Assembly: GCF_033153115.1 (NCBI RefSeq)
Contig: NW_026889751.1
Span: 62,001 to 126,000, forward strand
DNA from: Saccostrea echinata
Lineage: Eukaryota
DNA length: 64,000 nucleotides
Reading direction: 5' to 3'
In this document: positions 1-64,000 of the stretch, piece by piece
Position numbering within the stretch: the first letter of the stretch is position 1
Layout: every line of letters begins with the position of its first letter
The notes under the pieces: generated by a model
Databases searched by the model: none
What the model saw: only the letters and a program-made list of their open reading frames with translations
Told to the model about the DNA's origin: nothing
Translations under genes and position numbers: made by a program

Positions 1-1493
1 TCCATTAACCCCTCACACTCCCTGAAATAAGCAAATTTTATATTACACGTTTCTTTTGAAATATTTGTTTCCAAAATGACAAACACTAACCAAAATAAAT
101 GTACCTGTTGAATTCAAAAAGATCACAGCAATATAATTTTATTCTCTTGTCTTCACTCTGAAAATAATATATAAAATAAAATTATATATATGTATATAAA
201 GGTCTAAGATTGACCTAAGACTGATGCTTAAAATTTTTTGTTGTTGAATTGTTGCGTCATATCACTTGTTAGTTTTGGTTGTTTCGGAGTAGCCAATCAA
301 TGGTATACGGAAATTAAGAAAAGGCGTCTGTCTATCCATGACCGTTGGAAGAGAAGTGTCCCTCCCCCTCCTATCTGGGTGGGTGGGTGTGTGTGTATAC
401 ATATATGCTTAACTTAGTAAATTAAAATCCCCCCCCCCCATAAACTCTTGCAGACTTACGATGAAAAGAGTACCTGTCCCCTCTGACAGATCAGAAACTG
501 TATACTTGATAGACTGCTCCTCAAAAAAGTCCTCCAGGGCACTTCTGACTGATTCCACACCTATAATGGTATGCCCCAGGTCCCATATGCTAACAATGAT
601 TAAAAAGATAATGAAAACAAGCTAAATTTTAATACAGTGCTGAAATATTTTTAAAGGTATATACACTCGCTCTTTTTTTAATGAGGCAAACATTTTTTTA
701 TTCAACATTAATCCATATTGTATTAATTTCTACTCATTTTAAACACAAATTTAAAAAATCAAAAATATTTGGAATAAGGTTAATAGAAACTTAAAGTATA
801 TTTACATTTATTCTGAAATTGGTAATGCAGTAGTTATTATAAATATATTGTATTTAGTACTTGATAAATTAAAAAAAAAAATGTTATACTGTCTCATATC
901 TAAGGCCTTTCCACATAACGGAAAGAAAATCTTTATATTCTCTCGGCCATTGATGAGTGTATCTTTATGCTTTTCCAATAACCTGTGAATTTAAATATAT
1001 AAAAATAACATTAATCATAAAGGTAAGAAAAAATATTTTCTATGTGTGCACAGTCTTATGTTAGACAATTCTGTCATTCACCAATTCTTCCGATTTCCCG
1101 TTTCTGTGTAGTTTATGAAATATTCGCAGCAATGATAATGAATGCATGATTCATATAAATTAATAAAAACTCAATTAAATTGAAATATTTTATTATTCTC
1201 TATGTATTTTCTATATTTGTCCCTATCCCAGGCAACTTTCGTCTGCTGCACGTCATTCACTTACAGGTACATTAAACGTCGAAAAGCCAGGTGCCTCATA
1301 GTTCAATCGGTGGATAAACCTTATTTTTCTTTATCTTGCATGGTTATTGTAGAGAAAATGCTAATAGATAAGTTGTTGAAAAATAAAATCCTACTTACGT
1401 ATCCACGTGTGATCTATGAAATCCGATTTTTCCTGTATCCCATTTTGTCTTCCAGAAGTCATGCGAAACTTTAGTGAATTCAGGCTCACTCAT
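1..1493 (-). CDS. TPMT: Thiopurine S-methyltransferase, 5' part (continues beyond window start). Exons 1399-1493, 890-982, 460-589, 105-157, <1-21
   Basis: The spliced translation is MSEPEFTKVSHDFWKTKWDTGKIGFHRSHVDT-LLEKHKDTLINGRENIKIFFPLCGKALDMRH-IWDLGHTIIGVESVRSALEDFFEEQSIKY...-SEDKRIKLYCCDLFEFNR-ECEGLM. It matches TPMT motifs (W..KW..G...FH, FFPLCGKA.DM, GH...GVE, LYCC). Introns are GT-AG with consistent phases. The ORF track missed this gene. Confidence 0.93.
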
Positions 1494-1689
1494 AATTAGA
1501 CTGAGAATTTTTTCTGGATGTAGCCAAATATGTAAGTAATATGTTGCCGTAATTATCTTTTAACTTAATTATATAATTTTCAATTACATATATTATGTTT
1601 GATGTGTTGTCTGCATGTATATAAATATTGTTATCATACTGCAAATTCTGAATTAAAACTCAAAACTTACAATAATATCATATTTCACA

Positions 1690-2110
1690 TATTAGCTTCT
1701 CTATTTTTCTCTCCGACATATCACTGCAGATAAACTTTTAATATTTCTATCTTATTCTCTAGGAATAAAGAACTTTCCACAAGGTATCCTTGGGTCATGG
1801 AGATTTGGACTTGTTGAAATATAGGTCAAGCCCAAGAGATGGTAATTCAGAAATTATAGTGAAGATACATAAGGTTTTAAAAAAACAAATATCCAGAAAA
1901 GTAGAAACATGTAAAGTTTCCTCAAATACGCTAACAAGATTTGGTGTGGGCTACAAAAGAATTCCAAATATTTCTGTTTAATCTTTTAAAATTCTGATGT
2001 CGATAAAACCAGGGCTACTGTCTGTAAAATTACTATAAAAAGCAGATTCAACTTTGGTTTTCTAAGACCCTCTTGAACCATGAGGAATCAGAATATAGGT
2101 TTTTAAATTA
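1690..2110 (-). mobile_element. Possible highly decayed CR1/L2-type LINE ORF2 relic
   Basis: The minus strand reads KSKSP*P.. and later *REANM, resembling the KSPGPD and W.EANV motifs of CR1-group elements with nonsense changes. Weak. Confidence 0.3.
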
Positions 2111-2359
2111 CTATTAATGTACTTACAGAACAACAGGGCTAAAATTGCATGCACGTCCATACAGTGCATACGTGTATATAAGTCCCATATACCAAGGACG
2201 CAACCACAAAATTTTAAACAGAGATAATCAAAGATTATACAGAGCTCACTTCAACGAATGTTATCTTTACGTAAGGCAAGTTCCACGCTAAACTAATAAT
2301 CTAATACCTCGGTAGTGCGCATCCCTAGGTGCAACATATATGCAATTTTGGTCTGATAG

Positions 2360-3210
2360 GACTTGCAATTACTTGATAATGAACTCGTTCTAAAACTTAA
2401 AACTAGACACTCATTAAGAAAATGTAAGTCAATTCCAGCATCTGAGGCGAGTTTGATAGTGTTCATCCCTTGCTCATGCAAGTTTAGTCTAGGTAGGGCT
2501 TTAAGTTACTCTAAAATGAGTCTACTCAAAAAACTTAAACCTGGTCACTCATCTGGAAAATGCAGATCAAAACCAGCAGCTGAAGCAAGTTTCGTGGTAG
2601 GTCCCCTGATGCATCATCCATGCAAGTTTGATTCAGGAGGCCTTACAGTTTCTTAGTAATGGATCTACTCCAAAATCGTTAACCAAGTCACTCGTCTGGA
2701 AAATGCTGGTCAAATCCTGCATCCAAAGTCCAGTAGTGTACATCATTAGATATATCATCCATGCAAAGTCGGTCAACATAGGACTTATAGTTACTTTAGA
2801 ATGAACCTTCTGCAAAAACTTCAACCTGGTCACTCATCCAAAAAATGTAGGTCAGATCCGACATCCGAACAAAGTGTAGTATTGTGTATCCTTAGATGTA
2901 CCATTCATTCAAGTTTGGTTAATATAGGACTTATAGTTACTTGGAAATGAGACCTGCTCGCCTCCAAAAACTTTAACCTGCTTCAAAAACATTAATTTGG
3001 ACACTCTTTAGCTGAGACTGAAGCATCTGAAACCTTGACTGGTTCAATGAAACATACTAGAGCATCATTCATGCATCTCTGATTAAAATAGGGCAAAGAA
3101 GTACTTGAAAAGAAAACTGCTTCAAAAACTTTAACCTGAGAACGGCGACGCAAACTCCGACGCCGAGGGTATTATACAACTCCTCCCAACTTCGTTGAGA
3201 TTAGCTAGAT
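2360..3210. repeat. Non-autonomous repeat with internal ~145-bp diverged tandem units (HINE-like)
   Basis: Recurrent blocks 'catccatgcaagtttg..ataggacttatagttact..aaaaacttaacctggtcactcatc' at about 2470, 2615, 2755, 2900 and 3065. Confidence 0.6.
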
Positions 3211-3224
3211 ATTCAAAATATACG

Positions 3225-3527
3225 TTTGTTTGTTTGTTTGTATGTTGTTTAACGTCCCTCTCGAGAATTTTTCACTCATATGGAGACGCCACCACTTTCC
3301 GGTGGAGAGCTGCAAATTCAGTCCTATACTCGGCACTTACGACCATTGAGCAGTGAGGGATCTTTTTCGTGCCAGCACCTACTGCGACACGGGACCTCGG
3401 TTTATACGGTCTCATCCGAAGGACCGGTCTCCACGTCCCACAGTGGGATTCGAACCCGCGACGTAAGGATCAACTCCTTACTTCGCGACTCTAGAGCAGA
3501 CGCTCTAACCACTGCGCCACGCGGGCG
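3225..3527 (-). mobile_element. tRNA-derived SINE (Meta-domain type), full length
   Basis: Minus strand has an A box (TGGCGCAGTGG), a B box (GGTTCGAATCC), the central GGTCCTTCGGATGAGACCGTATAAACCGAGGTCCCGTGT block and an (AAAC)n tail. Closely similar to 7250-7543. Confidence 0.85.
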
Positions 3528-3555
3528 ACCAAAATATACGTATTAGACTCATTGA

Positions 3556-4280
3556 AAACAATCAAATTAAGAGAATTGCGGTTCCCCGCTTTCGGGGTCT
3601 ATTTGTTGGGGGTGCAATGATTTATAGCATATTAAATTTGATTTAATTTGTCTATCATAGTAAAAAAAAAGAGTTATTTTTTTAAGTAATGTGTTCTGAT
3701 GTAAAAGAAAAAGCAATAATTAAAGCCTTTGAAAGTCAAACTTCAAGGTCTAGGTCAGGAGGTCAATTTTCACATTACATTCAGAAAGGTCTTATCACAG
3801 GTAAGTAATAAACAAGTTTAAAAAATGTAAAAGTCTTATCTCCGGTTGCAAAAGCTATGGTCAAGGAAAAAAATGTTTTGAAAAAACTTCAAGGTCAAGA
3901 CCATAAGGTGAAAAATCATAACATATTCAGAAATGTATAGGCACAGGTACATGTGGAATATGAAAGCCCTATCTTCTCTCATTCAAGTTATTACAAAAGT
4001 TAAAGTTCTTGAAAAGTGTCAAAAATGATAGTATATTCCGAAAGGTCTTGACACAGGTAATACACATGTGAAACATTAAACCCCAAACTTTTCTCATGTA
4101 AAGTCAATTGGTTTAAAAGTAGGTAAATTTTCAAGGCCAAAGTCATGAGATCAAGAGACAAAGTATATATTTTGAAAAATCTTATCACTGGTAATGCAAG
4201 TTTTTGTTACAGACAGACAGAAGGATAGACGGACAAATGAGATTGAATGTCACCGCTCTTTTGCGAAAGCGGCAAACAAC
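3556..4280. repeat. HINE-like element with 'aaacttcaaggtcaaggtca' tandem subunits and a GACA/GACG microsatellite
   Basis: Repeated tcaaggtc/aaaggtcttatcacaggta motifs, acagacagacag at ~4208, terminal hairpin ccgctcttttgcgaaagcgg. Confidence 0.55.
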
Positions 4281-5215
4281 AACAAATCTATAGATGGCAA
4301 ATAATACGAGCATGAACCACTGTTACATGCAGTTTGACTCAGTTAGGGGGACCTGAAAGAAGAGAAATCATTGATATTTGGAGAGAGAAAGAGAGATCTA
4401 ACTCGCAATGGTTGAGTCTTTGTATGTATAGCCTTGTGTGTGTGGAAGGGGGGGGGGGGGATAAAGGATGTCACTTTATACAATATTTATACCTTTATAA
4501 TGCAGAAGCTTCCAAGCCTTCTGTCTTATTCTGTTCATTCACTGCATCAAAAAAATTAAATTAAATTATTGTCTGCATTGGTTTAAATTTCTTACAACTT
4601 TATTTAATTACGTTTGATAACAAGCTTTATAATTATTTAGTAATGATAAAATAGAATATTTCTAAAAATTCATCACAGATGGAGTTAGATAACTGTGCTG
4701 AGTTTAATTTAGACTTTTTGATTTTTTCACCTTGACCTTTTAGTCAATGAGCACATATAAATACCAGTAAATACATCTACATACAAAGACAAATATTTTT
4801 TTTCCCTTTAACCATCCTTAATTTAAAAAAGAGGGTAAGTCATGATTGGAGGAAGAATGTGAATTACTGGATCAAGTAAATGTAGGAAGGGTGAGGTCAA
4901 TAATATATCAATAATATACAAATATAGCCTTTTGCTGAGGTCAGTCCCTAGATATATAGACATAAGAGAAAGCATGTTGACCGAGCACGAAGTTCAAGGT
5001 CAATATGCTTTTCTCTAAGGTCTACATGTCTAGGGATTGTGCTGAATCAAAAGGCTACATTTGTTTTATTATTATATATGTATCAGTTAATGAAAAATAT
5101 TTTAAAATCCATGTTTCTTATAAGTGCAATAGTATCTCGTATAAGGCATTGATAAGTCCTACTCATTATGATGTCATAATTATAAATGGGAGCTGAAGTA
5201 TCTGTTTTTAGAAAC

Positions 5216-5690
5216 CAGGGGCGTAGCTTGACTTTAAATTCTAGTGAGGCAAAACCATACATGTACAGTAGCAGAAAGAAGTCTGGGGCTGCCTTAAGCC
5301 CCCAGCAGGTTCCGGGTAGTGTCATTCGAGGGGTCACTCCGACAGAAAATGGAGTTGGGGGTTTTAAAATGCAATGAAATTTCATTTGTTGTACTGGTTT
5401 CTTTATTTAAGACTTCAGCATGATACTACGTATTGTAAAAGAATGTAGAAGAGTTTATATGTTTACTAAACTTTTTGAAACATTTAAAGGTGAAAGCGCA
5501 TCTTATTAAACTTTGCTATTATTTCTTTAAAACTTCAATTCAACATTATAGAACTGCTTAAAATGTTAAAAGAAATGCCATTAGTTGTACGTATTATCTA
5601 CAGTGTACTGTTGATCATGTAAAGGGATGGTGGTGGTGAAAAATCTAGTGAGGCAGTTGCCTCATTGCCACAGTGGAAGCTACGCCCCTG
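5216..5690. mobile_element. MITE / non-autonomous DNA transposon
   Basis: Perfect 14-bp TIR CAGGGGCGTAGCTT...AAGCTACGCCCCTG, a GAAAC direct repeat on both flanks (5211-5215, 5691-5695), and an internal repeated tctagtgaggca. Confidence 0.8.
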
Positions 5691-7249
5691 GAAACATGAC
5701 TATTGAGACACCATCATTACTGTTTCTTCACAGAAGATGTTTCCAATATTAGAAACATCAGATTTATAAGCTTTTTAGGAGCTTAAAATAGAAACACACA
5801 GTTTTTATGGTGTTTTTTTTATTCTTAATCATGATATCCAATTTGAACCAATCAGAAAACTGGGAACGATTGAGAACAATTATTAAAGTTATTAAGTCAA
5901 TAAGTGTTAAAAGACATGTCAATAATCTCGACTTTGACCTTCGTTGCAGTGACATCAAAATCTAGGTGTATTTTTTAAAACCATATTCAGCGTAACGAAT
6001 ACAAAAAATGGAAGTTAATTAGTGAAAATGCACCGCCTATATGTGACCTTGAAAATACTGACATAAATAATATTACCCTTTTAAATTTGAACTTTGAGAG
6101 ACCTCAAAACTATGACTTGTCCTTTTTAAACCATTTTATCTTCACAGTAAGTGAATACGAAGTCTCTAAAATTAGGCTTATGATCTCATCAAGTCATATA
6201 TAAATGTTGACAGACGAATGGATAGTTTGATTGTTTAGGGCATCTACCTCTGAAATTAATGACCCAAGTAAACTGTCGAGCACGCGATCAGGAGTTGTCT
6301 TACCATGATGGCCAATTCAAGAGAAAAATGCTAGGAATTCAGTTTAGATGCATATTTCTCCTAGTCGGTAGCTTGCTTAAAGCTATATATGGTGTATCTG
6401 AGCTAAAAAAAAAAAAAATAAAAATACGAGATTGAGTGTAGATAAACATGATATATGGTATTAACGTTCAAATTAAAATTTTCACCGATTTTGAATTTGA
6501 ATAACCTCATGTTTTCATAGTAAAAAGGATTTTAAACTGTGTCTGTTAATTAAATGCGGAGTCGGTAAATAAATCGGTTATTGTTTTAAATTTCTAATTC
6601 TTTAAAACTTGATTGATTTAAATTGTTTAATTTACAGGAAAGTCCTATATGTATATAAAGTAATAAAACAAGTAGAAAATCTTTTTAATTTTAGTTGTCT
6701 GAACTTATAAAAAATACGCCATATATGACGTGCGTTTAATCTAGTAACTAAGATATCCTTTACTTATACATAGCGTTTAATTCTGTCAAAATTGCCAACA
6801 TGTTACTATATTCAACTATACTAAGTTTTCTTATAATGAAATGAAAGTGTGATCTGCGACAGAAAAAAACCTTTTTTTTTCATTTAACTCTTGCTTTTGG
6901 TGGTTGTATGTTTTAAATATCTTTATATATTACTAGGTATAGACAACTAAAACATGTTCGTTGTATATAATACCAGCACGTACATTGCAATGAAAACTAA
7001 GTGAAAACGTTTTATTTTTGTTCAGGAGCGGTCTTGTCTGTTTTTGGTAGATTTTTTTTAAAATGTTTAGGAACGGTCTCCTGTTCTTATCGTTTTTGGT
7101 TTCGGACTTAACATCGTAGACAAGAAGTTCTTGGTCACAGTGAAAGAAGGATACAGATTTCTTATAACATGTCGTCTAAGGTAATTTTTAGATTTCAGTT
7201 GCTTCCTAAATTGGTCGCAAATTATTAAATTCTCTCTGAAAGAGACGTA

Positions 7250-7543
7250 GCCCGCGTGGCGCAATGGTTAGAGCGTCTGCTCTGGAGTCGCGGAGTAAGG
7301 AGCTGATCCTTACGTCGCGGGTTTGAATCCACTGCGGGACGTGGAGACCGGTCCTTCAGAGGAGACCGTATAAACCGAAGTCCCGTGTCGCAGTAGGTGT
7401 TGGCACGAAAAAGATCCCTCACTATTCAATGGCCCTGAGTGCCGAGTATAGGTATAAATTTGTAGCCCTCCGCCGGCAAGTGGCGGCTTCTATATATGAA
7501 TGAAAAATTCTCGAGAGGGACGTTAAACAACAAACAAATCAAA
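7250..7543 (+). mobile_element. tRNA-derived SINE (Meta-domain type), full length
   Basis: A box TGGCGCAATGG, degenerate B box GGTTTGAATCC, core GAGACCGTATAAACCGAAGTCCCGTGT, 3' end ctcgagagggacgttaaacaacaaacaaa. Confidence 0.85.
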
Positions 7544-7551
7544 TATGGTTT

Positions 7552-7710
7552 CTTTGTTTGTTTGTTGTTGTTTAACGTCCCTCTCGAGAATTGTTCACTC
7601 ATATGGAAACGTTACAACTTGCAGGCGGAAAGCAGATGCTGAAAATTTTGACCTACATGTATACTCGGCACTCAGGGCCATTGAGCAGTGAGGGATCTTT
7701 TTCGTTCCAG
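7552..7710 (-). mobile_element. 5'-truncated copy of the same SINE, inverted relative to its neighbour
   Basis: tttgtttgtttgttgttgtttaacgtccctctcgagaa...gagcagtgagggatctttttcgt is the reverse complement of the SINE 3' half. Confidence 0.8.
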
Positions 7711-8546
7711 TTTACTTGGGCCATTAATAGTGACAAACAGTTGGGTATATAATAAAAATCCATATCATTATTCGTAGGGAAAGTAGTCCCGAAGAATTGA
7801 CACTGTATAGGGTATGGTTTCAAATGTATTGTGGTTTTGAAGAGGCGGATCTAAGTTAAAGTGAATGAGGTATTTACACAACTGCATGTGCTCGCCGCAA
7901 CGGTCGCACTGCAACATATTAATCACATTAACATTTAAAAAGCATACTTTACGAATTGAAAATTATCATACATGTAAAAAAGACACTAATGCATTAACAT
8001 ATTCCAGATCCTACTTTGGGGAATTTTTTTATAATGACAAGCATATATCGGTGATGGCCTTATGCAACGTAAAATAGCCGACGGGGAATCGGAATGGGGG
8101 TAAAATCCATTAAAATTAGGTAAAAGCAAGTGATTAAAGGTCCCACTGCTTTGGTCGTTTATTCTATTCATATCAATCTGTTTATGCAAAAGAATCTCGG
8201 TCGATTGCTTTATATATTCGCATTGACCCTAATCGGCCTCCGTAGATAAAAAACAAGAATCTGGAGAGGTCAGCGTGTAGACTCAGTATAGTAATAACTA
8301 CCGTCTGGATATTGAAATTTGAAATACTTTTGATGCATTAAGTTATTCTATTGCGGAGACATTATTATATAAAGTGATAACTTAATATTAAGATTTTCTC
8401 TTAAATTTTCTTACCTAATTAGTCTATGGTCCGGTGTACGTTGTGCACGACCTACTCAAGCCTTAAACTTGGATAGTCTAACAAGAAAGACAACTCTGTA
8501 AATTGAGTTGTAAAGTAGAATTAATACCAATAGCAGAAGAAATGAA

Positions 8547-10982
8547 ATGAATGTTGAAGAGGAGGGATTAACAATCGCTAAAGAAGTCGTTCAAGGAAGA
8601 GTATTTGGACATAAGAGATTTGAAAATATAATACAAACGGTGAGTGTCTCTTTTTTCACTGTCTGACGATCTGATTTTTGACACGCCGCTGTTTTTGAAA
8701 GTGCACTTAAGGCTCGGCCAGTGCACACACTGCAATTAATCCCATGCAATTAATGGGATAAATTGCAGCATGTGTACCAAGTAAATATACTAGTTGCATG
8801 CAACAGTTTCGATTATTAACTTGTTTCTGGAATAGAGCTTAGTTCTATTTTAAGACTGTATGGTTAAGTTTTATTCTCTTTAGAGAAGTGGACAGGTTTT
8901 CGCCTACGTGGATGTAGGCGAAAGCCTGTCCACTTCTCTAAAGAGAATAGGTTAAGTTTCACTTGGATGCAGTCTTCAAAACAACTTTGTTAATGTACAG
9001 TTTTGGAATAGAAAATAGAAGATATGTATGCAGTTACAATGTAGTTGTAGTGAGTGTCCAGACTCCAGAGAATTTAAAACAAAAAAAATGCAAGAGGTTA
9101 ATTGCATGGGATTCATTGCAGGGTGTGCACTGGCTTTTAAGGATATGATCGATCCTTCTCCCTAACCTGCATGACTGTCGAAAATTAATTTTATATACGT
9201 CATACTATCAAATATATTTGTTATAACCGTCTATCGTTTGTCATTTGCAAACATTTCTCATTTTTTAATTTTTTTATTTCTACTTTAAAACTTTGTACAA
9301 TATATGAAGTACAAAGTAAAACGAAATGATACTGCAGACGCGTCGTCCAATATAAAAAGGCCTCACCCTTTTGAGTCTATAAGGGACACAGACTCAGAGT
9401 TCAATTGGTGTCCCTCGGATAATCCTCCGGGACATTAGATATATGACATATGTGCAGTCTTTAGATGCCCAATTTAGGTATAAAACCAACAATTCGTACA
9501 AAACATTGAATGGATGCATATGTAAAGTTTCTATTTGAGATATATTTTCAAAAATCCCTTTTAATTTCGACCCCATGAAAAACGAACAGTAATGAAGATC
9601 AAAAGTCAATTGGAACAATATAAATTTGGAGCAGAGCAAACATGGACCTTTAAAAACATCAGAGGTGGGATCAGGTGCCATGAAGGAATAAGGGAGATTA
9701 ATACTTTATTTAAGTTATATGGTGTCTCCATCATTTGAAATTTTACTATGGAGCAGACTATATACGCGAATCGCATATTCGCAGTATTTTCGCTACCAAA
9801 TTCGTGATAAAACCATATTAATTGTTAATGTTACTAGTAATTGACAAAAAAGAGGAGTACAACGAGAAAAAAAAAGAAAATCATAGAAAAGATTGTCTGT
9901 TTAAGCCATAGTATCCAGAGACAGAATGGATTTCTATGCCTTAATTTTGTTGTAACAGTGACGAGACTTTTTTAAATTCTGTCTTATCTTATAATGATAT
10001 TCACTATTCAGAATACTATATCGTAAAATGATATGACCAAGTTGATTTTTTTTTTTTTGGGGGGGGGGGGGAGGGGGAGGGGGTGATGGTGGTATGTTTG
10101 TTTGTTGGTTTATTTGTTGTTGTTTATTTCCCGCTCTTATATATCTCAACTATAGGGTTTTCTGAATTATGAACCTTTTATATGTAAGGTATCAAAGCGA
10201 TATCAAATATTGGTGAATACTTCAGATCTCTGTTGTGGCAGGAGGCGGGGGAAATATAACATGTGAGTTTGAGGTAACAGAAGAACACAGGAATAGTCAC
10301 GGGACTTTACACGGGGGTATGATGTCACTGTTAGTAGATGCCGTCACTTCCTGGGCTCTCCACACCAAAGTCAGGGACAGAAATAGTGCTAGTATTGACC
10401 TATCACTACGGTAATATTCTTCGGCTCGTGGCAAAATTGTTTCTGTTAATTTTAAATATCAGCAGTGGCAACAGTATTCTTTTCTACTTAAACTACCGAT
10501 AAACCTAGTATACAAATTTGTGAAATTCTTTGAAAATTTCATCTTACTTTACAATATCTTACCTTAAACTTGATTTGACAAAAAGACGCATTTTCAGTTA
10601 GATTTGCTGCTAAAGTTTGCATTAAATATACTGTTTACCATAATGTTATTATATAAAGATTCATAAAGCCTGCTAGAGTCGGAGAAACAATTGTGATTGA
10701 TGCAAAGACAGTGAAATGTGGTCGGCGTGTGGCCTTCTTATCCGCAGAAATCCGCTCTGAAAATGGCGACTTGTTGGCACAGGGAAATCACACCAAACTC
10801 ATTATGGGTAAGTAGAAAATATACTTGTCTATATTATATTACTCACTTTAATACTTACATTTATCTTATCAATTTTGATGGTTTACAACAAAAAGTGTCT
10901 GTCGTTGTATTACTTTAAATGTTTTCGCAGCTGTATTTATGTACATGTCTTTTCTTTTGTAGAGCCAGGATCCAAGCTATGA
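8547..10982 (+). CDS. ACOT13: Acyl-CoA thioesterase 13 (THEM2, hot-dog fold). Exons 8547-8639, 10226-10410, 10659-10807, 10963-10982
   Basis: The translation MNVEEEGLTIAKEVVQGRVFGHKRFENIIQT-ISVVAGGGGNITCEFEVTEEHRNSHGTLHGGMMSLLVDAVTSWAL...SIDLSLR-FIKPARVGETIVIDAKTVKCGRRVAFLSAEIRSENGDLLAQGNHTKLIM-EPGSKL* has the N..GTLHGG....LVD motif and the AQG.HTK C-terminus. The fourth exon is less certain. The ORF track missed this gene. Confidence 0.92.
8716..9135. mobile_element. MITE with ~38-bp TIRs in ACOT13 intron 1
   Basis: ggccagtgcacacactgcaattaatcccatgcaattaa at the left end pairs with ttaattgcatgggattcattgcagggtgtgcactggct at the right. TTAA lies near both ends. Confidence 0.75.
8872..8949. mobile_element. 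78-bp fold-back element with 10-bp target site duplication, nested in the MITE
   Basis: 36-bp arms with one G:T mismatch around a 6-nt loop, flanked by GGTTAAGTTT at 8862-8871 and 8950-8959. Confidence 0.85.
9570..9695 (-). mobile_element. Short 3'-end fragment of Penelope-like retroelement
   Basis: agaggtgggatcaggtgccatgaagga is the reverse complement of the motif found downstream of the RT fragments at 19826 and 30545. Confidence 0.65.
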
Positions 10983-11255
10983 GTACAAAAGCAAGCATAC
11001 TTGTAGCAGTCAAATTGAATTCAATCAGATTGTGGAATAATTCTGATGTGATAATACGGTGTATTTAGAAGATAATATACTCATTTTGTATGTACTAATT
11101 ACACAAAATTGAATAAATAAAAATATGCCTGAAATTGTTTTTCATTATCTGACCCCAGCAATTCAAAATTCAAAATGTTTATGTACATGTATGTCAACTT
11201 TTAGCGGACTGGTGTCATTTTAGTCTAGAAAATAACCAGCTACAGGTAACAGTAA

Positions 11256-11403
11256 GAATTCCTTACAAAACAAGTTTACGTTGAGGAATTGTAAATTGCA
11301 AAACAAGCTTACAATGAAGAATTGTAAATTACAAAACAAGCTTACATTGAGAAATTGTAAATTACAAAACAAGTTTACGTTGAAGAATCGTAAATTACAA
11401 AAA
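11256..11403. repeat. 33-bp minisatellite, ~4.5 copies
   Basis: Unit aattgtaaattacaaaacaagtttacgttgaag, repeated with small variations. Confidence 0.85.
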
Positions 11404-11669
11404 CTGTGTGCACTGGATAACTCCAAATATAATTATACTTTGTGGGGCATATATTGAAATGACAATGGATAACTTTCAACTTTTTGCTGATAGGAACTAT
11501 ACAAATGCGTCAGTCCAAATGGGATGGAAAAATTCTTACAATTTTATTATGTTGAAATGGTCACGTATGGGCTATAATATAATTATTGTGGTCAACCCAA
11601 CCTTATCATAAGCTCCATATCTTTGTGATAAGAACAGTGCATTACCCTTTCCTGTAGACAATAGCAGAA

Positions 11670-14600
11670 ATGGCGGATGTTCTGAGGATTTTGTACATTC
11701 TGATCCTGCCTGCTGTGATACATTCTGGTAGGAACAATGCTGATTTCCTCCTAAGTTGACTATACACTGTAACTGTACTGAAAAAGGATGTCACAGTTCG
11801 CAGAATCTATATTTGTATCTCAGCAACTTTGGCTACTTTGGTGCAAAACTGACTTTCCCCCTTTGCTTTAAATTCATTAATTTTGTGTTTAACAATAACA
11901 TTTGCCTTACGAATGACTGTGACTGCAGTCAACACGTGTACTTAAAAAAAGAGACCAAAGCAACGATTTCTGAATTAAGATGACCAAAGTCTAATCAAGG
12001 TTTACCTATACGTTCAAATTATCTTATAGCAAAATCTATGACAAATGTATCCTCTGGCTACGCGTGGAAATTAATATTTTTTTTCTAAACGAAATTGTTT
12101 TCAAGGTAATTTTTTAACTGCCATACCTAAGATATTTTACATTCATAGTACACACTAACCTCACCATGAAAAGTAGGAAGTAGAACAATTATTAGGTCAG
12201 AATAGATAAACATTACATCATATCTGACTGACTTTTCACACGTCATGAAGAATAATGATATCTCGAATTGTAGCAAACTTAAGAAGCAAATTTAAGGATT
12301 TGACATTTTAAATGTAATCTTAACAGTAACAAAGCAATTATAACAAAGTTTCATCTACCTGGTATCAGCTCTTTATAACGATAGTGTGTGTTTATCTTCA
12401 AATCTGCATTTTGACCAATGTTATCGGAATTTTGAGATTGATATTGGTTTTCCCTTTTCCCCTGCAATTCTCACTTGCCCTTTAGAGTTATAGAATGTCA
12501 GATTCTACCCCCAGATTCTGGAAGCTCCCACGGTTGTGGTGGCCATGGTTATCTGACAACCAATAACGGTCTGATTAACAGCCAGTCTCAGGGGTCTAGG
12601 TACCACAATAACGCGGATTGTACGTGGCGGATCCATGCTCCTGTAGGGAAGGTTATCAGACTTACTTCTACATACTTTAACCTGGAGGCAGATGATTCGT
12701 AAGTTTTCGCTACAGTTGGCTTTGTTCTGTTTCCTTCACCAAATTTTCATTTTCAACTTTTTTTTCTCATTTTTTCCCGGCTGGTGAAACTAAATTTAAT
12801 AGCTTAAATTTCATTTCTCTCACTTTTATGATAGAAATATGTTATCATAACATAAAAAACATTCAGCAAGCAGAGGGCATTTCTTTTTGAATTATTTTCA
12901 TTTTCACGGGTAAAGAAGTGTTGAAGGATTTTGTTTTAAATAAACAGATGCAGTTATGACTACCTGAATGTATATGATGGGTCAAATACAAATGCAAAAC
13001 TGCTTGGAGAATTTTGTGGACATAGATCAATAAACCTTGTGTCTTCTGGTCAAAACTTATACTTAGAATTCATAACAGATGACAGCGACGTATTCAGAGG
13101 ATTTGAATTATCATACAGATTCATTCAAAGAACAGGTAGGTAGAAAGTTATATATTATTGATTTATCATACCACCTCTTGAAAAACGGGGGTATATAGTG
13201 ATAGGGGTACCCATTTCTTATCCCCAACTCCTCCTGTACCACTGAGTAAAATTTATTGAGATTTCACAGAATCTTTTTTACATCTTGACATAGTGCACCT
13301 CCTATTTATTTTTCGTTTCAACTGGCCAAAACATTTTTTTTCCATGGCAAACATGGACACTGCCATTCTTTCTATAACATTGAGGGTACCCATCTCTTAA
13401 CCGTATCTCTTCCTATACCACTGAAAAAAATTTAACGAGACTTTCACAGGATCTTTATTGCATTGTGCCATTGTGCACCTATTATTTTTCGTTTCGATCG
13501 AACAGATATTTGGGGTTTTTCATAGCAAAACATGGACACTGCCATTCTTTCTATAACATTGGAGGTATCGATCTCTTATCTGCAACTCCTCCTATATCAC
13601 GGAATAAAATTTAATGAGACTTTCACAGAATCTTTCGAACATAGTGCCATTGTGCTGCTCCTACAATTTTTTTTATTTCGATCGGACAGATATTTGAGGT
13701 TTCCATAGCAAATCATGGTCACTGCCATTCTTTCTATACCATTGAGGGTACCCATCTCTTATCCGCAGCTCCTCCTATACCACTTCAATAAAATTTAATG
13801 AGACTTTCACAGAATCTTTATTACATTTTGCCATTGTGCACCTTTTATTTTTCGTTTCGATCGAACAGATACTAAACCGATCGATACCAGAAGCGATCTA
13901 AGCTCATTTCAAGTTGGTTGTTTAACGTCCCTTCAAGAACTTTCACTAATATTGAGATGCCACCACTTACCGGTGGAGGGCTGCAAATTTAGATATGTAC
14001 TCGGCATTTGCGGCCTTTCAGCAGTGAGGAATCTTTTTTGTGTCATCATATTAATAATAATAACTTTTATTTATTAAAGATAGCTGTGGTGGTCAAGATT
14101 TCCAATGTCAAAACCACAAGTGTGTAGACTACTCTTGGGTATGTGATGGTGATAATGACTGCGGAGACGGAAGTGACGAAAGAACTTGTACCACAACCAC
14201 TACCCCGATTTCCGGATCTGGTACAGCCCATCCTATTTCCTCAGGTAAGGAAAGGGTGAATAAATACATGTAATCAAATATCGTTTTTTTTTTTTGTTGT
14301 TTTTGTTTTTGATGAAGGTGTGATAATAAATCTAGACTCTCATTAAATTAATGCTAGGGGTTTGCCAGACGGACGAGTTTTCTTGCCCTGACCACACGTG
14401 TATCCCACAGATCTGGCGATGTGATGGTGACAATGATTGTGGAGATAACAGCGACGAACGGAATTGTGGAGGTTTGGCAGGAACTACCGTCTCTCCAGCT
14501 CTCTCATCCGGATGTGGAAGTCCAGGCACACAGACTGGCATGCTGGGAAGTTTCCACAGTTTGAATTATCCTTCAAATTACGATAGTGACATGAACTGTC

Positions 14601-17600
14601 GATGGGAAATCAACGTGCCTACAGGCATGGTGAGTTTTAACGTCATTTTAAATGTATACAGTGTATGTAAAGATCAAAAACATTTTAACCAAATATGCTT
14701 TTCTGAACTAAGGCACATTTAGGACGAACATTGCTACGAAAAAAAGGCGCAAACAAAAGATATGGTGAATTTTGCCTTTAAAATATTTAAATTAAGTTTC
14801 CACCAGGATTGTTTCTCGGCCACGTTAGTGTGGAAAATGCATTGCGCTTGAGAAACATTCTCGTGCTCATCAGAAAGACATAAGTTCCATGTGTGCTTGT
14901 TTAGTATTTCCTAGAAAACTATTTTTATATATTATTCAACAGCATGTCATTACTAAAAAACACTAGAGAGTTTCTGAGAGAAAATGTAGTTTCTACACTT
15001 TTATTGTCCTGGAACATGCCCGGACTCAAATCCATACAAAAACATGTTGGGTCATGTAAAAAAGACCTATACTTAATCAAAACATGCCAACCATTTGTGA
15101 ATTAAAAGATATATGGAAAGTACTCTAACTCAATTCATAAAATTTTTTTTATCTATTAATAATTTATTGAGGCTGTTATTCGTGCAAAAAGGGGAGCATG
15201 TTAGTACTACAAAGTAAATTATCAATCGTAAATATAAAAACTGTAATGAAATTGCTTTGTTAAGTAGCAATACATGTATATTTATTTCTAAAATCTGCAT
15301 TTAATTAGTTCACAAAAGCAATGTAAATTTAAATTTTTTTTTTTTTTGAGCTACTGATAAATACAATAATGATAATCTTTTTATTTCTGTTTAGCACATT
15401 AAATTGATTTTCGCTGATAAATTTGGATTAGAAGACGCCCAAAACTGCGATTATGATCGAGTCACAATTTATAATGGAAATCAAAATAATCTAATCGGTG
15501 AGTTCTTTTTTTTTCTTTTTTTTTTTTAAATTCCTATGAATATTTCTGTTCACTTTTTACCTTGGCAGTGTCTGTGTGCCAAAAACTTATTTTTGGGTTC
15601 AATTTCGGATTTTAAGGAAGATACTGTGGTTCACAACACCCCACCACCATGGTTCTGTCTAGTAATCACGTTATTGTTCAGTTCCTCAGTGATGGAAGTA
15701 ATGAGGAAATGGGATTTCTCTTACACTGGTCAGCGACGAACGGTAATGGTTAAACAGAAATCTTAACAAGTAAAATATATTATTGTATTCAATTTGTACA
15801 ATTTCTTAGATTTTAGACATTTGTAATGTTAAGTTATCTTACGAACACAAAGATACACTTAGAAATGTGAAGATATCGAACAGTGATAAAGCTCAAAAGT
15901 CCATTAGAACAATACAATTGGGAGCAGAAGACCTCTAAAAACATCAAACTATTTACTAACTGCTTTTTCTGTAGCATCTGTTGTGGTACCTGGGGATTCC
16001 CACACCACTCCATCACCGACCGGCTTGAACTGCACCAGAGACATATACATCAACGGTAGTACATCGGGGACGATCTCCTCTCCTAACTTTGGGGTTGGCC
16101 TCCAATATCCACCAAGATCTGGATGTATATGGAGATTTTTTGCACCATTTGGTTATGCTATACGCTTGGCATACACGCAATTCGGTGTTGAGGGTGGTCG
16201 ATCATGTCCATTTGATTCTGTTACCGTATTTGATGGACAAAGTTCAACCGGAAAAATGATAGCAAAAAATTGTGGAAACACACTTCCTGCCCCTGTTGTG
16301 TCCAAAACCAATAATATGTATGTCAGTTTTGTCAGTGATGGAAGCACACAAGACATTGGATTTACAGCCACTTATTCAGCCGTCAAATTAAATGGTAAAT
16401 ATTGTATTGTCTCAATGAAAACCTGTATGCCGAAAAAAAAAGCTATGTATCTGATTTAACTTTCACTTCTTTTGCAGTATCAACACAAGCTGTTAATACG
16501 GACCAAGCTTGTCATGGAAGCACGCCACTTGTCCTTAACAGGACTTCCGGCTTCATCTATTCTGAGAAATTTACGTTGGGAATGAATTACCCGGATAATC
16601 TAAACTGCAGATGGCACATTAAGGCACCTGCAGACAAAGTCATCACTCTCCAATTTAACGTAATTTATATTTTACTTCTTAGACTTTTCCAGATTTACCT
16701 TAGTTTTAATTTATAAAGTATGTCAAGACTTGTTTTTTCTTCAGACTTTTTACCTTGAGAAAGATCGTGCATGCCAATACGACAACCTACAGGTGCTGGA
16801 CGGACCATTTGCTAGATCGCCACTCATCGGAAAGTACTGTGGAATTAATTATCCACAAAAACTGACTTCTACAGCATCAGACCTCTATATTCGATTTCAA
16901 ACCGATGAAAGTGAAAACGAGATAGGGTTCAACATTACATACACAATCCATGATCCAATTCGTAAGTTGTTTAGATGATGACAAAGACAACCAAAGAATT
17001 ACTGTACTCATTACTTCTAAAAGAACATCCCATCTATACTTCTCTGTAGCGTACTATTTCTCTTTCTTGAATTGAATAATAAAAGAATTTGTGATAATCA
17101 TATCCTTGGGAAAAGAGCAGTCTAGAAATGCTCTACGTATTTTTTGTAGCTACGTGCTCACCAAATGATTTCACATGTAGTGACGGAACATGTATAGACA
17201 GAAGCTCCGTTTGCGATGGAAGAAATGATTGTGCAAGTGGCAATGACGAAGTGTTGTGCAGTAAGTAGGAAGAATGAATACTGACTTATAATTCAGCAAG
17301 TTGTATCCTTTAAAATTCACATAGCCTCCTCTTTCATGCAGGTTCCAGCTGTGGGGTACCACCTATAACGCCATCTTTGGGTAACTCGAAAATTGTTGGA
17401 GGTAAAGAAGCTACCCCGGGCAGCTGGCCTTGGCAAGCCTCCCTGCAGTATGGCTCGTTCAGAGACCACATGTGTGGAGGTACCCTGATCTCCCCACAGT
17501 GGGTCATGACAGCAGGACACTGTTTTGAGGAGTGTGTTCAAAATTATATCTTTAATCCATTGGAATTACGATCTCTCGTTTAAGCAAATATTCATTTTGA

Positions 17601-18836
17601 AGTTAACAAATTTGATATCATCGATTTGAAAAACTAAATTTCGTAATTATAATAGAAAAAAATGAATCATTGTTTCCAAAAATAATTAATGTGAACTGAA
17701 AGAATGATTTAAAATCTAGTGACAGATCTCCGTCGAAATGGCACGTGTTATTGGGAAATCACCACATGAATAAACAAGATGCACACCAGGTGGAAGTGGG
17801 TGTTTCAAAGATTATTGTCCATGAAAATTACGATGAAGATACTACAGAAAATGACATCACTCTCCTGAAGTTGCAAACCCCTGTGACGTTAAATAATTAC
17901 GTCAATCTCGTCTGCTTACCTAAGCGAACTGTGTCCAATGGACAGCACTGCTACATAACAGGATTTGGAGACACCATGGGTATATTTTTTAGTTTTATAT
18001 TGAAAGAAATAGACTATTTGTATTTATACATAGTAATAAGAACGTTGAGTTACACCTTTCATATTTATCTCATGGCAAGCAATATACTTAATAATGAAAA
18101 AGAGAAAAAATGCACATTTGAAATTGGAATGTACACAAGGTGTGCAATATTAAACAGGAACTTGCTGTCGTAATGTGTTAAAGCAAGCAGAAATCCCTAT
18201 CATTGATGTGGGAAAATGTAACAGCACTAGATACACAGACGGCCAGATTTTTAGCACCAATATCTGTGCTGGATACGACAAAGGAGGGATTGATACCTGC
18301 CAGGTAACATGCTGTTCTCCATGTATTTACTTGATCTCTGAACTGGAGATAATCGATTATAATATACGAATTTGTCTTAATCTTGTTAGCTGTCGATCTT
18401 AATTTTTTGAAAACTTCCAAAAAATTTATCTTGAAATGTTGAATAATTTAAATATAAAAATATTTTTATTGAATTATATTTAGCTTTAATTAATTACATT
18501 CTAAAGGAATTGTAAAATAAAAATATTTTTAACAACATTAAGTTCTCTTTAAGGGTGATAGTGGCGGTCCGTTGGTTTGTAACATAGACGGCAAGTGGCA
18601 GATAGAGGGAATTACGTCATGGGGAGTAGGCTGTGCAGGTACTTGTATATATTATGTATTTATTTGTGTATCTGTCGATTACTTTTTTCTGATAATATGA
18701 GTCAATTAGGGATAATTAATTTTTTTTTTTAAATAAAGATCAATTGTTTCTTTTTCCAGATCCAATGTCGCCTGGGGTGTACACTAAAGTGTACGATTAC
18801 TTAAACTGGATACAAAAAACTATTGTTCAAAATTAA
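11670..18836 (+). CDS. Secreted multidomain trypsin-like protease: SP-CUB-LDLa-LDLa-CUB-CUB-CUB-LDLa-Tryp_SPc. 16 exons: 11670-11727, ~12488-12698, 12948-13135, 14080-14244, 14358-14629, 15395-15497, 15617-15742, 15975-16394, 16478-16659, 16745-16961, 17150-17260, 17342-17531, 17720-17979, 18158-18303, 18554-18638, 18760-18836
   Basis: Signal peptide [22 protein letters not shown] motifs ([21 protein letters not shown]). LDLa motifs ([12 protein letters not shown]). Activation site K|IVGG. Catalytic triad motifs TAGHC, NDITLL and GIDTCQGDSGGP, with S1 Asp. Ends [21 protein letters not shown]. Confidence 0.93.
13165..13870. repeat. Intronic ~180-bp tandem repeat array (~3.7 units) in a HINE-like element
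   Basis: Unit anchor gagggtacccatctctta at about 13204, 13382, 13561 and 13745. Confidence 0.85.
13912..14045 (-). mobile_element. SINE 3' fragment
   Basis: gttgtttaacgtcccttcaagaac...ccggtggagggctgcaaatt...gcagtgagga matches 3245-3370. Confidence 0.75.
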
Positions 18837-19139
18837 AACTGAACAACTGCACTATGGTATATTTCTTTTCAATAAGGATGTATGTTATTTATGTTTTTTT
18901 GCTCACACACTAAAATAAATATATTTTTAAAGCAAACATGTTGCTTTGTTTTATTGCGTGCATTTTCGTTGAGAAATATATGTACTGCATGTTAACAAAA
19001 AAAATGTATGTATTACAGTTCCTTATCTTTGACTTGAATTTTAACATTTTATTCCTTACCGTATCCTGGGCTTCCGAATTCGGGGGGGGGGGGGGGGGGG
19101 GGGCTGTTCAAACTCAAAGATCGAGCTTCATAAGTAAAT

Positions 19140-19935
19140 TATTAACTGCAGCTAAGGGGAAACTTTAAACATACTTTGCTACAGTATATTCTAAAAGTGG
19201 TGTAAAGCAGATATGGATTCTCAAAAACTCCGAAGAACTTTTAGCAAATTTAAAATTACCGAATTTTTCAAATGTCAGTAACATCAAAACTAACGACTTT
19301 TCTATGCTTTAAGCGACTATTTTTCGTGATAAATTAAAACAAGGCTTCCTGACATAATAGGCAACTGCTTCTTTAAAAAAAAATGGAAGTCGAAAATTTT
19401 CGTGTCATGTGATTGGTCATCAACAAAATCACTCTGATTCTACACACAAGTACATTAAAGTTGATATTAAGAGGATGTTGGAGTTCATCATCGACAACAT
19501 TTTTGTAGCCTTCGGAGACCAGGTCTTCCAACAAACTTTTGGAATACCGAAGGGTACTAATTGTGCCCCTTTATTCGCCGACCTGTTTTTATATTCCTAT
19601 GAAGCAGAATTTGTTCAAAAACATCTATATGAAAATAAAACACTCACTGTTTTTAACTCGACATTTAGATGTATCGACGACCTTTTATCAATTAACCTAT
19701 CATTGGGTCGTATTTTGGCTGAGATGTCTTATACGAATTGTAAGACCTTTGTTTTTATACTAAATTTTTCTATGGAATATTCCGTCTCCTTGATCAGTAC
19801 ATTGGTCTAACTGGGGACACTTTCTCTTCCTAGGCATCTGATCCCACCTCTGAAATTTCCATGTTTGATGTCCTGTTCACAGATTTGTATTGTTTGTAGA
19901 ATGCTTTTAGATCTATTACTGTTCTTTATCTTCAT
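19140..19935 (+). mobile_element. Decayed Penelope-like retroelement (RT fragment plus 3' end)
   Basis: [43 protein letters not shown]...FRCIDDLLSIN matches PLE-type RT motifs (GIPMG..AP..A.LFL, FRYIDD). Upstream stops and frameshifts are present. Confidence 0.8.
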
Positions 19936-20617
19936 CTTTTTTCACTTTGACTTGAATTTTAACACTTCATTATATACTGTATCCTGGGGGGAGGCAAAGG
20001 ACCTGTCAAGCTCAAATATCGTGTTTCACAAGTTCACTTAATCAGTTTTTAAGATAAAATTTACTCCACCATGACATGTCATTTTAAGACAATTTCCTGT
20101 TTTTTTTTAATGGTCAAAAACTGATAAATCCTTCGTTTCAATAAATACTATATTCTTCTCAAAAGAAAATCAATGAATTTCGATTGTTTTTCTTTAAAAA
20201 TAGTATTGCTTTTCTCAATTTTTAAATGGAATGTTACAGCACATTCATATGTAATATAAAACTAGGGAGAATATCAAAGTCGGAGTTTTTCAAGCAAGTA
20301 CCACTGCCACTGACCTTCGGGGATATGTATCTTTAAAACAGAATATTTTAAACAAACGTTAAACATGTTATAATTTAAAATTTATTTTAGGTTCGCTTCA
20401 CACTGAACGAAGACTCCGCTACGTTCTTTGTTCAGCTCCTGATCAAACTGAAATATTCAGTCATTGATTGGTTGTACATGCATGAGCCACGTCGTAAGAT
20501 CGTACCGCAGTCATTATGGTTGTTGTGAAAGCGGCCACAAAACATAAAACACGTAATATGGACGTAACAGTGACGTAGCTGGCGCTAATAAGTCGCCGTG
20601 AGAGCGTGAAATGATTT

Positions 20618-21711
20618 AAACCCCAGTCACACTGTCACGGCTGCACGCACAGATTGCAACGCTTCACCCCGATTTTATAGACCGTATGAGATCGTTATGC
20701 ATACACGATTTTTTTAGCATGAAAAACAAACGAAACGGTTGTTTGAAGATTATATAACGGTTCCTCAAGGTTACAGCGTTAACACAGTTCCATTAAGGAC
20801 CATGTTTGTCACACCACGGACACTTAACGGACAAGCACGGTATCCCGTGATGAAACCGTATAATGCGACGGTCTCACCAGGGATTGCCAATCTACGGTTA
20901 CAATCAAGCACGATAATGCTACAACGTCTCACGGCTCTTATATGAGCATGCCACGAATGACGAAGATTTTTAAGACGTCGCTACGCCTAAGCAAGTAAAG
21001 GAAATTAGGAAATAATGTGATCGAACGTTCAATCTTCAAGCAAGCTTCAATACATATCAAAATACTGATATATATAGAGGAATGAGAAATCAGATGTCAT
21101 TCTTTCAATTTAAAAAAAAAACAAAGAAAAAAAACGAAAAGGTGTTTCTATCCCTGAAAAATCGTAAATTACTAGTATCTCATATCACCCGTAATTTTAC
21201 CGTTAAAACAAGTGGTTATCCGTTAAAACTTTTACTGCTGCCTTATTTATAACGTAAGAAAAAATGGTTCACCACCATTATTTGTGAGTGTCTGTTTTGT
21301 TTCCTTGACTTTATCCTACAACAACGCTGGGCTTGGGGTTATTTACGGATTGTTCTTTCTATCCGTACGTTTATATTACTGTAACCTTCATACTCCTCGA
21401 GTATCCTTAGATCAATTGTGTCACGAATGACCCCGAAACACCAGGAAAGTCTATACGGTGGTTTCACGGTGATGGTAGGATAACAGTTGTTGGCGTGTAC
21501 GATGTCCCAGAAACAAAGAAGGATCCCGGTATTCCACGACTGTTTTTAAAACAGTCGTAGCGATTTACGGCTCATTCAGGATTTATTATCCGAGTTATCA
21601 GGGCTTACCACGACACTAACAACGAACGGACTGCGGATATCTAAGAATACATGCGGAACCCTTAACCGTAGTTTTCCGTGATCTGAAAACGTAACAGTGC
21701 GACTTGGGCTT
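20618..21711. mobile_element. Non-autonomous DNA transposon (PIF/Harbinger-like)
   Basis: Imperfect TIRs aaaccccagtcacactg / cagtgcgacttgggctt with TTA/TAA-like flanks, and CpG-rich subterminal regions full of acgg/ccgt motifs. Confidence 0.6.
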
Positions 21712-22589
21712 TACGATCAAGCCAAGCTTTCACTACGACTTAACTACAAAGCAACCGCTGTTACTACGTACTATCCTTCTGCGACTTTGTTCACTACCAT
21801 CATTAAAAATCACAACCTCATTCCGTTAATTTTGAGCATGTGCAGAATTGTCTGCCATTCCACGATATACCTCAATGTACCACGATCCCATTGCGTTCTT
21901 CATAAGACCGTGAAGACCTTGACACGACCCTAAGAAACCTTTCACGATTTAAGTAGATTTTAAAGTGGTAGCGCGGTTTTCGTCCATTGTTAAGGGAATT
22001 TATAAAATTGTAAGGACATGGTAAAAAAGACTTCTTAATGGAGCAGAGAATTGACATCCAGTCCCTAAAGGCACACAAAGAAGCACGACTCAAACAATCA
22101 GTGCCCGCCCTGGTGGAAGTATTGCTAGTGCACTGCAAAACAACCCTGCACCCACGCAGACTACCACTTATAAACCACCACCGCCTTAGGTAACAGTACT
22201 TCTGCAACCCTACAATGGTCTGATATCGCCAATCCAATGATGGATGACATATATGTCATATGTCAGTCTGTATGCTCTTATTGGCAGACAGGACATATTT
22301 GTTAAATACTACCGAAATGGTGAAACACTCGTTTCTTACTCTTGGAGATCAGTTTAAAGTAAACTTGATACGCATATTTCCAAAGATTCAGACAGGATGA
22401 CTGTGAATCTGACCTAGACAATATCAAACAAAATGATCTGAAGAAGTGATTTGGACTTAAGCGAGACAAACTTACTGGTAGTTGGCAGAGCTATCAAAAA
22501 CCTAAAACAATTAATTTGAGGTCAGATTTACATTCTGAAGCTAAAAAAGGAGGCCTAACAATTGGAATAAAAACGTTAGCCAAAATACG

Positions 22590-23270
22590 ACCCAGTGATA
22601 GGTTATATTTGCTACCAAGTATTTTATAACGATCACATGATTGGCAAAAGCCGACTTTAAAAGAGGTTGGTGAAATTCCTGTAATATCAACTTATTTGTC
22701 AGTTGATCGCCCCGGTTTAAAAATTGATCCTACTCAGAGCATGCCATATGCAGGTGATGTTGGAATATTACTACATTGATATGAAAGGAAAGTTGACGAT
22801 AGAAAGGCCAAAGTCATCCCGTTTGTAATTACAGTTTAATTTTCAGTTGGTCATTATAATCTAAAGTCAGTAAAACAACCCAATATGTAACAGATGTAGC
22901 AGAGTCTGTAGTGTCTTTTATTTCGAGTTCACTTGGATATTTCGAGTCTGCATATGAATGAGAATAAATATTTTTAATTGATAATACGCCATCGATAGAT
23001 CTTAATGTGGAGTTGAGGCCGCAGTATTTTCTTCTTCTCATGAAGAAGTTTTTAAATAAACACTGCTTCATATGAATATAAAAACAGGTAGACTAATATA
23101 AAAGCCCAATTAGTGCCTATCGGTATTCAATCAAATTGTAGGAAGAGTTTCATGGATATTGTCAATGAGGAACTCAGGCATCTTTTTAATATTAACTTCA
23201 GTGTACTTGTAGGTAGAATCAAATTGATTCTTAACAAAGTAATTTTGTTGATGACCAAATACAAAGCATG
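22590..23270 (-). mobile_element. Decayed Penelope-like RT fragment
   Basis: The minus strand gives NSTLRSIDGVLSIKN.....YPSELEIKDTTDSATSVTY. Homologous to 29270-30670. Confidence 0.75.
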
Positions 23271-23479
23271 AAAAATAATTGTCTACTTAAGTATAAAAGC
23301 GTCGCTATTTGATCGTGCGTTCGAATCACGGCCGCGACTGACCTAAGTCGATAAAAAAATAGGTTGCAACTGTTCCTACGCCATTAAATACAACCTGCAA
23401 AGTAAATTTTGTGCATGCTCACAATATATGTTTTTTTCTCAAGCTCAAGATCCATCTGCGTTTCCAAAAAGCTCCCATA

Positions 23480-24315
23480 TTCTGCAAAGAATTTTCACGA
23501 TCTAGATAGATTTTCAAGTAGTGCAATCTTTGTCCGCTGTGAAATGTGGTGATGCATCATATCAAAGTCGTGGAAGAATCGTACGTAGTAGCAAAGTTGT
23601 TTCATGGCAAAGTCGTAGCTAAAACTGGTCTTACAATCATTGTACGATCCATCCACACCCCTTAGGGTTATAGTAAGTGAGGTAAGGAAACGTAGTGCAC
23701 GTATCGAGGACGCAGTAATGACGTTATTGGATGCACAGATAAACATCACCTTTGCACCAGAACCTTTCCGTTGCAGTTACATCATTACTACGTCCATCCT
23801 ACGTGCCCTACATTTCTTTACCGCGATTGGTACGATCTCACAATGACTGTGGCCTTTACGACCAACTTTGTTTTCCCGACATGACTATTAATACCAGTCA
23901 GTTCAGTCTTTCGCTATGCAAATTTTGTACATTCTCAAAACTGTTGTACGTGTATTTCTTTCACGACCTACCATGCACAATGATGATCCCACTCATTTTT
24001 CAACAAGCTCTCTTTCTCTTTTTTAATGCAATAAAACGTAAATGCTTGAGCATGTACACTGTCGGGTGATTTCAATTTTGAATTAAATTCTTCGACTTGA
24101 TTTATAAGAAAATGTGTCACAACGCATGAATATTTTTCCTCACAAGTGAAAGTTTTGATTTCTTTCTAAATTTAAAAAACATCAGATATGAAGGCTTTAT
24201 ATACTCGTGTTGCGTAATGCTAGCATGATATACGATCTGCTACTGGGTAGCTGCACGAAGTTGTGCAATAGCAGACTCATACCGTGGCATGATATGGAAG
24301 GATTCTAGTGGGAAC

Positions 24316-24395
<80 letters not shown>

Positions 24396-24560
24396 ACGTG
24401 GTTTAAGAACGTGTTTGAGACGCGGAAAATATGAAGAAAACCCCGATTTTCCGCGTATTAGGATCGTAGCAGCATCCTAAATGTCTTCACATAGAAAGTA
24501 GTTTTTTTTTCCTACCTTACCACGATCCAGTCGCATTCATAAGGGAGGTCGTAGAAAGTT
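23480..24560. mobile_element. Probable decayed non-autonomous DNA transposon (CpG-rich, acga/tcgt motifs)
   Basis: Composition and motifs resemble 21720-22020. No clear TIRs were resolved. Confidence 0.35.
24320..24393. repeat. (TA)n microsatellite
   Basis: Uninterrupted TA run of about 74 bp. Confidence 0.97.
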
Positions 24561-25059
24561 TTCATTCAGTCAAATGGGCACCTTTACACTTTATTGATCA
24601 CATTGTGCATGTTTAATAATAGAGAAACATAAACAGTTTTATTTTTTAATGATATTTTTGTTGTATGATTGGATTTGTTCTTTTACTATTTGCTGGGAAG
24701 TGGTGAGGTGGATTAAGATCTTCAAAAATTCTTTATCACATTCAAATTAACAAAGATAATTTTTATTGTTATCCCAATTTGAAATTCATTGAGAGTTATT
24801 TGCCTGTTGTTTGTTGTGATACTCTTTTAACTTTGATATTAATTACTTTCCGAGTCAAAAGGTTGGGAAACCAATCTTAAAAAGTGTTTTTACCCTATAT
24901 GTAGTATTACACCTCATGGACTTAAAAGTTAAATCGTTCACCGATCACATGGACTTAATCAAGCACTCTTCCAATTCAGTGATGTCTTTTTTGAAAACGT
25001 GTGAGAATGCAAAACCTTATTCAGATTTTTGCAAAAAAATAGAATTCCTTCTATATAGC

Positions 25060-25305
25060 AATGAAACATGAAGATAACGAACAGTATTCAGTCTCGAAAG
25101 TCCAATGAAACGATACAAATTTGGAGCAGAGCAAACACGGACTTCAAAATTTAGAGGTGGGATCAGGTGCCATGGAGGAGTGGGCATCCCCCGCCGTGTG
25201 CTCCTTGACATGATCGGGAAAAAGACAGTTCAGTGTATAAATAATGGTCTAAGAATTAGTATGAAAAACGTCAGTCAGCATTTGACTCAATGATAGGTTG
25301 TATGT
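25060..25305 (-). mobile_element. Penelope-like 3' fragment
   Basis: agaggtgggatcaggtgccatggaggagtgggcatcccc and flanks match the PLE 3' region. Confidence 0.7.
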
Positions 25306-25496
25306 GCTGACAAAATTCTTTATATATTACAAGTCTTCAGAAACAAAATACATTTAATAAAACAATAAATACAAAATCAATAAATAAAATGCTTTAAATG
25401 AAGAAAAAATGTCTGCTATTGAGATTCTTTTGTTAAGGAATGTGCGTATAAAATTATACAGTACACTTGTATTAACTGAGTACATTTTATAAAATT

Positions 25497-28400
25497 TCAT
25501 CGACCAAACAATGAGTTTAAGAGAGGCTTAGCTGGAGCAGCTGTCGATGGCGCTGTTTTCCCTAATAAGGTATCTGTTATCCATTGTAAGTAGGGCTTAG
25601 CCCTTGTGTACACGCCTGGTTTCATCACCTGGGCACACCCATTGCCCCACGAGATCACTCCGCCCACTTCCCAGCGACCATTTCGTCTACAGCTTAATGG
25701 ACCTCCGGAATCGCCCTAAAAATAAACTTGTCATCTTTGATACAATCTCTAACATTCGTTATAATGCTTGGATTTTCCTAAGCGACTCACTGTTTAGCCA
25801 TAAGGATAGGGAGATAGGGGATTTTTTACCTGTCCTGTATAAAAAAAAATGTTTAATCTACGGTACATTTTCAAATTTTGCACTTTAAATATATACCGGG
25901 ATGTGTATATTTACAATTTAACACTGAACAATTATAAAATCTGGAGAGCCTTTTCGGATGCATTTTTTGAAGGTAGCAAAGGACAAATAGCAAAAATTAC
26001 ATGAATAATTTACGTCTAAACTATCTACTCTTATTCAGCATTCGTTGGAAAATGGAAGGTGTGTCGAACGATACAGGTGTATTACTGTATACCTAGGTCA
26101 CATTTAAGCCAATGGTCGGGCGACCAAGTTCTTCTCGTAACGTCGGCTGAAAAAACATAATCGGCCGACACTAGTATCAGGCGACGCAGAAAAGTCACAT
26201 TAATTCCTAAGAACACCGATGCCTTTAAAAGTTAAAATTCTTGTAAGTCGGCTAACCTTCGCCCGATCATCTTTCGCTGAGCCGCAGTTTGATTTTCACC
26301 GTCGGCCGACATTTACCAAAACCCTATCCCTAAATGTCGACCGACCGACGACTGACTTAATAAACTGCCCGTCGATGGTCAGACGATGATCTAAGGTTGG
26401 TCGACGGACTATTCAACAACTGCTTCAATTGAAGAAATCGGGCACAGACGCAGAAAAAATAAAACTTGGCCCGACGAACACAAATTTGGTCGGCCGACGA
26501 AAAGAGAGGCCAAAATCGGGCAAGAGAACGTCCCATGAACTGGCGAATGTCGACCAAAGAATCCTGTTTTTGCCTCAAAAACATCGGCTATTGGTCGTTT
26601 TTGGAAATGTAACTGGGGTTTTACAAATGCTTGTCGTAGTTTTGAACGCGTTTCCACACTTTCACCCTCGTTAGTTCTGTTGTATTTCCGTTTTTTGCCC
26701 CTCCCCCTTGTCTACAGGGTTTGTACATCCGAAACCCCCAGAATCACAGGAATTCCCCACTGAAGCACTAGGATTGGCATATCAAACCAGCAAAATACAT
26801 TTTTTGGAGGTGAGTATGCTTAAAGCCAAGTTGCTATCTCTGAGATGAAGGCAGGTTTTCTTATGTCTAAACTTTTTTACAACAGTGAAAAAGTGTTATT
26901 ACATATATTATAACTGAAATGACCACAATTTGCCATACCTGACAAGTATCTATTCCACCGAACACATATCCCCCACACATCATATTGTCTGTAAGCTGCC
27001 TGTATATACTTTTGCATACATCATTTCCTAGTAATGGTATTTTTGCTTCTTGTAACACCATGGTCTTTGATGCATCTGTTGAACCTATTATGATTATTGA
27101 AATATTTTTTATCATTTTCAAACGTCCTGAATCTACATGAAAAACAATGATACTTTTTTCACGTTTTACTAAACAACTGTTTTGTAAAGAAATTAAGTTA
27201 CGCGTTTCAATGTTGTTTAGACTAAACAACTATTTTGAAAAGCATTTTAAGTTGCAACACATTTTTTTTTTCAAAATTCGATAAATTAATTTTATAACCT
27301 CTTCCAGTATAACAGTATAACACTTCAAAATTTACATTTTCGAGGTAAAACAAAAACTAATCATAGCAGATAAATCTCTGTTTGTGTTACCTGTATTCCC
27401 CCAACCTGCTACAAAACAGTAATCATTTTCGAAATTTTCCTCTGAAGCCAGAGGCAAACAGATATTGTTGACGTATTCAGTGCTGGTATCTGCCGGCCTG
27501 TTCAGTTTTATCAATGCAATATCAAAGTCGTGAGAGGCCTTGGTATACAATGGGTGGAGATACAGCTCTGTTACATTGAATGTTTGTTCTGATGGATCAC
27601 GACGGCGAAGGTTATACTCTCCTAATCGAACACGAATGTCTCTCTTATCTGTTGTTCTAAAAATCAATCATTAATTTCTACTTAATCTTCTACTTTGCTT
27701 GAGATATCAAATTCAGGTGTAAAACATTAATCAATCAATCAATCAAATTCAGGTGTGCAAAGCGACTTTTCTAAAAATGTTTTATATGTACTTTAGAGTC
27801 ATTTTTTTAAAAAGTTATTTCTTACAAATTTATTTTGTATCTTTATATCGGTAGAGAAACTTTATTAACATTTGTTTTCCTCTAAGCTTTACTATTTTTA
27901 GGAAGTCAATTATACATTTTAAGTGTATAAGAAAATCTAGATAAATAATAATACATAATGATAAATGAAACATTTCCTCTCTTATCCATGATTACAAATT
28001 ACGGTTCATATCACTCTTAGCTTTTAATTTCATAACTTAAAACATGTTCAGCTATATGACATGCCTGTATAATACCTATCAAAGCAGTGAGCAGCAGTTA
28101 GAATCCACTCGTCGTTCACCAGACTTCCGGCGCAGAATTGTTCCTGACTCATCGGCGGAATGTGGAGGAATATACTGGCTATCCAGGGCCAATTTCCGCG
28201 TATGGACGAGTGTCCACCAACAATTCGTCGAATTTTGGGTTCTATCTTTGGCACACCACAACCTGTGGGCAAAAACAGAGGGATTTAAACAACTCTCTAT
28301 TGCAACATATGAACAAAAACCACACACAAACAGCCATTGGATAAATTAGAAAAAAAGAAACTCATCGAGATGCATTAAACATACCCTCTGGATTTGGTGA

Positions 28401-31400
28401 GGTTTTGCAGACCAGGCCAACATCCTCAGCATGCGTGCAGTCATGAGCAGCAAAGCTGAAGCATGACGAAAATTAAATGTAGCGCATAAAATTTGAAAAA
28501 TGTAGAATTAAATTTTCTTCTAATTGCAGGCTCAAATTAAAGGTGTCATTCAAAAGATAAAATGCGGTCTGTAATTTTGCAAATTTTGTTTTATGCAAGA
28601 GAAGTAAAAACTAGAGATACGGTGAACAAGCTCAGAAAATAATACCACCGCTATATTTTTTAAAAGTCCTAAATTCAATGTTCCAAATGTGACCTTGACC
28701 TTGCCAAAACGACCTTGGTTAAAAATACATATCACATTGTCATAAATAATCTAGGAGTGAAAACAAAATCCTCGTAAGTGTTCTTCTTCTTCCTCTTCTT
28801 TCAGCTTTAGTCCAGCTGGGCACATCATTACTGGTGATTTAAGTATAGTTCAAAATGACTACCTAAATTAGTCCAGCTGGGCACATCATTAATGGTGATT
28901 TAAGTATAGTTCAAAATGACTAACTAAATTAGTCCAGCTGGGTACATCATTAATGGTGATTTAAGTATAGTTCAAAATGACTACCTAAATTAGTCCAGCT
29001 GGGTACATCATTAATGGTGATTTAAGTATAGTTCAAAATGACTACCTAAAAGTTAATATTTTAAAATGTCTAAAATTCATGGAGCCCTGATCTTTCAAAT
29101 GGTGAGAGAACTTCATTTCTATTACGATTTCCATCCTGGAGAATGCTACACGATGGGCTACATATGAAGGGGAAGATCTTGTTGCTTTGTCCGAATGGAT
29201 AAAGCGTTTTAGATAAATATTAAACAATCGCATTAGAAAATTAAAGGGCAAAATGAAAATATCAATCCTTCCATTTTCAGTAGACCGGAAGTGATAAAGT
29301 CAGAAAGACTACAAGAAAAATAAGATTGGTTCCAGCTGACAAAGCTTGTAACAATATAGTCTTTGTAAGACTCATTATTAAAACATTTTAGGAGAACTCC
29401 AACCTATATTCACAGTTCCCTTTCAAAAGATGAAATTCTTCAAAATCACCATTTAGTTTTAAATACTTTTAACATTCCTATCAATGGGAGTGAGTTTGAT
29501 TAAGCGTACCTATACTGGATTCCAAAGCTTCATAAAAATTCTTACAAGCAAATATATATACAGGGTCTATCAAATGTTCAACCAAGCCCCTATTCTTTCT
29601 TCTCACCAAAATATTAACTGCAGTGATGGAGAAACTTCAGAAGTATTGTGCAACTACATATTCAAGACGTGGAGTAATTCAAAAACACTCCAAAGAACTT
29701 TTGGAAAATTTAAAATCTCAAAACTTTTCAAACATCAATACCATCAAAACATATTACTTTTCTACGCTTTATACAACCATTCCTCATGAGAAATTAAATA
29801 GAAGGTTTTTTGATATCAACTATTTCATCAATAAAAATGGAACACGTAAATTTTCATATCTGGTGGCTAGTCATCTACAAAATTACTTTGTCAAAAAGCA
29901 TTCTGTTTCTACATACAGGTACTCTGAAGGAAGGTGGAGTTCCTCATTGACAATATCTATGTTTTCTTTGGAGACCAGGTCTTCCAACAATCTGTTGGAC
30001 TTTCATTAGGCACTAACTGTGTTTCTTTATTAGCCGACTTGTTTTTATATTCCTACACTTCTTGTGGCCTTCAACTCGACATTTTGATATATCGACGACG
30101 TATTACCAATTAACATTAGTTACTTGCATTCACATGTCAACTGATAATTAACTGTATTACAAACGGTATGACTTCAGCTTTTCCATCGTCAACTTCCCTT
30201 ATTTATGTAGTAATATTCCAACAATTCTGCAAATGGTGTTTATGTCTTCCAAATGGATATGCAAGACCATGCTCTGGGTACGAACATTTTTAAGCCGAGG
30301 CAAGCTACTGACAAATGAGTTATGTTACAAGGATATTACACCCCGTGTAAAGTCAGATTTTTGCCAATATTACTGTCTTTATAATGACGTTGTTAAATAC
30401 AACCTATAGTTGGGTCATATGTTGTCTGACATGTTTCATATTGTTTGTTAGGACATTACATTGATACTAAATAAAGTAAGGAGAACTCCGTGTACCTGAT
30501 ATACATAGGGCCCACGGCGGTTGTGACTGGTTTAAAGGGGATGCTCACTCCTCCTAGACACCTGATCCCACTCTGGTGTTTCCAGGAGTCTGTGTTTTTT
30601 CCCTGTTCGCGATTTGTTTTGTTTACTGTTTTAATGATATTGATCACTGTTCGTTATCTTCACCTTTTAAATGAGTTATGGACCTCCAATGTTTCTCCAT
30701 CAGAATATGAACCTGACATGAATTTGACACTTTTCTCATTGGTATAATGACCTTGGGTCAAGTTATGACATACCCTCAGCTCACATATGTTTTTGTTTGA
30801 AGTTTCAACCTCCAATACTTATCTACTAGAAAATAATGAACTGGATCCAAATTGATACTTTTTCTGCCAGTAACCTTGAACTTGCCGGAATAACCTTGGA
30901 TCAAGATCATGAAACACTTCTAGGACTTAAGTATTATTTTTTAAATATGAATTTGCAATCATCAATGTTTTCCATTACAAAGTTACACACTCAGTGTATA
31001 AGAATTTTACAATATTTCCTCCAGTGACATTTAACTTACAAAAATGACCTTAGGTCATTTTTTAGCATCAACTTCAAGTATCAACTTTTAATAAGACTCC
31101 GTTTGAGAGGTATAGACCAGACACGAATAATGCACTTTTTCTACCAGTGAGTTTGAACTTGCTAAAATGGCCTTGGGTCAGGGTCAATACATATCCTCAG
31201 GTCACAAGGGTAATATTTGTGATAAGTATGAGCCTCTAATGTTCTTTGGGTAAGGACTTGACACCCTTTGAAGTCATAAGCAATCTTTTGTGAGGTGTGT
31301 TCTAATTCTCCAAAAGGAAGTTGAAGTTTGGCCACAAATATTATACGTTTTCTGCAAGTGACCTAGAACTTGCTCGAAAGACCTTGAGTTAATTATAAGA

Positions 31401-33657
31401 CCATAACACACCCTCAGATCATAAACATCCTCGTACCATGCACATGTATGAACTTCCAATGATTCTCCATAAGTCATAGCCCGGACAAGATTGCAAAGAC
31501 AGATGGACAAAGTGATTCTTATATAACCCACCTACCCTCTACCTCCAACTTTGTTTGCGGGGGGTATAAATATGATGCATGTATAAATTAGAAATTATTT
31601 TATTTATATACTGAGAGGCACCATAAATCGCAATAACATGTTTGTAAAGATTTCATAAATATTTATCATTAAATGGCTCCAAATGACCATACATGACACC
31701 ATTAAAGTTAGGAACCATACTGATCTAAAAGAATTTCCAGTCTACTAGCACTATAATCAAAGTAACTATCAAAACCCGGGTTCCTACTCACTAACAAATT
31801 CAAAACACAAAAAGAAAACGATAACTGCTTCATCTTTTCATTTTTTCCAAAACTCACAAAATCGATTCAATAATTTATAACACAATCAATCAGGAATTAT
31901 TTCATTGAATAAGTATACTATCTTTATACAGAACTTACTTATTCCTTCTGCATTCTAATATTGACGTCTCATTTCCAAGACAACTGATTTCGTCAATCCA
32001 TATTTGTCCATTGCCTCCGCCAAAGCTCTTCACTTTTTCAGCACCATAGCTACACAAAATAAAGTTACTGCTTCTTTAATTAAATGAAAGATTTTTTTTA
32101 AACATTCGGTGTGTGTTTTTATTTCATTCGCCACAATAATTATCTAATAATTTTTTACATAGTCCAGAAAAAGCATTGAGCTCTTCTTTACTGAAAGATG
32201 ATTACGCTATGTAAACTTAATCCTCTTAATTAGAAATCCTCTCACATTATGGTCTATGTCCCTAATCATAATTCATTACCTTCTATACTTCATAACAATT
32301 ACCTGCTTAGGTAAGATTTTTACTTACGGAAAACCCAGTTGCTTACAAGCGATGTTCGCAGCCACAATATCGAAGCCGTCGTCACAGACGGTGCCCCACT
32401 GATTAGCCAGGTTAAACTGTAATATCCCCTCATTCTGTTGTCCAGTAACGCTCAAGAGTCGCAGATAATTGGAAGTCAGGGGAATGTCGGTCGATGCTGT
32501 AAGATTTACAGTTTGATGAAAACACATAAAATATTGCTGTACAGAAAAAATAAAAAGGTATTAACTTATCAAAACGTCCTGATGATACGTAGCCATAATG
32601 TCAACGGAAATAAACCTATTTTTACGAAAAAAAGAATTGTTCCAAAAGTGAATAAACAAAGGTCAAATTAAACAATCCGTCCCATCAGAAAACTTTTGAT
32701 GTATATCGGGAATCTTACGTGTACAGCTCACTTCATCTGCGCCGTCGCTACAATCGGACACATAGTCACATCGCCAGCGTGAGGGAATGCATTTGTTTTC
32801 ACTCATACATAGGAACTGTCTATCGGAGCAATTCGCGGGATCTACGAACAGAAATATTTAATAAATATTTCATTCTTTAGCATCTAGACATTTTGAATCA
32901 TTCATTTTAAATATATGCTCCTTGCATTTGTTTCCAGTTTAATTAGTGAATCTAGTTCTCATTCAGCAGATAAATCCTAAATGTCTACAGATATGAATAC
33001 GTACGGCCTTTTACTCCTCGTGGTTTGGCACAGACTAAAAATGCTTCTCTGTTTGTGCTGCAACTGTTCGCTGGAATATAAACATGATATGATTATAAAT
33101 TTATAATATAAGAAACTTGTTACATAACGGAATGGATTATTTGGGGATGTTTACCTTACCAATCACAGACTGGCACTGTTCCAAGCTATCCTCGGAACCT
33201 TTGCATTGCAACATCGAAAAATGTTCTTCGTTTTGTTGAATCCCCTAAATATGAAACATGTAAATATTAGTTGCATCTTTCATTAAATTAATCTTGCAAT
33301 TATTTTCAAAATTTCACTTTTACTCACCCTCCCTTTGGCCCTTGCAGTTCCTTCAAATCCCAAATGACGGCATGCTACTGCAGCCACTTGTGGGGTCCAG
33401 AAATGGTCAGCACATACTTTGTTCCACGATCCATCCCTCTGCTTCAGCTCTACAACTCCAGCAAATGATCTGCCAACAAGTCGGATATCGTCCCAAACTA
33501 AGAAAATATTTGTTTATTACTAATTACATCATGGATTCTTGGATATCTAAAATGGTTTATTATATTTTTTCCTGTATATTTCACTACCTTGACGACGGGG
33601 AACACATTCGGTAAAATGTATAAGAATTTGGAAAATGATAACTTTTTGCACTGACAT
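25497..33657 (-). CDS. Secreted protease SP-SRCR-LDLa-SRCR-Tryp_SPc (neurotrypsin/Tequila-like layout). 12 exons: 33588-33657, 33328-33497, 33160-33244, 33005-33070, 32719-32841, 32328-32496, 31939-32049, 28385-28455, 28076-28262, 27391-27656, 26939-27084, 25497-25715
   Basis: Signal-like [22 protein letters not shown] motifs (IRLVG...[46 protein letters not shown]). LDLa motif ([20 protein letters not shown]). Activation site RR|IVGG. TAAHC, DIAL and GIDTCQGDSGGP motifs. All phases are consistent. Confidence 0.92.
26091..26620. mobile_element. Intronic non-autonomous DNA transposon (Harbinger-like MITE)
   Basis: Ends acctaggtcacattt / aaatgtaactggggt form imperfect TIRs. The interior is dense in gtcgg/ccgac motifs. 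Confidence 0.6.
28807..29050. repeat. 61-bp tandem repeat x4, near-identical
   Basis: Unit ttagtccagctgggcacatcattaatggtgatttaagtatagttcaaaatgactacctaaa at 28807, 28868, 28929 and 28990. Confidence 0.95.
29270..30670 (+). mobile_element. Decayed Penelope-like retroelement in protease intron
   Basis: YWIPKLHK-like, [18 protein letters not shown] (DFSTLYT), GTNC...ADLFLYSY and YIDD motifs across frameshifts. 3' motif actcctcctagacacctgatcccac. Confidence 0.85.
30690..31570. repeat. HINE-like element with diverged internal repeats (ccagtgaccttgaacttg / gaccttgggtca)
   Basis: Repeated motifs, gacagatggac microsatellite, end 'tatataaccc...ttgcgggggtataa'. A related piece lies at 28620-28770. Confidence 0.6.
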
Positions 33658-35849
33658 CTTTTGACAACATTGAATATAAAATGACCATCTCTTAGCACTG
33701 ACGCTTCGTTTTATCTTTGTTGAGTCTGTTTGTAGGGCAGAATTCTTGAACCGATTGCCCCCTCTTGGTTGACCTTTAGGAAACAAGTGGGTATTAGGGG
33801 ATGTGTTATTCTATCTTGTAATTTACTCTGAGGAGGCGCAGTTGATAATTCGTGCTCTGGATCTGTGAATAGAGCCGGTTGTTTGGCTACCCTGATTCAT
33901 TGACAAGGACAGGTTTTTGACGTAGATCCGTACAGGCGGGTTTGGTTAGAAGTTATGAAATTGAGTCACCATTTTAAATAATCGATTGCCTTTTTAAATG
34001 GATCACTCGGTATCCAAGAAATTTGATAGAATATGTCTCCTCGGTTTTCATTTTGGAAATGAATCCATCTACTTTACGGGGAAAATATGTTCCACAATAA
34101 AGCATAAGATAATGTTGACGATCATGATACCGCATGTAACCATACCGTTATTTTTGAAATGACTTCACATAATTATACTAATGATGCATAAAACATTAAA
34201 GTGCAGGTGCTGTATGCATGTGAAATAGCCGCTCAAGAATACAGAACCGTGATGAGCATCTTAAGGTAGTATCCATGATACGTACTACATTAGTATATAA
34301 CGTGTCCAGCGAACACAGGTATTCTTGGAATCCTGATGGGAGGATCCAGGTATCATGCATTGACATGATTATCTACACGCGATTTTAACCTGGCCGTGTG
34401 TTAATGTCCTAAAAGAGCCACGTGTTTGATCCTGGAAAGGACAAAAAAATCACGTGGTTTAGTTTACTTGACTTTGACAACGCTGGGGTCTTGAGATTGA
34501 CAATATACTAGACTTATTCCAAAAGCAGAAATCTTCAAACCGATGTCTTGAACTGATTTTTAACGGTCATAAGAGCTCATATCAGTAGAAGACATTTAAA
34601 GTAGACTACAAGGGGCCGAACTGGGTTTTCATTGCGCAATTCTTTGAGTAGCATAGTGAAATAAAGCGTATTTACACGTTTAAAACAATTATTTTAACAC
34701 AATTTATCAAATTTAACGAAATTAAGAATTCCCAAATTAAAAAAAAAGTTTAATTGCATTTTAAAGATTTTATTTTTTAACGATTTCTCAACTGATCGGT
34801 AGATGGAGTCAATGAAAAATATATAAAATACATGTGAATTATATGCTCTTAAACGGAATTTGAAACTGTCACAATTATTTAACAGTCATTTTCTGTATGA
34901 AGCCTTAGGATCTATTAATTTGTAGTATTCAATTAAAAAAAAAGAAATTTCGTAAATACAATATTATAAAATAAAGTATTACTCATCACATATATATTAG
35001 AAATGAGCAAAAAGTTTATTGAAGTATTTTTATATACATGTAATTTGCTTTGAAGTGAAAAAAAGCCATATAGCCGTTTAGTAAATGCAAGTGCATTTTT
35101 AGATGGTTCCTAAAAATACAGTCGGCGTCCTTAAGGATCATGTTTAGTCAAAATTGAATTCAATATTTGGATTCCTTTACAAAAAAATTATCAATCGTTA
35201 TATTTACATCTATAAAGTGTTTCCTATATATTGCAATGTGCTTCATTTCAGCTATAACATCGTGTCACATGGATGTTCTTTGATTTTTAGCATTGATACA
35301 TATTCCAATCTTTGAACAGCGTTACTTTTCCTGGGGCTTCAGGGTGAAGATTAAAAGTTGCTTAAAACATTGTTCATCAAAGTGTAATTAAAATTAAACA
35401 ATTATTATTCCTTGTTTTCAAATATGATGAATTTTTTTAACTACACATTTTTTTCCTTATTTATCGAAATTACAAGGAAATACTTTGTAAATGTTAATTC
35501 GAGAACTCACATATTTGGCATAGCGATAGTTCTGTAAATTTACATTTTTTTTTTTTTTTTTTTTGAAACATTTTAAAGAAAAGGTGAACATATATCAAAT
35601 ACAAACAATAAAGGAAAATTTTTATAATGCGTCATATACCGGTAATTTTCGTACAATTATGACAACCCGTCAAATCCCCTATGATAACCAAAACAAACAA
35701 ATATACAAATAACAAACTTCATTGGTTAATCCATTACTATCTTTCAGACTAATTTTTGTGTTTATTTAAAAGAAAACTAAAAGATATTTGGAGTAATTCA
35801 TTTTGATTGTGAACAATAAAGTGTCATTGAGGTAAAATAGGTAAACTCG

Positions 35850-36330
35850 TAATAAATAAATCTCAAAAATCCTGTAAATAATACAAAACATGAACCGTGA
35901 AAATACCAGAGGTGGGATCAGGTGCCTAAGAGGAGTCAGGATCCCCTGTCGACTAGTCACACCCGCCATGTACAGGTAAACGGAGTAATCAAAATTAGTA
36001 AAAACAAAAAAACAAAAAACAATGCTCAAGCACAGATATGAAACATGCCAGGCAAATTATGACCGAACGATAGGTATTTGCAAACAAAATCATTAATCAT
36101 AAATCCTACCAAACGCTTACTTACAGAAATATCGGCAATATAAGCTTATTTGTCAGTAGCCTGCCTTGGCTTAAAATTTGATTGTACTCATTTCAAGTTT
36201 GAAAAACATAAACACTATATGCAGGAGTGAGAGGAATATAACTACATAATTAGATGAAGTTGGAGATGAAAAAGTCTGAAGTAATCCCATTCCTTTAAAT
36301 ACTTGAAGTTTAGTTGTAAGTTAACCATGT
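35850..36330 (-). mobile_element. Penelope-like 3' fragment
   Basis: ccagaggtgggatcaggtgcctaagaggagt..atcccctgtcgactagtcacacccgcc plus a decayed C-terminal coding region homologous to 30150-30600. Confidence 0.7.
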
Positions 36331-37111
36331 ACGTCTGTAATCAGTTTATATTTCAAAAATTTTATTGTATAAAACTAAATGTACATTACCAAATTCATAC
36401 TATATGAAACAAAATTATATTTAAAAAATATTTATATAACTGTTACTATAGGGCTTGAAATTGTTAAGGTCTATATTTGAGTATTTTGATGGAATGCAAA
36501 TATACTTGGATTTTCAGATATTTTTTAGTCCAGGTTATGATGTTTCTGGTGAGCCTTTGGTTACAAGGGAAATAGAAATCCTTTATTTTTCATCCTCCAT
36601 TTACAATGTAAAACACACCTCTATTGACGGGTATAAGTAACCTCATTCTATCAAATATCTTTAGTTAGTTTTTTTAAAGTTAAAAGTGTTAAATTTGCTT
36701 TGTTTACATTATTGCTTTTGAAATTTAATTTTTTTTTAATTACTACACATCACACATTAATTAATAATCTGTCAAGACAGGGAGGCAAAATATAAAAAAG
36801 AGGTTCTTGGTCAAATAAGATATTTTTTTAAACAAATAATCACAGAATAAAGCATTTTAAAAAGATAGAAAACCAAATCAGTTAAAGAGAATTTTTGGAA
36901 GATTTTAGGATCTAATCAGTTTGAAACGTGTATAAAATACTCGTGCCCCAGCTCAAACAATATTTTTAAAGAGGCATTGTCCCTAATCAAGACAAAAACA
37001 GAAAAACAATAATTCCGTGACCAGATTTTCTTTGTCAATTAATTCCCTTCGTGCCAACGCCCAGAGCCTAAGATACTTACACAGGATGTAGGGCTGGAAG
37101 GCTGGTTAGGA

Positions 37112-37117
37112 TATAAA
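37112..37117 (+). promoter_or_regulatory. Candidate TATA box of opsin gene
   Basis: TATAAA lies ~75 nt upstream of the ATG in good Kozak context (accATGG) at 37188. Confidence 0.55.
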
Positions 37118-37187
37118 TACGGTAGAAGTCGTCTCCTTCCTCGTGGTTTCAAACAGTACTCACATCATCTCTATACTGGGAACAACC

Positions 37188-39923
37188 ATGGCCAGTAAGT
37201 AAACACATACTCGGTTTTACATTTTGGAATTTCACTTACTTTTACTTACAAAAAATGTATATTGTACATCTTGCACTATTTTGTATTTTTCTCTGATGTA
37301 AAAAAGTTTTTTTTTTGTATACGTGTAAAGAGCAATATTAATTTGAGAAGAATGTTTTCTGAAACTTTAATTTTTTTAATAATTTGTAAGGGGTTTGCTG
37401 TTGATAAAATGAATTTTTTGGTAACGTTAATCAAGTGCCTGATTTTAAATATACTCACCTGGTTAAAAGTTAAGTTGTCTTAAAATTGGAGAAAGATGCA
37501 ACAATTTGGATAAATGAATACTATATATATAGCACTGAATCTGATTCTTTTTACGTCCAAGTTACGTACACTTTATATCAAATAAACATCAGAATGGCAT
37601 GGACATATTATTTCGCCTTCTAACCTGTGTAATTATAACTAATAAGCTCGGTTCTTATACCGCCTAGAACATTGTCAGAGGCTTAAAAACTCATTATTTT
37701 ATCTGATCAACTTTTGCACGAAATACGTAACATTGGAGTTGCGGTTCTTAATCTGCTTTTTGATGCAAATTAATCTGAATTTACTAGAAACGACAATTGG
37801 CGAATCTTACAAGATAACTATATATCTTACTTTACGTGTGTTAAATAACTCTAATCAATAAAAAAATCCTAGCAAATTGATGATGAAAAATGGTCTAGAA
37901 AAATAGGACAAATACTATAAAAAGACACATGTTAAACTCGCCAAAAAAAGAAGAAGACATTTTTTTTTGTTTTTCAAAGGAGGGTCCTAGTAAATATTCT
38001 ACAAATAACAAGATTTAAATGGATTTGATGCCAAACTTCAAAATATAGCAAAATAGAGATGCTTACTTTCTTGCATTTTCTCTTTGTAGCAACAGCCATC
38101 TTTTCGCCATCTGCTGCGGTTACTGACGTTTTTGAGAATGAGACGACTACACACGTCTTTGATACTTATAATTTCTTCGTTCATCCTCACTGGTACCAGT
38201 TCCCTCTGGTCTCTGACACGTGGCATTATGCCATTGGTGTATTCATCTCAATTGTCGGCATCGTTGGAATTTTTGGAAATGCCACCGTCATATATATTTT
38301 CAGCACGTACGTATAATACGTAATTCAGAAATTCCGAGTATTTGTACTAATTAATTTCATATAGTTTGTTTGTTTTTCCATAACCAACTCGGTCAATCTA
38401 GCTACAATATATTTTTAAACGCCTGGTTTTAACATAAGCATGGACTTATTGATAGACCTGACAAATAAATTTCATTTTATTTAGCACCAAAAACTTGAAG
38501 ACGCCATCCAACATGTTCATTGTAAATTTGGCGCTGAGCGACCTGATATTTTCCTTGGTGATGGGATTTCCTCTTCTAACCATATCGTCATTCAACAAAA
38601 AATGGATCTGGGGAAATACAGGTACTAAGCAAATATTATAAGTACCTTTGTACGTTGTAGATCTTCATGCTCTTGAAAACTGAAATCCTTATAATGAATG
38701 AGATAAATTTATATTTTGTAGCGTGTGAGCTCTATGGACTTATTGGTGGTATATTTGGTCTTATGTCCATTACCACGCTGTCCGCCATCAGTGTCGATCG
38801 ATACTATGCCATTGCACATCCTCTCCAAGCAGCCCATAATATGACAAGGAGGAAAGCTTTCACCATGATTTGTTTGGTCTGGGTATGGTCTCTATGCGCC
38901 TCTTTGCCACCTCTCTTTGGCTGGGGTGCGTACGTAGCGGAAGGATTTCAAACGTCCTGCACTTTCGATTACCTCACCACAACTCCAAGCAATAGGACAT
39001 ACATATTTTTCCTATATCTCTTTGGATTTGCCGCTCCTGTATTTGTAATTGCAATGTCGTATATTTTGATCCTCAGAGCTTTGAGAAAACACGAACAAAA
39101 AATGCAGAAAATGGCAGCCAAAATGAAGGTTGATGACATTAAAGCAAATCAAGAGAAAACCAAAGCTGAGGTAAAAATTGCAAAGATCGCCATTATGATT
39201 GTGGCCTTGTTCCTGTTGTCATGGAGTCCATATGCTACTGTGGCTTTGATTGGTCAATTTGGTCCAACAGAATGGGTCACCCCTTTCCTCTCTGAGCTGC
39301 CTGTCATGTTGGCAAAGGCTAGCGCCATGCATAATCCAATCGTCTATGCTCTAAGCCATCCTAAATTCAGAGAGGCTTTGTACAACAAAGCCCCAAGAAT
39401 TTTCAGTTGCTGCAAACCTCCAGGCAAATCAACACCTTCAGCATCAAGAGCAACAAATGTAAGCCGAACCATGAGTGGACTCAGTGACACTGTGGGAGGT
39501 GGTGCCAGTGACGTCTCTAGCTGTGTAAGTAACCTTAGTGATGTACACGACAACGCCATCCAAATGCGCAGAACCGGAAAAGGCTCAGACAACCAAGGCA
39601 CAGACAACAGTTCGACACAGCTGATTCAGAGTCTAGTGCAAGCACTCGTTGGCGTAACAAACCAGCAAAACAGACAAGTGGTATATCTTCCAAGCGCAAC
39701 ACAGAGTTCGCAAAGTGCTCAGGGTGCGGATCCAAATGGCGTGTTCATGGTCGACAACGGAGGACAGAAGATCGATATAAAGACTTATTTACAAGAAATA
39801 ATGGCTGCTGAAAAGATTGCAGCAGCTGTGGATGATTCCAAGAAAGATAATGTCGAGATCAAAGACGAGACCAACGCATCAAACGAGAAAGAAGTGGAGA
39901 AAATAGCAACTCAGGCAGTATGA
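37188..39923 (+). CDS. Rhabdomeric (Gq-coupled) opsin. Exons 37188-37194, 38090-38306, 38485-38621, 38721-39923
   Basis: HPHW N-terminal motif, GN..VI, LKTPSNMFIVNLALSD, DRY, EGFQTSCTFDYL (E181 counterion), retinal-binding Lys in LAKASAMHNPIVYALSHPKFR (HPK r-opsin signature), palmitoylation CC. Confidence 0.96.
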
Positions 39924-42068
39924 ATAGTTCGAGTAACAGCGAATAGAAGAATTATATCTACCTTTTGATACAATTTGCATGCTGAAGGGTTCGTATTGTT
40001 AAAAATGAATATGCTGAAAAATCGACAATGAATAAAAAACCACTATGAATTTTCTTGGTGTTTTCGACACTTTTTTTTCTCTTGCGAAAGGAACCCATAG
40101 TTTATCATCATTTCAGTACGGAAAAAAAGATTGTGGCCAAATCTTACACTACTATATAATGTATAACAATCTTTTTCAGATATGTTTCCGTTACTTATAA
40201 TAATTTTTGTTGTTAGCGTCCATCTTACTGATTTCGCAATGGTACTAATTTTAAAAAGTGATTTGTTATGTCATCTTGAAATTACTGTATCATTCTATCG
40301 CCTTGAGTACATGCTAGAATATGTTGATACTTTCGTGAAAATGTATAATAATTTGTGCTTTTAATATTTTTCATATAGCATAAGCTCTTTAATTGGAGAA
40401 TGTTTTGGTTATGCAATAAGAGAGGGCAGTGACAAACTACTTGTAGTTGTTTCTCATTATCTTTATGTTGCATTTTTAACGGATTTCTATTTTTGACCGT
40501 CAACAAGGTATCGTTGCTTTTACGTGGCATTCATCAGTGTGTCCAGGTTGGATATTTTTTCTATATTTAGCGATCTACCTGCGTGTTCGATAATTAATAC
40601 CTGTATTCATGCAATGTTTTAGACTTTAAATATTTATTTTTGAAACTTCATCTTGTTATATAATTTTTGGAAAATGATACATTTGAAAAATCATTTATTG
40701 TACAAGTTTAATGTTTCTGTAATAAAGTTGTCTTTATTTTTGTTTCCTTTGTTTTCTTTGCATATTAAATACACAACACTCCAAAAAGAGTATTCACCTA
40801 TCTAAACGATTTTTTCAATGTGATACCGGTATCTGGTTTCGCCAATGCCGATTTCCATAAAACAATAAAAAAAAGACACTTAATATTGTTATTCAATGAA
40901 AAAGAAACAGGATATTATGGAATTTTCGATATAGTGATTAAGTCAATAATAAAAATGGATTTGAATAAACAGATTCTCAGCACAAAGGGAGGAATTGTAC
41001 ATAAAGGTTAAATAACTACCGAAAATAAAACATCCTGATATAGGTAATCAGGTGATCCGCCAAGGTGTTAGACGCCCACGGATGTAAGAAAGATCTTCTC
41101 AGATAGGTATGCAAAGTCTTTAAATCCATTTAAAGTTAAATGATATCTATAAGGTAATCTGGGCCCTTTCCATATCAAACAAGCCTAACGTTAAGGTTTG
41201 ACTTATATATCTAGGTAAATAGACGAAATTCAATCAAATCCCTCATTTGAGCAGTTTACGCAAATCAACATGTTTTAAAGTTGGCAAGAATTTTAACCAA
41301 AATTTAAAATCTGTTGCAGAATTTTCTTTTCAGAAATGCTGATACATGTATAGCAAGTGGCAAAAGTTAGTGTATTTTTAAAATTTTTGAAACCACTGGT
41401 ATAAGTTAATGAGCTCACTGTAGTGACCCGGTGATCTAAAAAACATTTATTCTTACACGATTAATTAAAGCTAGATTAAATCGTAGTTTGGCAGCTATCA
41501 TTAAAATGGGAGAAAGCTATTAAATGTAGATTAGCCCACTTCACCTAACAGTGACCATTAAAGTTCTATGACCTTTGCTCTCACGATTGTCCATTTCGAG
41601 AAACAGAGAATATACGTTCTAAAGAATGAATACAGGTTCTTCTTGTCAAGAAATATAAAAAAAACTATTTAAGAAAACACATTAAAATATTTAAAGATTC
41701 TACGGGGTATAATAAAAATTATCTCAATTAAAAAAAAATTCAACTAAATACACCCCATACATTATCTTAAAAATGGTGTCACTGAAATGACGTTTTTCAT
41801 TTATCCTTCAATAAATTTACATCAATAGAACAGTGTATTATTTAGATACAAGTTTTCAATACAGAATTTTATTCTTAACTGTACAAATACATTTGATCAA
41901 ATGATTTTTTTCTTGTCCAAATTTAGGTACCTATATCATTACTAGTCATGTTAAACAAACTCAGACTATTTGTATCAAGGAATACGGAAATATTGAGACT
42001 TAAAACAATTTCTTCAAGGCAGATGAAAATTGGTGTCATTAAAGAATGTCATTAATGGGTGAATGTGA

Positions 42069-43532
42069 TTAAGTCCTGATTGCCTTCTTGCTTCCAGTGG
42101 AGATTCCTGTTTTTGCGGAACATCTCTTCTTCCTTCCATGGTTCTTCTCATTTCCTCTTTTCTTACCAAATATACTGGCGAACGTGGAGTCTTTCTTGGT
42201 GCGCATACGCGGCATTTCTACATTATGCGGACTTTCTACTATAGTGGGTCGGTAAGATGAAGTGTTTTGCTCTGCTAGAACTTTCATAAAAGATCCTATG
42301 GTGGCATTATGACCAGGTTTGGGTGGTTTTGTTTCGACCTTCGATAAATCGGGTTGACTTTTGTGGAATTTCTCTGGCTCTTTTATCCTTGCCCCTGGGG
42401 TTAAAGAAAGCAATGATAAAGTTTGATTAGGATGAATCCTGGGGGTCTCCTGTGGCGTTTCCTGTAGACTCTGAGGGTGTGACCTAAAAGCTTTTGTAGG
42501 TTCAGATTTAGAAAATGGAGGTGCGGTATGGTGTCCTCGTATTTGCTGTGGTTGTAAGCGCAATGGTGGGTCCTTTTTCACAACAAAATACGTTGTCTTG
42601 TTATCGTCTTCTGTGACCGCTTCCGCCACGGGGGCGGATACATGTATAATAGGTGTTTCGTAGTAATTGTGATGTAGCCTTAACAATCTGCTGCTGCCTA
42701 GAATGGCAGCTCGTTCGTAGTTAGATTTCCGTCTAAGGTTATACTGTTTTTCCTTCATTGATTGGCCTATTTCGGACCACTCCTCAGCACTTCTGAAGGT
42801 GTAACTGTCGGACTGACCTGGGCAGGCCCTGCCCTCCTTTTGAAGAATGTCAGTGATCTCTTTGTATCCTAGTCTTTTGGCATGAAGGTATGGTGTAAGT
42901 CCTAAGTTGTCAGAAACGTCAACAGACAACCGAAAACGACGAAACTCTTCCACTAATCTTCTAACTATTGTAACGTGACCACCTTGAGTGGCGTGGTGGA
43001 GGACCGTCATTCCCTCTGTATCCTTATCGGTGAGGTCATGGTCACCGTTCAGTATCTCTAGCAACAGGTCGACCTGTTCTGCACGACCTAGAATAGCAGC
43101 CCATGAGAGCAAAGACCTTTTGTGCTTGCAGTCTTTATGCTTTGGATCTGCTCCTTTTGATGTCAGATAGCGAAACATTTTTCTACGTTTTTCGTCACAA
43201 TCTATGTGAAGGGCACCAACAAGAACACTGTAGCCGTAATTATTTCTGCTGTTAATTTTGTATCCTCCATCAAGAATCAGCTTTACTTTTCTGAATCTTC
43301 CCTTGACTGCCGAATGAAAGAGATTATTGGCCATGCATGCGTTTACCCTGTCCACTCCAGAAGATCTGGATGATTGGCTAGAGGTCCGACTTCTTGTACG
43401 AGTCATTTCCGGTGATCTATTCTTTATCGTCTCCGATCCGAGCACTTCCCTGACCTGGTTCACATCCCCTACTTTCTCCATCTGATTCACCAATGATTTC
43501 ACTTCAATAACCGTTTCCTCTCTGAGAACCAT
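42069..43532 (-). CDS. Ankyrin-repeat protein, single coding exon, 487 aa (ANKRD34/63-like layout)
   Basis: Long ORF with about four ankyrin repeats (GMTVLHHATQGGH, GLTPYLHAKRLGY) and a basic, disordered C-terminus. Confidence 0.88.
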   Translation of the reverse strand: MVLREETVIEVKSLVNQMEKVGDVNQVREVLGSETIKNRSPEMTRTRSRTSSQSSRSSGVDRVNACMANNLFHSAVKGRFRKVKLILDGGYKINSRNNYGYSVLVGALHIDCDEKRRKMFRYLTSKGADPKHKDCKHKRSLLSWAAILGRAEQVDLLLEILNGDHDLTDKDTEGMTVLHHATQGGHVTIVRRLVEEFRRFRLSVDVSDNLGLTPYLHAKRLGYKEITDILQKEGRACPGQSDSYTFRSAEEWSEIGQSMKEKQYNLRRKSNYERAAILGSSRLLRLHHNYYETPIIHVSAPVAEAVTEDDNKTTYFVVKKDPPLRLQPQQIRGHHTAPPFSKSEPTKAFRSHPQSLQETPQETPRIHPNQTLSLLSLTPGARIKEPEKFHKSQPDLSKVETKPPKPGHNATIGSFMKVLAEQNTSSYRPTIVESPHNVEMPRMRTKKDSTFASIFGKKRGNEKNHGRKKRCSAKTGISTGSKKAIRT

Positions 43533-45558
43533 TTTGGAAAACGTTGTCGTGTCTCTATATCCTTCTATTTCTTCCCTGACGACAGTTCGCCTTTTTCGAC
43601 TATATTTGACATGAATATGTCATATTAAAGAAATGAATATATAAATCTTCTTAAAATCCCTTAGACGTAGCAGACATTAATAAAGTTTCAGAAATCCATA
43701 TCACCATGCAACATACTCAATACACACTTTCAATGAACATCCTTAGTCCACCGTATAAACGACTGCCCGACAGCCCTTTCACTTCCACAGAACCTGTTAA
43801 ACTACACAGTTATTTTCTTTCATAAAGTTCTCATCTCGATAAAGTCTACATTGCTCAAATCCTCTTACATTCATTTTTCTTTGGTATTTAAAATCCGTCG
43901 AAACGCCGTTCAGGGTCTGTGTTTGATATGTAAAATTTTCACGTATCGAATACTCTCCATAATAATAGAGCTTTTAACAGCACCTTGATTAGGTAGACTG
44001 AAAACTCTGTGAACTGTTGAAGTGTTACATCAACCTCGCCATATTGAGAGGTCAATACTTTCACCTGATCATGGAAATTAACATGTTCTCTTCAGAGAAA
44101 AATAGCTTAAAGTTCCGGGCAGATTTTCAAAATAATTAGCTAATTACAGGTATCCATTACAAAAAATACGAGTGCCAGAAGTAGCAAAACGTGTTTTCTG
44201 ATCGACTAGTTAAAATGTAGAGGTTATGGCCTTTAAAAGCAATAACCAAACTTGCATGAAATATTCAATCTGCGATTTTACTTTTAAAATATGATCTTGT
44301 TAAATGGCTGCGTTATTGCTGAGCTGAAGTTTCTAATTTACGATACAGTGCTTCTAAAATAACCTTTGGTCCTGTTATTGATTCAAACCATTCGTGATGA
44401 TTATTTGTGAAAACAAAGTTCAATACGCTATTCAATGCAGTTATCGATAAGTCCGTATATTAAAGTAGATAATTTCCCTGGTGTTAAGGCTGTTTTTGCT
44501 TCATTAAACTTTATTAACAGAGCGGAGCAGAGAAACGGAAACAAAGTATCGAGAAGCCAATGTCATCATCGAAAGAAAAAGCCAAATTTATACATATACG
44601 TATTGGCTAAATGTTTTGCGTAGATAAGAACTGGAAAAAAATAGACAAAAATCACTAGTACAGCTTTATCCTTAGACCTATTTTGGTAAGATCTTCTATG
44701 TATCGTCTGAGGCAAAGGCAGAAATATCAGTTACTACGTGAACAAAAATATATGTATATGAAAAAACAAAAAAGCCAGTTCATTCTTTCTTTGATTATCT
44801 AAAGTATAATTTAGGCATATTTTGTGCGAGGTTTTGTCACTTTATTTTAGTTTGATGGGACTTTCTCCCCAGAATGTTCAAAGATCTACAAAGGGCTCTC
44901 TTGCAGCGCTTACCCGGTGGAAAATGTCGCTTTCAAAACGATGATAAATGTCCCGATTATATTCGATTTGCCAGACCGAGATAAGACTTGATTTACTCTC
45001 CAGATATTAGATTATGTTTTGTTGCAATATCTAAAAATGAACTTGTTGATTATTTAACGGACACCAGAGTTTACACAATCATTTAAATTTTCACAAGTTA
45101 TGGTGGCACTAATCAATAAATGAACATGTACACAAAGGAAGGGCTCGACATATATTCTCAGTATTATACGCTGTTTTAATATGATATGTAACTATTTTCT
45201 TATTTGAAATTTTGGAAGTCAGTGATTACAATTAATATCAAAAGAAAGATAAAATATGCATTGTAAAAAGAATATAACACTAAAATTCTAGCAAAAAATG
45301 TCATCATGTAATCTATATGAAATAAATGTACAGACTTTATATTCCAACATCAGGAAAAAGTCTGAAGTATTATTTTCACATTATACGTCTCTTTTGTGGA
45401 GATATTTCCTCTGCAATATATATGCAGTATAGAGGAATTGTTTGAATATAAAGGCAAAATATTTGTGACAGTAATTTTGTTTTAATTTCTTTTTCAATAA
45501 AGAATTAGATAACTTTATTCTCTCTTGCAATGAGAATTTTTTTTCTGGCTCACATAGG

Positions 45559-46026
45559 TTATTAGTCCCCTACCGGTGAAACCGGAGGGGACTATAGGTT
45601 TCCTCTGAGTCTGTCCGTCCGTCTGTCTGTCTAGCTGTCTAGCTGTCTGTCTGTCCCTCTGTCTGCCTGTCAGTCTGTCCCACTTGGTTTTTCCGCACTT
45701 TTTTTCCTAAACGCTTGCAGATATTGAGCTGATTTTTGGTATGAGAGTGTATCTTGATGAGTTACAGATCGAGTTAGCATTTCGTTCCGCTTCATTGATT
45801 TTTGACGGAATTACGGCCTTTTCAATTTTTAAGGGTTTTCCGCAATTTTCTCTTAAACGCTTCCAGATATTGAGCTGATTTTTGGTATGTGACTTTACCT
45901 TGATTAGTTATAGAAAAAGTTTGCATTTCGTCCTGCTTCATTGATTTTTGACGGAATTATGGCATTTTCAATTCTTAACGGGAACCAGATTACACTTGCC
46001 GGTAGGGGACTAGTATTGCTAATGCA
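45559..46026. mobile_element. Helentron-associated interspersed element (HINE; pearl/CvA/DINE-1-like)
   Basis: subTIR tagtcccctaccgg..ggggacta, (GTCY)n microsatellite, two ~150-bp internal repeats, 3' ccggtaggggacta plus hairpin agtattgc..gcaatact, TT ends. Confidence 0.8.
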
Positions 46027-47594
46027 ATACTCTCAGAATGCTTGTTATCTTAGGTACACAATTATCTTCTAGAAAGAAAAAAACGTTTCTATTTAAAAAA
46101 GATACCTGTTGTTTTTTTTTAACAGATAACTCTCTTTTCATTCAGAGGCTCATCTTGTACATAAATATTTCGCTACTCGAGGATTTAAATATGAATAAAT
46201 AATTTTATATATCCTAAATCACAGACATATTTTTGGGGAAGAACTCTCCTTAATGGGTATGCGATTGACTTATCTACTAGTATTAGAATCAAGATGTCTC
46301 TGATTAGTGAAGATGAAGTAGCTTTAATATACATTATCATCAGCAATAAATAGTGATATGGCCTCTTGCGAGTTTGTTTTTGAATATTTATCAGTATTTG
46401 ACGTATGTCTTTCTTCGTTGGTTAATGTCCATGAATAAGAATTTAATTGAACGTGCATGTCTAAAATATTTTTTCCTGTCACCAAAAGTCCATAACGTTG
46501 TCAGCAAAAGATTAATAGAAATTGTTGATGAAAAATTTTAAAAGATTTCATATATGATTATGAAGGTCAGAGTACAAGTTGCTTTCCTTCAACCATTTAG
46601 TTTCTGTCCGATTGACAGTTATTACTATTTAAAATCAATCATAGGTTCTATTCAAATTTCGTAAATTACAACATGCCATTTTTAAACTGCACTTTAGACA
46701 TACTTAAACCCCGGGTAATAACTTTATGACTTTTTGTGGTTTTTATTTTTTAAATCGTCAAAAAAATATAACGTCTTTTAAAATTTGATTTTATTTGTAT
46801 GAACCCATCCTAAACATGCTGAATGGCAAAATAAACAGATCTGCGTATTTGAGCTCTATTTTTCTGGGGACCATAGAATTCATTTGGACCAGACGATATC
46901 ATGAACGACATTTCTCAGGTTTAAAGTAAATTAATGACTGAGTCTCTGTTTGACAGATAAACAGATATTGTAAACAAAATGGCGAGATTTCCATCGCCTA
47001 ACTCCAAAAGTAAACAATTTTTTACGATTTAAGTCAGTCACTGATACACGGCTGTTGTCATACTTCAAAGGAAGGTATTTACTTGGATTGGTTCATTCAA
47101 AGTCAGTGTTTGCTATAACCAATTAGTGACTGTTACAGGATTAAATTTCATTTAATTTTTTTTATCTTTTTTTTTAATCTGTAAAAGAAATTTGAAAAGT
47201 AGTTAACCCCTTTTGTCTTATCTTTAATTACTTTGTAATAATTCATCTCTTCTGATGCACACCAGGTTAAGATCTGTGTAAACAGAAGACACTTTGACCT
47301 GTAATTTCATTAGTTGCATCAGAGTACTAAGGAATACTGAAAGCGATACCTTGGCCCTGAGAGCCCCCCCCCCCCAATTTTTCCGCCGAGACGTTCTTTT
47401 ACTCTTTGATAAGAGACATAACTCTCACTGCAATTTAAATTTCCCTTGTAATTCAATGGTGATTCCTGTCTGCACCACAAGGTTTACTGAAATTGTTTGC
47501 AATTCAATTTTAGTATATCTTGCGTGCAAAATTTAAAAAATGAAACTTTATCTCACTTAATATCCACATATGTGGATTTTATAATAAGTGCTTG

Positions 47595-48912
47595 AACAAG
47601 AGGCCCATGGTCCACAAGGCTCATATAAGCCTCCTTGGTCCTTTTGTTCTTCAAAAGATTTTTCCCTCTATATTTTCCATGAAAAATATTTATCCCAAAT
47701 GGCCAATTTGTGGTGCCACTCTAGTCCCAAGGGGTTCTGATAAAAATTTTAAATGGTCAAAATTTAATTCACATTGTTCCTGAGAAGAATTTTAAAAACT
47801 TTTCATATTGCATATAAAACTTTGATTCTCTATGGTCGTCCCACCCTACCCGTGATTTGAAAAAAAAAAAAACGAATGAATCTACACTACCTAAGAATGC
47901 TTGCATCTTTATATGATAAATCATAACTTTGGTGTTCTTGTGAAGGTATTTAAAACTATAGTAAAATATTTCAAATTGAAAACATCGATTTCGGCTATTT
48001 TGGCTCCGGTCCGCCCTACCCCCTGAGGTCATGATTTGAACAAACCTGTTCTTGAGAAGAATTTTTTAAAATGATTTTCTTCTATATTTACCCGTTAAAC
48101 TTTGATTCCCTAGTGTGACCCCACCCTACCTCCGTGGGCACAATTTGAACAAACTTAAATCTACACAAACTGAGGATGCTTACATATTACTTCCACTAAC
48201 CATTGCCTTCATTTTTCAAGGATTTTTTCCCTATAACTGTGATGCACTATTGAGGTCCCACCCTACCCTCAGGGGCATTGTTTCAAACATATTTGAATCT
48301 GCACTACCTGGGGGTGCTTGAAAGTACGGTAATTCATGGCTATGCTGTTCTTTAAGAGGAGGTTTAATGATTTTCCTCTCATATTTTCCCTTGTAAAACA
48401 TGATTCCATATTGCGGTCCCATCCTATCCCCTGGGGTCATGATTTGAACAAATCTGAATGTGCACTCCCTGAGGATACTTGCATATTGATATGACTAACC
48501 ATTGCCCTGCTCTTCTAGAGAAGGTTTTTAAAGATTTTTTTCCTTTGTATATACATGTAAAACTTTGATGACCTGTTGCGGCCCCACCCTGACTTGAACA
48601 AACTTGAATGTGCACTATGCCTATAGAAAGCTTCCAAATAATTTCATCTTTTCTGGCCCTGCATGTGGTTCTTGAGAAAGATGTTTAAAATGACCCCAAC
48701 CTATTTTTGTCTTTTCTTAATTATCTACCCTTGGAAGACGGCCTCGCCCATCATTTAAATAAATCTCAATTCACATTACCCAGTAATGCTTTTTGTCAAG
48801 TTTGGTTAAATTTGGCCCAGTGGTTCTGGAGAAAAAGTCGAAAATATTAAAGTTAACAGACGACAGGTGATCAAAATAGCTTAATTGAATCTCCGGTTCA
48901 GGTGAGCTAAAA
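47595..48912. mobile_element. HINE with array of ~165-bp satellite-like monomers
   Basis: Starts aacaagaggcccatgg and ends ttcaggtgagctaaaa. Repeated ggtcatgatttgaacaaacttgaatctacactacct. Same family as 62116-62882. Confidence 0.8.
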
Positions 48913-48960
48913 TGTTATTTTGAAATGTAGGTCATATCCGAAAATTTATAGTTTTATCCA

Positions 48961-49057
48961 CAGGCCTTTAGATAGCTTTCATCTTGCGGACAAACTTGGA
49001 GTAAAAAGAAAGAACAACCCTAGTTTGTCAGTTAGATATAAGCGATCTAAAGGCCTG
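48961..49057. repeat. Imperfect inverted repeat (small MITE-like hairpin)
   Basis: caggcctttagatagctt..gacaaact pairs with agtttgtc..aagcgatctaaaggcctg. Confidence 0.7.
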
Positions 49058-50611
49058 TTGTTTTAACCCTAATGCAACCTACGTGCAACTTTAGTCATTG
49101 CTTAAACTTACTTTGGAATGAAAATAAATCTTTCAGAAATCTTTAATCTGTTCTCTCATCTGAATAATACAAGTCACATGGAACATCTGGAGAATCATTT
49201 AAAGAAATATACATCCTCATCTGGAGCATATATGTAAGTTTGGTGAAAGAAAAACTTGTTTCAAAATTCAAATGTTCCAGTTTCTACAACATCCGAAGCC
49301 AAATATTCATCCTTAATGATGTTCATTTAAGTTAAACTAAACTTATAGCCACAAACTTAGAATTGACCTGTTCCAACGGCGTTTATATCTAATAATACAT
49401 TGGTAAATGTATGCAGCATCGGAAGCATTTGAAGTATCCATGCAACACGCTATAGACTAGTAATGCTTCTGAATGGAAGTACATGTACTGAAAAAAACCC
49501 ATCTATTGGCTCAGTGAGAATTTAAGTCACATACATTAAACCTCTGACTGGTAGATACAACATAGATCTATATGCATTTTGCATTAGTCACAGTATGACT
49601 TACAGTAATCTGGGAGTTGAATGCTTCAAAAAGATCCAGGTGATCATATGTCACATGGAACATTAAAACCACGACAGAAATATAGTCCTGATTACTCATC
49701 CATAAAATATAGGTCATATGTAAAATCCAAATCAAACTTCAAAGATATAAGCAGTATACATCCTTATTGATACTGTAATTATTCATGCAAGTTCAGCATA
49801 GAATTATGGCTGCTTGGGAATTTAAAGGACTTTGAACCTGAACACTCATCGGGATTTACAGCATCTGAAGCCCGATAACTTTTATATGGACCAAGCCCTT
49901 CTGAACCATAAAAAGCCCAGTGGAAGAGATGAAAAAGCCAAGATTTTCCTGCACTCCTACTTGTCATTGTCAACGAAAAAATAAATCTTTTGATACCACT
50001 TATAATGTAGAACGAGGTCTGATGAGAAGCTTAATTTTTAGACTATTCTTTTTAATACTCCCCTGTGCCATAACTGAAGTTTCCAACTCCATGATACATG
50101 TACATATACTACATGACTAATCATATGCAAAAAGAATTTTTGGCAGCCTCCAAAAATGTAGCTGTTCTAATACAAGAAAGAGTGACAGGAGGATGGACAG
50201 AATGAATAGTTCTGCTCAAAGTGAAAGTACAACTGAAATATGGAAAGATTTTAAAGAAGTTGTATAACAAAACCTCAACACGTAGATACATATGTTTATC
50301 ATTCTTAAATATTTATTCAAATCATCAAATACTTTTGGAAAATTCTATTGTTGATTCCATAATTTTATATTTTTAACTCTTAGTACCCCCCCCCCTTTAT
50401 TTTGAAAGAAGAAAAAGCATTCTAATTGAGGTTTTATCAAAGTCACAATACATATATTAGATTTTCAAAACATTGTTGGCTTTGTGTTTAAAACTTCGGA
50501 TTCAGTATAATATATGTACTTAATTCGAGTTTAACAAAGAAGTTTGTTTATTGACTTTGTAGTTTGATATTGCAAAGGGGAAAACTAATCGTAATTAGGA
50601 AGATATCGACT

Positions 50612-51950
50612 CACACACACACACACACACACACACTTACACACACACACACACACACAAGAGGCCCAACGGCCTTAATGGTTATATAGGAATAATACAA
50701 CACTGTAAAGGATTCAAAGAAGTATGAAATAAAACAAGATAAACTGATAGAGGAACACTTTGCCCAAAAGCAAGGATGTACATGGATGGACAAAATAGTT
50801 ACCGCTAGTCTAGTGCTCAGTACTAAATCTTAAGTAGATCAATTCACTTGCCCATACTTGCCGGTGCTAATACACTCTCATTTTCATTATCACCATGCAG
50901 ACTTCGCTTGGTTTTTGAAGAATATTTAACGTACAAAGAAAAAGTATTTTTGTCTCATTTTTATTTATCTATTATTTACAAGTTTACCTGGCCATTAAAA
51001 ATATGGAAGTTCTTTTTTGTATTATTCTTCAATTTTTTGTATAATTCTTGTATTCAGTTGACCTAACAATTACATTATTTTTAGTGATTAATTATCATAG
51101 TTGAATAGCAAAGGGGAATAACTCTCTCAGTGCAGTACAAATATCCCTACAAGATAATAAAACCCTGCCCAACACCAGAACAGTTAGTCCAGTGGTCCAG
51201 TAATTCACAAATCTGGTAAAAACACCCTTGCTCGTTTCAACTTTGTACTCCGTTTGCCTCCTAAATGCCCAGGAGCAGAGAAGATTTTCGAAGACTTAAT
51301 CCATTATCACTAAATAATCAACATAAGAACCCCTTACCCAGGGGCCATGAAATTCACAAATTTGGAAGAGGCACCTTTGCTCATCATAACCAGGCACTTC
51401 GTTTGCTAAATACAAAGGGACAGACATGAAGATTTTCAAAAAAAAAATAATGTATTTTCACTATATAATTAACAGAACACCACCCTAACACTAGAACCCC
51501 TGGCTAAGGAGCCATGAAATTCATAATTTTGGAACAGGCACCCTTGCTTACCATAACCATGCACTTAGTTTGTCTGCTAAATATACAGGAGAGAGAGAAG
51601 ATAAACTTTTTGAAGAATTTATGCATTTTCACTACATGATCAATAGAGCCCCGCCCTAAATCAGGAACCTTTGATCCTGGGGTCATGAATTTCACAAATT
51701 TGGTAGATCGAGGGCTTAATGCTTATTACAATTATGCCAACAATTTGACTGCTTTATGTCAAGGTGTAGAGAAGATTTTAAAGACTGCATTAATTTTGAA
51801 GGTGTTAGCCCCCACCACTCAAGCCCGAGGGGATGGGGGAAGAAATTCTAAATTTTTGTAACCCCTTACCCATAGGTACTTTATGCCGAAATTGGTTGAA
51901 ATTAGTTTTGCGGTTCCAGAGAAGAAGCTGGAAATGTTTAAACTGATTAA
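50612..51950. mobile_element. (CA)n microsatellite followed by HINE-like element with ~170-bp diverged monomers
   Basis: (CA)n at 50612-50658, then acaagaggcccaacggcc and repeated gccatgaaattcacaaatttggaagaggcacc motifs at 51200-51900. Confidence 0.65.
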
Positions 51951-52569
51951 CTGTCATTTGATTAAAAAAAAATAAATATTCTAATTCTCCTGCAGCATAA
52001 AAAAAAAATCACAACAAAACAAACAACAAACAAAAATATGGGATCAACGCAGGATTTTCTGCAAACTTGTTCGTAAATACTATAATTCACTCATGATTAT
52101 AATTGGAAGATAATCATTTTAAATTAAGCAAGTATTGTCAGTTGCATTTATCTGTTACAACTTACAAGTGAACTTTTTATAATGTTTACAGACTCATCAG
52201 TTGCTCTGAAACAGGACGAGTGGCATGATCGTGACCTTGAAGAAAAAAGTTAAAAAAAATTAAATATACAAAGAGAATTATTTGCACAAATAAAATATCG
52301 AGTTTCGTCCTCGGGTAGATTGAATGGGGTCGTATGTTAGCGGTAGCTCAGTGCGCTGGATCGAGGCAAACTCGTGGTTTTAACTAGAAACTAGGATTCA
52401 TAGTACAAAAGCCTTCAGAAGCAGTGACAATTATATACATCAGTTTTGACAGCTGTTAGGAAAAAAATACAAGGTGGTTGTTTGCTGCTGATACTGCATG
52501 AACATTTGGTGTAAATGAACGATTTTATTGTTAGAGGATCCGTACAAGAACTTGGAAGAAAGTCGTAAA

Positions 52570-53580
52570 ATGGGAAAGAAATCCGACAGTGAAATAAAAC
52601 ATTTTCTGTTCGAAAACCTCACTTTACTCTTGATTTTCACTGCATTGTCGCTGTTATGTCAGCTCACAACCATTGCGACACCGGGATGGATGAAGTTCCA
52701 TTTGGAGTTCTACGATGACGTCATAGAGTCGTCTGCGACAAACGGGTCCACTGGTACTATATCTGACCTGTCGGCAGAAGTATCGGCTGGACTTTGGTTT
52801 TTTTCATTCTGCTTTGAAGGACAATACCAAAACGGAACTGAATTAGCCTGTTTTACAGAAACCTTTGTTGATTATGATAACAAACACCTATCTAAGTTTC
52901 ACGTCCAACATCTTGAATTACTCAAAGAATTTTGCTGTAAGTAATTTCTTGTACTTTATATACCATTTCTTATTTGTTTTATAGTCTATGAATGCCCTTT
53001 TATGCTAATTTTACTTTTTCCAGTCAATGCATTAAGTGGCCTTTTGGAGTACCAGATTGAGGCATCCATTAGCATAGCCTGCCTCATGATAGGGTTAGTG
53101 TCGTTTCTTCTGTACTACAGACCGAAGGTTATAAGACGGGGATTTGGCATTGTAGCATGCGCTTGTTTTGCAGTTTCAGGTGGGGAATTTAATATTTTGC
53201 TGGGTGAAAAACCAAGTTTTCAATATACCGACGCATTAATCATAAAGACTTTGTACACTTTTTCAGCTATCATGCTATGGGTAGTTGTTGGTAAGATAAC
53301 TACCATCACCCTCCAGATGAAGAAGACTTTCCAGTTCCCTGCAGCGGCGAGTCACGTGACTATTACCGTCCTTATCCCCTGGTGTCTGATTGTGGCTGGA
53401 GCAGCCGCCTTGATGACGTCATTCTCTACCATAACTTTTCTTGTCTATCTGGCCCAGGACAAAACACCAGATAATAAATACCACAAGACAGAAATTCGAG
53501 AGCCTATTTTACAGGACGACCATCTGCCGTGCTGTTCTCATAACAATAACCATTCAATACCCATGACACGTTTTAAGTAA
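52570..53580 (+). CDS. Four-TM claudin/PMP22-like membrane protein. Exons 52570-52936, 53024-53179, 53267-53580
   Basis: TM1 followed by ATPGW, a GLW....C..C extracellular loop signature, then three further hydrophobic segments. GT-AG introns are in phase. Confidence 0.75.
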
Positions 53581-54636
53581 ACTTTAGATCACTTAAGGCT
53601 GCAACATTGGAAAATTTTAGTAAAAGAAATGCACTTAAACCGTTTACAATTTCTTTTTAACGACTTCTTTAACCAAGCAGACTTAATATCCACTTAAGAA
53701 TGAATTCTTTAGTGAAAGAATTGGTATCCAAATTGATTCAATTGGAGATGACCTTGAAAAACGTCTGTATTTGTCCTTTGTGGCAACACATTTTTCATTC
53801 AGATAAAAGTACTGAAGCGTTACTATCTTTCTTAATCTGTGACGGGATTTTAAAGACATCAGATAGATTTTTCACTAATTAAAGAAAAGCATTGTGTACA
53901 TAGTGATAAGTGAAATCGTGTATATAAATTTTATTAAAGTTGTATATTGCACTGTACAATAAATCATGTTTCATGTAATATGAATGCAACAACCCATGAT
54001 GAATAAAACAAAACCAAAAAGGTTTTTCCTTAATACATTAATTGTAGCTGCTATTAGAGTATACACATGTACATATAAGTACTTTAAAAAAACTGAACGG
54101 AAGGACATACTCTAACATCATATGAAAATGGTTAAAGTCAAATTGTCATAAATTCCAAAGTGTCAAATCTGTTTGATACATGTCTTATTCAACCTTAGAA
54201 ATGATAAATCATATTATCATACCATACAACTCAGATCATCACACTGTCTACTGCATGGACACTGGCAAGGCTAACTTTTCTTGAAATTTGAGTTAATTTG
54301 CGGTACATGTAAAGAGAGATATTTATAGTTCATTAACAAACTAGAATTAGGCTGTGTTGTATTAAAATGAATTGCTTAAACAGGTTATTGAGAGGATTGT
54401 AGTGCATATTATTAAAAAAAAATTCCCAAAAGTCAATTTCTGTTACTGTTGCTACAAAACATGACTATGGTTTACCAAACTAAAATTTACTGATGTTTTC
54501 AATACAGAGAAAACTTGCTCTGATTTAATCCCCATATTTGGCACTATTTGACATAACAAATGGTATCTGATTTCAATGTGAGCAATGCATAAAGAGTAGA
54601 CTGAAATGGATTTTGAACCTTAATGTCACATACATG

Positions 54637-54812
54637 TCAAATGGAGAAAAAAAGTCTCTTCTTGTACAAAACCAGTGCTACAAGGACAAAGAATACTGTG
54701 CCCCATAAGTCCATAAAGAGTAGAGCAAAATGTTCAGAAGACACTTTCCAGCTGATTGGAAAATGACGATGTAAAACTTCATGTCCCATGTACAACAGAA
54801 TAGGGTTCATAC
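54637..54812 (-). CDS. HGSNAT: HGSNAT alternative terminal exon, distal copy (176 nt coding)
   Basis: ttttccag acceptor. [24 protein letters not shown]...[11 protein letters not shown]. Confidence 0.88.
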
Positions 54813-57800
54813 CTGGAAAAGGAAAATTTTTATACATTAATATTCCATTTATGCTGCTATTGAATAACTTACTCAGTCTTTTCATGAGTTACCAGGTATA
54901 CACAAATTTGTATTAAACATGTTCACTTTGCAAAACTTTTGATCCAAATCACTTGAAAAGTGCAAGTGTACTTTGTTAATTTCTTGTTTGTCAACAATTT
55001 TTCTAATAATTAAAAAAAAAGCATGTCTTGAAATAAATTGAATACCTTAACAAAATTATGTAACTGAGGATTTAGAGAAGTTCTGCCTTTTATTTTACAA
55101 GGAAAAAATTTAAATGGTAAGCATTATTGGGTAATTTAAGCTGCACTGTATTGCAGATAAAAAATGAAACTGCTAGTTGTATTTTTTTCCAAAGCAGTGC
55201 ACATCTGTGTCATGATATCATTAACATCAGATGAAATAAAGAACAGTGAAAACCCTTGTTTTCTGGCTTAATTCCAGAGTGGATTATAAACATAATGCCC
55301 ATAAGACAATGCTCACCTGAGTCACATTAATCATCAAGAATTAAAGCTTTTTAAATGGGCATGCAGATCTTTTTGATAACTATACCATTTTTCAACATAG
55401 CAATCAAAAACTTTAGTTTTAAAAGTAGAAAATGTTTTGTTTGGGGTCTCCATAGGACTTCAAACCAGTTTGTGATTTTAGCATGAAGCCAACCTGGAGA
55501 AGACTGAAATCTATTTCAAAAAGACTGAAAACTTTAGTTTACAAGGAATTTCAAAAAGTTAACAAATGACAAGACTTTTTTAATTAAACTGTTAGAAACG
55601 GAAGTGACTTGGCTGAAGCTGAAAATGAATCTCTCAACAAGACTGTAATGCCTAGCTTGGAATTACACACTTCTCAAAATCAGAAGCATCACGTTGGGAT
55701 TTTAACCAATTCCTTTAGAAAGTAACAAGAAGTCTCCATATTCTGCATTTATATGTATATCAATGTACAAAATTTACACATTTGAATATAGAGAAATGTT
55801 AAAAAGTGCACCATTCAGAAAGACAACAAAAACTTTGATTGTATAAACTCCGCTTAATTTAGGTAAAAAGCAAATGCAAGGTATAATTATGGTACTTAGT
55901 GTTTGAGTGATACATAAAGCAGCATATCTTAAGGGCTGTATTCATAACAGATTTCAATATAAACCTGTCATTCAAAAGATATTTCTACATTTTTATGCTA
56001 AATTTTCTTTCTTGCAATTTAACTAGCCTTTCTTATGTAAGATTGGTACACTGCAATGATAAAAATTGCATTTGATTTCAGGAAAATGGGATGTTCAGTT
56101 TTGGGATTTGCTAGGGAGAGTTATATAATTGCAATTCTCACATATTAGTTTTCAAATGGCGATGTAAATCTTTTTACAATGCATCATGTAGGTAAAGAGA
56201 CAAAAGAAGGCTGGGCCCCACAAGTGTAGTGCCAGAAGCTGCCAGTGGTTTTCATCCACCTTCCAACCAACAGGGAAAAAATTCTGATACGTAGTGTGGG
56301 CAATGTACATAAAAATGGAGTTCATGCCTGTCAAAGGACAAGTACCACAGAGCATTTTATCTAAATACTGTGTCATCAACAGCATATCTTATAAGATACA
56401 TTTTATTTAATTAACTCCATATTTAAACTTCCAATTATATGTACAGTTAATAATTTTTTTGAGTATAAACTGATGTCACTATGTACATATATGTGTATAT
56501 CAAGTATTTAATATAAGCATGTATATGTTAAAAAAAAATATCTTTATCTTTTAACAATGACTGTATCCCTCTTTTTTTTTTTTATTTATCTTTGAAATAA
56601 ACATCTTCTCTTAATTTTAGTAATATATCAAAACAGCAATATTCTTGTGTAGTTGAAAAAAAGTGAATAAAATCTCTCTTTGTTGTACGTCTAACTCACT
56701 GATCTAATTGATAAAACTCAGAAGTTATTGTTGATGATTTACTTTTTACATTAATGTGTAATTAATGAAGATAATAGAAGAGGTGTTTAGCACCTTACCT
56801 GGGAAATAAAATGGTGCCCCACTCCACACTTTATAAACATCTATGGTAAGGTAACAAAATGCTAACAAGAAAAAGGCAAAGCCTGCCATGCACAGAACAA
56901 AAGATAATGACCTGTAAAAAATAGAAGTATAAATGAACTAGAAAAATCTTTTCAGATAATAATCATTGTTTGGTTATTTTCAATAATTCTGAATATGTTT
57001 TTTTTCAAAATTAATTCTAATGTCATTTTCATAAATCATCCATATTGCATGCACAATGATAAAAGCACAGATAATATATTAATGATATAAACTGAGATTC
57101 AGTCTTTTTATATGATGTCTTACCATAAATTTTTATTGATTGGAATTGCTCCTCCATCTTTTTTAAATTCACATAAAGCACCGGCAATTATACACTACAA
57201 AACACCATAAACATACATGTACATGTTGAATTCATGTCCCATAAAATGTATCATGAATCTCTTCATGAAGTGTTAAAACATTAATATAACCTGATTTCTA
57301 GTGTAATTCACATTCTCCACAGCTGCATCCATTTGCAAAGTTTTTTTGATTCTAGGCCTTAAAACTACATAAGTCCAGAAGGAATTTGACGTACTTGAAC
57401 ATATCATCTTAATTAAAGATCACAGCCACCTTAAAGTGTGTGACACGCCTACCTAAGATGCATTAACTAACCAGTTTGATTATTCTATGCCAAATAATTT
57501 TCCAATTAAGAACCAGAAGGTTTTGCCATATTTGACCTTAACACCATTATTTGTCACAGAGACTTATATTTCAAGTGTGACACACATTCCACCAAAAATG
57601 CATCAGTTGAAAAAATTTGATGATTCTAAGCCACATAATATTTAAGTTACAAAGCTAACAGATGAATAAGGATGGACATGCATGCCATACATACACCCCA
57701 TTTAAAGGTACATGTATAAAATTTGAAAGGGAACGTTATCTACACTTACCAAAATTACCCCCCAAATTATAAATCTCTTCACTCGGGCTGCTGGCTCTTT

Positions 57801-60800
57801 ATATGTCATCAAAATTTTACCAGCCTATATAAAACAAAAATATCATTTATTGTTGTAAGAGCAATGTAATTATAGTTTCAAAGCTGGTATAAATGTTTTT
57901 TTTTATTCCAAATTTGATGAATAGTTTTTTAATTTAACATAACTAATATCTATAACCAAATAAAGTTGAATTTATTTAACATACTAAAAATCATGCACCT
58001 GTAGTCTCTTACCTGTAACCCTAAAAAACACAAAAATATGGAATTCAGTGTTCCTAAAAGCCCCTCTGGATCATAAGGCACTGTGGTTTTATATATCTCC
58101 TGTAAATCAAGAGATAGATTGTTATCAGAAAACTTGATCCAACTTAACATCATTTAATACACTAAGAAATATATCTGTTCTTCAAACCTTGCATGTAGGG
58201 CTTTGGTAGATGTGTCCTTCCCCAAACACTTTTCTATCAATGTAGCCTGCAGCACCACCTGTACAGTTCATATGTTGTCCATTTTCATGTAGACCACCAG
58301 GTCCTACATATCCTCTGAAAGAAAACACAAGAATAACTTAAAACATCAATAAACACAACAAAGGAAGATTCTTACTTTAGAAAACAGACAGCAGTGTTCA
58401 AAATATTGTATAAAAACTGAAAAAAATTTCACTGTATAATTCTGTGGCCTTGATGCTTTATAATTGTCCTGGCAATGACACAACTCATGTTACAAGACAC
58501 ATTTACTCTAAACAATTCACGACCATGCTACATCTTCCCATCAAACACCTTAGTCCTACTTTTGATACATTATATAACAGCTTTTAATGATTTACATTTC
58601 CAAATTCTCAGCTTGTCAGGAAGCAGGCCAGACATATACAGTAAACCACAGTTGTATGTAGCAAACATGAATTTACACTTACAGGGAAGTGATTTTCATT
58701 TCAGTTTTAAGATGTGTTGTGAACAGATATATAGAATTACATTTGTAATGAATCAAAATTGTTAGTCCCTGGCACTTCACTATATTAAAAAGTTTTGCTG
58801 TATGCTGATCATGATCAAGGCATGAGAAACATGATTTTTTAAAATCCATTAACAAAAAAGCTCATGATTAATATACAACATTGCTCTCCTCTCTCTCTCT
58901 TTCTATCTTACTTGGGACAGCCCGGTACATCTAATACGAAGGTGATAACAATATGGGCAGTCACAAAAACGAGATAAAATATCCATTCCAGCCAATAATC
59001 CACAATGTCTCGGATAAAGCCCCAGTAGGTGTACTGAAAGTAAGGAATTAAAATTATCAGTTTGATGACTGCTTTATTTTTTACAAACAGGTTAATTCTT
59101 CACACTGAATGGATCCATCCTTTGTCCATATGATAAATATTTCTTATTCAAGTACCTTGTTTATCAGTTGAGTTTGAAAATCAGAACAAATGCTTAATTA
59201 AGGGAATAGCAAATTCTAGAAATAATAACTTAAAAAAAGCATATACATGTACATGTATACATATAGCTCTTTGGTACACTGTAAGCTGATATAAATAATT
59301 TTGAATCAACTGAGTCCAAAATAATAGGTACCAGTATTTTGCTTTAACCATCCTCTACCTGTATATAAATATGAAATCATTCATTAAACCGAGAAAACCT
59401 TGTGGATGTGATTCATATGATTATTTTGTTTCAAACTACTTCAAGACATATCATTTATTTTATTCTTTAACTTTGACCCTTGCTTTTGATTACAAATCTT
59501 CATTTAATATTCCCCTATGTGTGACTTGGGAATGGAGTCAACAGGCAAGATTTTGGTTATTGAGAGATATCAATGATACAGACATATGACTTTAATGATA
59601 AATCAATTGATATAAAAATACACTGTCATCTGCAGGGACCTTTACTCTCCCTGACAGGCAGACAGACAGATAAAGTGATGTCTATATATCCGCCATGCAC
59701 GGGTGACACAAATAACATATGAAATTTGAGATTCCTTTTATTTTAAGTATAAATATTGCTGTTTCTTAAATAAATTCCACCTTGAAAGCTTTTATTTATC
59801 AATGTTTTAGTTTTACTATGCGAAACAATCATTTTTACTTTTTTATCAAGCCTTCTAAATTTCAAGCGTATGTCTCAGTACATCTTGCAAGACCTGCTGA
59901 AGAAGATGACTGGTTAACACACAGTTGTATTTTACCTTGTGCTAATGTATAAATTAAGAGCTAGGTTGTTGTTAATGAATAAAAATTCCATCTTATTCAA
60001 ATTAAGTCAAATGCAAAAGCAATTTATTTTGCCCAAAGTGGCCCATGTCAAAAAAAATATATATTTATGGAGATCCTGTTGAATAGTAGCCCTCTCTTGA
60101 AAACATCAAATTAAAAATATCGGAGAGGGCTATATTGTTGAAGCTAATTTATGTATATCTAATCATCGGGCTCCAAAACTCAGCAAACCAACTTAACTTC
60201 AAAATCAAATTTGAAAGAACAAAACAAAACTTACTGCATACCTACCATGCTAACATCCACTGTTTTGGCAAAAAACATGTGAATGGATGCCACGACAAAG
60301 TATGTTCCAGCGAACCTCTGTAATACGCCAGGTATTCTCAGCTTAGTAAGAGCAGTAGCTGTCAAAACAAATAAAAACTGTAGATTATGATAAAAAAAAA
60401 ACCCACAAAGTGTAGATTTTAACTTGGACCTAAGTTATATATGTCTCTAAATAAAATGTGTTTACCTTGTGAAGTGTCATTCAATATATACACATGTTAA
60501 AGATTTTATTCTTTGTTTAATTTTTTTTTCCTTTTTCACATGGGATTGATAGAATATTTACATCCAATGAATATTATGTCCTTTATTTCTTAAGAAAACC
60601 ATTGCTGTTTATCTGTCAGTAAACAGCAATAAGCATATCACCTGTACAGATTTCTTGAGCAGTGGCTGTTCCATCAATGAAACTTACAATGACATATATA
60701 TCAACAATACACTATTTCATCTACTAAATCCTACTTTCAATGATTATTTGTACAGATATAAGTATAAACAATAAAATGTCTTTCTTTGTTTGTTAGTATG

Positions 60801-63344
60801 GGAAATAACTATGCAGCTATTGCAGAAAAAAATTACATATGCATTTTTTCTGCAACAGCTGCAACATTAATTCCCATACTAACAACCAAAGAAAGCATTT
60901 TATTGTTTAAATAATTTTACTTCATATACATGTATATGCAAATTTTCTATAATTCAAGGCTAAAAATACTAGAAAGCTTAAGCATTTACTGAGAAAAGAT
61001 TGTCAACACAAAGAAAAATTTCCTCTGTAATAAATTCCTACATAAGAAGTCTGTACAATGTAAGTTAGACCTTGCTAATTTGCTATGATTGTTTTAATGC
61101 AGATACATACCCTCACATCCTCCCGTGTTTATCAGTAAACCCAACACAAACAAAATGCAGCTCCTCTTAAATATTTTCCAGAAAATTTTGTGTTTGGGGG
61201 TGACTCTTCTTAACAGTCCTGTAAATGAGTACACCATGGCTGTGCCCATAATCCAAATAAACCTGCAATGTTACACAATCCAAAAATGGACTTTCAAATC
61301 TGCAACGCTTCCAAACTATGTTTAGCAAAGTATACTCATTTATTACAAAAAAATATGTAAATTTATTATTCATACAAAATCAAAATTAAATTCCCATATA
61401 AAAATCGAAACTTATTATTTTGCATGTTTTCTAACTTTATTTTAAATTCCTTGAGGGAATTAATTAAAAATATTGTAAATTACAAGAAAGAAAACAATCC
61501 TTTGACCTACACAATGCTGTTAAATGTAGCAAACAATATGCACCAATGTTTAGTAAATAGAAAGTGCAGCAAAACAGAAGATCAGTGAGAGGTACTTACT
61601 CAGTGATAGCGAGTATATATAGGGTAAGTAAAATACGAGTGAATTACCATGGAAACACAAGATCTGCCACAGTCAGACCATTCCAGTCAGAGTGGTCAAA
61701 AAACCAGTAGCCACCACCCCCATAGTTCACAAAATTCATGATGGTCAAACTGATTCTACAAGCACCACATGCAGACAAGAAAATTCCATGTATATTTACT
61801 GCTAATGAATCTAAATACTAGTGATGGCATAAAGGCTTTTACCGGTTAGTTAATAGAGAATAAAACAACAACTCAATGATGCAAGCTGTACTTGGTGAAA
61901 CAAAAGCAATCACTGAATAATAAAAACATAAAAATACATAAGAGTGATTGTTTTATTAGTAGATTATAAATTGATATTTCTTAATCACTTCCAAAGCACT
62001 GTAGATTCCTAAATGTACGTTAAGAATTTATAAACACGTAATTTTGTGAGAAGCACATCTTGCGAAATAAAATTACTTGACAATACTTTTATTTTTCTAT
62101 GGATGAAATGAATGTAAACAAGAGGCCCATGGTGACATTGCTCACCTGAGCACTTCGGCTACAAAAAAAATGAAATTAGTTCAGTACTAAAAAATTTTAA
62201 TATAAAAGTGTTGCCCCACCCTACCTCGGGGGTCATGATTTGAAAAAACTTGATTCTACACTACCTGAAGATGCTTTTATGTAAAAATGACCAATCATGG
62301 CTTAGCTGTTATTAACAGTAAGACTTAAAAGATTTTCCTTATGTATTCCTATGTAAAAATTGGGTCACCCACTGTGGCCCCTCCCTACACCGGGGGTCAT
62401 GGTTTGAACAAACTTGCTTCTACACTATCTGAAGATGCTTTTATGTAAATATGACCAATCATGGCTTTGCTGTTCTTGAGAAGAAGAATTTTAAAAATTT
62501 TTCCTATGTATTCCTATGTAAAACTTTTATCACCCATTGTGGGGGGTTCATGATTTGAATAAACTTGAATCTTTACTACCTCAGGATGATTCCACAAAAG
62601 TTTCATAAATTCTAGCACAGTAGTTCTTGAGGAGAAGATTTTTAAATGATGCCATAAATTTTCACAAATTTATAATTATCTCCCCTTGAAACAAGGCAAG
62701 GCCCTTCAAACTTGAATCTCCTTTACCCATGGATACTTTGTGGCAAGTTTAGTTGAAACTGGCCCAGTGGTTCTTCAGAAGAAGATGAAAATGTGTTTTA
62801 AGTTTACATCGATGACAACAGCCAATGGACAAATTTTGATCAGAATAGCTCACTTGAGCCTTCAGCTCAGGTGAGCTAAAAACTCAACATCAACAGTCCT
62901 CTTACAATTTCATATTCTCACGATTTGACATTTATGAGTCATTTCACAAAATTAAGTCCTCGCAAAAAATAAGGAATTTACAGTATAATGTAAGTTCAAA
63001 AGACTTGTATTAAAATGAAGTGCTCTCATACATCTCATCATATATGAAATCTGACACATTTACTTCAAAGTAATACTTCATTAGCATGTAGAAAATAATA
63101 TAAAATACAGTAACATAAATCAAACACAGACTGTTAGTAAATGCAAGTCAGAGGAGATTGAAAATGATTGCTAATTCGGTAGCTATATATAGTCACATCA
63201 ACACCAAAGCAAAGAATGACATCATGCATGTCTCACCATGGAAACACAAGGTCAGCAAATGTTAAACCATTCCATCGACTATGACGGAAAAACCAGTATC
63301 CCCCTCCGCCGTAATTAACAAATATCATAACGATTATACTAATC
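54637..63344 (-). CDS. HGSNAT: Heparan-alpha-glucosaminide N-acetyltransferase, 3' part. Exons 63237-63344 OR 61648-61755, then 61111-61262, 60246-60358, 58912-59033, 58188-58314, 58013-58099, 57750-57824, 57124-57194, 56799-56911, then 56152-56327 OR 54637-54812
   Basis: Motifs [98 protein letters not shown]. The 5' exons lie beyond the window. Confidence 0.95.
56152..56327 (-). CDS. HGSNAT: HGSNAT alternative terminal exon, proximal copy (176 nt coding)
   Basis: ctttgacag acceptor. [24 protein letters not shown]...[11 protein letters not shown]. Confidence 0.88.
60765..60909. mobile_element. Palindromic fold-back element (MITE-like) in HGSNAT intron
   Basis: taaacaataaaatg.tttctttg.ttgttagtatgggaa..tgcagct.ttgcagaaaaaa, then its reverse complement after a short loop. 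Confidence 0.8.
61648..61755 (-). CDS. HGSNAT: HGSNAT catalytic-His exon, copy B (108 nt)
   Basis: [36 protein letters not shown], with AG/GT boundaries and phase 2-2. Confidence 0.9.
62116..62882. mobile_element. HINE with ~165-bp monomers, between the duplicated HGSNAT exons
   Basis: aaacaagaggcccatgg..gctcacctgag start, agctcacttgagccttcagctcaggtgagctaaaa end. Same family as 47595-48912. Confidence 0.8.
63237..63344 (-). CDS. HGSNAT: HGSNAT catalytic-His exon, copy A (108 nt)
   Basis: [36 protein letters not shown], with AG/GT boundaries and phase 2-2. Confidence 0.9.
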
Positions 63345-64000
63345 CTGAAAGTCAAAATTGTCTGATTATAAAATTAAAAGCCCTTTGTGGTCACCTATGT
63401 ATCATTTTCTTAGCATTCTCCCTATACATATATCACTTTCATGTCACCAAAAAAATTATAATATAAAATCATAAATACAATGTATTTGTAGACACCATAG
63501 TTTAAACTTTTCCTTATTACCGGTAGTCAGAAAGGTACATTTATTAACTACCATGGTACTACTTTGGTATTTCTCCAAAGGATAAAAGATCGATAAAGAC
63601 AAAATGGAGGTAAATCCCTGTACACTAGCTATTAGACCTAGATAATGAGTGTATTTGCTAACAAACTATTTTATCAACATGTATATATATAATTTATTTA
63701 CATGTAGATTTACATGTAGAGTTTATAGTTTCATTGCTTTGACTTTTAATCTGACTTAAGGGCAATCCAGACACAAAAGGAAAGTAACATTATTTATAGT
63801 TATAATAAATAAACAGAAATAATAGGAATTCAGTTTTCCTAAATATTCATATAAAAATTAAAGCCACTTTACAATATTTTGCTTGAATGTGATGTTTTAT
63901 AAATATTGGATTATGTGCAATTTGTGCACAAAAATAGCTTTTAAAATAGCTGTTGAATGATATTGTATGACTTCAAACAGGTCAAATTTTACACCTTATC

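Follow-up and report, generated by a model that had tools for sequence, protein, structure and literature searches.

Two ancient tandem exon duplications as probable, separately chosen coding modules in the HGSNAT orthologue of the oyster Saccostrea echinata

INTRODUCTION

Can a single gene supply alternative versions of two parts of one active-site entrance, and are those versions chosen together or apart? HGSNAT, the lysosomal transmembrane acetyl-CoA:heparan-alpha-glucosaminide N-acetyltransferase, is a dimer whose loss underlies Sanfilippo syndrome type C, and its mechanism is still under debate, especially the function of its histidine at lysosomal pH. The question is raised by a minus-strand gene of Saccostrea echinata that is, by sequence homology, the orthologue of human HGSNAT. 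It lies in a window of 64,000 nucleotides (positions 62,001 to 126,000 of contig NW_026889751.1, assembly GCF_033153115.1), and all coordinates below are counted from the first letter of that window. A preliminary description of the DNA proposed that two exon positions of the gene are duplicated and that the resulting choices may be coupled. We report here that the gene carries two ancient tandem exon duplications which probably serve as alternative coding modules, each chosen separately from the other.

RESULTS

Gene identity and exon structure

The protein of RefSeq isoform X1 (P0012) aligned to human HGSNAT (8VKJ) with residues 94 to 663 covered and an E value of 1.8e-130, a span that takes in the luminal domain and TM2 to TM11, and it mapped back onto the locus with 100% identity for most exons. 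All four alternative exons match human HGSNAT piece by piece. Exons A and B correspond to residues 277 to 312, including the catalytic His297, and exons P and D to residues ~592 to 663; the human sequences matched have a single version of each segment, whereas the oyster gene has two. Equivalents of Asn286, His297, and Asp307 (663-residue numbering), whose catalytic roles in the human enzyme have been described (PMC11199644), are kept in exon A and exon B alike. Those of R372, D497, and E499 are present on constitutive exons, and that of H614 is found in both P and D, so that N286, H297, D307, R372, D497, E499, and H614 are shared with the human structures (8VKJ, 8JKV, and 8TU9; PMC11357348, PMC11199644). 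Human K296 gives the histidine a basic flank, as does oyster exon A. At an E value of ≤0.001, no Pfam family was assigned to P0012, P0011, or P0132, and the oyster proteins also have no precomputed Pfam hit, unlike other mollusc HGSNAT orthologues, which carry PF07786 or PF16401.

When full-length P0012 was searched against the locus with tblastn, double matches were obtained at residues 257 to 292 and 579 to 636 only, which agrees with the two duplicated positions first proposed; both are on the minus strand. RNA evidence consisted of assembled contigs from four S. echinata runs (X1, X2, X3, and X5), in which rare variants are lost, chimeras are possible, and the two choices are not phased. 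RNA joints with GT..AG borders were found for all eight constitutive exons in the four runs, and they define exactly eight exons between the duplicated pairs, the number of single-copy exons originally counted. All exons have AG/GT sites and an unbroken frame (Table 1). P and D each contribute 176 coding nucleotides in the same phase, from acceptors at 56327 and 54812, respectively.

Table 1. Exons and related features of the S. echinata HGSNAT orthologue
Feature	Position in window	Strand	Length (nt)	Content	Basis
Exon A, catalytic	63237..63344	-	108	TM2, luminal loop 1, start of TM3	AG/GT and phase
Exon A, His flanks	63237..63344	-		Basic (FRHSRW); N286 and D307 equivalents kept	Human alignment, direct and via its paralogue
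Exon B, catalytic	61648..61755	-	108	Acidic His flanks (FDHSDW); Asn/His/Asp kept	Phase as in A
Exon B, splice sites	61648..61755	-		Weaker; acceptor ...tgcttgtag, donor gtaatt	
Constitutive exon 3 (numbered after the A/B pair)	61111..61262	-	152		RNA joints in 4/4 runs, frame check
Constitutive exon 4	60246..60358	-	113	RIPGVLQR (human R372 equivalent)	RNA joints, frame
Constitutive exon 5	58912..59033	-	122		RNA joints, frame
Constitutive exon 6	58188..58314	-	127		RNA joints, frame
Constitutive exon 7	58013..58099	-	87	YDPEG (human D497/E499 equivalents)	RNA joints, frame
Constitutive exon 8	57750..57824	-	75		RNA joints, frame
Constitutive exon 9	57124..57194	-	71		RNA joints, frame
Constitutive exon 10	56799..56911	-	113	Ends at TM10 kink (FYFPG); donor to P or D	RNA joints, frame
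Exon P, stop-containing cassette	56142..56327	-	186	TM10b, LL5, TM11, C terminus; AHT version	
Exon P, stop	56152-56154	-		Followed by 10 nt, then GTGAGA donor spliced to D	
Exon D, terminal, coding part	54637..54812	-	176	TM10b, LL5, TM11, C terminus; GHE version	
Exon D, stop	54637-54639	-		UTR goes on below 54637; D is 3' UTR when P is included	

Age and conservation of the duplicated exons

Both duplications are old, with saturation at synonymous sites and conservation at the protein level. Exons A and B share 30 of 37 residues by BLASTP (E=5e-23), or 29 of 36 across the exon proper, and their nucleotides are 69% identical. Synonymous sites between them are saturated (pS 0.86, pN 0.157); of the 32 changes, 19 are synonymous, where a share of 21% would be expected (binomial P=2.5e-6). 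P and D show 38% protein identity (E=5e-18), and their synonymous sites are likewise saturated (pS 0.78, pN 0.40). B- and P-type exons return in other oysters, mussels, clams, scallops, abalone, and limpet. A single clade (SH-aLRT 85) unites the B-type exons of oysters, scallops, Ruditapes, and Haliotis, and a single clade (SH-aLRT 95) likewise unites the P-type C termini of oysters, Mytilus, Mercenaria, Ruditapes, scallops, Haliotis, and Patella. The S. echinata B exon is identical to that of Magallana at 35 of 36 residues and to that of Haliotis at 32 of 36. Judged by these sequence comparisons, both tandem exon duplications are older than the split between bivalves and gastropods.

These data also bear on whether the duplicates could be an artefact of assembly or haplotype, or decayed pseudo-exons with no role. 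Nothing speaks for that reading except the fact of duplication as such, and it is refuted by the nucleotide difference of 31% between A and B and 47% between P and D, together with synonymous saturation, by intact frames and splice sites, by the retention of both versions across mollusc classes, and by the presence of A, B, P, and D in spliced RNA; we give it practically no credence. The initial view of one gene, with neither gene duplication nor haplotype mis-assembly, is thus borne out by the saturated pS, by the occurrence of both versions in other genera, and by the RNA. The P type is not defined by AHT in place of GHE. At the equivalent of human E615, D has Glu, and the P exons of Saccostrea and Magallana have Thr, but those of Ostrea, Mytilus, scallop, and abalone retain Glu at the GHE position.

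Choice between the catalytic exons A and B

Exons A and B adjoin, are homologous, match in length and phase, and have separate splice sites, which is the layout of tandem-duplicated substitution exons. Splicing from A to exon 3 was found in the main contigs of runs X1 and X5, where the loose end at 61263 places uniquely at 63238-63267. Exon B was absent from all contigs of three runs (X1, X2, and X3) and was represented by one contig of run X5, on 61597-61756, which ends at the acceptor and extends ~51 nt into the downstream intron. In that contig the acceptor is used (the upstream partner being exon 7 or A), the donor is unspliced, and the frame reads W and then TAA. A complete path from B to exon 3 and on to a stop is given by a Magallana-like assembled-transcript protein (P0159) and also by RefSeq models. 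No protein with both A and B was seen among the mollusc proteins examined. Mutual exclusion of A and B cannot be enforced by reading frame, because the lengths of both exons are multiples of 3. A is probably the default form, and B a minor and presumably regulated choice with weak splice sites.

The single X5 contig, with its passage through the weak gtaatt donor into a stop, and the lack of B in the contigs of the other three runs would also suit a mainly non-productive or regulatory exon B in this species, whose inclusion, accompanied by intron retention or by use of a downstream cryptic donor and a stop, would lower enzyme output. Several observations make this improbable. The B protein sequence has been under strong purifying selection, as seen in its identity to the Magallana and Haliotis exons alongside saturated synonymous sites relative to A; B retains all three catalytic residues; P0159 joins B to exon 3 and reads to a stop; and RefSeq models with B exist in at least eight species. 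We therefore favor substitution exons of the mutually exclusive type, in which A places basic residues, and B acidic ones, around the catalytic histidine.

Exon P is a stop-containing cassette

P and D had been described beforehand as proximal and distal last exons. D is indeed terminal, but P is an internal, stop-bearing cassette that is spliced to D. Exon 10 is joined to P at 56326/56798, and 245-nt contigs in runs X1, X2, and X3 contain 30 nt of exon 10, positions 56326-56140, and 28 nt of D, with the 28-nt end placing uniquely at the start of D (54783-54810). The direct junction of exon 10 to D was found in runs X2, X3, and X5, in which loose ends at 56796 map to 54780-54810. Both the exon 10-P-D and the exon 10-D junctions are thus present, and the stop lies within the 186-nt exon. 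We considered P as an alternative last exon with its own poly(A) site and rejected it on the grounds that a donor 10 nt past the stop is spliced to D in X1 to X3; no RNA contig from the four runs continued unbroken from P into the downstream intron. Inclusion of P would end translation within P and leave D as 3' UTR, while skipping of P would let D be translated, so that the second module would swap the C-terminal 57 residues, comprising TM10b, LL5, TM11, and the tail. For gene annotation, the lesson is that what looks like a further terminal exon can be an internal cassette with its own stop, joined to the true last exon.

Are the two choices linked?

Long reads have revealed coordinated choice of distant alternative exons in other genes. 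The two variable regions of HGSNAT are likewise distant, separated by ~5 kb of the gene and ~0.9 kb of the mRNA, and they touch in the folded protein; the difference is that A pairs with P as well as with D, with no sign of obligatory coordination. Among RefSeq isoforms, which are automatic models and may join distant events without phasing, those of S. echinata and Saccostrea cucullata combine A+D, A+P, and B+D, those of Ostrea edulis A+D and B+P, and the models of Magallana gigas show all four combinations. In S. echinata, isoform X2 (P0011) ends in P, isoforms X1 and X3 end in D, and isoform X3 (P0132) carries B. The Magallana-like P0159 runs from B through to P. In the RNA, contigs with the P junction come from X1 to X3, runs whose contigs have no B, and the main contig of X1 runs into A; therefore, A+P molecules must exist. 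Run X5 showed the opposite, with B present and P absent. Strict coupling of A/B with P/D is accordingly not supported; against an obligatory link stand the pairing of A with both P and D, the RefSeq A+P and B+D models, and Magallana B+P.

A looser link is conceivable, in which the choices would be statistically coupled or co-regulated, B mostly with P and A mostly with D, giving a canonical and a variant enzyme with other combinations rarer. It draws on the human structure, in which LL1 contacts the N terminus of TM11 and the salt-bridge network is shared, and on the O. edulis RefSeq models seen, which are A+D and B+P only. Assembled-transcript proteins that span both cassettes, all Magallana-like, divide into nine A+D, one B+P, and none each of A+P and B+D, though this 9:1 table is nonsignificant (Fisher P=0.1) and assembly favors dominant paths; the lone contig that runs through B and P must come from a sample where the two minor forms prevailed. 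Against this stand the S. echinata RNA, with A+P in X1 to X3 and B without P in X5, and the RefSeq A+P and B+D models in S. echinata, S. cucullata, M. gigas, scallops, and Ruditapes. On balance we consider such co-regulation unlikely and prefer separate choices, which would yield up to four proteins. Mixed dimers could form as well, since HGSNAT is dimeric.

DISCUSSION

The preliminary description had suggested that both cassettes may shape the luminal substrate site, and the human structures support this. The luminal entrance of human HGSNAT is lined by a salt-bridge network of H269, D279, R344, D469, E471, H586, and E587 (PMC11357348), and four of these seven residues fall on cassettes, H269 and D279 on A/B and H586 and E587, of the GHE motif, on P/D. 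In the mapping onto the human structure, N286, H297, and D307 lie on A/B, and H614/E615, LL5, TM11, and the C terminus lie on P/D. The entrance is bounded by LL1 to LL3 and LL5, and loop LL1 is in contact with the N terminus of TM11 (PMC11357348, PMC11199644). From this analogy we infer that the entrance to the acetyl-CoA/glucosamine site on the luminal side would include residues from both modules and that LL5 would also form part of the dimer interface. Differences among the isoforms in local electrostatics, histidine pKa, pH optimum, or acceptor preference are therefore probable.

Molluscs offer a natural experiment, maintained by selection over hundreds of millions of years, in which one scaffold is built with basic or acidic surroundings at the catalytic histidine. 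The helix-loop-helix that shuts the luminal entrance and lies along the dimer interface likewise comes in two versions. Comparison of the isoforms could reveal what sets histidine pKa, pH optimum, and acceptor specificity. The gene also lends itself well to the question whether two alternative regions in contact within the fold are chosen independently, and the data indicate that they are not strictly linked. More tentatively, a Mollusca-wide system of two modules, more than 500 million years old, might retune the active site at its luminal opening, with isoforms and mixed dimers that differ in pH optimum or act on different glycans ending in glucosamine, such as less sulfated or non-heparan ones, and with B and P co-regulated in particular tissues; we regard this wider scenario as possible but doubtful.

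Human catalogues of tandem-duplicated substitution exons (PMC9741552, PMC8373072; reviewed in PMC9013439) describe pairs that, like A and B of the oyster gene, are adjacent, of equal length and phase, ancient, and under purifying selection in both copies, and isoforms that differ only in one homologous stretch where the site is critical to function. The oyster case differs in that the segment holds the catalytic histidine of a lysosomal membrane acetyltransferase, with the charge beside it reversed, and is a candidate for mutual exclusivity. It differs also in that no enforcing mechanism is evident for A and B, which are separated by an intron of 1.5 kb, both have GT-AG borders, and both are multiples of 3. 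Another parallel is alternative oxidase (AOX) of the oyster Crassostrea virginica, where two versions of the enzyme arise by alternative splicing of a duplicated exon (PMC5589949). That enzyme is a different one and its gene has one duplicated exon, whereas HGSNAT has two such positions, traceable past oysters to gastropods.

Our search of the HGSNAT literature found no paper on B-type or P-type alternative exons, but RefSeq isoforms X1 to X3 of the same gene (XP_061196042.1, XP_061196047.1, and XP_061196055.1) and those of mollusc orthologues already predict the A/B and P/D alternatives, while being silent on exon homology, age, the stop-in-cassette mechanism, structural position, and phasing.

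Outside the molluscs, one spider gene model has tandem catalytic exons fused together, a hint from sequence that the same solution may exist, or may have arisen anew, in arachnids.

Two exon positions of one HGSNAT gene are duplicated

An HGSNAT homologue has its 3' two-thirds on the minus strand of the window, as read from the ORF listing and the flanks. A word search with the ORF of exon P, the proximal copy of the C-terminal exon, led to a cluster with a full-length RefSeq protein of Ostrea edulis among its members, and this protein, as the next query, retrieved isoforms X1 and X2 of a "heparan-alpha-glucosaminide N-acetyltransferase-like" protein of Saccostrea echinata. The word search with the ORF of the distal copy, exon D, gave one cluster only, made up of genomic-looking ORFs of relatives in which the stop was read as W, and no spliced fragments. 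Isoform X1 (P0012) maps to the locus with most exons at 100% identity, in the order of seven exons beyond the window end (73236 to 64136 in extended coordinates), exon A, eight exons and exon D. Pfam searches yielded nothing meaningful for nine exon-sized ORFs and no family at E <= 0.001 for the full-length isoforms, so the assignment to HGSNAT rests on alignment of P0012 to residues 94 to 663 of the human enzyme of known structure (E = 1.8e-130). A second match at the locus was found only for P0012 residues 257 to 292 and 579 to 636. The preliminary description had stated, for the visible part of the gene, that just two exon positions are duplicated; this is valid for the whole gene, with no further duplicates among the seven upstream exons.

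Coordinates of the duplicated exons in the window
Exon	Position	Strand	Features
A	63237-63344	minus	108 nt; preceded by AG and followed by GT; same phase as B
B	61648-61755	minus	108 nt; preceded by AG and followed by GT; same phase as A
P	acceptor 56327	minus	176 coding nt; same phase as D; matches human C-terminus, about 592-663
D	acceptor 54812	minus	176 coding nt; same phase as P; matches human C-terminus, about 592-663

The A/B exon aligns to residues 277 to 312 of human HGSNAT, the segment with the catalytic His297. The two copies are identical at 30 of 37 aligned residues (BLASTP, E = 5e-23), or 29 of 36 over the exon alone, and the charges flanking the histidine are reversed, FRHSRW in A versus FDHSDW in B. 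Identity between P and D is 38% (E = 5e-18).

Of the 32 nucleotide changes that separate A from B, 19 are synonymous, compared with 21% of sites (binomial P = 2.5e-6), with pS at 0.86 and pN at 0.157; the values for P and D are 0.78 and 0.40. High pS with lower pN in both pairs indicates old duplications of which both members were retained as coding sequence. Haplotype mis-assembly, already doubted in the preliminary description, and pseudo-exons are both rejected by the saturated synonymous sites, the conservation of the copies and the RNA. No N runs interrupt the window. Duplication of the whole gene had likewise been discounted, and rightly so: a true paralogue lies on another contig, C46, and has one catalytic and one last exon, at 40 to 80% identity per exon.

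Both duplicated exons map to the luminal entrance of the human enzyme

The exons were placed on published human structures. In human HGSNAT, N286 holds the acetyl carbonyl, and H297 is the catalytic base, its pKa lowered by a dyad with D307 (PMC11199644). Exons A and B each retain the equivalents of all three residues. The last exon starts precisely at the Pro-Gly kink of TM10 and encodes TM10b, LL5, TM11 and the C-terminal tail. Of these, TM10b is part of the lining of the acetyl-CoA pore, LL5 borders the luminal entrance and packs on LL2 of the other protomer, the N-terminus of TM11 touches LL1 and the luminal domain, and the tail is at the cytosolic entrance (PMC11357348). The luminal entrance has a salt-bridge network of seven residues (PMC11357348), four of which, H269/D279 and H586/E587 (635-residue numbering), are on the duplicated exons. 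The suggestion that both exon pairs shape the luminal substrate site is therefore sound. The contrast of GHE versus AHT is confined to Saccostrea and Magallana, the glutamate being kept in the P exons of Ostrea, Mytilus, scallop and abalone, and the P type is defined mostly by LL5 and TM11. In S. echinata, LL5 is more basic in D (VLHRHFP) and more aromatic, and nearer to the human loop, in P (TYQNFFP).

The exon types are shared between bivalves and gastropods

Annotated mollusc isoforms were collected by protein search, with the B type recognized by the motif xHSDW together with GGGG. B-type exons occur in Saccostrea, Ostrea, Magallana/Crassostrea, Argopecten, Pecten, Ruditapes and Haliotis, beside A-type exons of the same genes, and form a single clade with SH-aLRT support of 85, which is not strong (36-column tree). 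The B exons of S. echinata and Haliotis are identical at 32 of 36 residues, the A-type exons at only 26 of 36. P-type C-termini, present in oysters, Mytilus, Mercenaria, Ruditapes, scallops, Haliotis and Patella, also form a single clade (SH-aLRT 95; 57-column tree). Since the B-type and P-type clades span bivalves and gastropods, both duplications are most likely older than the split between these classes, a dating that the short alignments weaken, most of all for A/B. The split dates to the Cambrian.

Of two annelid models (P0070 from Capitella and P0068 from Owenia), one joins a B-like catalytic segment, FDHSYW, to a P-like tail (ALHLWG...MH...IAI), and in the other the segment is A-like and the tail D-like. 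The exon types may predate the molluscs, the annelid rows not being firmly placed in the trees. An HGSNAT model of the spider Caerostris extrusa (P0114, 525 aa) contains tandem equivalents of the catalytic exon, FHHAHW followed by FEHAHW, that differ in charge directly before the catalytic histidine, and other spider models have one type or the other. Spiders, too, may hold a tandem duplicate of the catalytic exon.

P is an internal cassette with its own stop

Contigs of four of the six RNA runs retrieved (X1, X2, X3 and X5; the kind of run was guessed, and the labels are not those of the RefSeq isoforms) were aligned to positions 55791 to 61790 of the window, 6,000 nt that span B, the eight middle exons (3 to 10) and P; exons A and D and the upstream exon were visible only as loose contig ends. 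Exons were translated singly, in phase, and RefSeq proteins were used for full-length comparisons. The contigs are spliced, with eight CT..AC joints (GT..AG on the gene strand) setting the exon borders in all four runs, and the reading frame stays open across these borders.

Runs X1, X2 and X3 each have a contig of 245 nt made up of 30 nt from exon 10, followed by positions 56326 to 56140 and then by 28 letters mapping uniquely to the start of D. P thus has a GTGAGA donor 10 nt past its stop and splices to D. Direct junctions of exon 10 to D were found in runs X2, X3 and X5, the last having no P contig and a 3,999-nt main contig that spans from upstream of A to beyond D. Because P splices on to D, P is an internal, stop-containing cassette of 186 nt, which leaves D as the sole terminal exon. 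The idea of a proximal and a distal last exon stands as to two alternative C-terminal exons and fails as to P being terminal; alternative polyadenylation after P is rejected by the same contigs. Under the usual rule, a stop must lie more than 50 to 55 nt before the last junction to trigger nonsense-mediated decay. With its stop about 10 nt from that junction, P mRNAs should escape decay.

For the catalytic exon, the sequence upstream of exon 3 was read in runs X1 and X5, where the main contig goes from exon 3 to letters that map uniquely on the 3' end of A; the main contigs of runs X2 and X3 extend some 870 nt beyond exon 3 in the same direction. B was covered in run X5 only, by a 181-nt contig placed on 61597 to 61756; no contig of runs X1 to X3 touched it, contigs being evidence of presence and not of absence. 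The match ends at the B acceptor (with a 1-nt ambiguity), as expected for a splice junction, and at its other end continues about 51 nt beyond the B donor into the intron, giving a stop directly after the Trp codon. Upstream of B are 25 unaligned, unread letters, the partner being either exon 7 (the last exon before A, at 64136-64273 in extended coordinates) or A.

The gene has two alternative coding modules, and P acts as an included cassette that brings a stop of its own. The dominant contigs carry A, and the splice sites of B are weaker (acceptor tgcttgtag, donor gtaatt); B would take the place of A in a minority of transcripts, or else in unsampled tissues. The isoforms would differ in the electrostatics of the luminal mouth and of the surroundings of the histidine, and their dimer contacts may differ as well. 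No feature found at the locus enforces exclusivity of A and B, which are separated by a 1.5 kb intron, are both GT-AG exons and are both multiples of three in length. A scan for inverted repeats near A and B that could form competing RNA structures returned short AT-rich matches only, at a chance-level complementarity of 71 to 93%; one pairing, 61631-61652 with 63551-63572, overlaps the B donor and was set aside as lacking any support.

The two choices are not strictly coupled

Choice of the two exon pairs had been proposed to be coupled, giving a canonical and a neofunctionalised enzyme. Strict coupling is not borne out. Runs X1 to X3 have P junctions and no B contig, and the main contig of X1 enters A, so A pairs with P as it does with D; in run X5, B is present and P absent. 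RefSeq models are mixed as well: A+D, A+P and B+D in S. echinata, the same three in S. cucullata, scallops and Ruditapes, and all four combinations, across annotation versions, in M. gigas. The models seen for O. edulis are A+D and B+P, and assembled-transcript proteins covering both sites comprise nine A+D and one B+P, which is not significant (Fisher P = 0.1); both hint at co-regulation, automatic models and de Bruijn contigs being unable to phase distant events. A quantitative coupling of the two choices seems to us unlikely.

Substitution of tandem-duplicated exons is a well-known kind of event (PMC9741552, PMC9013439), which the HGSNAT pairs resemble, and alternative oxidase provides an oyster precedent (PMC5589949). 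Among the records retrieved by our literature search, no paper relevantly connected HGSNAT with exon duplication or mutually exclusive exons; the four with both HGSNAT and "mutually exclusive exons" were, by title and abstract, splicing studies or reviews on other topics, and none of the oyster papers retrieved named the enzyme. RefSeq already includes the HGSNAT isoforms as automatic predictions. Added here are, for both exon pairs, their homology, age and structural placement, together with the stop-in-cassette mechanism of P and the evidence against obligatory coupling.

Additional features of the locus and its paralogue

Many short, mismatch-rich RNA contigs pile up in all four runs within introns at 60550 to 60990 and 58590 to 58790, and look like an expressed multi-copy repeat or transposon from elsewhere and not exons. 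Apart from 4 nt missing at 61629, in the intron past B, an X5 contig agrees with the assembly at every position over 156 nt. The difference is an indel polymorphism that separates the sequenced individual from an RNA sample labelled as another organism. Directly downstream of D on the opposite strand, 52528 to 53580 (+) has two ORFs (138 and 192 aa) that contain hydrophobic stretches and lack a Pfam match. The X5 main contig goes about 2.1 kb past the D stop; either the 3' UTR enters this convergent gene or the contig fuses two transcripts.

In several oyster orthologues (P0130, P0134, P0017 and P0135), some isoforms have 42 extra residues and a catalytic exon displaced by 42 positions, a sign of an alternative coding exon at the N-terminus or upstream; no isoform of this kind is listed for S. 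echinata. The second HGSNAT-like gene (G000:C46:2629504-2639493, plus strand, loci L006-L007) carries the motif FDHPPW, is of CHD type and has both exons in single copy. Its type is kept across molluscs and one annelid (P0097-P0099, P0109, P0111 and P0126-P0129).

What the first reader, a model, noticed from the sequence alone, without database searches (positions are those of the whole stretch)
54637..56327. HGSNAT also has two alternative terminal exons of identical coding length
Seen: both exons are 176 nt to the stop, with phase-1 acceptors that fit the exon ending at 56799. The distal copy keeps the human-like YMGHE (human YVGHE). The proximal copy has YIAHT and ends in YIAI, a YxxPhi-type motif, versus LFFSI. 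Each has a downstream minus-strand AATAAA (55089-55094 and 53930-53935). Inference: the choice swaps the last TM helices, possible sorting signals and the 3' UTR.
Basis: partly seen in the sequence, partly recalled or inferred. Interest (0 to 1): 0.75.

Follow-up and report, generated by a model that had tools for sequence, protein, structure and literature searches.

The report
Stop-bearing duplicate last exon in oyster HGSNAT
An oyster gene for the lysosomal membrane enzyme HGSNAT carries two old copies of its last coding exon, both are used in RNA, and including or skipping the upstream copy swaps the enzyme's last two membrane helices and tail.

Summary
Two 176-nt minus-strand stretches (56327-56152 and 54812-54637) are homologous: 94 of 176 nt and 21 of 57 aa are identical. 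Both match the C-terminus of human HGSNAT and both fit the phase of the exon ending at 56799.

Spliced RNA contigs show both are used. The junction 56799>54812 is in 4 of 4 runs and 56799>56327 is in 3 of 4.

In 2 of 4 runs the upstream copy is spliced on from a GT donor 10 nt after its stop (56142>54812). It is therefore an optional 186-nt cassette with its own stop, and the downstream copy then serves as 3' UTR. One contig reads through that donor, so a minor unspliced or separately polyadenylated form is not excluded.

The two products equal RefSeq predicted isoforms X2 and X1 named for Saccostrea echinata. The same pair of C-terminal types appears as predicted isoforms in 12 of 24 species checked, both bivalves and gastropods. 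The upstream type forms one clade with conserved residues of its own.

This is a new, old and conserved member of a known kind: a C-terminal substitution from tandem exon duplication. My searches found no paper on it. The scan had already followed up the sister event (the duplicated catalytic exon) in this same gene.

The parts
56799..56911 (-). Constitutive penultimate coding exon (113 nt), ending in phase 1 before donor GTAAGG. It encodes ...[37 protein letters not shown](G), up to the Pro-Gly kink of TM10.
   Evidence: Sequence. Joints 56909/56911>57122/57124, 56799>56327 and 56799>54812. 100% match to P0170 and P0174 residues 542-579.
56142..56327 (-). Proximal copy: an optional 186-nt cassette exon. 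Coding runs 56327-56155 (57 aa after the shared Gly), then 10 nt, then the donor.
   Evidence: Joint 56799>56327 in X1, X2 and X3. Joint 56142>54812 in X1 and X2 (245-nt contigs with 30 and 28 nt of the flanking exons). 58 of 58 aa identical to the end of P0170.
56152..56154 (-). Stop codon TGA of the proximal copy, 10 nt upstream of the exon-exon junction.
56140..56141 (-). GT of the cassette's 5' splice site (TAT|GTGAGA).
   Evidence: for the sequence. for the joint (skips 1329, ends CT..AC on the + strand).
54813..56141 (-). Intron between the cassette and the last exon. It is covered at low depth (about 2-5) in all four runs. It is unique in the genome.
   Evidence: tables 2 and 8; 1 match in G000, which is itself.
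54637..54812 (-). Distal copy: the coding part of the last exon (176 nt including stop TGA 54639-54637). It is translated when the cassette is skipped and is 3' UTR when the cassette is included.
   Evidence: Joint 56799>54812 in 4 of 4 runs. The end of P0174 matches at 61 of 62 aligned aa, an alignment that runs a few residues into the intron. P0174's last 58 residues read the same as the distal peptide.
53910..54636 (-). 3' UTR of the last exon. The end is approximate. AATAAA lies at 53935-53930.
   Evidence: Contigs cover 54812 down to 54086 (X3) or on past 53401 (X1, X2, X5), where they merge with a convergent + strand gene. Hexamer position. Contigs cannot show the true end.
55089..55094 (-). 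Its use is not shown.
   Evidence: Contigs lie on both sides of it (54868-55102, 54913-55071, 54992-55521).

Best explanation
The last coding exon of this molluscan HGSNAT gene was duplicated in tandem before bivalves and gastropods split. The downstream copy (54812-54637, plus its UTR) is the constitutive last exon. The upstream copy (56327-56142) is an optional cassette.

When the cassette is skipped, the protein ends ...[10 protein letters not shown] (RefSeq isoform X1). When it is included, translation stops at its own TGA. That stop lies 10 nt before the junction to the last exon. The protein then ends ...[10 protein letters not shown] (isoform X2) and the downstream copy is only 3' UTR.

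The exon boundary falls at the Pro-Gly kink of TM10. The choice therefore exchanges, as one unit, TM10b (which lines the acetyl-CoA pore), the last luminal loop, TM11 and the 8-residue cytosolic tail.

Shown: the homology, both junction sets, the identity with the predicted isoforms, the age, and the conservation.

Inferred: the stop so close to the junction spares the mRNA from nonsense-mediated decay. The two modules also tune the enzyme. The residues that mark the upstream type sit on one face of TM10b (F609; A or C instead of G613) and one face of TM11 (P644, C648, T651, H655, human-like numbering). Among them is His in place of the Tyr that is mutated in human MPS IIIC (Y627C in the 635-residue numbering), which lies near the pocket for the acetyl-CoA head group.
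For: - Homology and frame.
- RNA (4 runs laid): 56799>54812 in 4 of 4 runs; 56799>56327 in 3 of 4; 56142>54812 in 2 of 4, from two samples. All skipped stretches have GT..AG ends.
- Identity with RefSeq-named isoforms: P0170 and P0174 have identical 579-aa bodies and differ only in the last 57 aa.
- Spread: both C-terminal types appear as predicted isoforms of one gene in 12 of 24 species examined. These include Patella and two Haliotis species.
- Tree of 48 terminal peptides over 57 columns: the 10 upstream-type rows form one clade, support 94/90, and form one side of a branch in 100% of 200 bootstrap trees.
- Constraint: upstream-type copies are more alike between species than downstream-type copies in 30 of 45 species pairs. 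Saccostrea against Magallana is 89% versus 77%.
- Type-specific columns: F609 9/10 vs 0/22; P644 9/10 vs 0/22; C648 10/10 vs 0/22; T651 9/10 vs 0/22; H655 9/10 vs 1/22. I608, Y611, H614 and H633 are shared.
- Same layout in a distant clam-like contig, L005: upstream exon, then the upstream-type copy, then the downstream-type copy. Both copies are 179 nt to the stop, and GTAATG starts exactly 10 nt after the first stop.
- Structural meaning, from passages read in PMC11357348 and PMC11199644.
- The X2 protein models as an HGSNAT fold: pLDDT 75.2 and pTM 0.71; Foldseek 8vlg_A E 1.6e-40, TM 0.80.
Against: - All RNA evidence is from assembled contigs of runs whose RNA nature is only a guess in the record. 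The splicing shows that they hold RNA. They give no strand, no ends and no usable abundance.
- The cassette-to-last-exon joint is absent from X3 and X5.
- X3 instead has a 315-nt contig that runs 98 nt past the donor. The whole intron 54868-56141 also has low coverage, so an unspliced or separately polyadenylated form exists at some level.
- GT[AG]A also follows the stop of both downstream copies (+7 in the window, +4 in L005), where the window's contigs show no splicing. The motif in L005 is therefore only suggestive.
- The upstream-type label in other species was assigned by sequence. Genomic order is known only for the window and L005.
- Only predicted (automated) isoforms stand for the other species.
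- No functional difference between the isoforms has been measured. The decay argument rests on the mammalian 50-55 nt rule (recalled knowledge).
Confidence: 0.85

Rival explanations
1. These are true alternative last exons. The proximal copy ends transcripts at its own poly(A) site (AATAAA at 55094-55089 or ATTAAA at 55584-55579), so the two isoforms have different 3' UTRs.
For: - X3 record 17 (315 nt) joins the upstream exon to the proximal copy and runs on 98 nt past the donor, to 56044.
- Low-depth contigs cover most of 54868-56034 in all runs.
- That stretch is unique in the genome.
- The hexamers are present.
Against: - The spliced joint 56142>54812 is present in 2 of 4 runs. The tool reports those contigs at depths of 30 and 20, against 4 for the read-through contig, although it warns that depth cannot rank forms.
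- Coverage continues more than 200 nt past the AATAAA, to about 54868. That pattern fits a retained intron better than an end.
- A GT sits at the same +10 offset in L005.
- Contigs cannot show RNA ends either way.
Confidence: 0.12
2. The proximal copy is an unproductive 'poison' cassette. Its stop serves only to lower HGSNAT output, and the alternative C-terminus has no role as protein.
For: It is a cassette with an in-frame stop upstream of the last junction.
Against: - The stop is only 10 nt from the junction.
- The 57-58 codon frame is open in all 10 species compared.
- It has its own conserved residues.
- It forms one clade.
- It evolves no faster than the downstream copy, being more conserved in 30 of 45 species pairs.
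Confidence: 0.03

Closest known systems
Tandem exon duplication-derived C-terminal substitutions (Martinez-Gomez et al., NAR 2021, PMC8373072, passages read; GBE 2022, PMC9741552, passages read)
   Same: - Two neighbouring homologous exons give two homologous C-termini of equal length.
- The event is ancient, and both forms are conserved and expressed.
- In man, 77 of 236 such events are C-terminal and are rich in transmembrane helices.
   Different: - Those papers name alternative poly(A) use or frame-shifting exon skips as the route to C-terminal swaps.
- Here the upstream copy is a cassette in frame (186 nt = 3n) that ends translation with its own stop 10 nt before a splice donor.
- Both copies therefore sit in one mRNA.
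- Those papers concern man, fly and worm. HGSNAT is not named in any passage I read from them.
Strict mutually exclusive exons (for example the duplicated catalytic exon of this same gene, 63355-63233 and 61778-61644; earlier finding s1-817746)
   Same: It is a tandem duplicate with the same phase and the same length, and only one copy is translated.
   Different: Exclusion acts at translation, not at splicing. One search shows an mRNA that holds both copies.
Human HGSNAT (PDB 8vkj, 8jkv, 8tu9)
   Same: - Full-length match: E 2.4e-128.
- Same fold.
- The last exon starts at the same Pro-Gly|Met-Asn point.
- Pore-gating I608 and Y611, and H633, are kept in both oyster copies.
   Different: - The solved human chains show one C-terminus. 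I did not look at human transcripts.
- The oyster upstream type has His where man has the tyrosine of the YILYRKK stretch (Y627 in the 635-residue numbering).
- The oyster upstream type ends in YIAI.

Membership tests
HGSNAT (transmembrane N-acetyltransferase fold) | Full-length sequence similarity to human HGSNAT | tested here: met
   P0170 against PDB: 8vkj_A E 2.4e-128, residues 67-633 on 94-660. The window's exons match P0170 and P0174 from residue 249 on.
HGSNAT (transmembrane N-acetyltransferase fold) | Luminal beta-sandwich plus 11-helix membrane domain | tested here: met
   AlphaFold2 model of P0170: pLDDT 75.2, pTM 0.71. Foldseek 8vlg_A E 1.6e-40, TM 0.70/0.80. Confidence over the alternative part is moderate (blocks 61-80).
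HGSNAT (transmembrane N-acetyltransferase fold) | Asn and catalytic His 11 residues apart in TM2 / luminal loop 1 (N258 and H269 in PMC11357348) | tested here: met
   N266 and H277 of P0170 are invariant in the 50-sequence alignment A3. They lie in another exon, not in this finding.
HGSNAT (transmembrane N-acetyltransferase fold) | Pfam models PF07786 / PF16401 | tested here: not met
   No Pfam family at E <= 0.01 for P0170 or P0174, and none relevant for the single exons. Some relatives carry these families in the precomputed column. I read this as weak models, because the PDB match is decisive.
HGSNAT (transmembrane N-acetyltransferase fold) | [quoted passage not shown] | not testable with these tools
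   An enzyme assay of both isoforms is needed.
Tandem exon duplication-derived C-terminal substitution | Adjacent homologous exons, same phase, coding for the same part of the fold | tested here: met
Tandem exon duplication-derived C-terminal substitution | Both forms present in RNA | tested here: met
   junctions to each copy, in 4 of 4 and 3 of 4 runs.
Tandem exon duplication-derived C-terminal substitution | Orthologous pair kept in distant species | tested here: met
   12 of 24 species show both types as predicted isoforms. The upstream type forms one clade. The same genomic order is seen in L005.
Mutually exclusive exons (strict sense) | Mature mRNA holds exactly one of the two exons | tested here: not met
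   The 245-nt contigs in X1 and X2 join the cassette to the distal exon.
Alternative last exons / alternative polyadenylation | Each copy has its own 3' end | tested here: inconclusive
   There is a read-through contig in X3 and low intron coverage. Contigs show no ends, and coverage passes the AATAAA at 55094-55089.
YxxPhi lysosomal sorting signal | Tyr-x-x-bulky hydrophobic in the cytosolic tail, conserved with the isoform type | tested here: inconclusive
   YIAI is at the very end of the proximal copy. Tyr is at that place in 5 of 10 upstream-type sequences and 3 of 22 of the others, with Phe in most of the rest. Function cannot be tested here.

The most novel reading that the evidence does not exclude
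Molluscs use this cassette to make two enzymes that differ in how the acetyl-CoA pore is shaped and gated. The upstream-type module re-lines one face of TM10b and one face of TM11. It also replaces the tyrosine of the pi-network at the nucleoside pocket (the human MPS IIIC site Y627) with histidine. Combined with the alternative catalytic exon of the same gene, one locus would give up to four transmembrane acetyltransferases with different kinetics, pH response, acceptor choice or compartment. A further speculative point: the cassette is 3n long in both genomes seen (186 and 189 nt), so read-through of its stop would give an in-frame protein with both modules.
Probability: 0.3. Interest if true: 0.6.

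Novelty: new member of a known kind. Interest (0 to 1): 0.42.

Why it matters
HGSNAT is a lysosomal enzyme that passes an acetyl group across the membrane, and its loss causes Sanfilippo syndrome type C in humans. Molluscs have kept two natural versions of TM10b, TM11 and the tail since before bivalves and gastropods split. The versions differ at a handful of fixed positions, one of them a human disease site.

That gives a ready-made comparison for asking what these helices do in gating, acetyl-CoA binding and sorting. It also adds a clear, RNA-supported example of a route to a C-terminal swap that the passages I read from the human surveys do not describe: a duplicated last exon turned into a cassette with its own stop just before a splice donor.

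For annotation, it shows that the RefSeq X1/X2 models of this gene reflect real junctions.

Tried and rejected
- Pfam on the single exon peptides and on P0170/P0174 gave nothing useful.
- The search for homologous proteins restricted to the last 59 residues of P0170 found only P0170 itself. The word index is too coarse for a 59-aa part, so this says nothing about other species.
I could not fetch the genomic loci of the RefSeq genes of other molluscs. Order of the copies and the donor after the stop could be checked in only one foreign contig, L005.
- The idea that the low coverage of the intron comes from a repeat was rejected: 54830-56130 has one match in the genome, itself.
- The idea that the C-terminal YxxPhi defines the upstream type was rejected. 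It is present in 5 of 10.
- A haplotype or assembly duplicate was rejected, given 37% aa identity and orthologues of each copy in other species.
- Ranking the isoforms by depth was not attempted, because the tool warns against it.
- Coupling with the catalytic-exon choice could not be tested. The contigs break at each bubble. RefSeq models show all four combinations in Patella, and both catalytic versions with the upstream type in Magallana gigas records, but these are automated models.
- Paper searches for HGSNAT with oyster, mollusc or splicing terms found no study of this. Supplements were not opened, and subscription journals are not in the library.
Full-length work used the database proteins P0170 and P0174.
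Full report
**What is in the sequence.** On the minus strand the exon 56911-56799 ends in phase 1 before GTAAGG. Two acceptors fit it...TTTGACAG|GCATGAAC at 56327 and ...TTTTCCAG|GTATGAAC at 54812. From each acceptor, 176 nt run to a TGA (56154-56152 and 54639-54637). The peptides are [57 protein letters not shown] and [57 protein letters not shown]. They share 94 of 176 nt without gaps and 21 of 57 residues. Against all PDB chains, each matches only the last 59 residues (605-663) of human HGSNAT with significance. The distal copy scores 38.0 bits, E 1.5e-8. The proximal copy scores 30.9 bits, E 1.9e-6. The hexamers carry little weight: five AATAAA/ATTAAA hexamers lie in the 3.1 kb scanned.

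**RNA evidence.** The look-up of sequencing runs listed six runs that are only guessed to be RNA. I laid X1, X2, X3 and X5 on 53401-58400. X1 and X3 come from one sample, X2 from a second, and X5 from another study and organism label. Their contigs skip 88 to 1986 bases with CT..AC ends on the + strand, which is GT..AG on the minus strand, so they hold spliced RNA of this gene.

Three joints matter:
- 56799>54812, upstream exon to distal copy, in 4 of 4 runs.
- 56799>56327, upstream exon to proximal copy, in 3 of 4 runs (X1, X2, X3; not X5).
- 56142>54812, in 2 of 4 runs (X1, X2).

The third joint was not foreseen. In each of X1 and X2 it sits on a 245-nt contig made of 30 nt of the upstream exon, 56326-56140, and 28 nt of the distal exon. 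The donor is TAT|GTGAGA, with GT at 56141-56140, 10 nt after the proximal stop. The proximal copy is therefore an internal cassette of 186 nt (56327-56142). When it is included, the distal copy follows it in the same mRNA as untranslated sequence.

**Evidence pointing the other way.** X3 has no such spliced contig. It has a 315-nt contig that joins the upstream exon to the proximal copy and runs 98 nt past the donor, to 56044. In all four runs, low-depth contigs (about 2-5) cover most of 54868-56034, on both sides of the AATAAA at 55094-55089. In X5 this happens without any contig on the proximal copy. The stretch 54830-56130 is unique in the genome, so this coverage comes from this locus. I read it as retention of the cassette's downstream intron, which would not change the protein. 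A minor form that ends at a poly(A) site of its own cannot be excluded, because contigs show no ends. The tool warns that contig depth cannot rank forms, so I give no ratio.

**Which gene and which products.** A profile of the two peptides found 278 proteins at E <= 0.001 among 1.84 billion representatives; 150 were listed. Through the Capitella protein P0027 I reached named relatives. P0170, named 'heparan-alpha-glucosaminide N-acetyltransferase-like isoform X2 [Saccostrea echinata]', ends exactly as the proximal copy. P0174, named isoform X1, ends exactly as the distal copy. Their 579-residue bodies are identical. The window's exons match them from residue 249 on, with 58 of 58 residues for the proximal end. 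P0170 matches human HGSNAT over its whole length at E 2.4e-128. It models as that fold: pLDDT 75.2 and pTM 0.71, and Foldseek 8vlg_A E 1.6e-40. Pfam gave no family for either protein. The genome holds one more HGSNAT-like gene, with a single terminal exon (G000:C46:2639323-2639496), and a weak piece with a stop on C4.

**Age and constraint.** I read the members of 20 protein clusters and, with P0170, P0174 and the three Ruditapes isoforms, sorted the isoforms by species. Of 24 species, 12 show both C-terminal types as predicted isoforms of one gene:
- S. echinata, Magallana gigas, Mercenaria mercenaria, Ruditapes philippinarum, Pecten maximus and Argopecten irradians
- Mytilus edulis, M. galloprovincialis and M. 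trossulus
- Patella vulgata, Haliotis rufescens and H. rubra

Ten species show one type among the isoforms listed: Ostrea edulis, Crassostrea angulata, S. cucullata, Mizuhopecten, M. californianus, H. asinina, Littorina, Babylonia, Physella and the nemertean Tubulanus. Only cluster members were read, so this is no proof of absence. Two species are unclear. The chiton Liolophura has two alternative ends of uncertain type. Gigantopelta X1-X3 start like the upstream type and then read as if out of frame.

In 6 of the 10 pairs compared, the rest of the protein is identical. In the other 4 it differs by another alternative region. A tree of 48 terminal peptides over 57 columns puts the 10 upstream-type rows in one clade. 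Support is 94/90, and they form one side of a branch in 100% of 200 bootstrap trees. Patella and Haliotis group together inside it (96/85). The second paralogue forms another clade (98/93). Two caveats apply: there are few columns, and I assigned the labels by sequence.

Between species, the upstream type is more conserved than the downstream type in 30 of 45 pairs. Saccostrea against Magallana is 89% versus 77%.

**Same layout elsewhere.** The one scan of metagenome contigs gave one locus, L005 (3065 nt). It comes from an animal whose upstream-type exon is 83% identical to that of Mercenaria X2. It carries, in order:
- the upstream exon (about 461-573);
- an upstream-type copy (1152-1330);
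- a downstream-type copy (2168-2346).

Both copies are 179 nt to the stop and have the same phase. GTAATG starts exactly 10 nt after the first stop, as in the window. GT[AG]A occurs at 0.75% of positions in L005, so the shared offset is unlikely to be chance. However, GT[AG]A also lies 4 and 7 nt after the stops of the two downstream copies, where the window's contigs show no splice. The motif alone therefore does not prove use in L005. Both cassettes are multiples of three (186 and 189 nt).

**What is swapped.** I read passages of PMC11357348 and PMC11199644. From these:
- TM10 is kinked at Pro-Gly (P575-G576 in the 635-residue numbering). That is exactly the exon boundary (...PG|MN...).
- TM10b lines the acetyl-CoA pore, and I608 and Y611 gate it.
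- The last luminal loop takes part in the dimer contact.
- The start of TM11 touches the luminal domain and the loop with the catalytic histidine.
- H605 (H633 in the long numbering) makes a salt bridge to the luminal domain.
- The stretch YILYRKK is cited as a sorting motif whose deletion leaves the protein at the cell surface.
- Y627C is a disease mutation in a pi-network that makes room for the nucleoside head group.

Both oyster copies keep I608, Y611, H614 and H633. The columns that separate 10 upstream-type sequences from 22 others are these (positions from a vertebrate-like ruler):

| Position | Upstream type | Others |
|---|---|---|
| F609 | 9/10 | 0/22 |
| 613 | A, C or F; G in 0/10 | G in 20/22 |
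| P644 | 9/10 | 0/22 |
| C648 | 10/10 | 0/22 |
| T651 | 9/10 | 0/22 |
| M654 | 8/10 | 2/22 |
| H655 | 9/10 | 1/22 (Y in 18/22) |

Positions 609/613 and 644/648/651/655 are spaced i, i+4, i+7, i+11. That places them on one face of each helix. This is an inference from helical periodicity; I had no coordinates to check it. Position 655 is the human Y627 of the 635-residue numbering. The terminal tyrosine (YIAI) is present in only 5 of 10 upstream-type sequences and in 3 of 22 others. A sorting difference is therefore possible in oysters, but it is not what defines the type.

**How it most likely works.**
- Shown: skipping the cassette gives X1 and including it gives X2.
- Inferred: with the stop 10 nt from the last junction, the X2 mRNA should escape decay by the 50-55 nt rule known from mammals (recalled). 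The two modules tune pore gating, acetyl-CoA binding or coupling to the luminal domain, and perhaps sorting.
- Not known: what controls inclusion. The proximal acceptor has the poorer pyrimidine tract (TTGTCCTTTGACAG against TTTTCCTTTTCCAG), which fits an optional exon.

**Known or new.** The kind is known. C-terminal substitutions from tandem exon duplication make up 77 of 236 such events in man (passages of PMC8373072, and PMC9741552). The isoforms themselves already stand in RefSeq as automated predictions. Four things are added here: the junction evidence, the cassette-with-stop architecture, the age (before the bivalve-gastropod split), and the residues that define the type. Searches found no paper on HGSNAT isoforms in oysters or molluscs. 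Supplements and subscription journals were not seen. The earlier finding s1-817746 on the duplicated catalytic exon of the same gene gave me the lead to look at RefSeq isoforms, and searches show those catalytic variants too.

Noticed in passing
window 63233-63355 and 61644-61778 (minus strand): Two homologous copies of the exon with the NYGGG...HS.WNG catalytic stretch. RefSeq isoforms of many molluscs carry one or the other. This is the subject of earlier finding s1-817746. Coupling with the terminal cassette could not be tested.
   Followed up: partly
G000:C46:2639323-2639496 (L003 1501-1674): A second HGSNAT-like gene has a single terminal exon (MNSLVVYVCHDVFYRFFPVNW...). It belongs to a separate clade found across molluscs.
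   Followed up: partly
G000:C4:5977305-5977436 (L004 1504-1632): A weak match to the terminal exon (38-43% over about 40 aa) with one TGA inside. It may be a decayed copy.
   Followed up: no
window 53002-53580 (+ strand): A 192-aa open frame rich in hydrophobic stretches, with no Pfam family. In X1, X2 and X5, one contig runs from the HGSNAT 3' UTR into it. It is probably a convergent neighbour whose 3' end overlaps that of HGSNAT.
   Followed up: partly
window 56142-56327; L005 1152-1340: The stop-bearing cassette is a multiple of three in both genomes (186 and 189 nt), so it would stay in frame with the distal copy if its stop were read through. No explanation.
   Followed up: no
proteins P0355, P0267, P0356 (Gigantopelta aegis X1-X3); P0333, P0334 (Liolophura sinensis X1, X3): The Gigantopelta models begin like the upstream type and then read as if frame-shifted. 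The chiton has two alternative ends that fall in neither clade.
   Followed up: no
proteins P0002, P0152, P0292 (Logan): These are open frames called through the natural stop of the terminal exons (Q or W at the stop), apparently called with another genetic code. After the stop of the Magallana-like upstream copy the residues ...C-K... would fit T|GTAAR, 13 nt after the stop. This is a back-translation guess only.
   Followed up: no
proteins P0316, P0324, P0331: Short unrelated proteins, two of them named for Spirochaetota, are listed as members of the Haliotis HGSNAT clusters. This is probably a fault of the cluster table.
   Followed up: no

Follow-up and report, generated by a model that had tools for sequence, protein, structure and literature searches.

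A pair of adjacent, homologous exons in the HGSNAT gene of the oyster Saccostrea echinata, here called exon A and exon B, is probably an ancient tandem duplicate whose members are used in a mutually exclusive manner, and whose exchange would retune the active site of the encoded enzyme rather than disable it. Each mRNA would take either A or B between an upstream exon ending in ..SLDTFRG and a constitutive exon at 61111-61262, and the outcome of the choice would be two enzymes of 636 aa, seven residues apart, both holding the catalytic Asn, His and Asp. The pair is on solid ground in its anatomy and its pattern of splicing, and a functional difference between the two enzymes is proposed from the residues that differ. 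All positions refer to the window, i.e. the whole stretch of 64,000 nt that was analyzed. The features of the gene, listed in the direction of transcription, are as follows.

Window-equivalent 64161 (outside the window), minus strand: border of the upstream exon, which ends in ..SLDTFRG (RNA joint).
63345-64000 and on to window-equivalent 64160, minus strand: intron upstream of exon A.
63237-63344, minus strand: exon A, the default variant and of R-H-S-R form; it spans TM2, luminal loop 1 and the beginning of TM3 and carries the catalytic Asn, His and Asp.
61756-63236, minus strand: intron of 1481 nt between exons A and B.
61648-61755, minus strand: exon B, of D-H-S-D form and used as a minor alternative, with length, phase and catalytic Asn, His and Asp as in exon A.
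61263-61647, minus strand: intron of 385 nt between exon B and the next constitutive exon.
61111-61262, minus strand: downstream constitutive exon (RNA joints and tblastn); the Trp codon begun in A or in B is finished by its first base.
60246-60358, ~58911-59033, 58188-58316, 58010-58102, 57123-57260 and 56797-56910, minus strand: further exons (tblastn with HGSNAT proteins).
56155-56328, minus strand: proximal alternative terminal coding exon (RefSeq isoform X2; tblastn).
54640-54825, minus strand: distal alternative terminal coding exon (RefSeq isoforms X1 and X3; tblastn).

Exons A and B are 108 nt long apiece, of phase 2-2, bounded by GT-AG introns and stop-free in a frame that opens at the second base of each exon. 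The borders read ..tttcag|G at the acceptor and CCATG|gtgaga at the donor of exon A, and ..cttgtag|A and CCATG|gtaatt, respectively, at those of exon B. An earlier note on this DNA had described two such exons with canonical splice sites; its coordinates and sites were verified, and its translations were identical on re-translation. The 35-aa translations of A and of B each match the human HGSNAT chains 8vkj, 8jkv and 8tu9 at residues 277-311 (E ~1e-13), a segment that includes N286, H297 and D307. By searching the whole 923-Mb assembly in six frames, we found three such exons only: A and B themselves and, on another contig (C46), an exon from a paralogous gene that has D-H-P-P around the His. 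A third copy at this locus was ruled out, the third match in the genome being this paralogue. The intron between A and B also harbors, at ~62209-62800, four tandem copies of a unit of ~150-165 nt that belongs to an abundant repeat family, and the depth of RNA contigs over this repeat area reaches 1e4-1e5.

The two forms are found in RefSeq proteins, which were taken to stand for the spliced gene model, with no exons joined by hand. The isoforms XP_061196042.1 (X1), XP_061196047.1 (X2) and XP_061196055.1 (X3) of Saccostrea echinata are 100% identical to the exons of the locus. Isoforms X1 and X3 are 636 aa each and differ at seven residues, all of which are accounted for by A versus B: 259 I/L, 260 I/T, 261 V/I, 263 I/N, 276 R/D, 279 R/D and 285 F/V. 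Isoform X2 combines exon A with the proximal terminal exon, and RefSeq X3 places exon B, at 100% identity, at 61647-61754. At full length, the B isoform matches the human HGSNAT chains with an E of 1e-129 over residues 94-663, and the catalytic Asn (FVNY motif), His and Asp (ADL motif) are retained in the aligned columns of both A and B. A scan of the whole genome with the PF07786 profile returned no exon of this gene and only two sub-threshold matches elsewhere, and hmmscan of the full-length HGSNAT proteins, the B isoform included, found neither PF07786 (HGSNAT_cat) nor PF16401 (DUF5009). As many close mollusc orthologues have precomputed matches to PF07786 or PF16401, we read the missing match as limited sensitivity of the models; family assignment was made by phmmer against PDB, the Pfam models not reaching these proteins.

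At the nucleotide level, 75 of the 108 positions are identical between A and B, as are 28 of the 35 encoded residues. Synonymous differences are found in 15 of the 35 codons and non-synonymous ones in seven, with only 15 of 35 third positions being identical, and dN amounts to 0.176 while dS is saturated and not estimable. The likeness between the two exons ends at their borders, as found by a repeat search, and the 100-nt intron flanks of A and B resemble each other no more than shuffled sequence does.

The history of the pair was followed in other molluscs by means of cluster look-ups and motif extraction, collecting RefSeq isoform pairs that have identical flanks and differ only in this segment. 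The residues around the catalytic His in the forms retrieved were the following.

S. cucullata and Magallana gigas: A RHSR; B DHSD.
C. angulata: B DHSD, the only form retrieved.
Argopecten, Pecten and Mizuhopecten: A HHAR or HHSR; B AHSD.
Mytilus (one of its genes): A KHSK; B NHSD.
Mercenaria and Ruditapes: A RHSK; B DHSD.
Patella: A KHSK; B DHSD.
Haliotis rufescens (three variants): A KHSI and SHSR; B DHSD.
Babylonia: A RHSK; B SHSK.
Littorina: A RHSK; B THSI.

Among the sequences retrieved, the chiton Liolophura and Octopus have an A-like form alone. No RefSeq mollusc model contains both A and B, and Mercenaria X4 contains neither, these models being automatic ones in which homology may carry over from one species to another. 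Among the RefSeq records of the Pacific oyster are accessions at version.1 as well as later ones. One member of the B-isoform cluster, a Logan fragment, covered the C-terminal part only and was uninformative on exon B.

In a maximum-likelihood tree of the segment, a single branch (94/76) separates the 13 A exons from the 12 B exons, and A and B of one species are never sisters, in a data set whose 37 residues offer few columns and weak resolution. The B exons of oyster and abalone differ at only four of 37 residues. Grouping of the exons by type together with saturated dS places the duplication before the split between bivalves and gastropods, and the sequences point to one duplication predating this divergence, probably followed by purifying selection on both copies. 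A recent duplication or gene conversion was ruled out by the saturated dS, the unrelated introns and the grouping by type in the tree. The suggestion of the earlier note that both copies are old and selected is hence borne out, by dS saturation with 15 synonymous codon differences and by a tree that follows exon type. A gene model of the spider Caerostris has tandem copies of this exon (HHAH and EHAH) in series, and a 10-kb ENA contig also bears tandem copies, for which reason duplication of this HGSNAT exon may be recurrent. A high-scoring model in Acropora turned out to be scrambled and to hold no duplication.

What the exchange could mean for the enzyme can be read against the human structures, where the exon segment corresponds to TM2, luminal loop 1 and the start of TM3. 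There, N286 holds the acetyl carbonyl of acetyl-CoA, M282 contacts its cysteamine, and H297 is the catalytic base beside the glucosamine amine, forming with D307 a dyad that drops the pKa of the His to ~4 and lets it act at lysosomal pH (PMC11199644, PMC11357348). The equivalents of N286, H297, D307 and M282 are all retained in both A and B. Out of the seven differences between the variants, four are situated in TM2, one at the residue immediately before the His (-1), one at the second residue after it (+2), and one in TM3. The TM2 residue right after the Met that contacts acetyl-CoA is Ile in A, and in B either Asn (oysters, abalone) or Cys (scallops, mussels, clams). The -1 and +2 residues in S. 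echinata are Arg and Arg in A, and Asp and Asp in B; these residues, 276 and 279, most likely lie open to the lumen at the entrance. Since the rest of the protein is common to both isoforms, 276 and 279 cannot both rely on one fixed partner.

The +2 residue, and usually the -1 residue also, is positive in A and negative in B; its place is on luminal loop 1, next to the pocket for glucosamine. A flanking Arg, as in A, would lower the pKa of the His and draw sulfated, anionic chains, and a flanking Asp, as in B, would raise the pKa and draw a protonated amine or less anionic substrates. The result would be a differing pH optimum, compartment and/or substrate range (anionic versus cationic glucosaminides). 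The earlier note had proposed a basic versus an acidic entrance to the active site, the basic one suited to heparan sulfate and the acidic one perhaps to chito-oligomers or another pH, and the charge side of this proposal stands in part. Of the 13 A exons, 12 have R or K at +2, and of the 12 B exons, 10 have D, a type-specific charge that spans bivalves, limpet and abalone. Less favorable to the proposal, the -1 and +2 residues vary widely across 150 HGSNAT representatives, single-copy orthologues with D-H-S-D, D-H-S-Y, A-H-S-K and N-H-S-K among them, and the B exons of caenogastropods are non-acidic, i.e. S-H-S-K and T-H-S-I. It is possible, if short of probable, that a single gene has in this way supplied most conchiferan molluscs, for about half a billion years, with two biochemically distinct lysosomal acetyltransferases by exon choice. 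The charge at His+2, together with the change from Ile to Asn or Cys in the acetyl-CoA tunnel, would then shift the pKa of the His and the preference for substrate or acyl donor, with B active at a different pH or in a different compartment, or else using a glucosaminide other than heparan.

A truly mutually exclusive pair could also yield catalytically equivalent enzymes, with both exons kept for the sake of splicing control (by tissue or stage), stable contact between the luminal and the membrane domain, dimer properties or trafficking. This is what the breadth of -1 and +2 residues in single-copy orthologues and the caenogastropod B exons devoid of acidic residues would lead one to expect; furthermore, four of the seven differences are in TM2 and not in the loop, and the exon includes the equivalents of human G262 and N273, which belong to the surface where the luminal domain meets the membrane domain (PMC11357348). 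We nevertheless regard equivalence as rather unlikely, given that the +2 charge is type-specific from bivalves to limpet and abalone, that the differing residues adjoin the catalytic His and the acetyl-CoA-contacting Met, and that the shared remainder of the protein makes one salt-bridge partner serving both Arg and Asp improbable.

Evidence on the use of the exons came from four RNA runs (X1, X3, X5 and X6, not to be confused with the RefSeq isoforms), available as assembled contigs rather than raw reads and aligned to 60001-66000 in window coordinates. Two of the runs share one coded organism label (A), and the other two have labels of their own (B and C), the run of organism C being ~5% diverged. 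The material is cDNA, as indicated by zero depth at the intron positions 63001-63200 and 63401-64000 and by joints with CT..AC ends. The main contig has the joints 64161->63344, 63237->61262 and 61111->60358 in all four runs, i.e. it passes from the upstream exon through A to the next exon and skips B; the junction 63237->61262, by which the earlier note had proposed to check the use of A, is hence present in every contig set. The three differences listed for run X6 within exon A (at 63287, 63302 and 63305) are all synonymous third-position changes. Over exon B, the contigs of runs X1 and X3 show no depth at all. Run X5 has a contig of 181 nt over B, at 61597-61755, with a depth of 15.5, compared to 112.7 for the main contig. 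The aligned part of this contig stops exactly at the B acceptor and its 26 further letters do not continue into the intron, which argues for splicing at that acceptor, and at the other end it extends 51 nt past the B donor into the downstream intron. The bin over B in run X6 has a depth of 6.4, and the main contig of that run one of 133.8. In these RNA sets, A is hence the default form, and B is a minor one at about a tenth of the depth of A where seen, bearing in mind that contigs lose rare variants and that their depth reflects expression poorly.

The scarcity of B, with nothing in the contigs of two runs and little in those of the other two, and the weaker pyrimidine tract at its acceptor are what would be seen if B were a relic or a product of splicing noise, with the working enzyme made from A alone. 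Such a reading is very improbable in view of the intact frame, splice sites and catalytic Asn, His and Asp of B, the mere four residues in 37 that set oyster and abalone B apart despite saturated dS between A and B, and the annotation of B-type isoforms in more than ten species.

Mutually exclusive use, as the earlier note had inferred it, is supported from several sides: the choice of A or B is all that distinguishes isoforms X1 and X3, the main contigs join A directly to its downstream neighbor, a contig ends at the B acceptor, and many molluscs have the pair with no model containing both. A-only transcripts are represented by the joints in the four contig sets and by RefSeq X1 and X2, and B-only transcripts by RefSeq X3 and the contig ending at the B acceptor. 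A joint from A to B was not found among the joints listed for the four contig sets, with 365 joints falling outside that list. That A and B are normally included together, in a protein with a repeated segment, would agree with the preservation of frame by 108 nt and with the two copies in series in the one spider model, but it is extremely improbable, as the main contig joins A straight to 61262 in four of four runs, no RefSeq mollusc isoform has both, and an added transmembrane helix would be expected to invert the downstream topology.

For the mutually exclusive pair, the common means of enforcing exclusivity were considered in turn. With 108 nt each, double inclusion and double skipping would both remain in frame, and NMD can therefore not enforce the choice. 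The 1481 nt of the A-B intron speak against a steric block, and incompatible spliceosomes are not indicated, every splice site being GT-AG. When the three introns were scanned in windows for docking and selector pairing, the best duplexes had -22 to -23 kcal/mol, not better than those of shuffled sequences, and an inverted-repeat search of the locus likewise found no RNA pairing above shuffled controls. A 22-nt pair of 77% complementarity between the B donor and the upstream intron was judged to be due to chance, part of it being the palindrome CCATGG.

The phenomenon is of a well-known kind, i.e. mutually exclusive exons derived from tandem exon duplication. For genome annotation the result is an ordinary one, the A and B isoforms being already predicted and modelled by RefSeq, and full-text literature searches turned up neither a published description of the pair nor any paper that connects HGSNAT to mutually exclusive exons, to oysters or to molluscs. 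Loss of HGSNAT underlies Sanfilippo syndrome type C, and structural work on the enzyme is at present concerned with how its His can still serve as a base at the pH of the lysosome. The mollusc variants are a natural, long-conserved swap of the segment with the Asn, His and Asp within an otherwise identical protein, and thereby a ready-made pair for testing the effects of neighboring charges on pH optimum and substrate attraction.

The human enzyme is orthologous, with the same exon segment, and its N286, H297 and D307 are retained in both oyster variants. It differs in that the solved chains have K-H-A-S around the His, where the oyster has R-H-S-R or D-H-S-D, and the oyster enzyme has either Ile or Asn beside the acetyl-CoA-contacting Met, depending on the variant. 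The arrangement of adjacent homologous exons of equal length and phase, with deep conservation, is shared with muscle myosin heavy chain (PMC3912159) and mrp-1 (cited in PMC7434440). Compared to such exon clusters, the HGSNAT pair has an intron of 1481 nt, and no competing RNA structure, steric block or NMD mechanism was found for it.

The nearest functional analogue is COQ-2, whose exons 6a and 6e are mutually exclusive in nematodes, platyhelminths, annelids and molluscs, and for which a switch between ubiquinone and rhodoquinone precursors has been shown genetically and biochemically (PMC7434440). As in HGSNAT, two homologous exons of equal length serve as alternatives that remodel a membrane enzyme at its core, conservation of the pair extends over phyla that include molluscs, and a few type-specific residues are invariant. 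COQ-2 belongs to another enzyme family with another chemistry, and its substrate switch has been demonstrated, whereas the difference between the HGSNAT variants is inferred from sequence. After COQ-2, HGSNAT would then be a second membrane enzyme of molluscs whose core is swapped by mutually exclusive exons.

Besides the two alternative 108-nt catalytic exons, A and B, the HGSNAT gene of S. echinata has two alternative last coding exons, which are distributed over the three RefSeq isoforms as follows:

56155-56328, minus strand: proximal last coding exon, used in isoform X2.
54640-54825, minus strand: distal last coding exon, used in isoforms X1 and X3.

Their coding lengths are similar (58 vs about 62 residues), and both C-terminal types were found again in oysters, scallops, mussels, clams, Patella and Haliotis. 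Since all four combinations of A or B with either terminal exon are annotated in Patella, the annotation contains no obligate coupling between the two choices.

Further isoform variation was found in other bivalves. In the annotated isoform X4 of Mercenaria mercenaria (P0360), shorter by 36 residues, the catalytic exon is missing entirely: ..SLDTFRG, the end of the upstream exon, is fused straight to the next exon in an in-frame double skip. Oyster isoform pairs differ by 42 additional residues upstream of the catalytic exon in the longer member (P0169/P0282, 690 vs 648 residues; P0280/P0165, 679 vs 637; P0278/P0163, 678 vs 636). This insert, absent from the S. echinata isoforms retrieved, is another optional cassette, in a luminal or linker part of the protein.

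Two other features were identified in the window:

62209-62800: tandem array of four repeat units, each about 150-165 nt long, in the HGSNAT intron between A and B.
42069-43532, minus strand: uninterrupted ORF of 487 aa.

Over the repeat, the depth of assembled RNA contigs reaches up to 1e4-1e5 and chimeric joints are numerous, and the repeat family is therefore very abundant and transcribed. The ORF, of unusual length given its intron-rich surroundings, may be a mobile-element gene or an intronless gene.

A paralogous HGSNAT gene lies on S. echinata contig C46:

C46:2629510-2629614: single-copy catalytic exon of the paralogue, reading D-H-P-P.

It falls in a distinct, mollusc-wide paralogue group, whose members from Pecten, Mizuhopecten, Mytilus, Mercenaria and Haliotis read D/E-H-P-P. 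At this locus (sequence pieces L008 and L009), two overlapping tblastn matches, at 14485-14643 and 14837-14992, were also observed, which might represent a further duplicated exon.

Outside the molluscs, a gene model of the spider Caerostris extrusa (P0231) contains the HGSNAT catalytic exon twice in series, as H-H-A-H and then E-H-A-H. P0002, on an ENA contig of 10,336 bp, has two copies with about 19 codons between them. Tandem duplication of this exon may thus be recurrent among animals.
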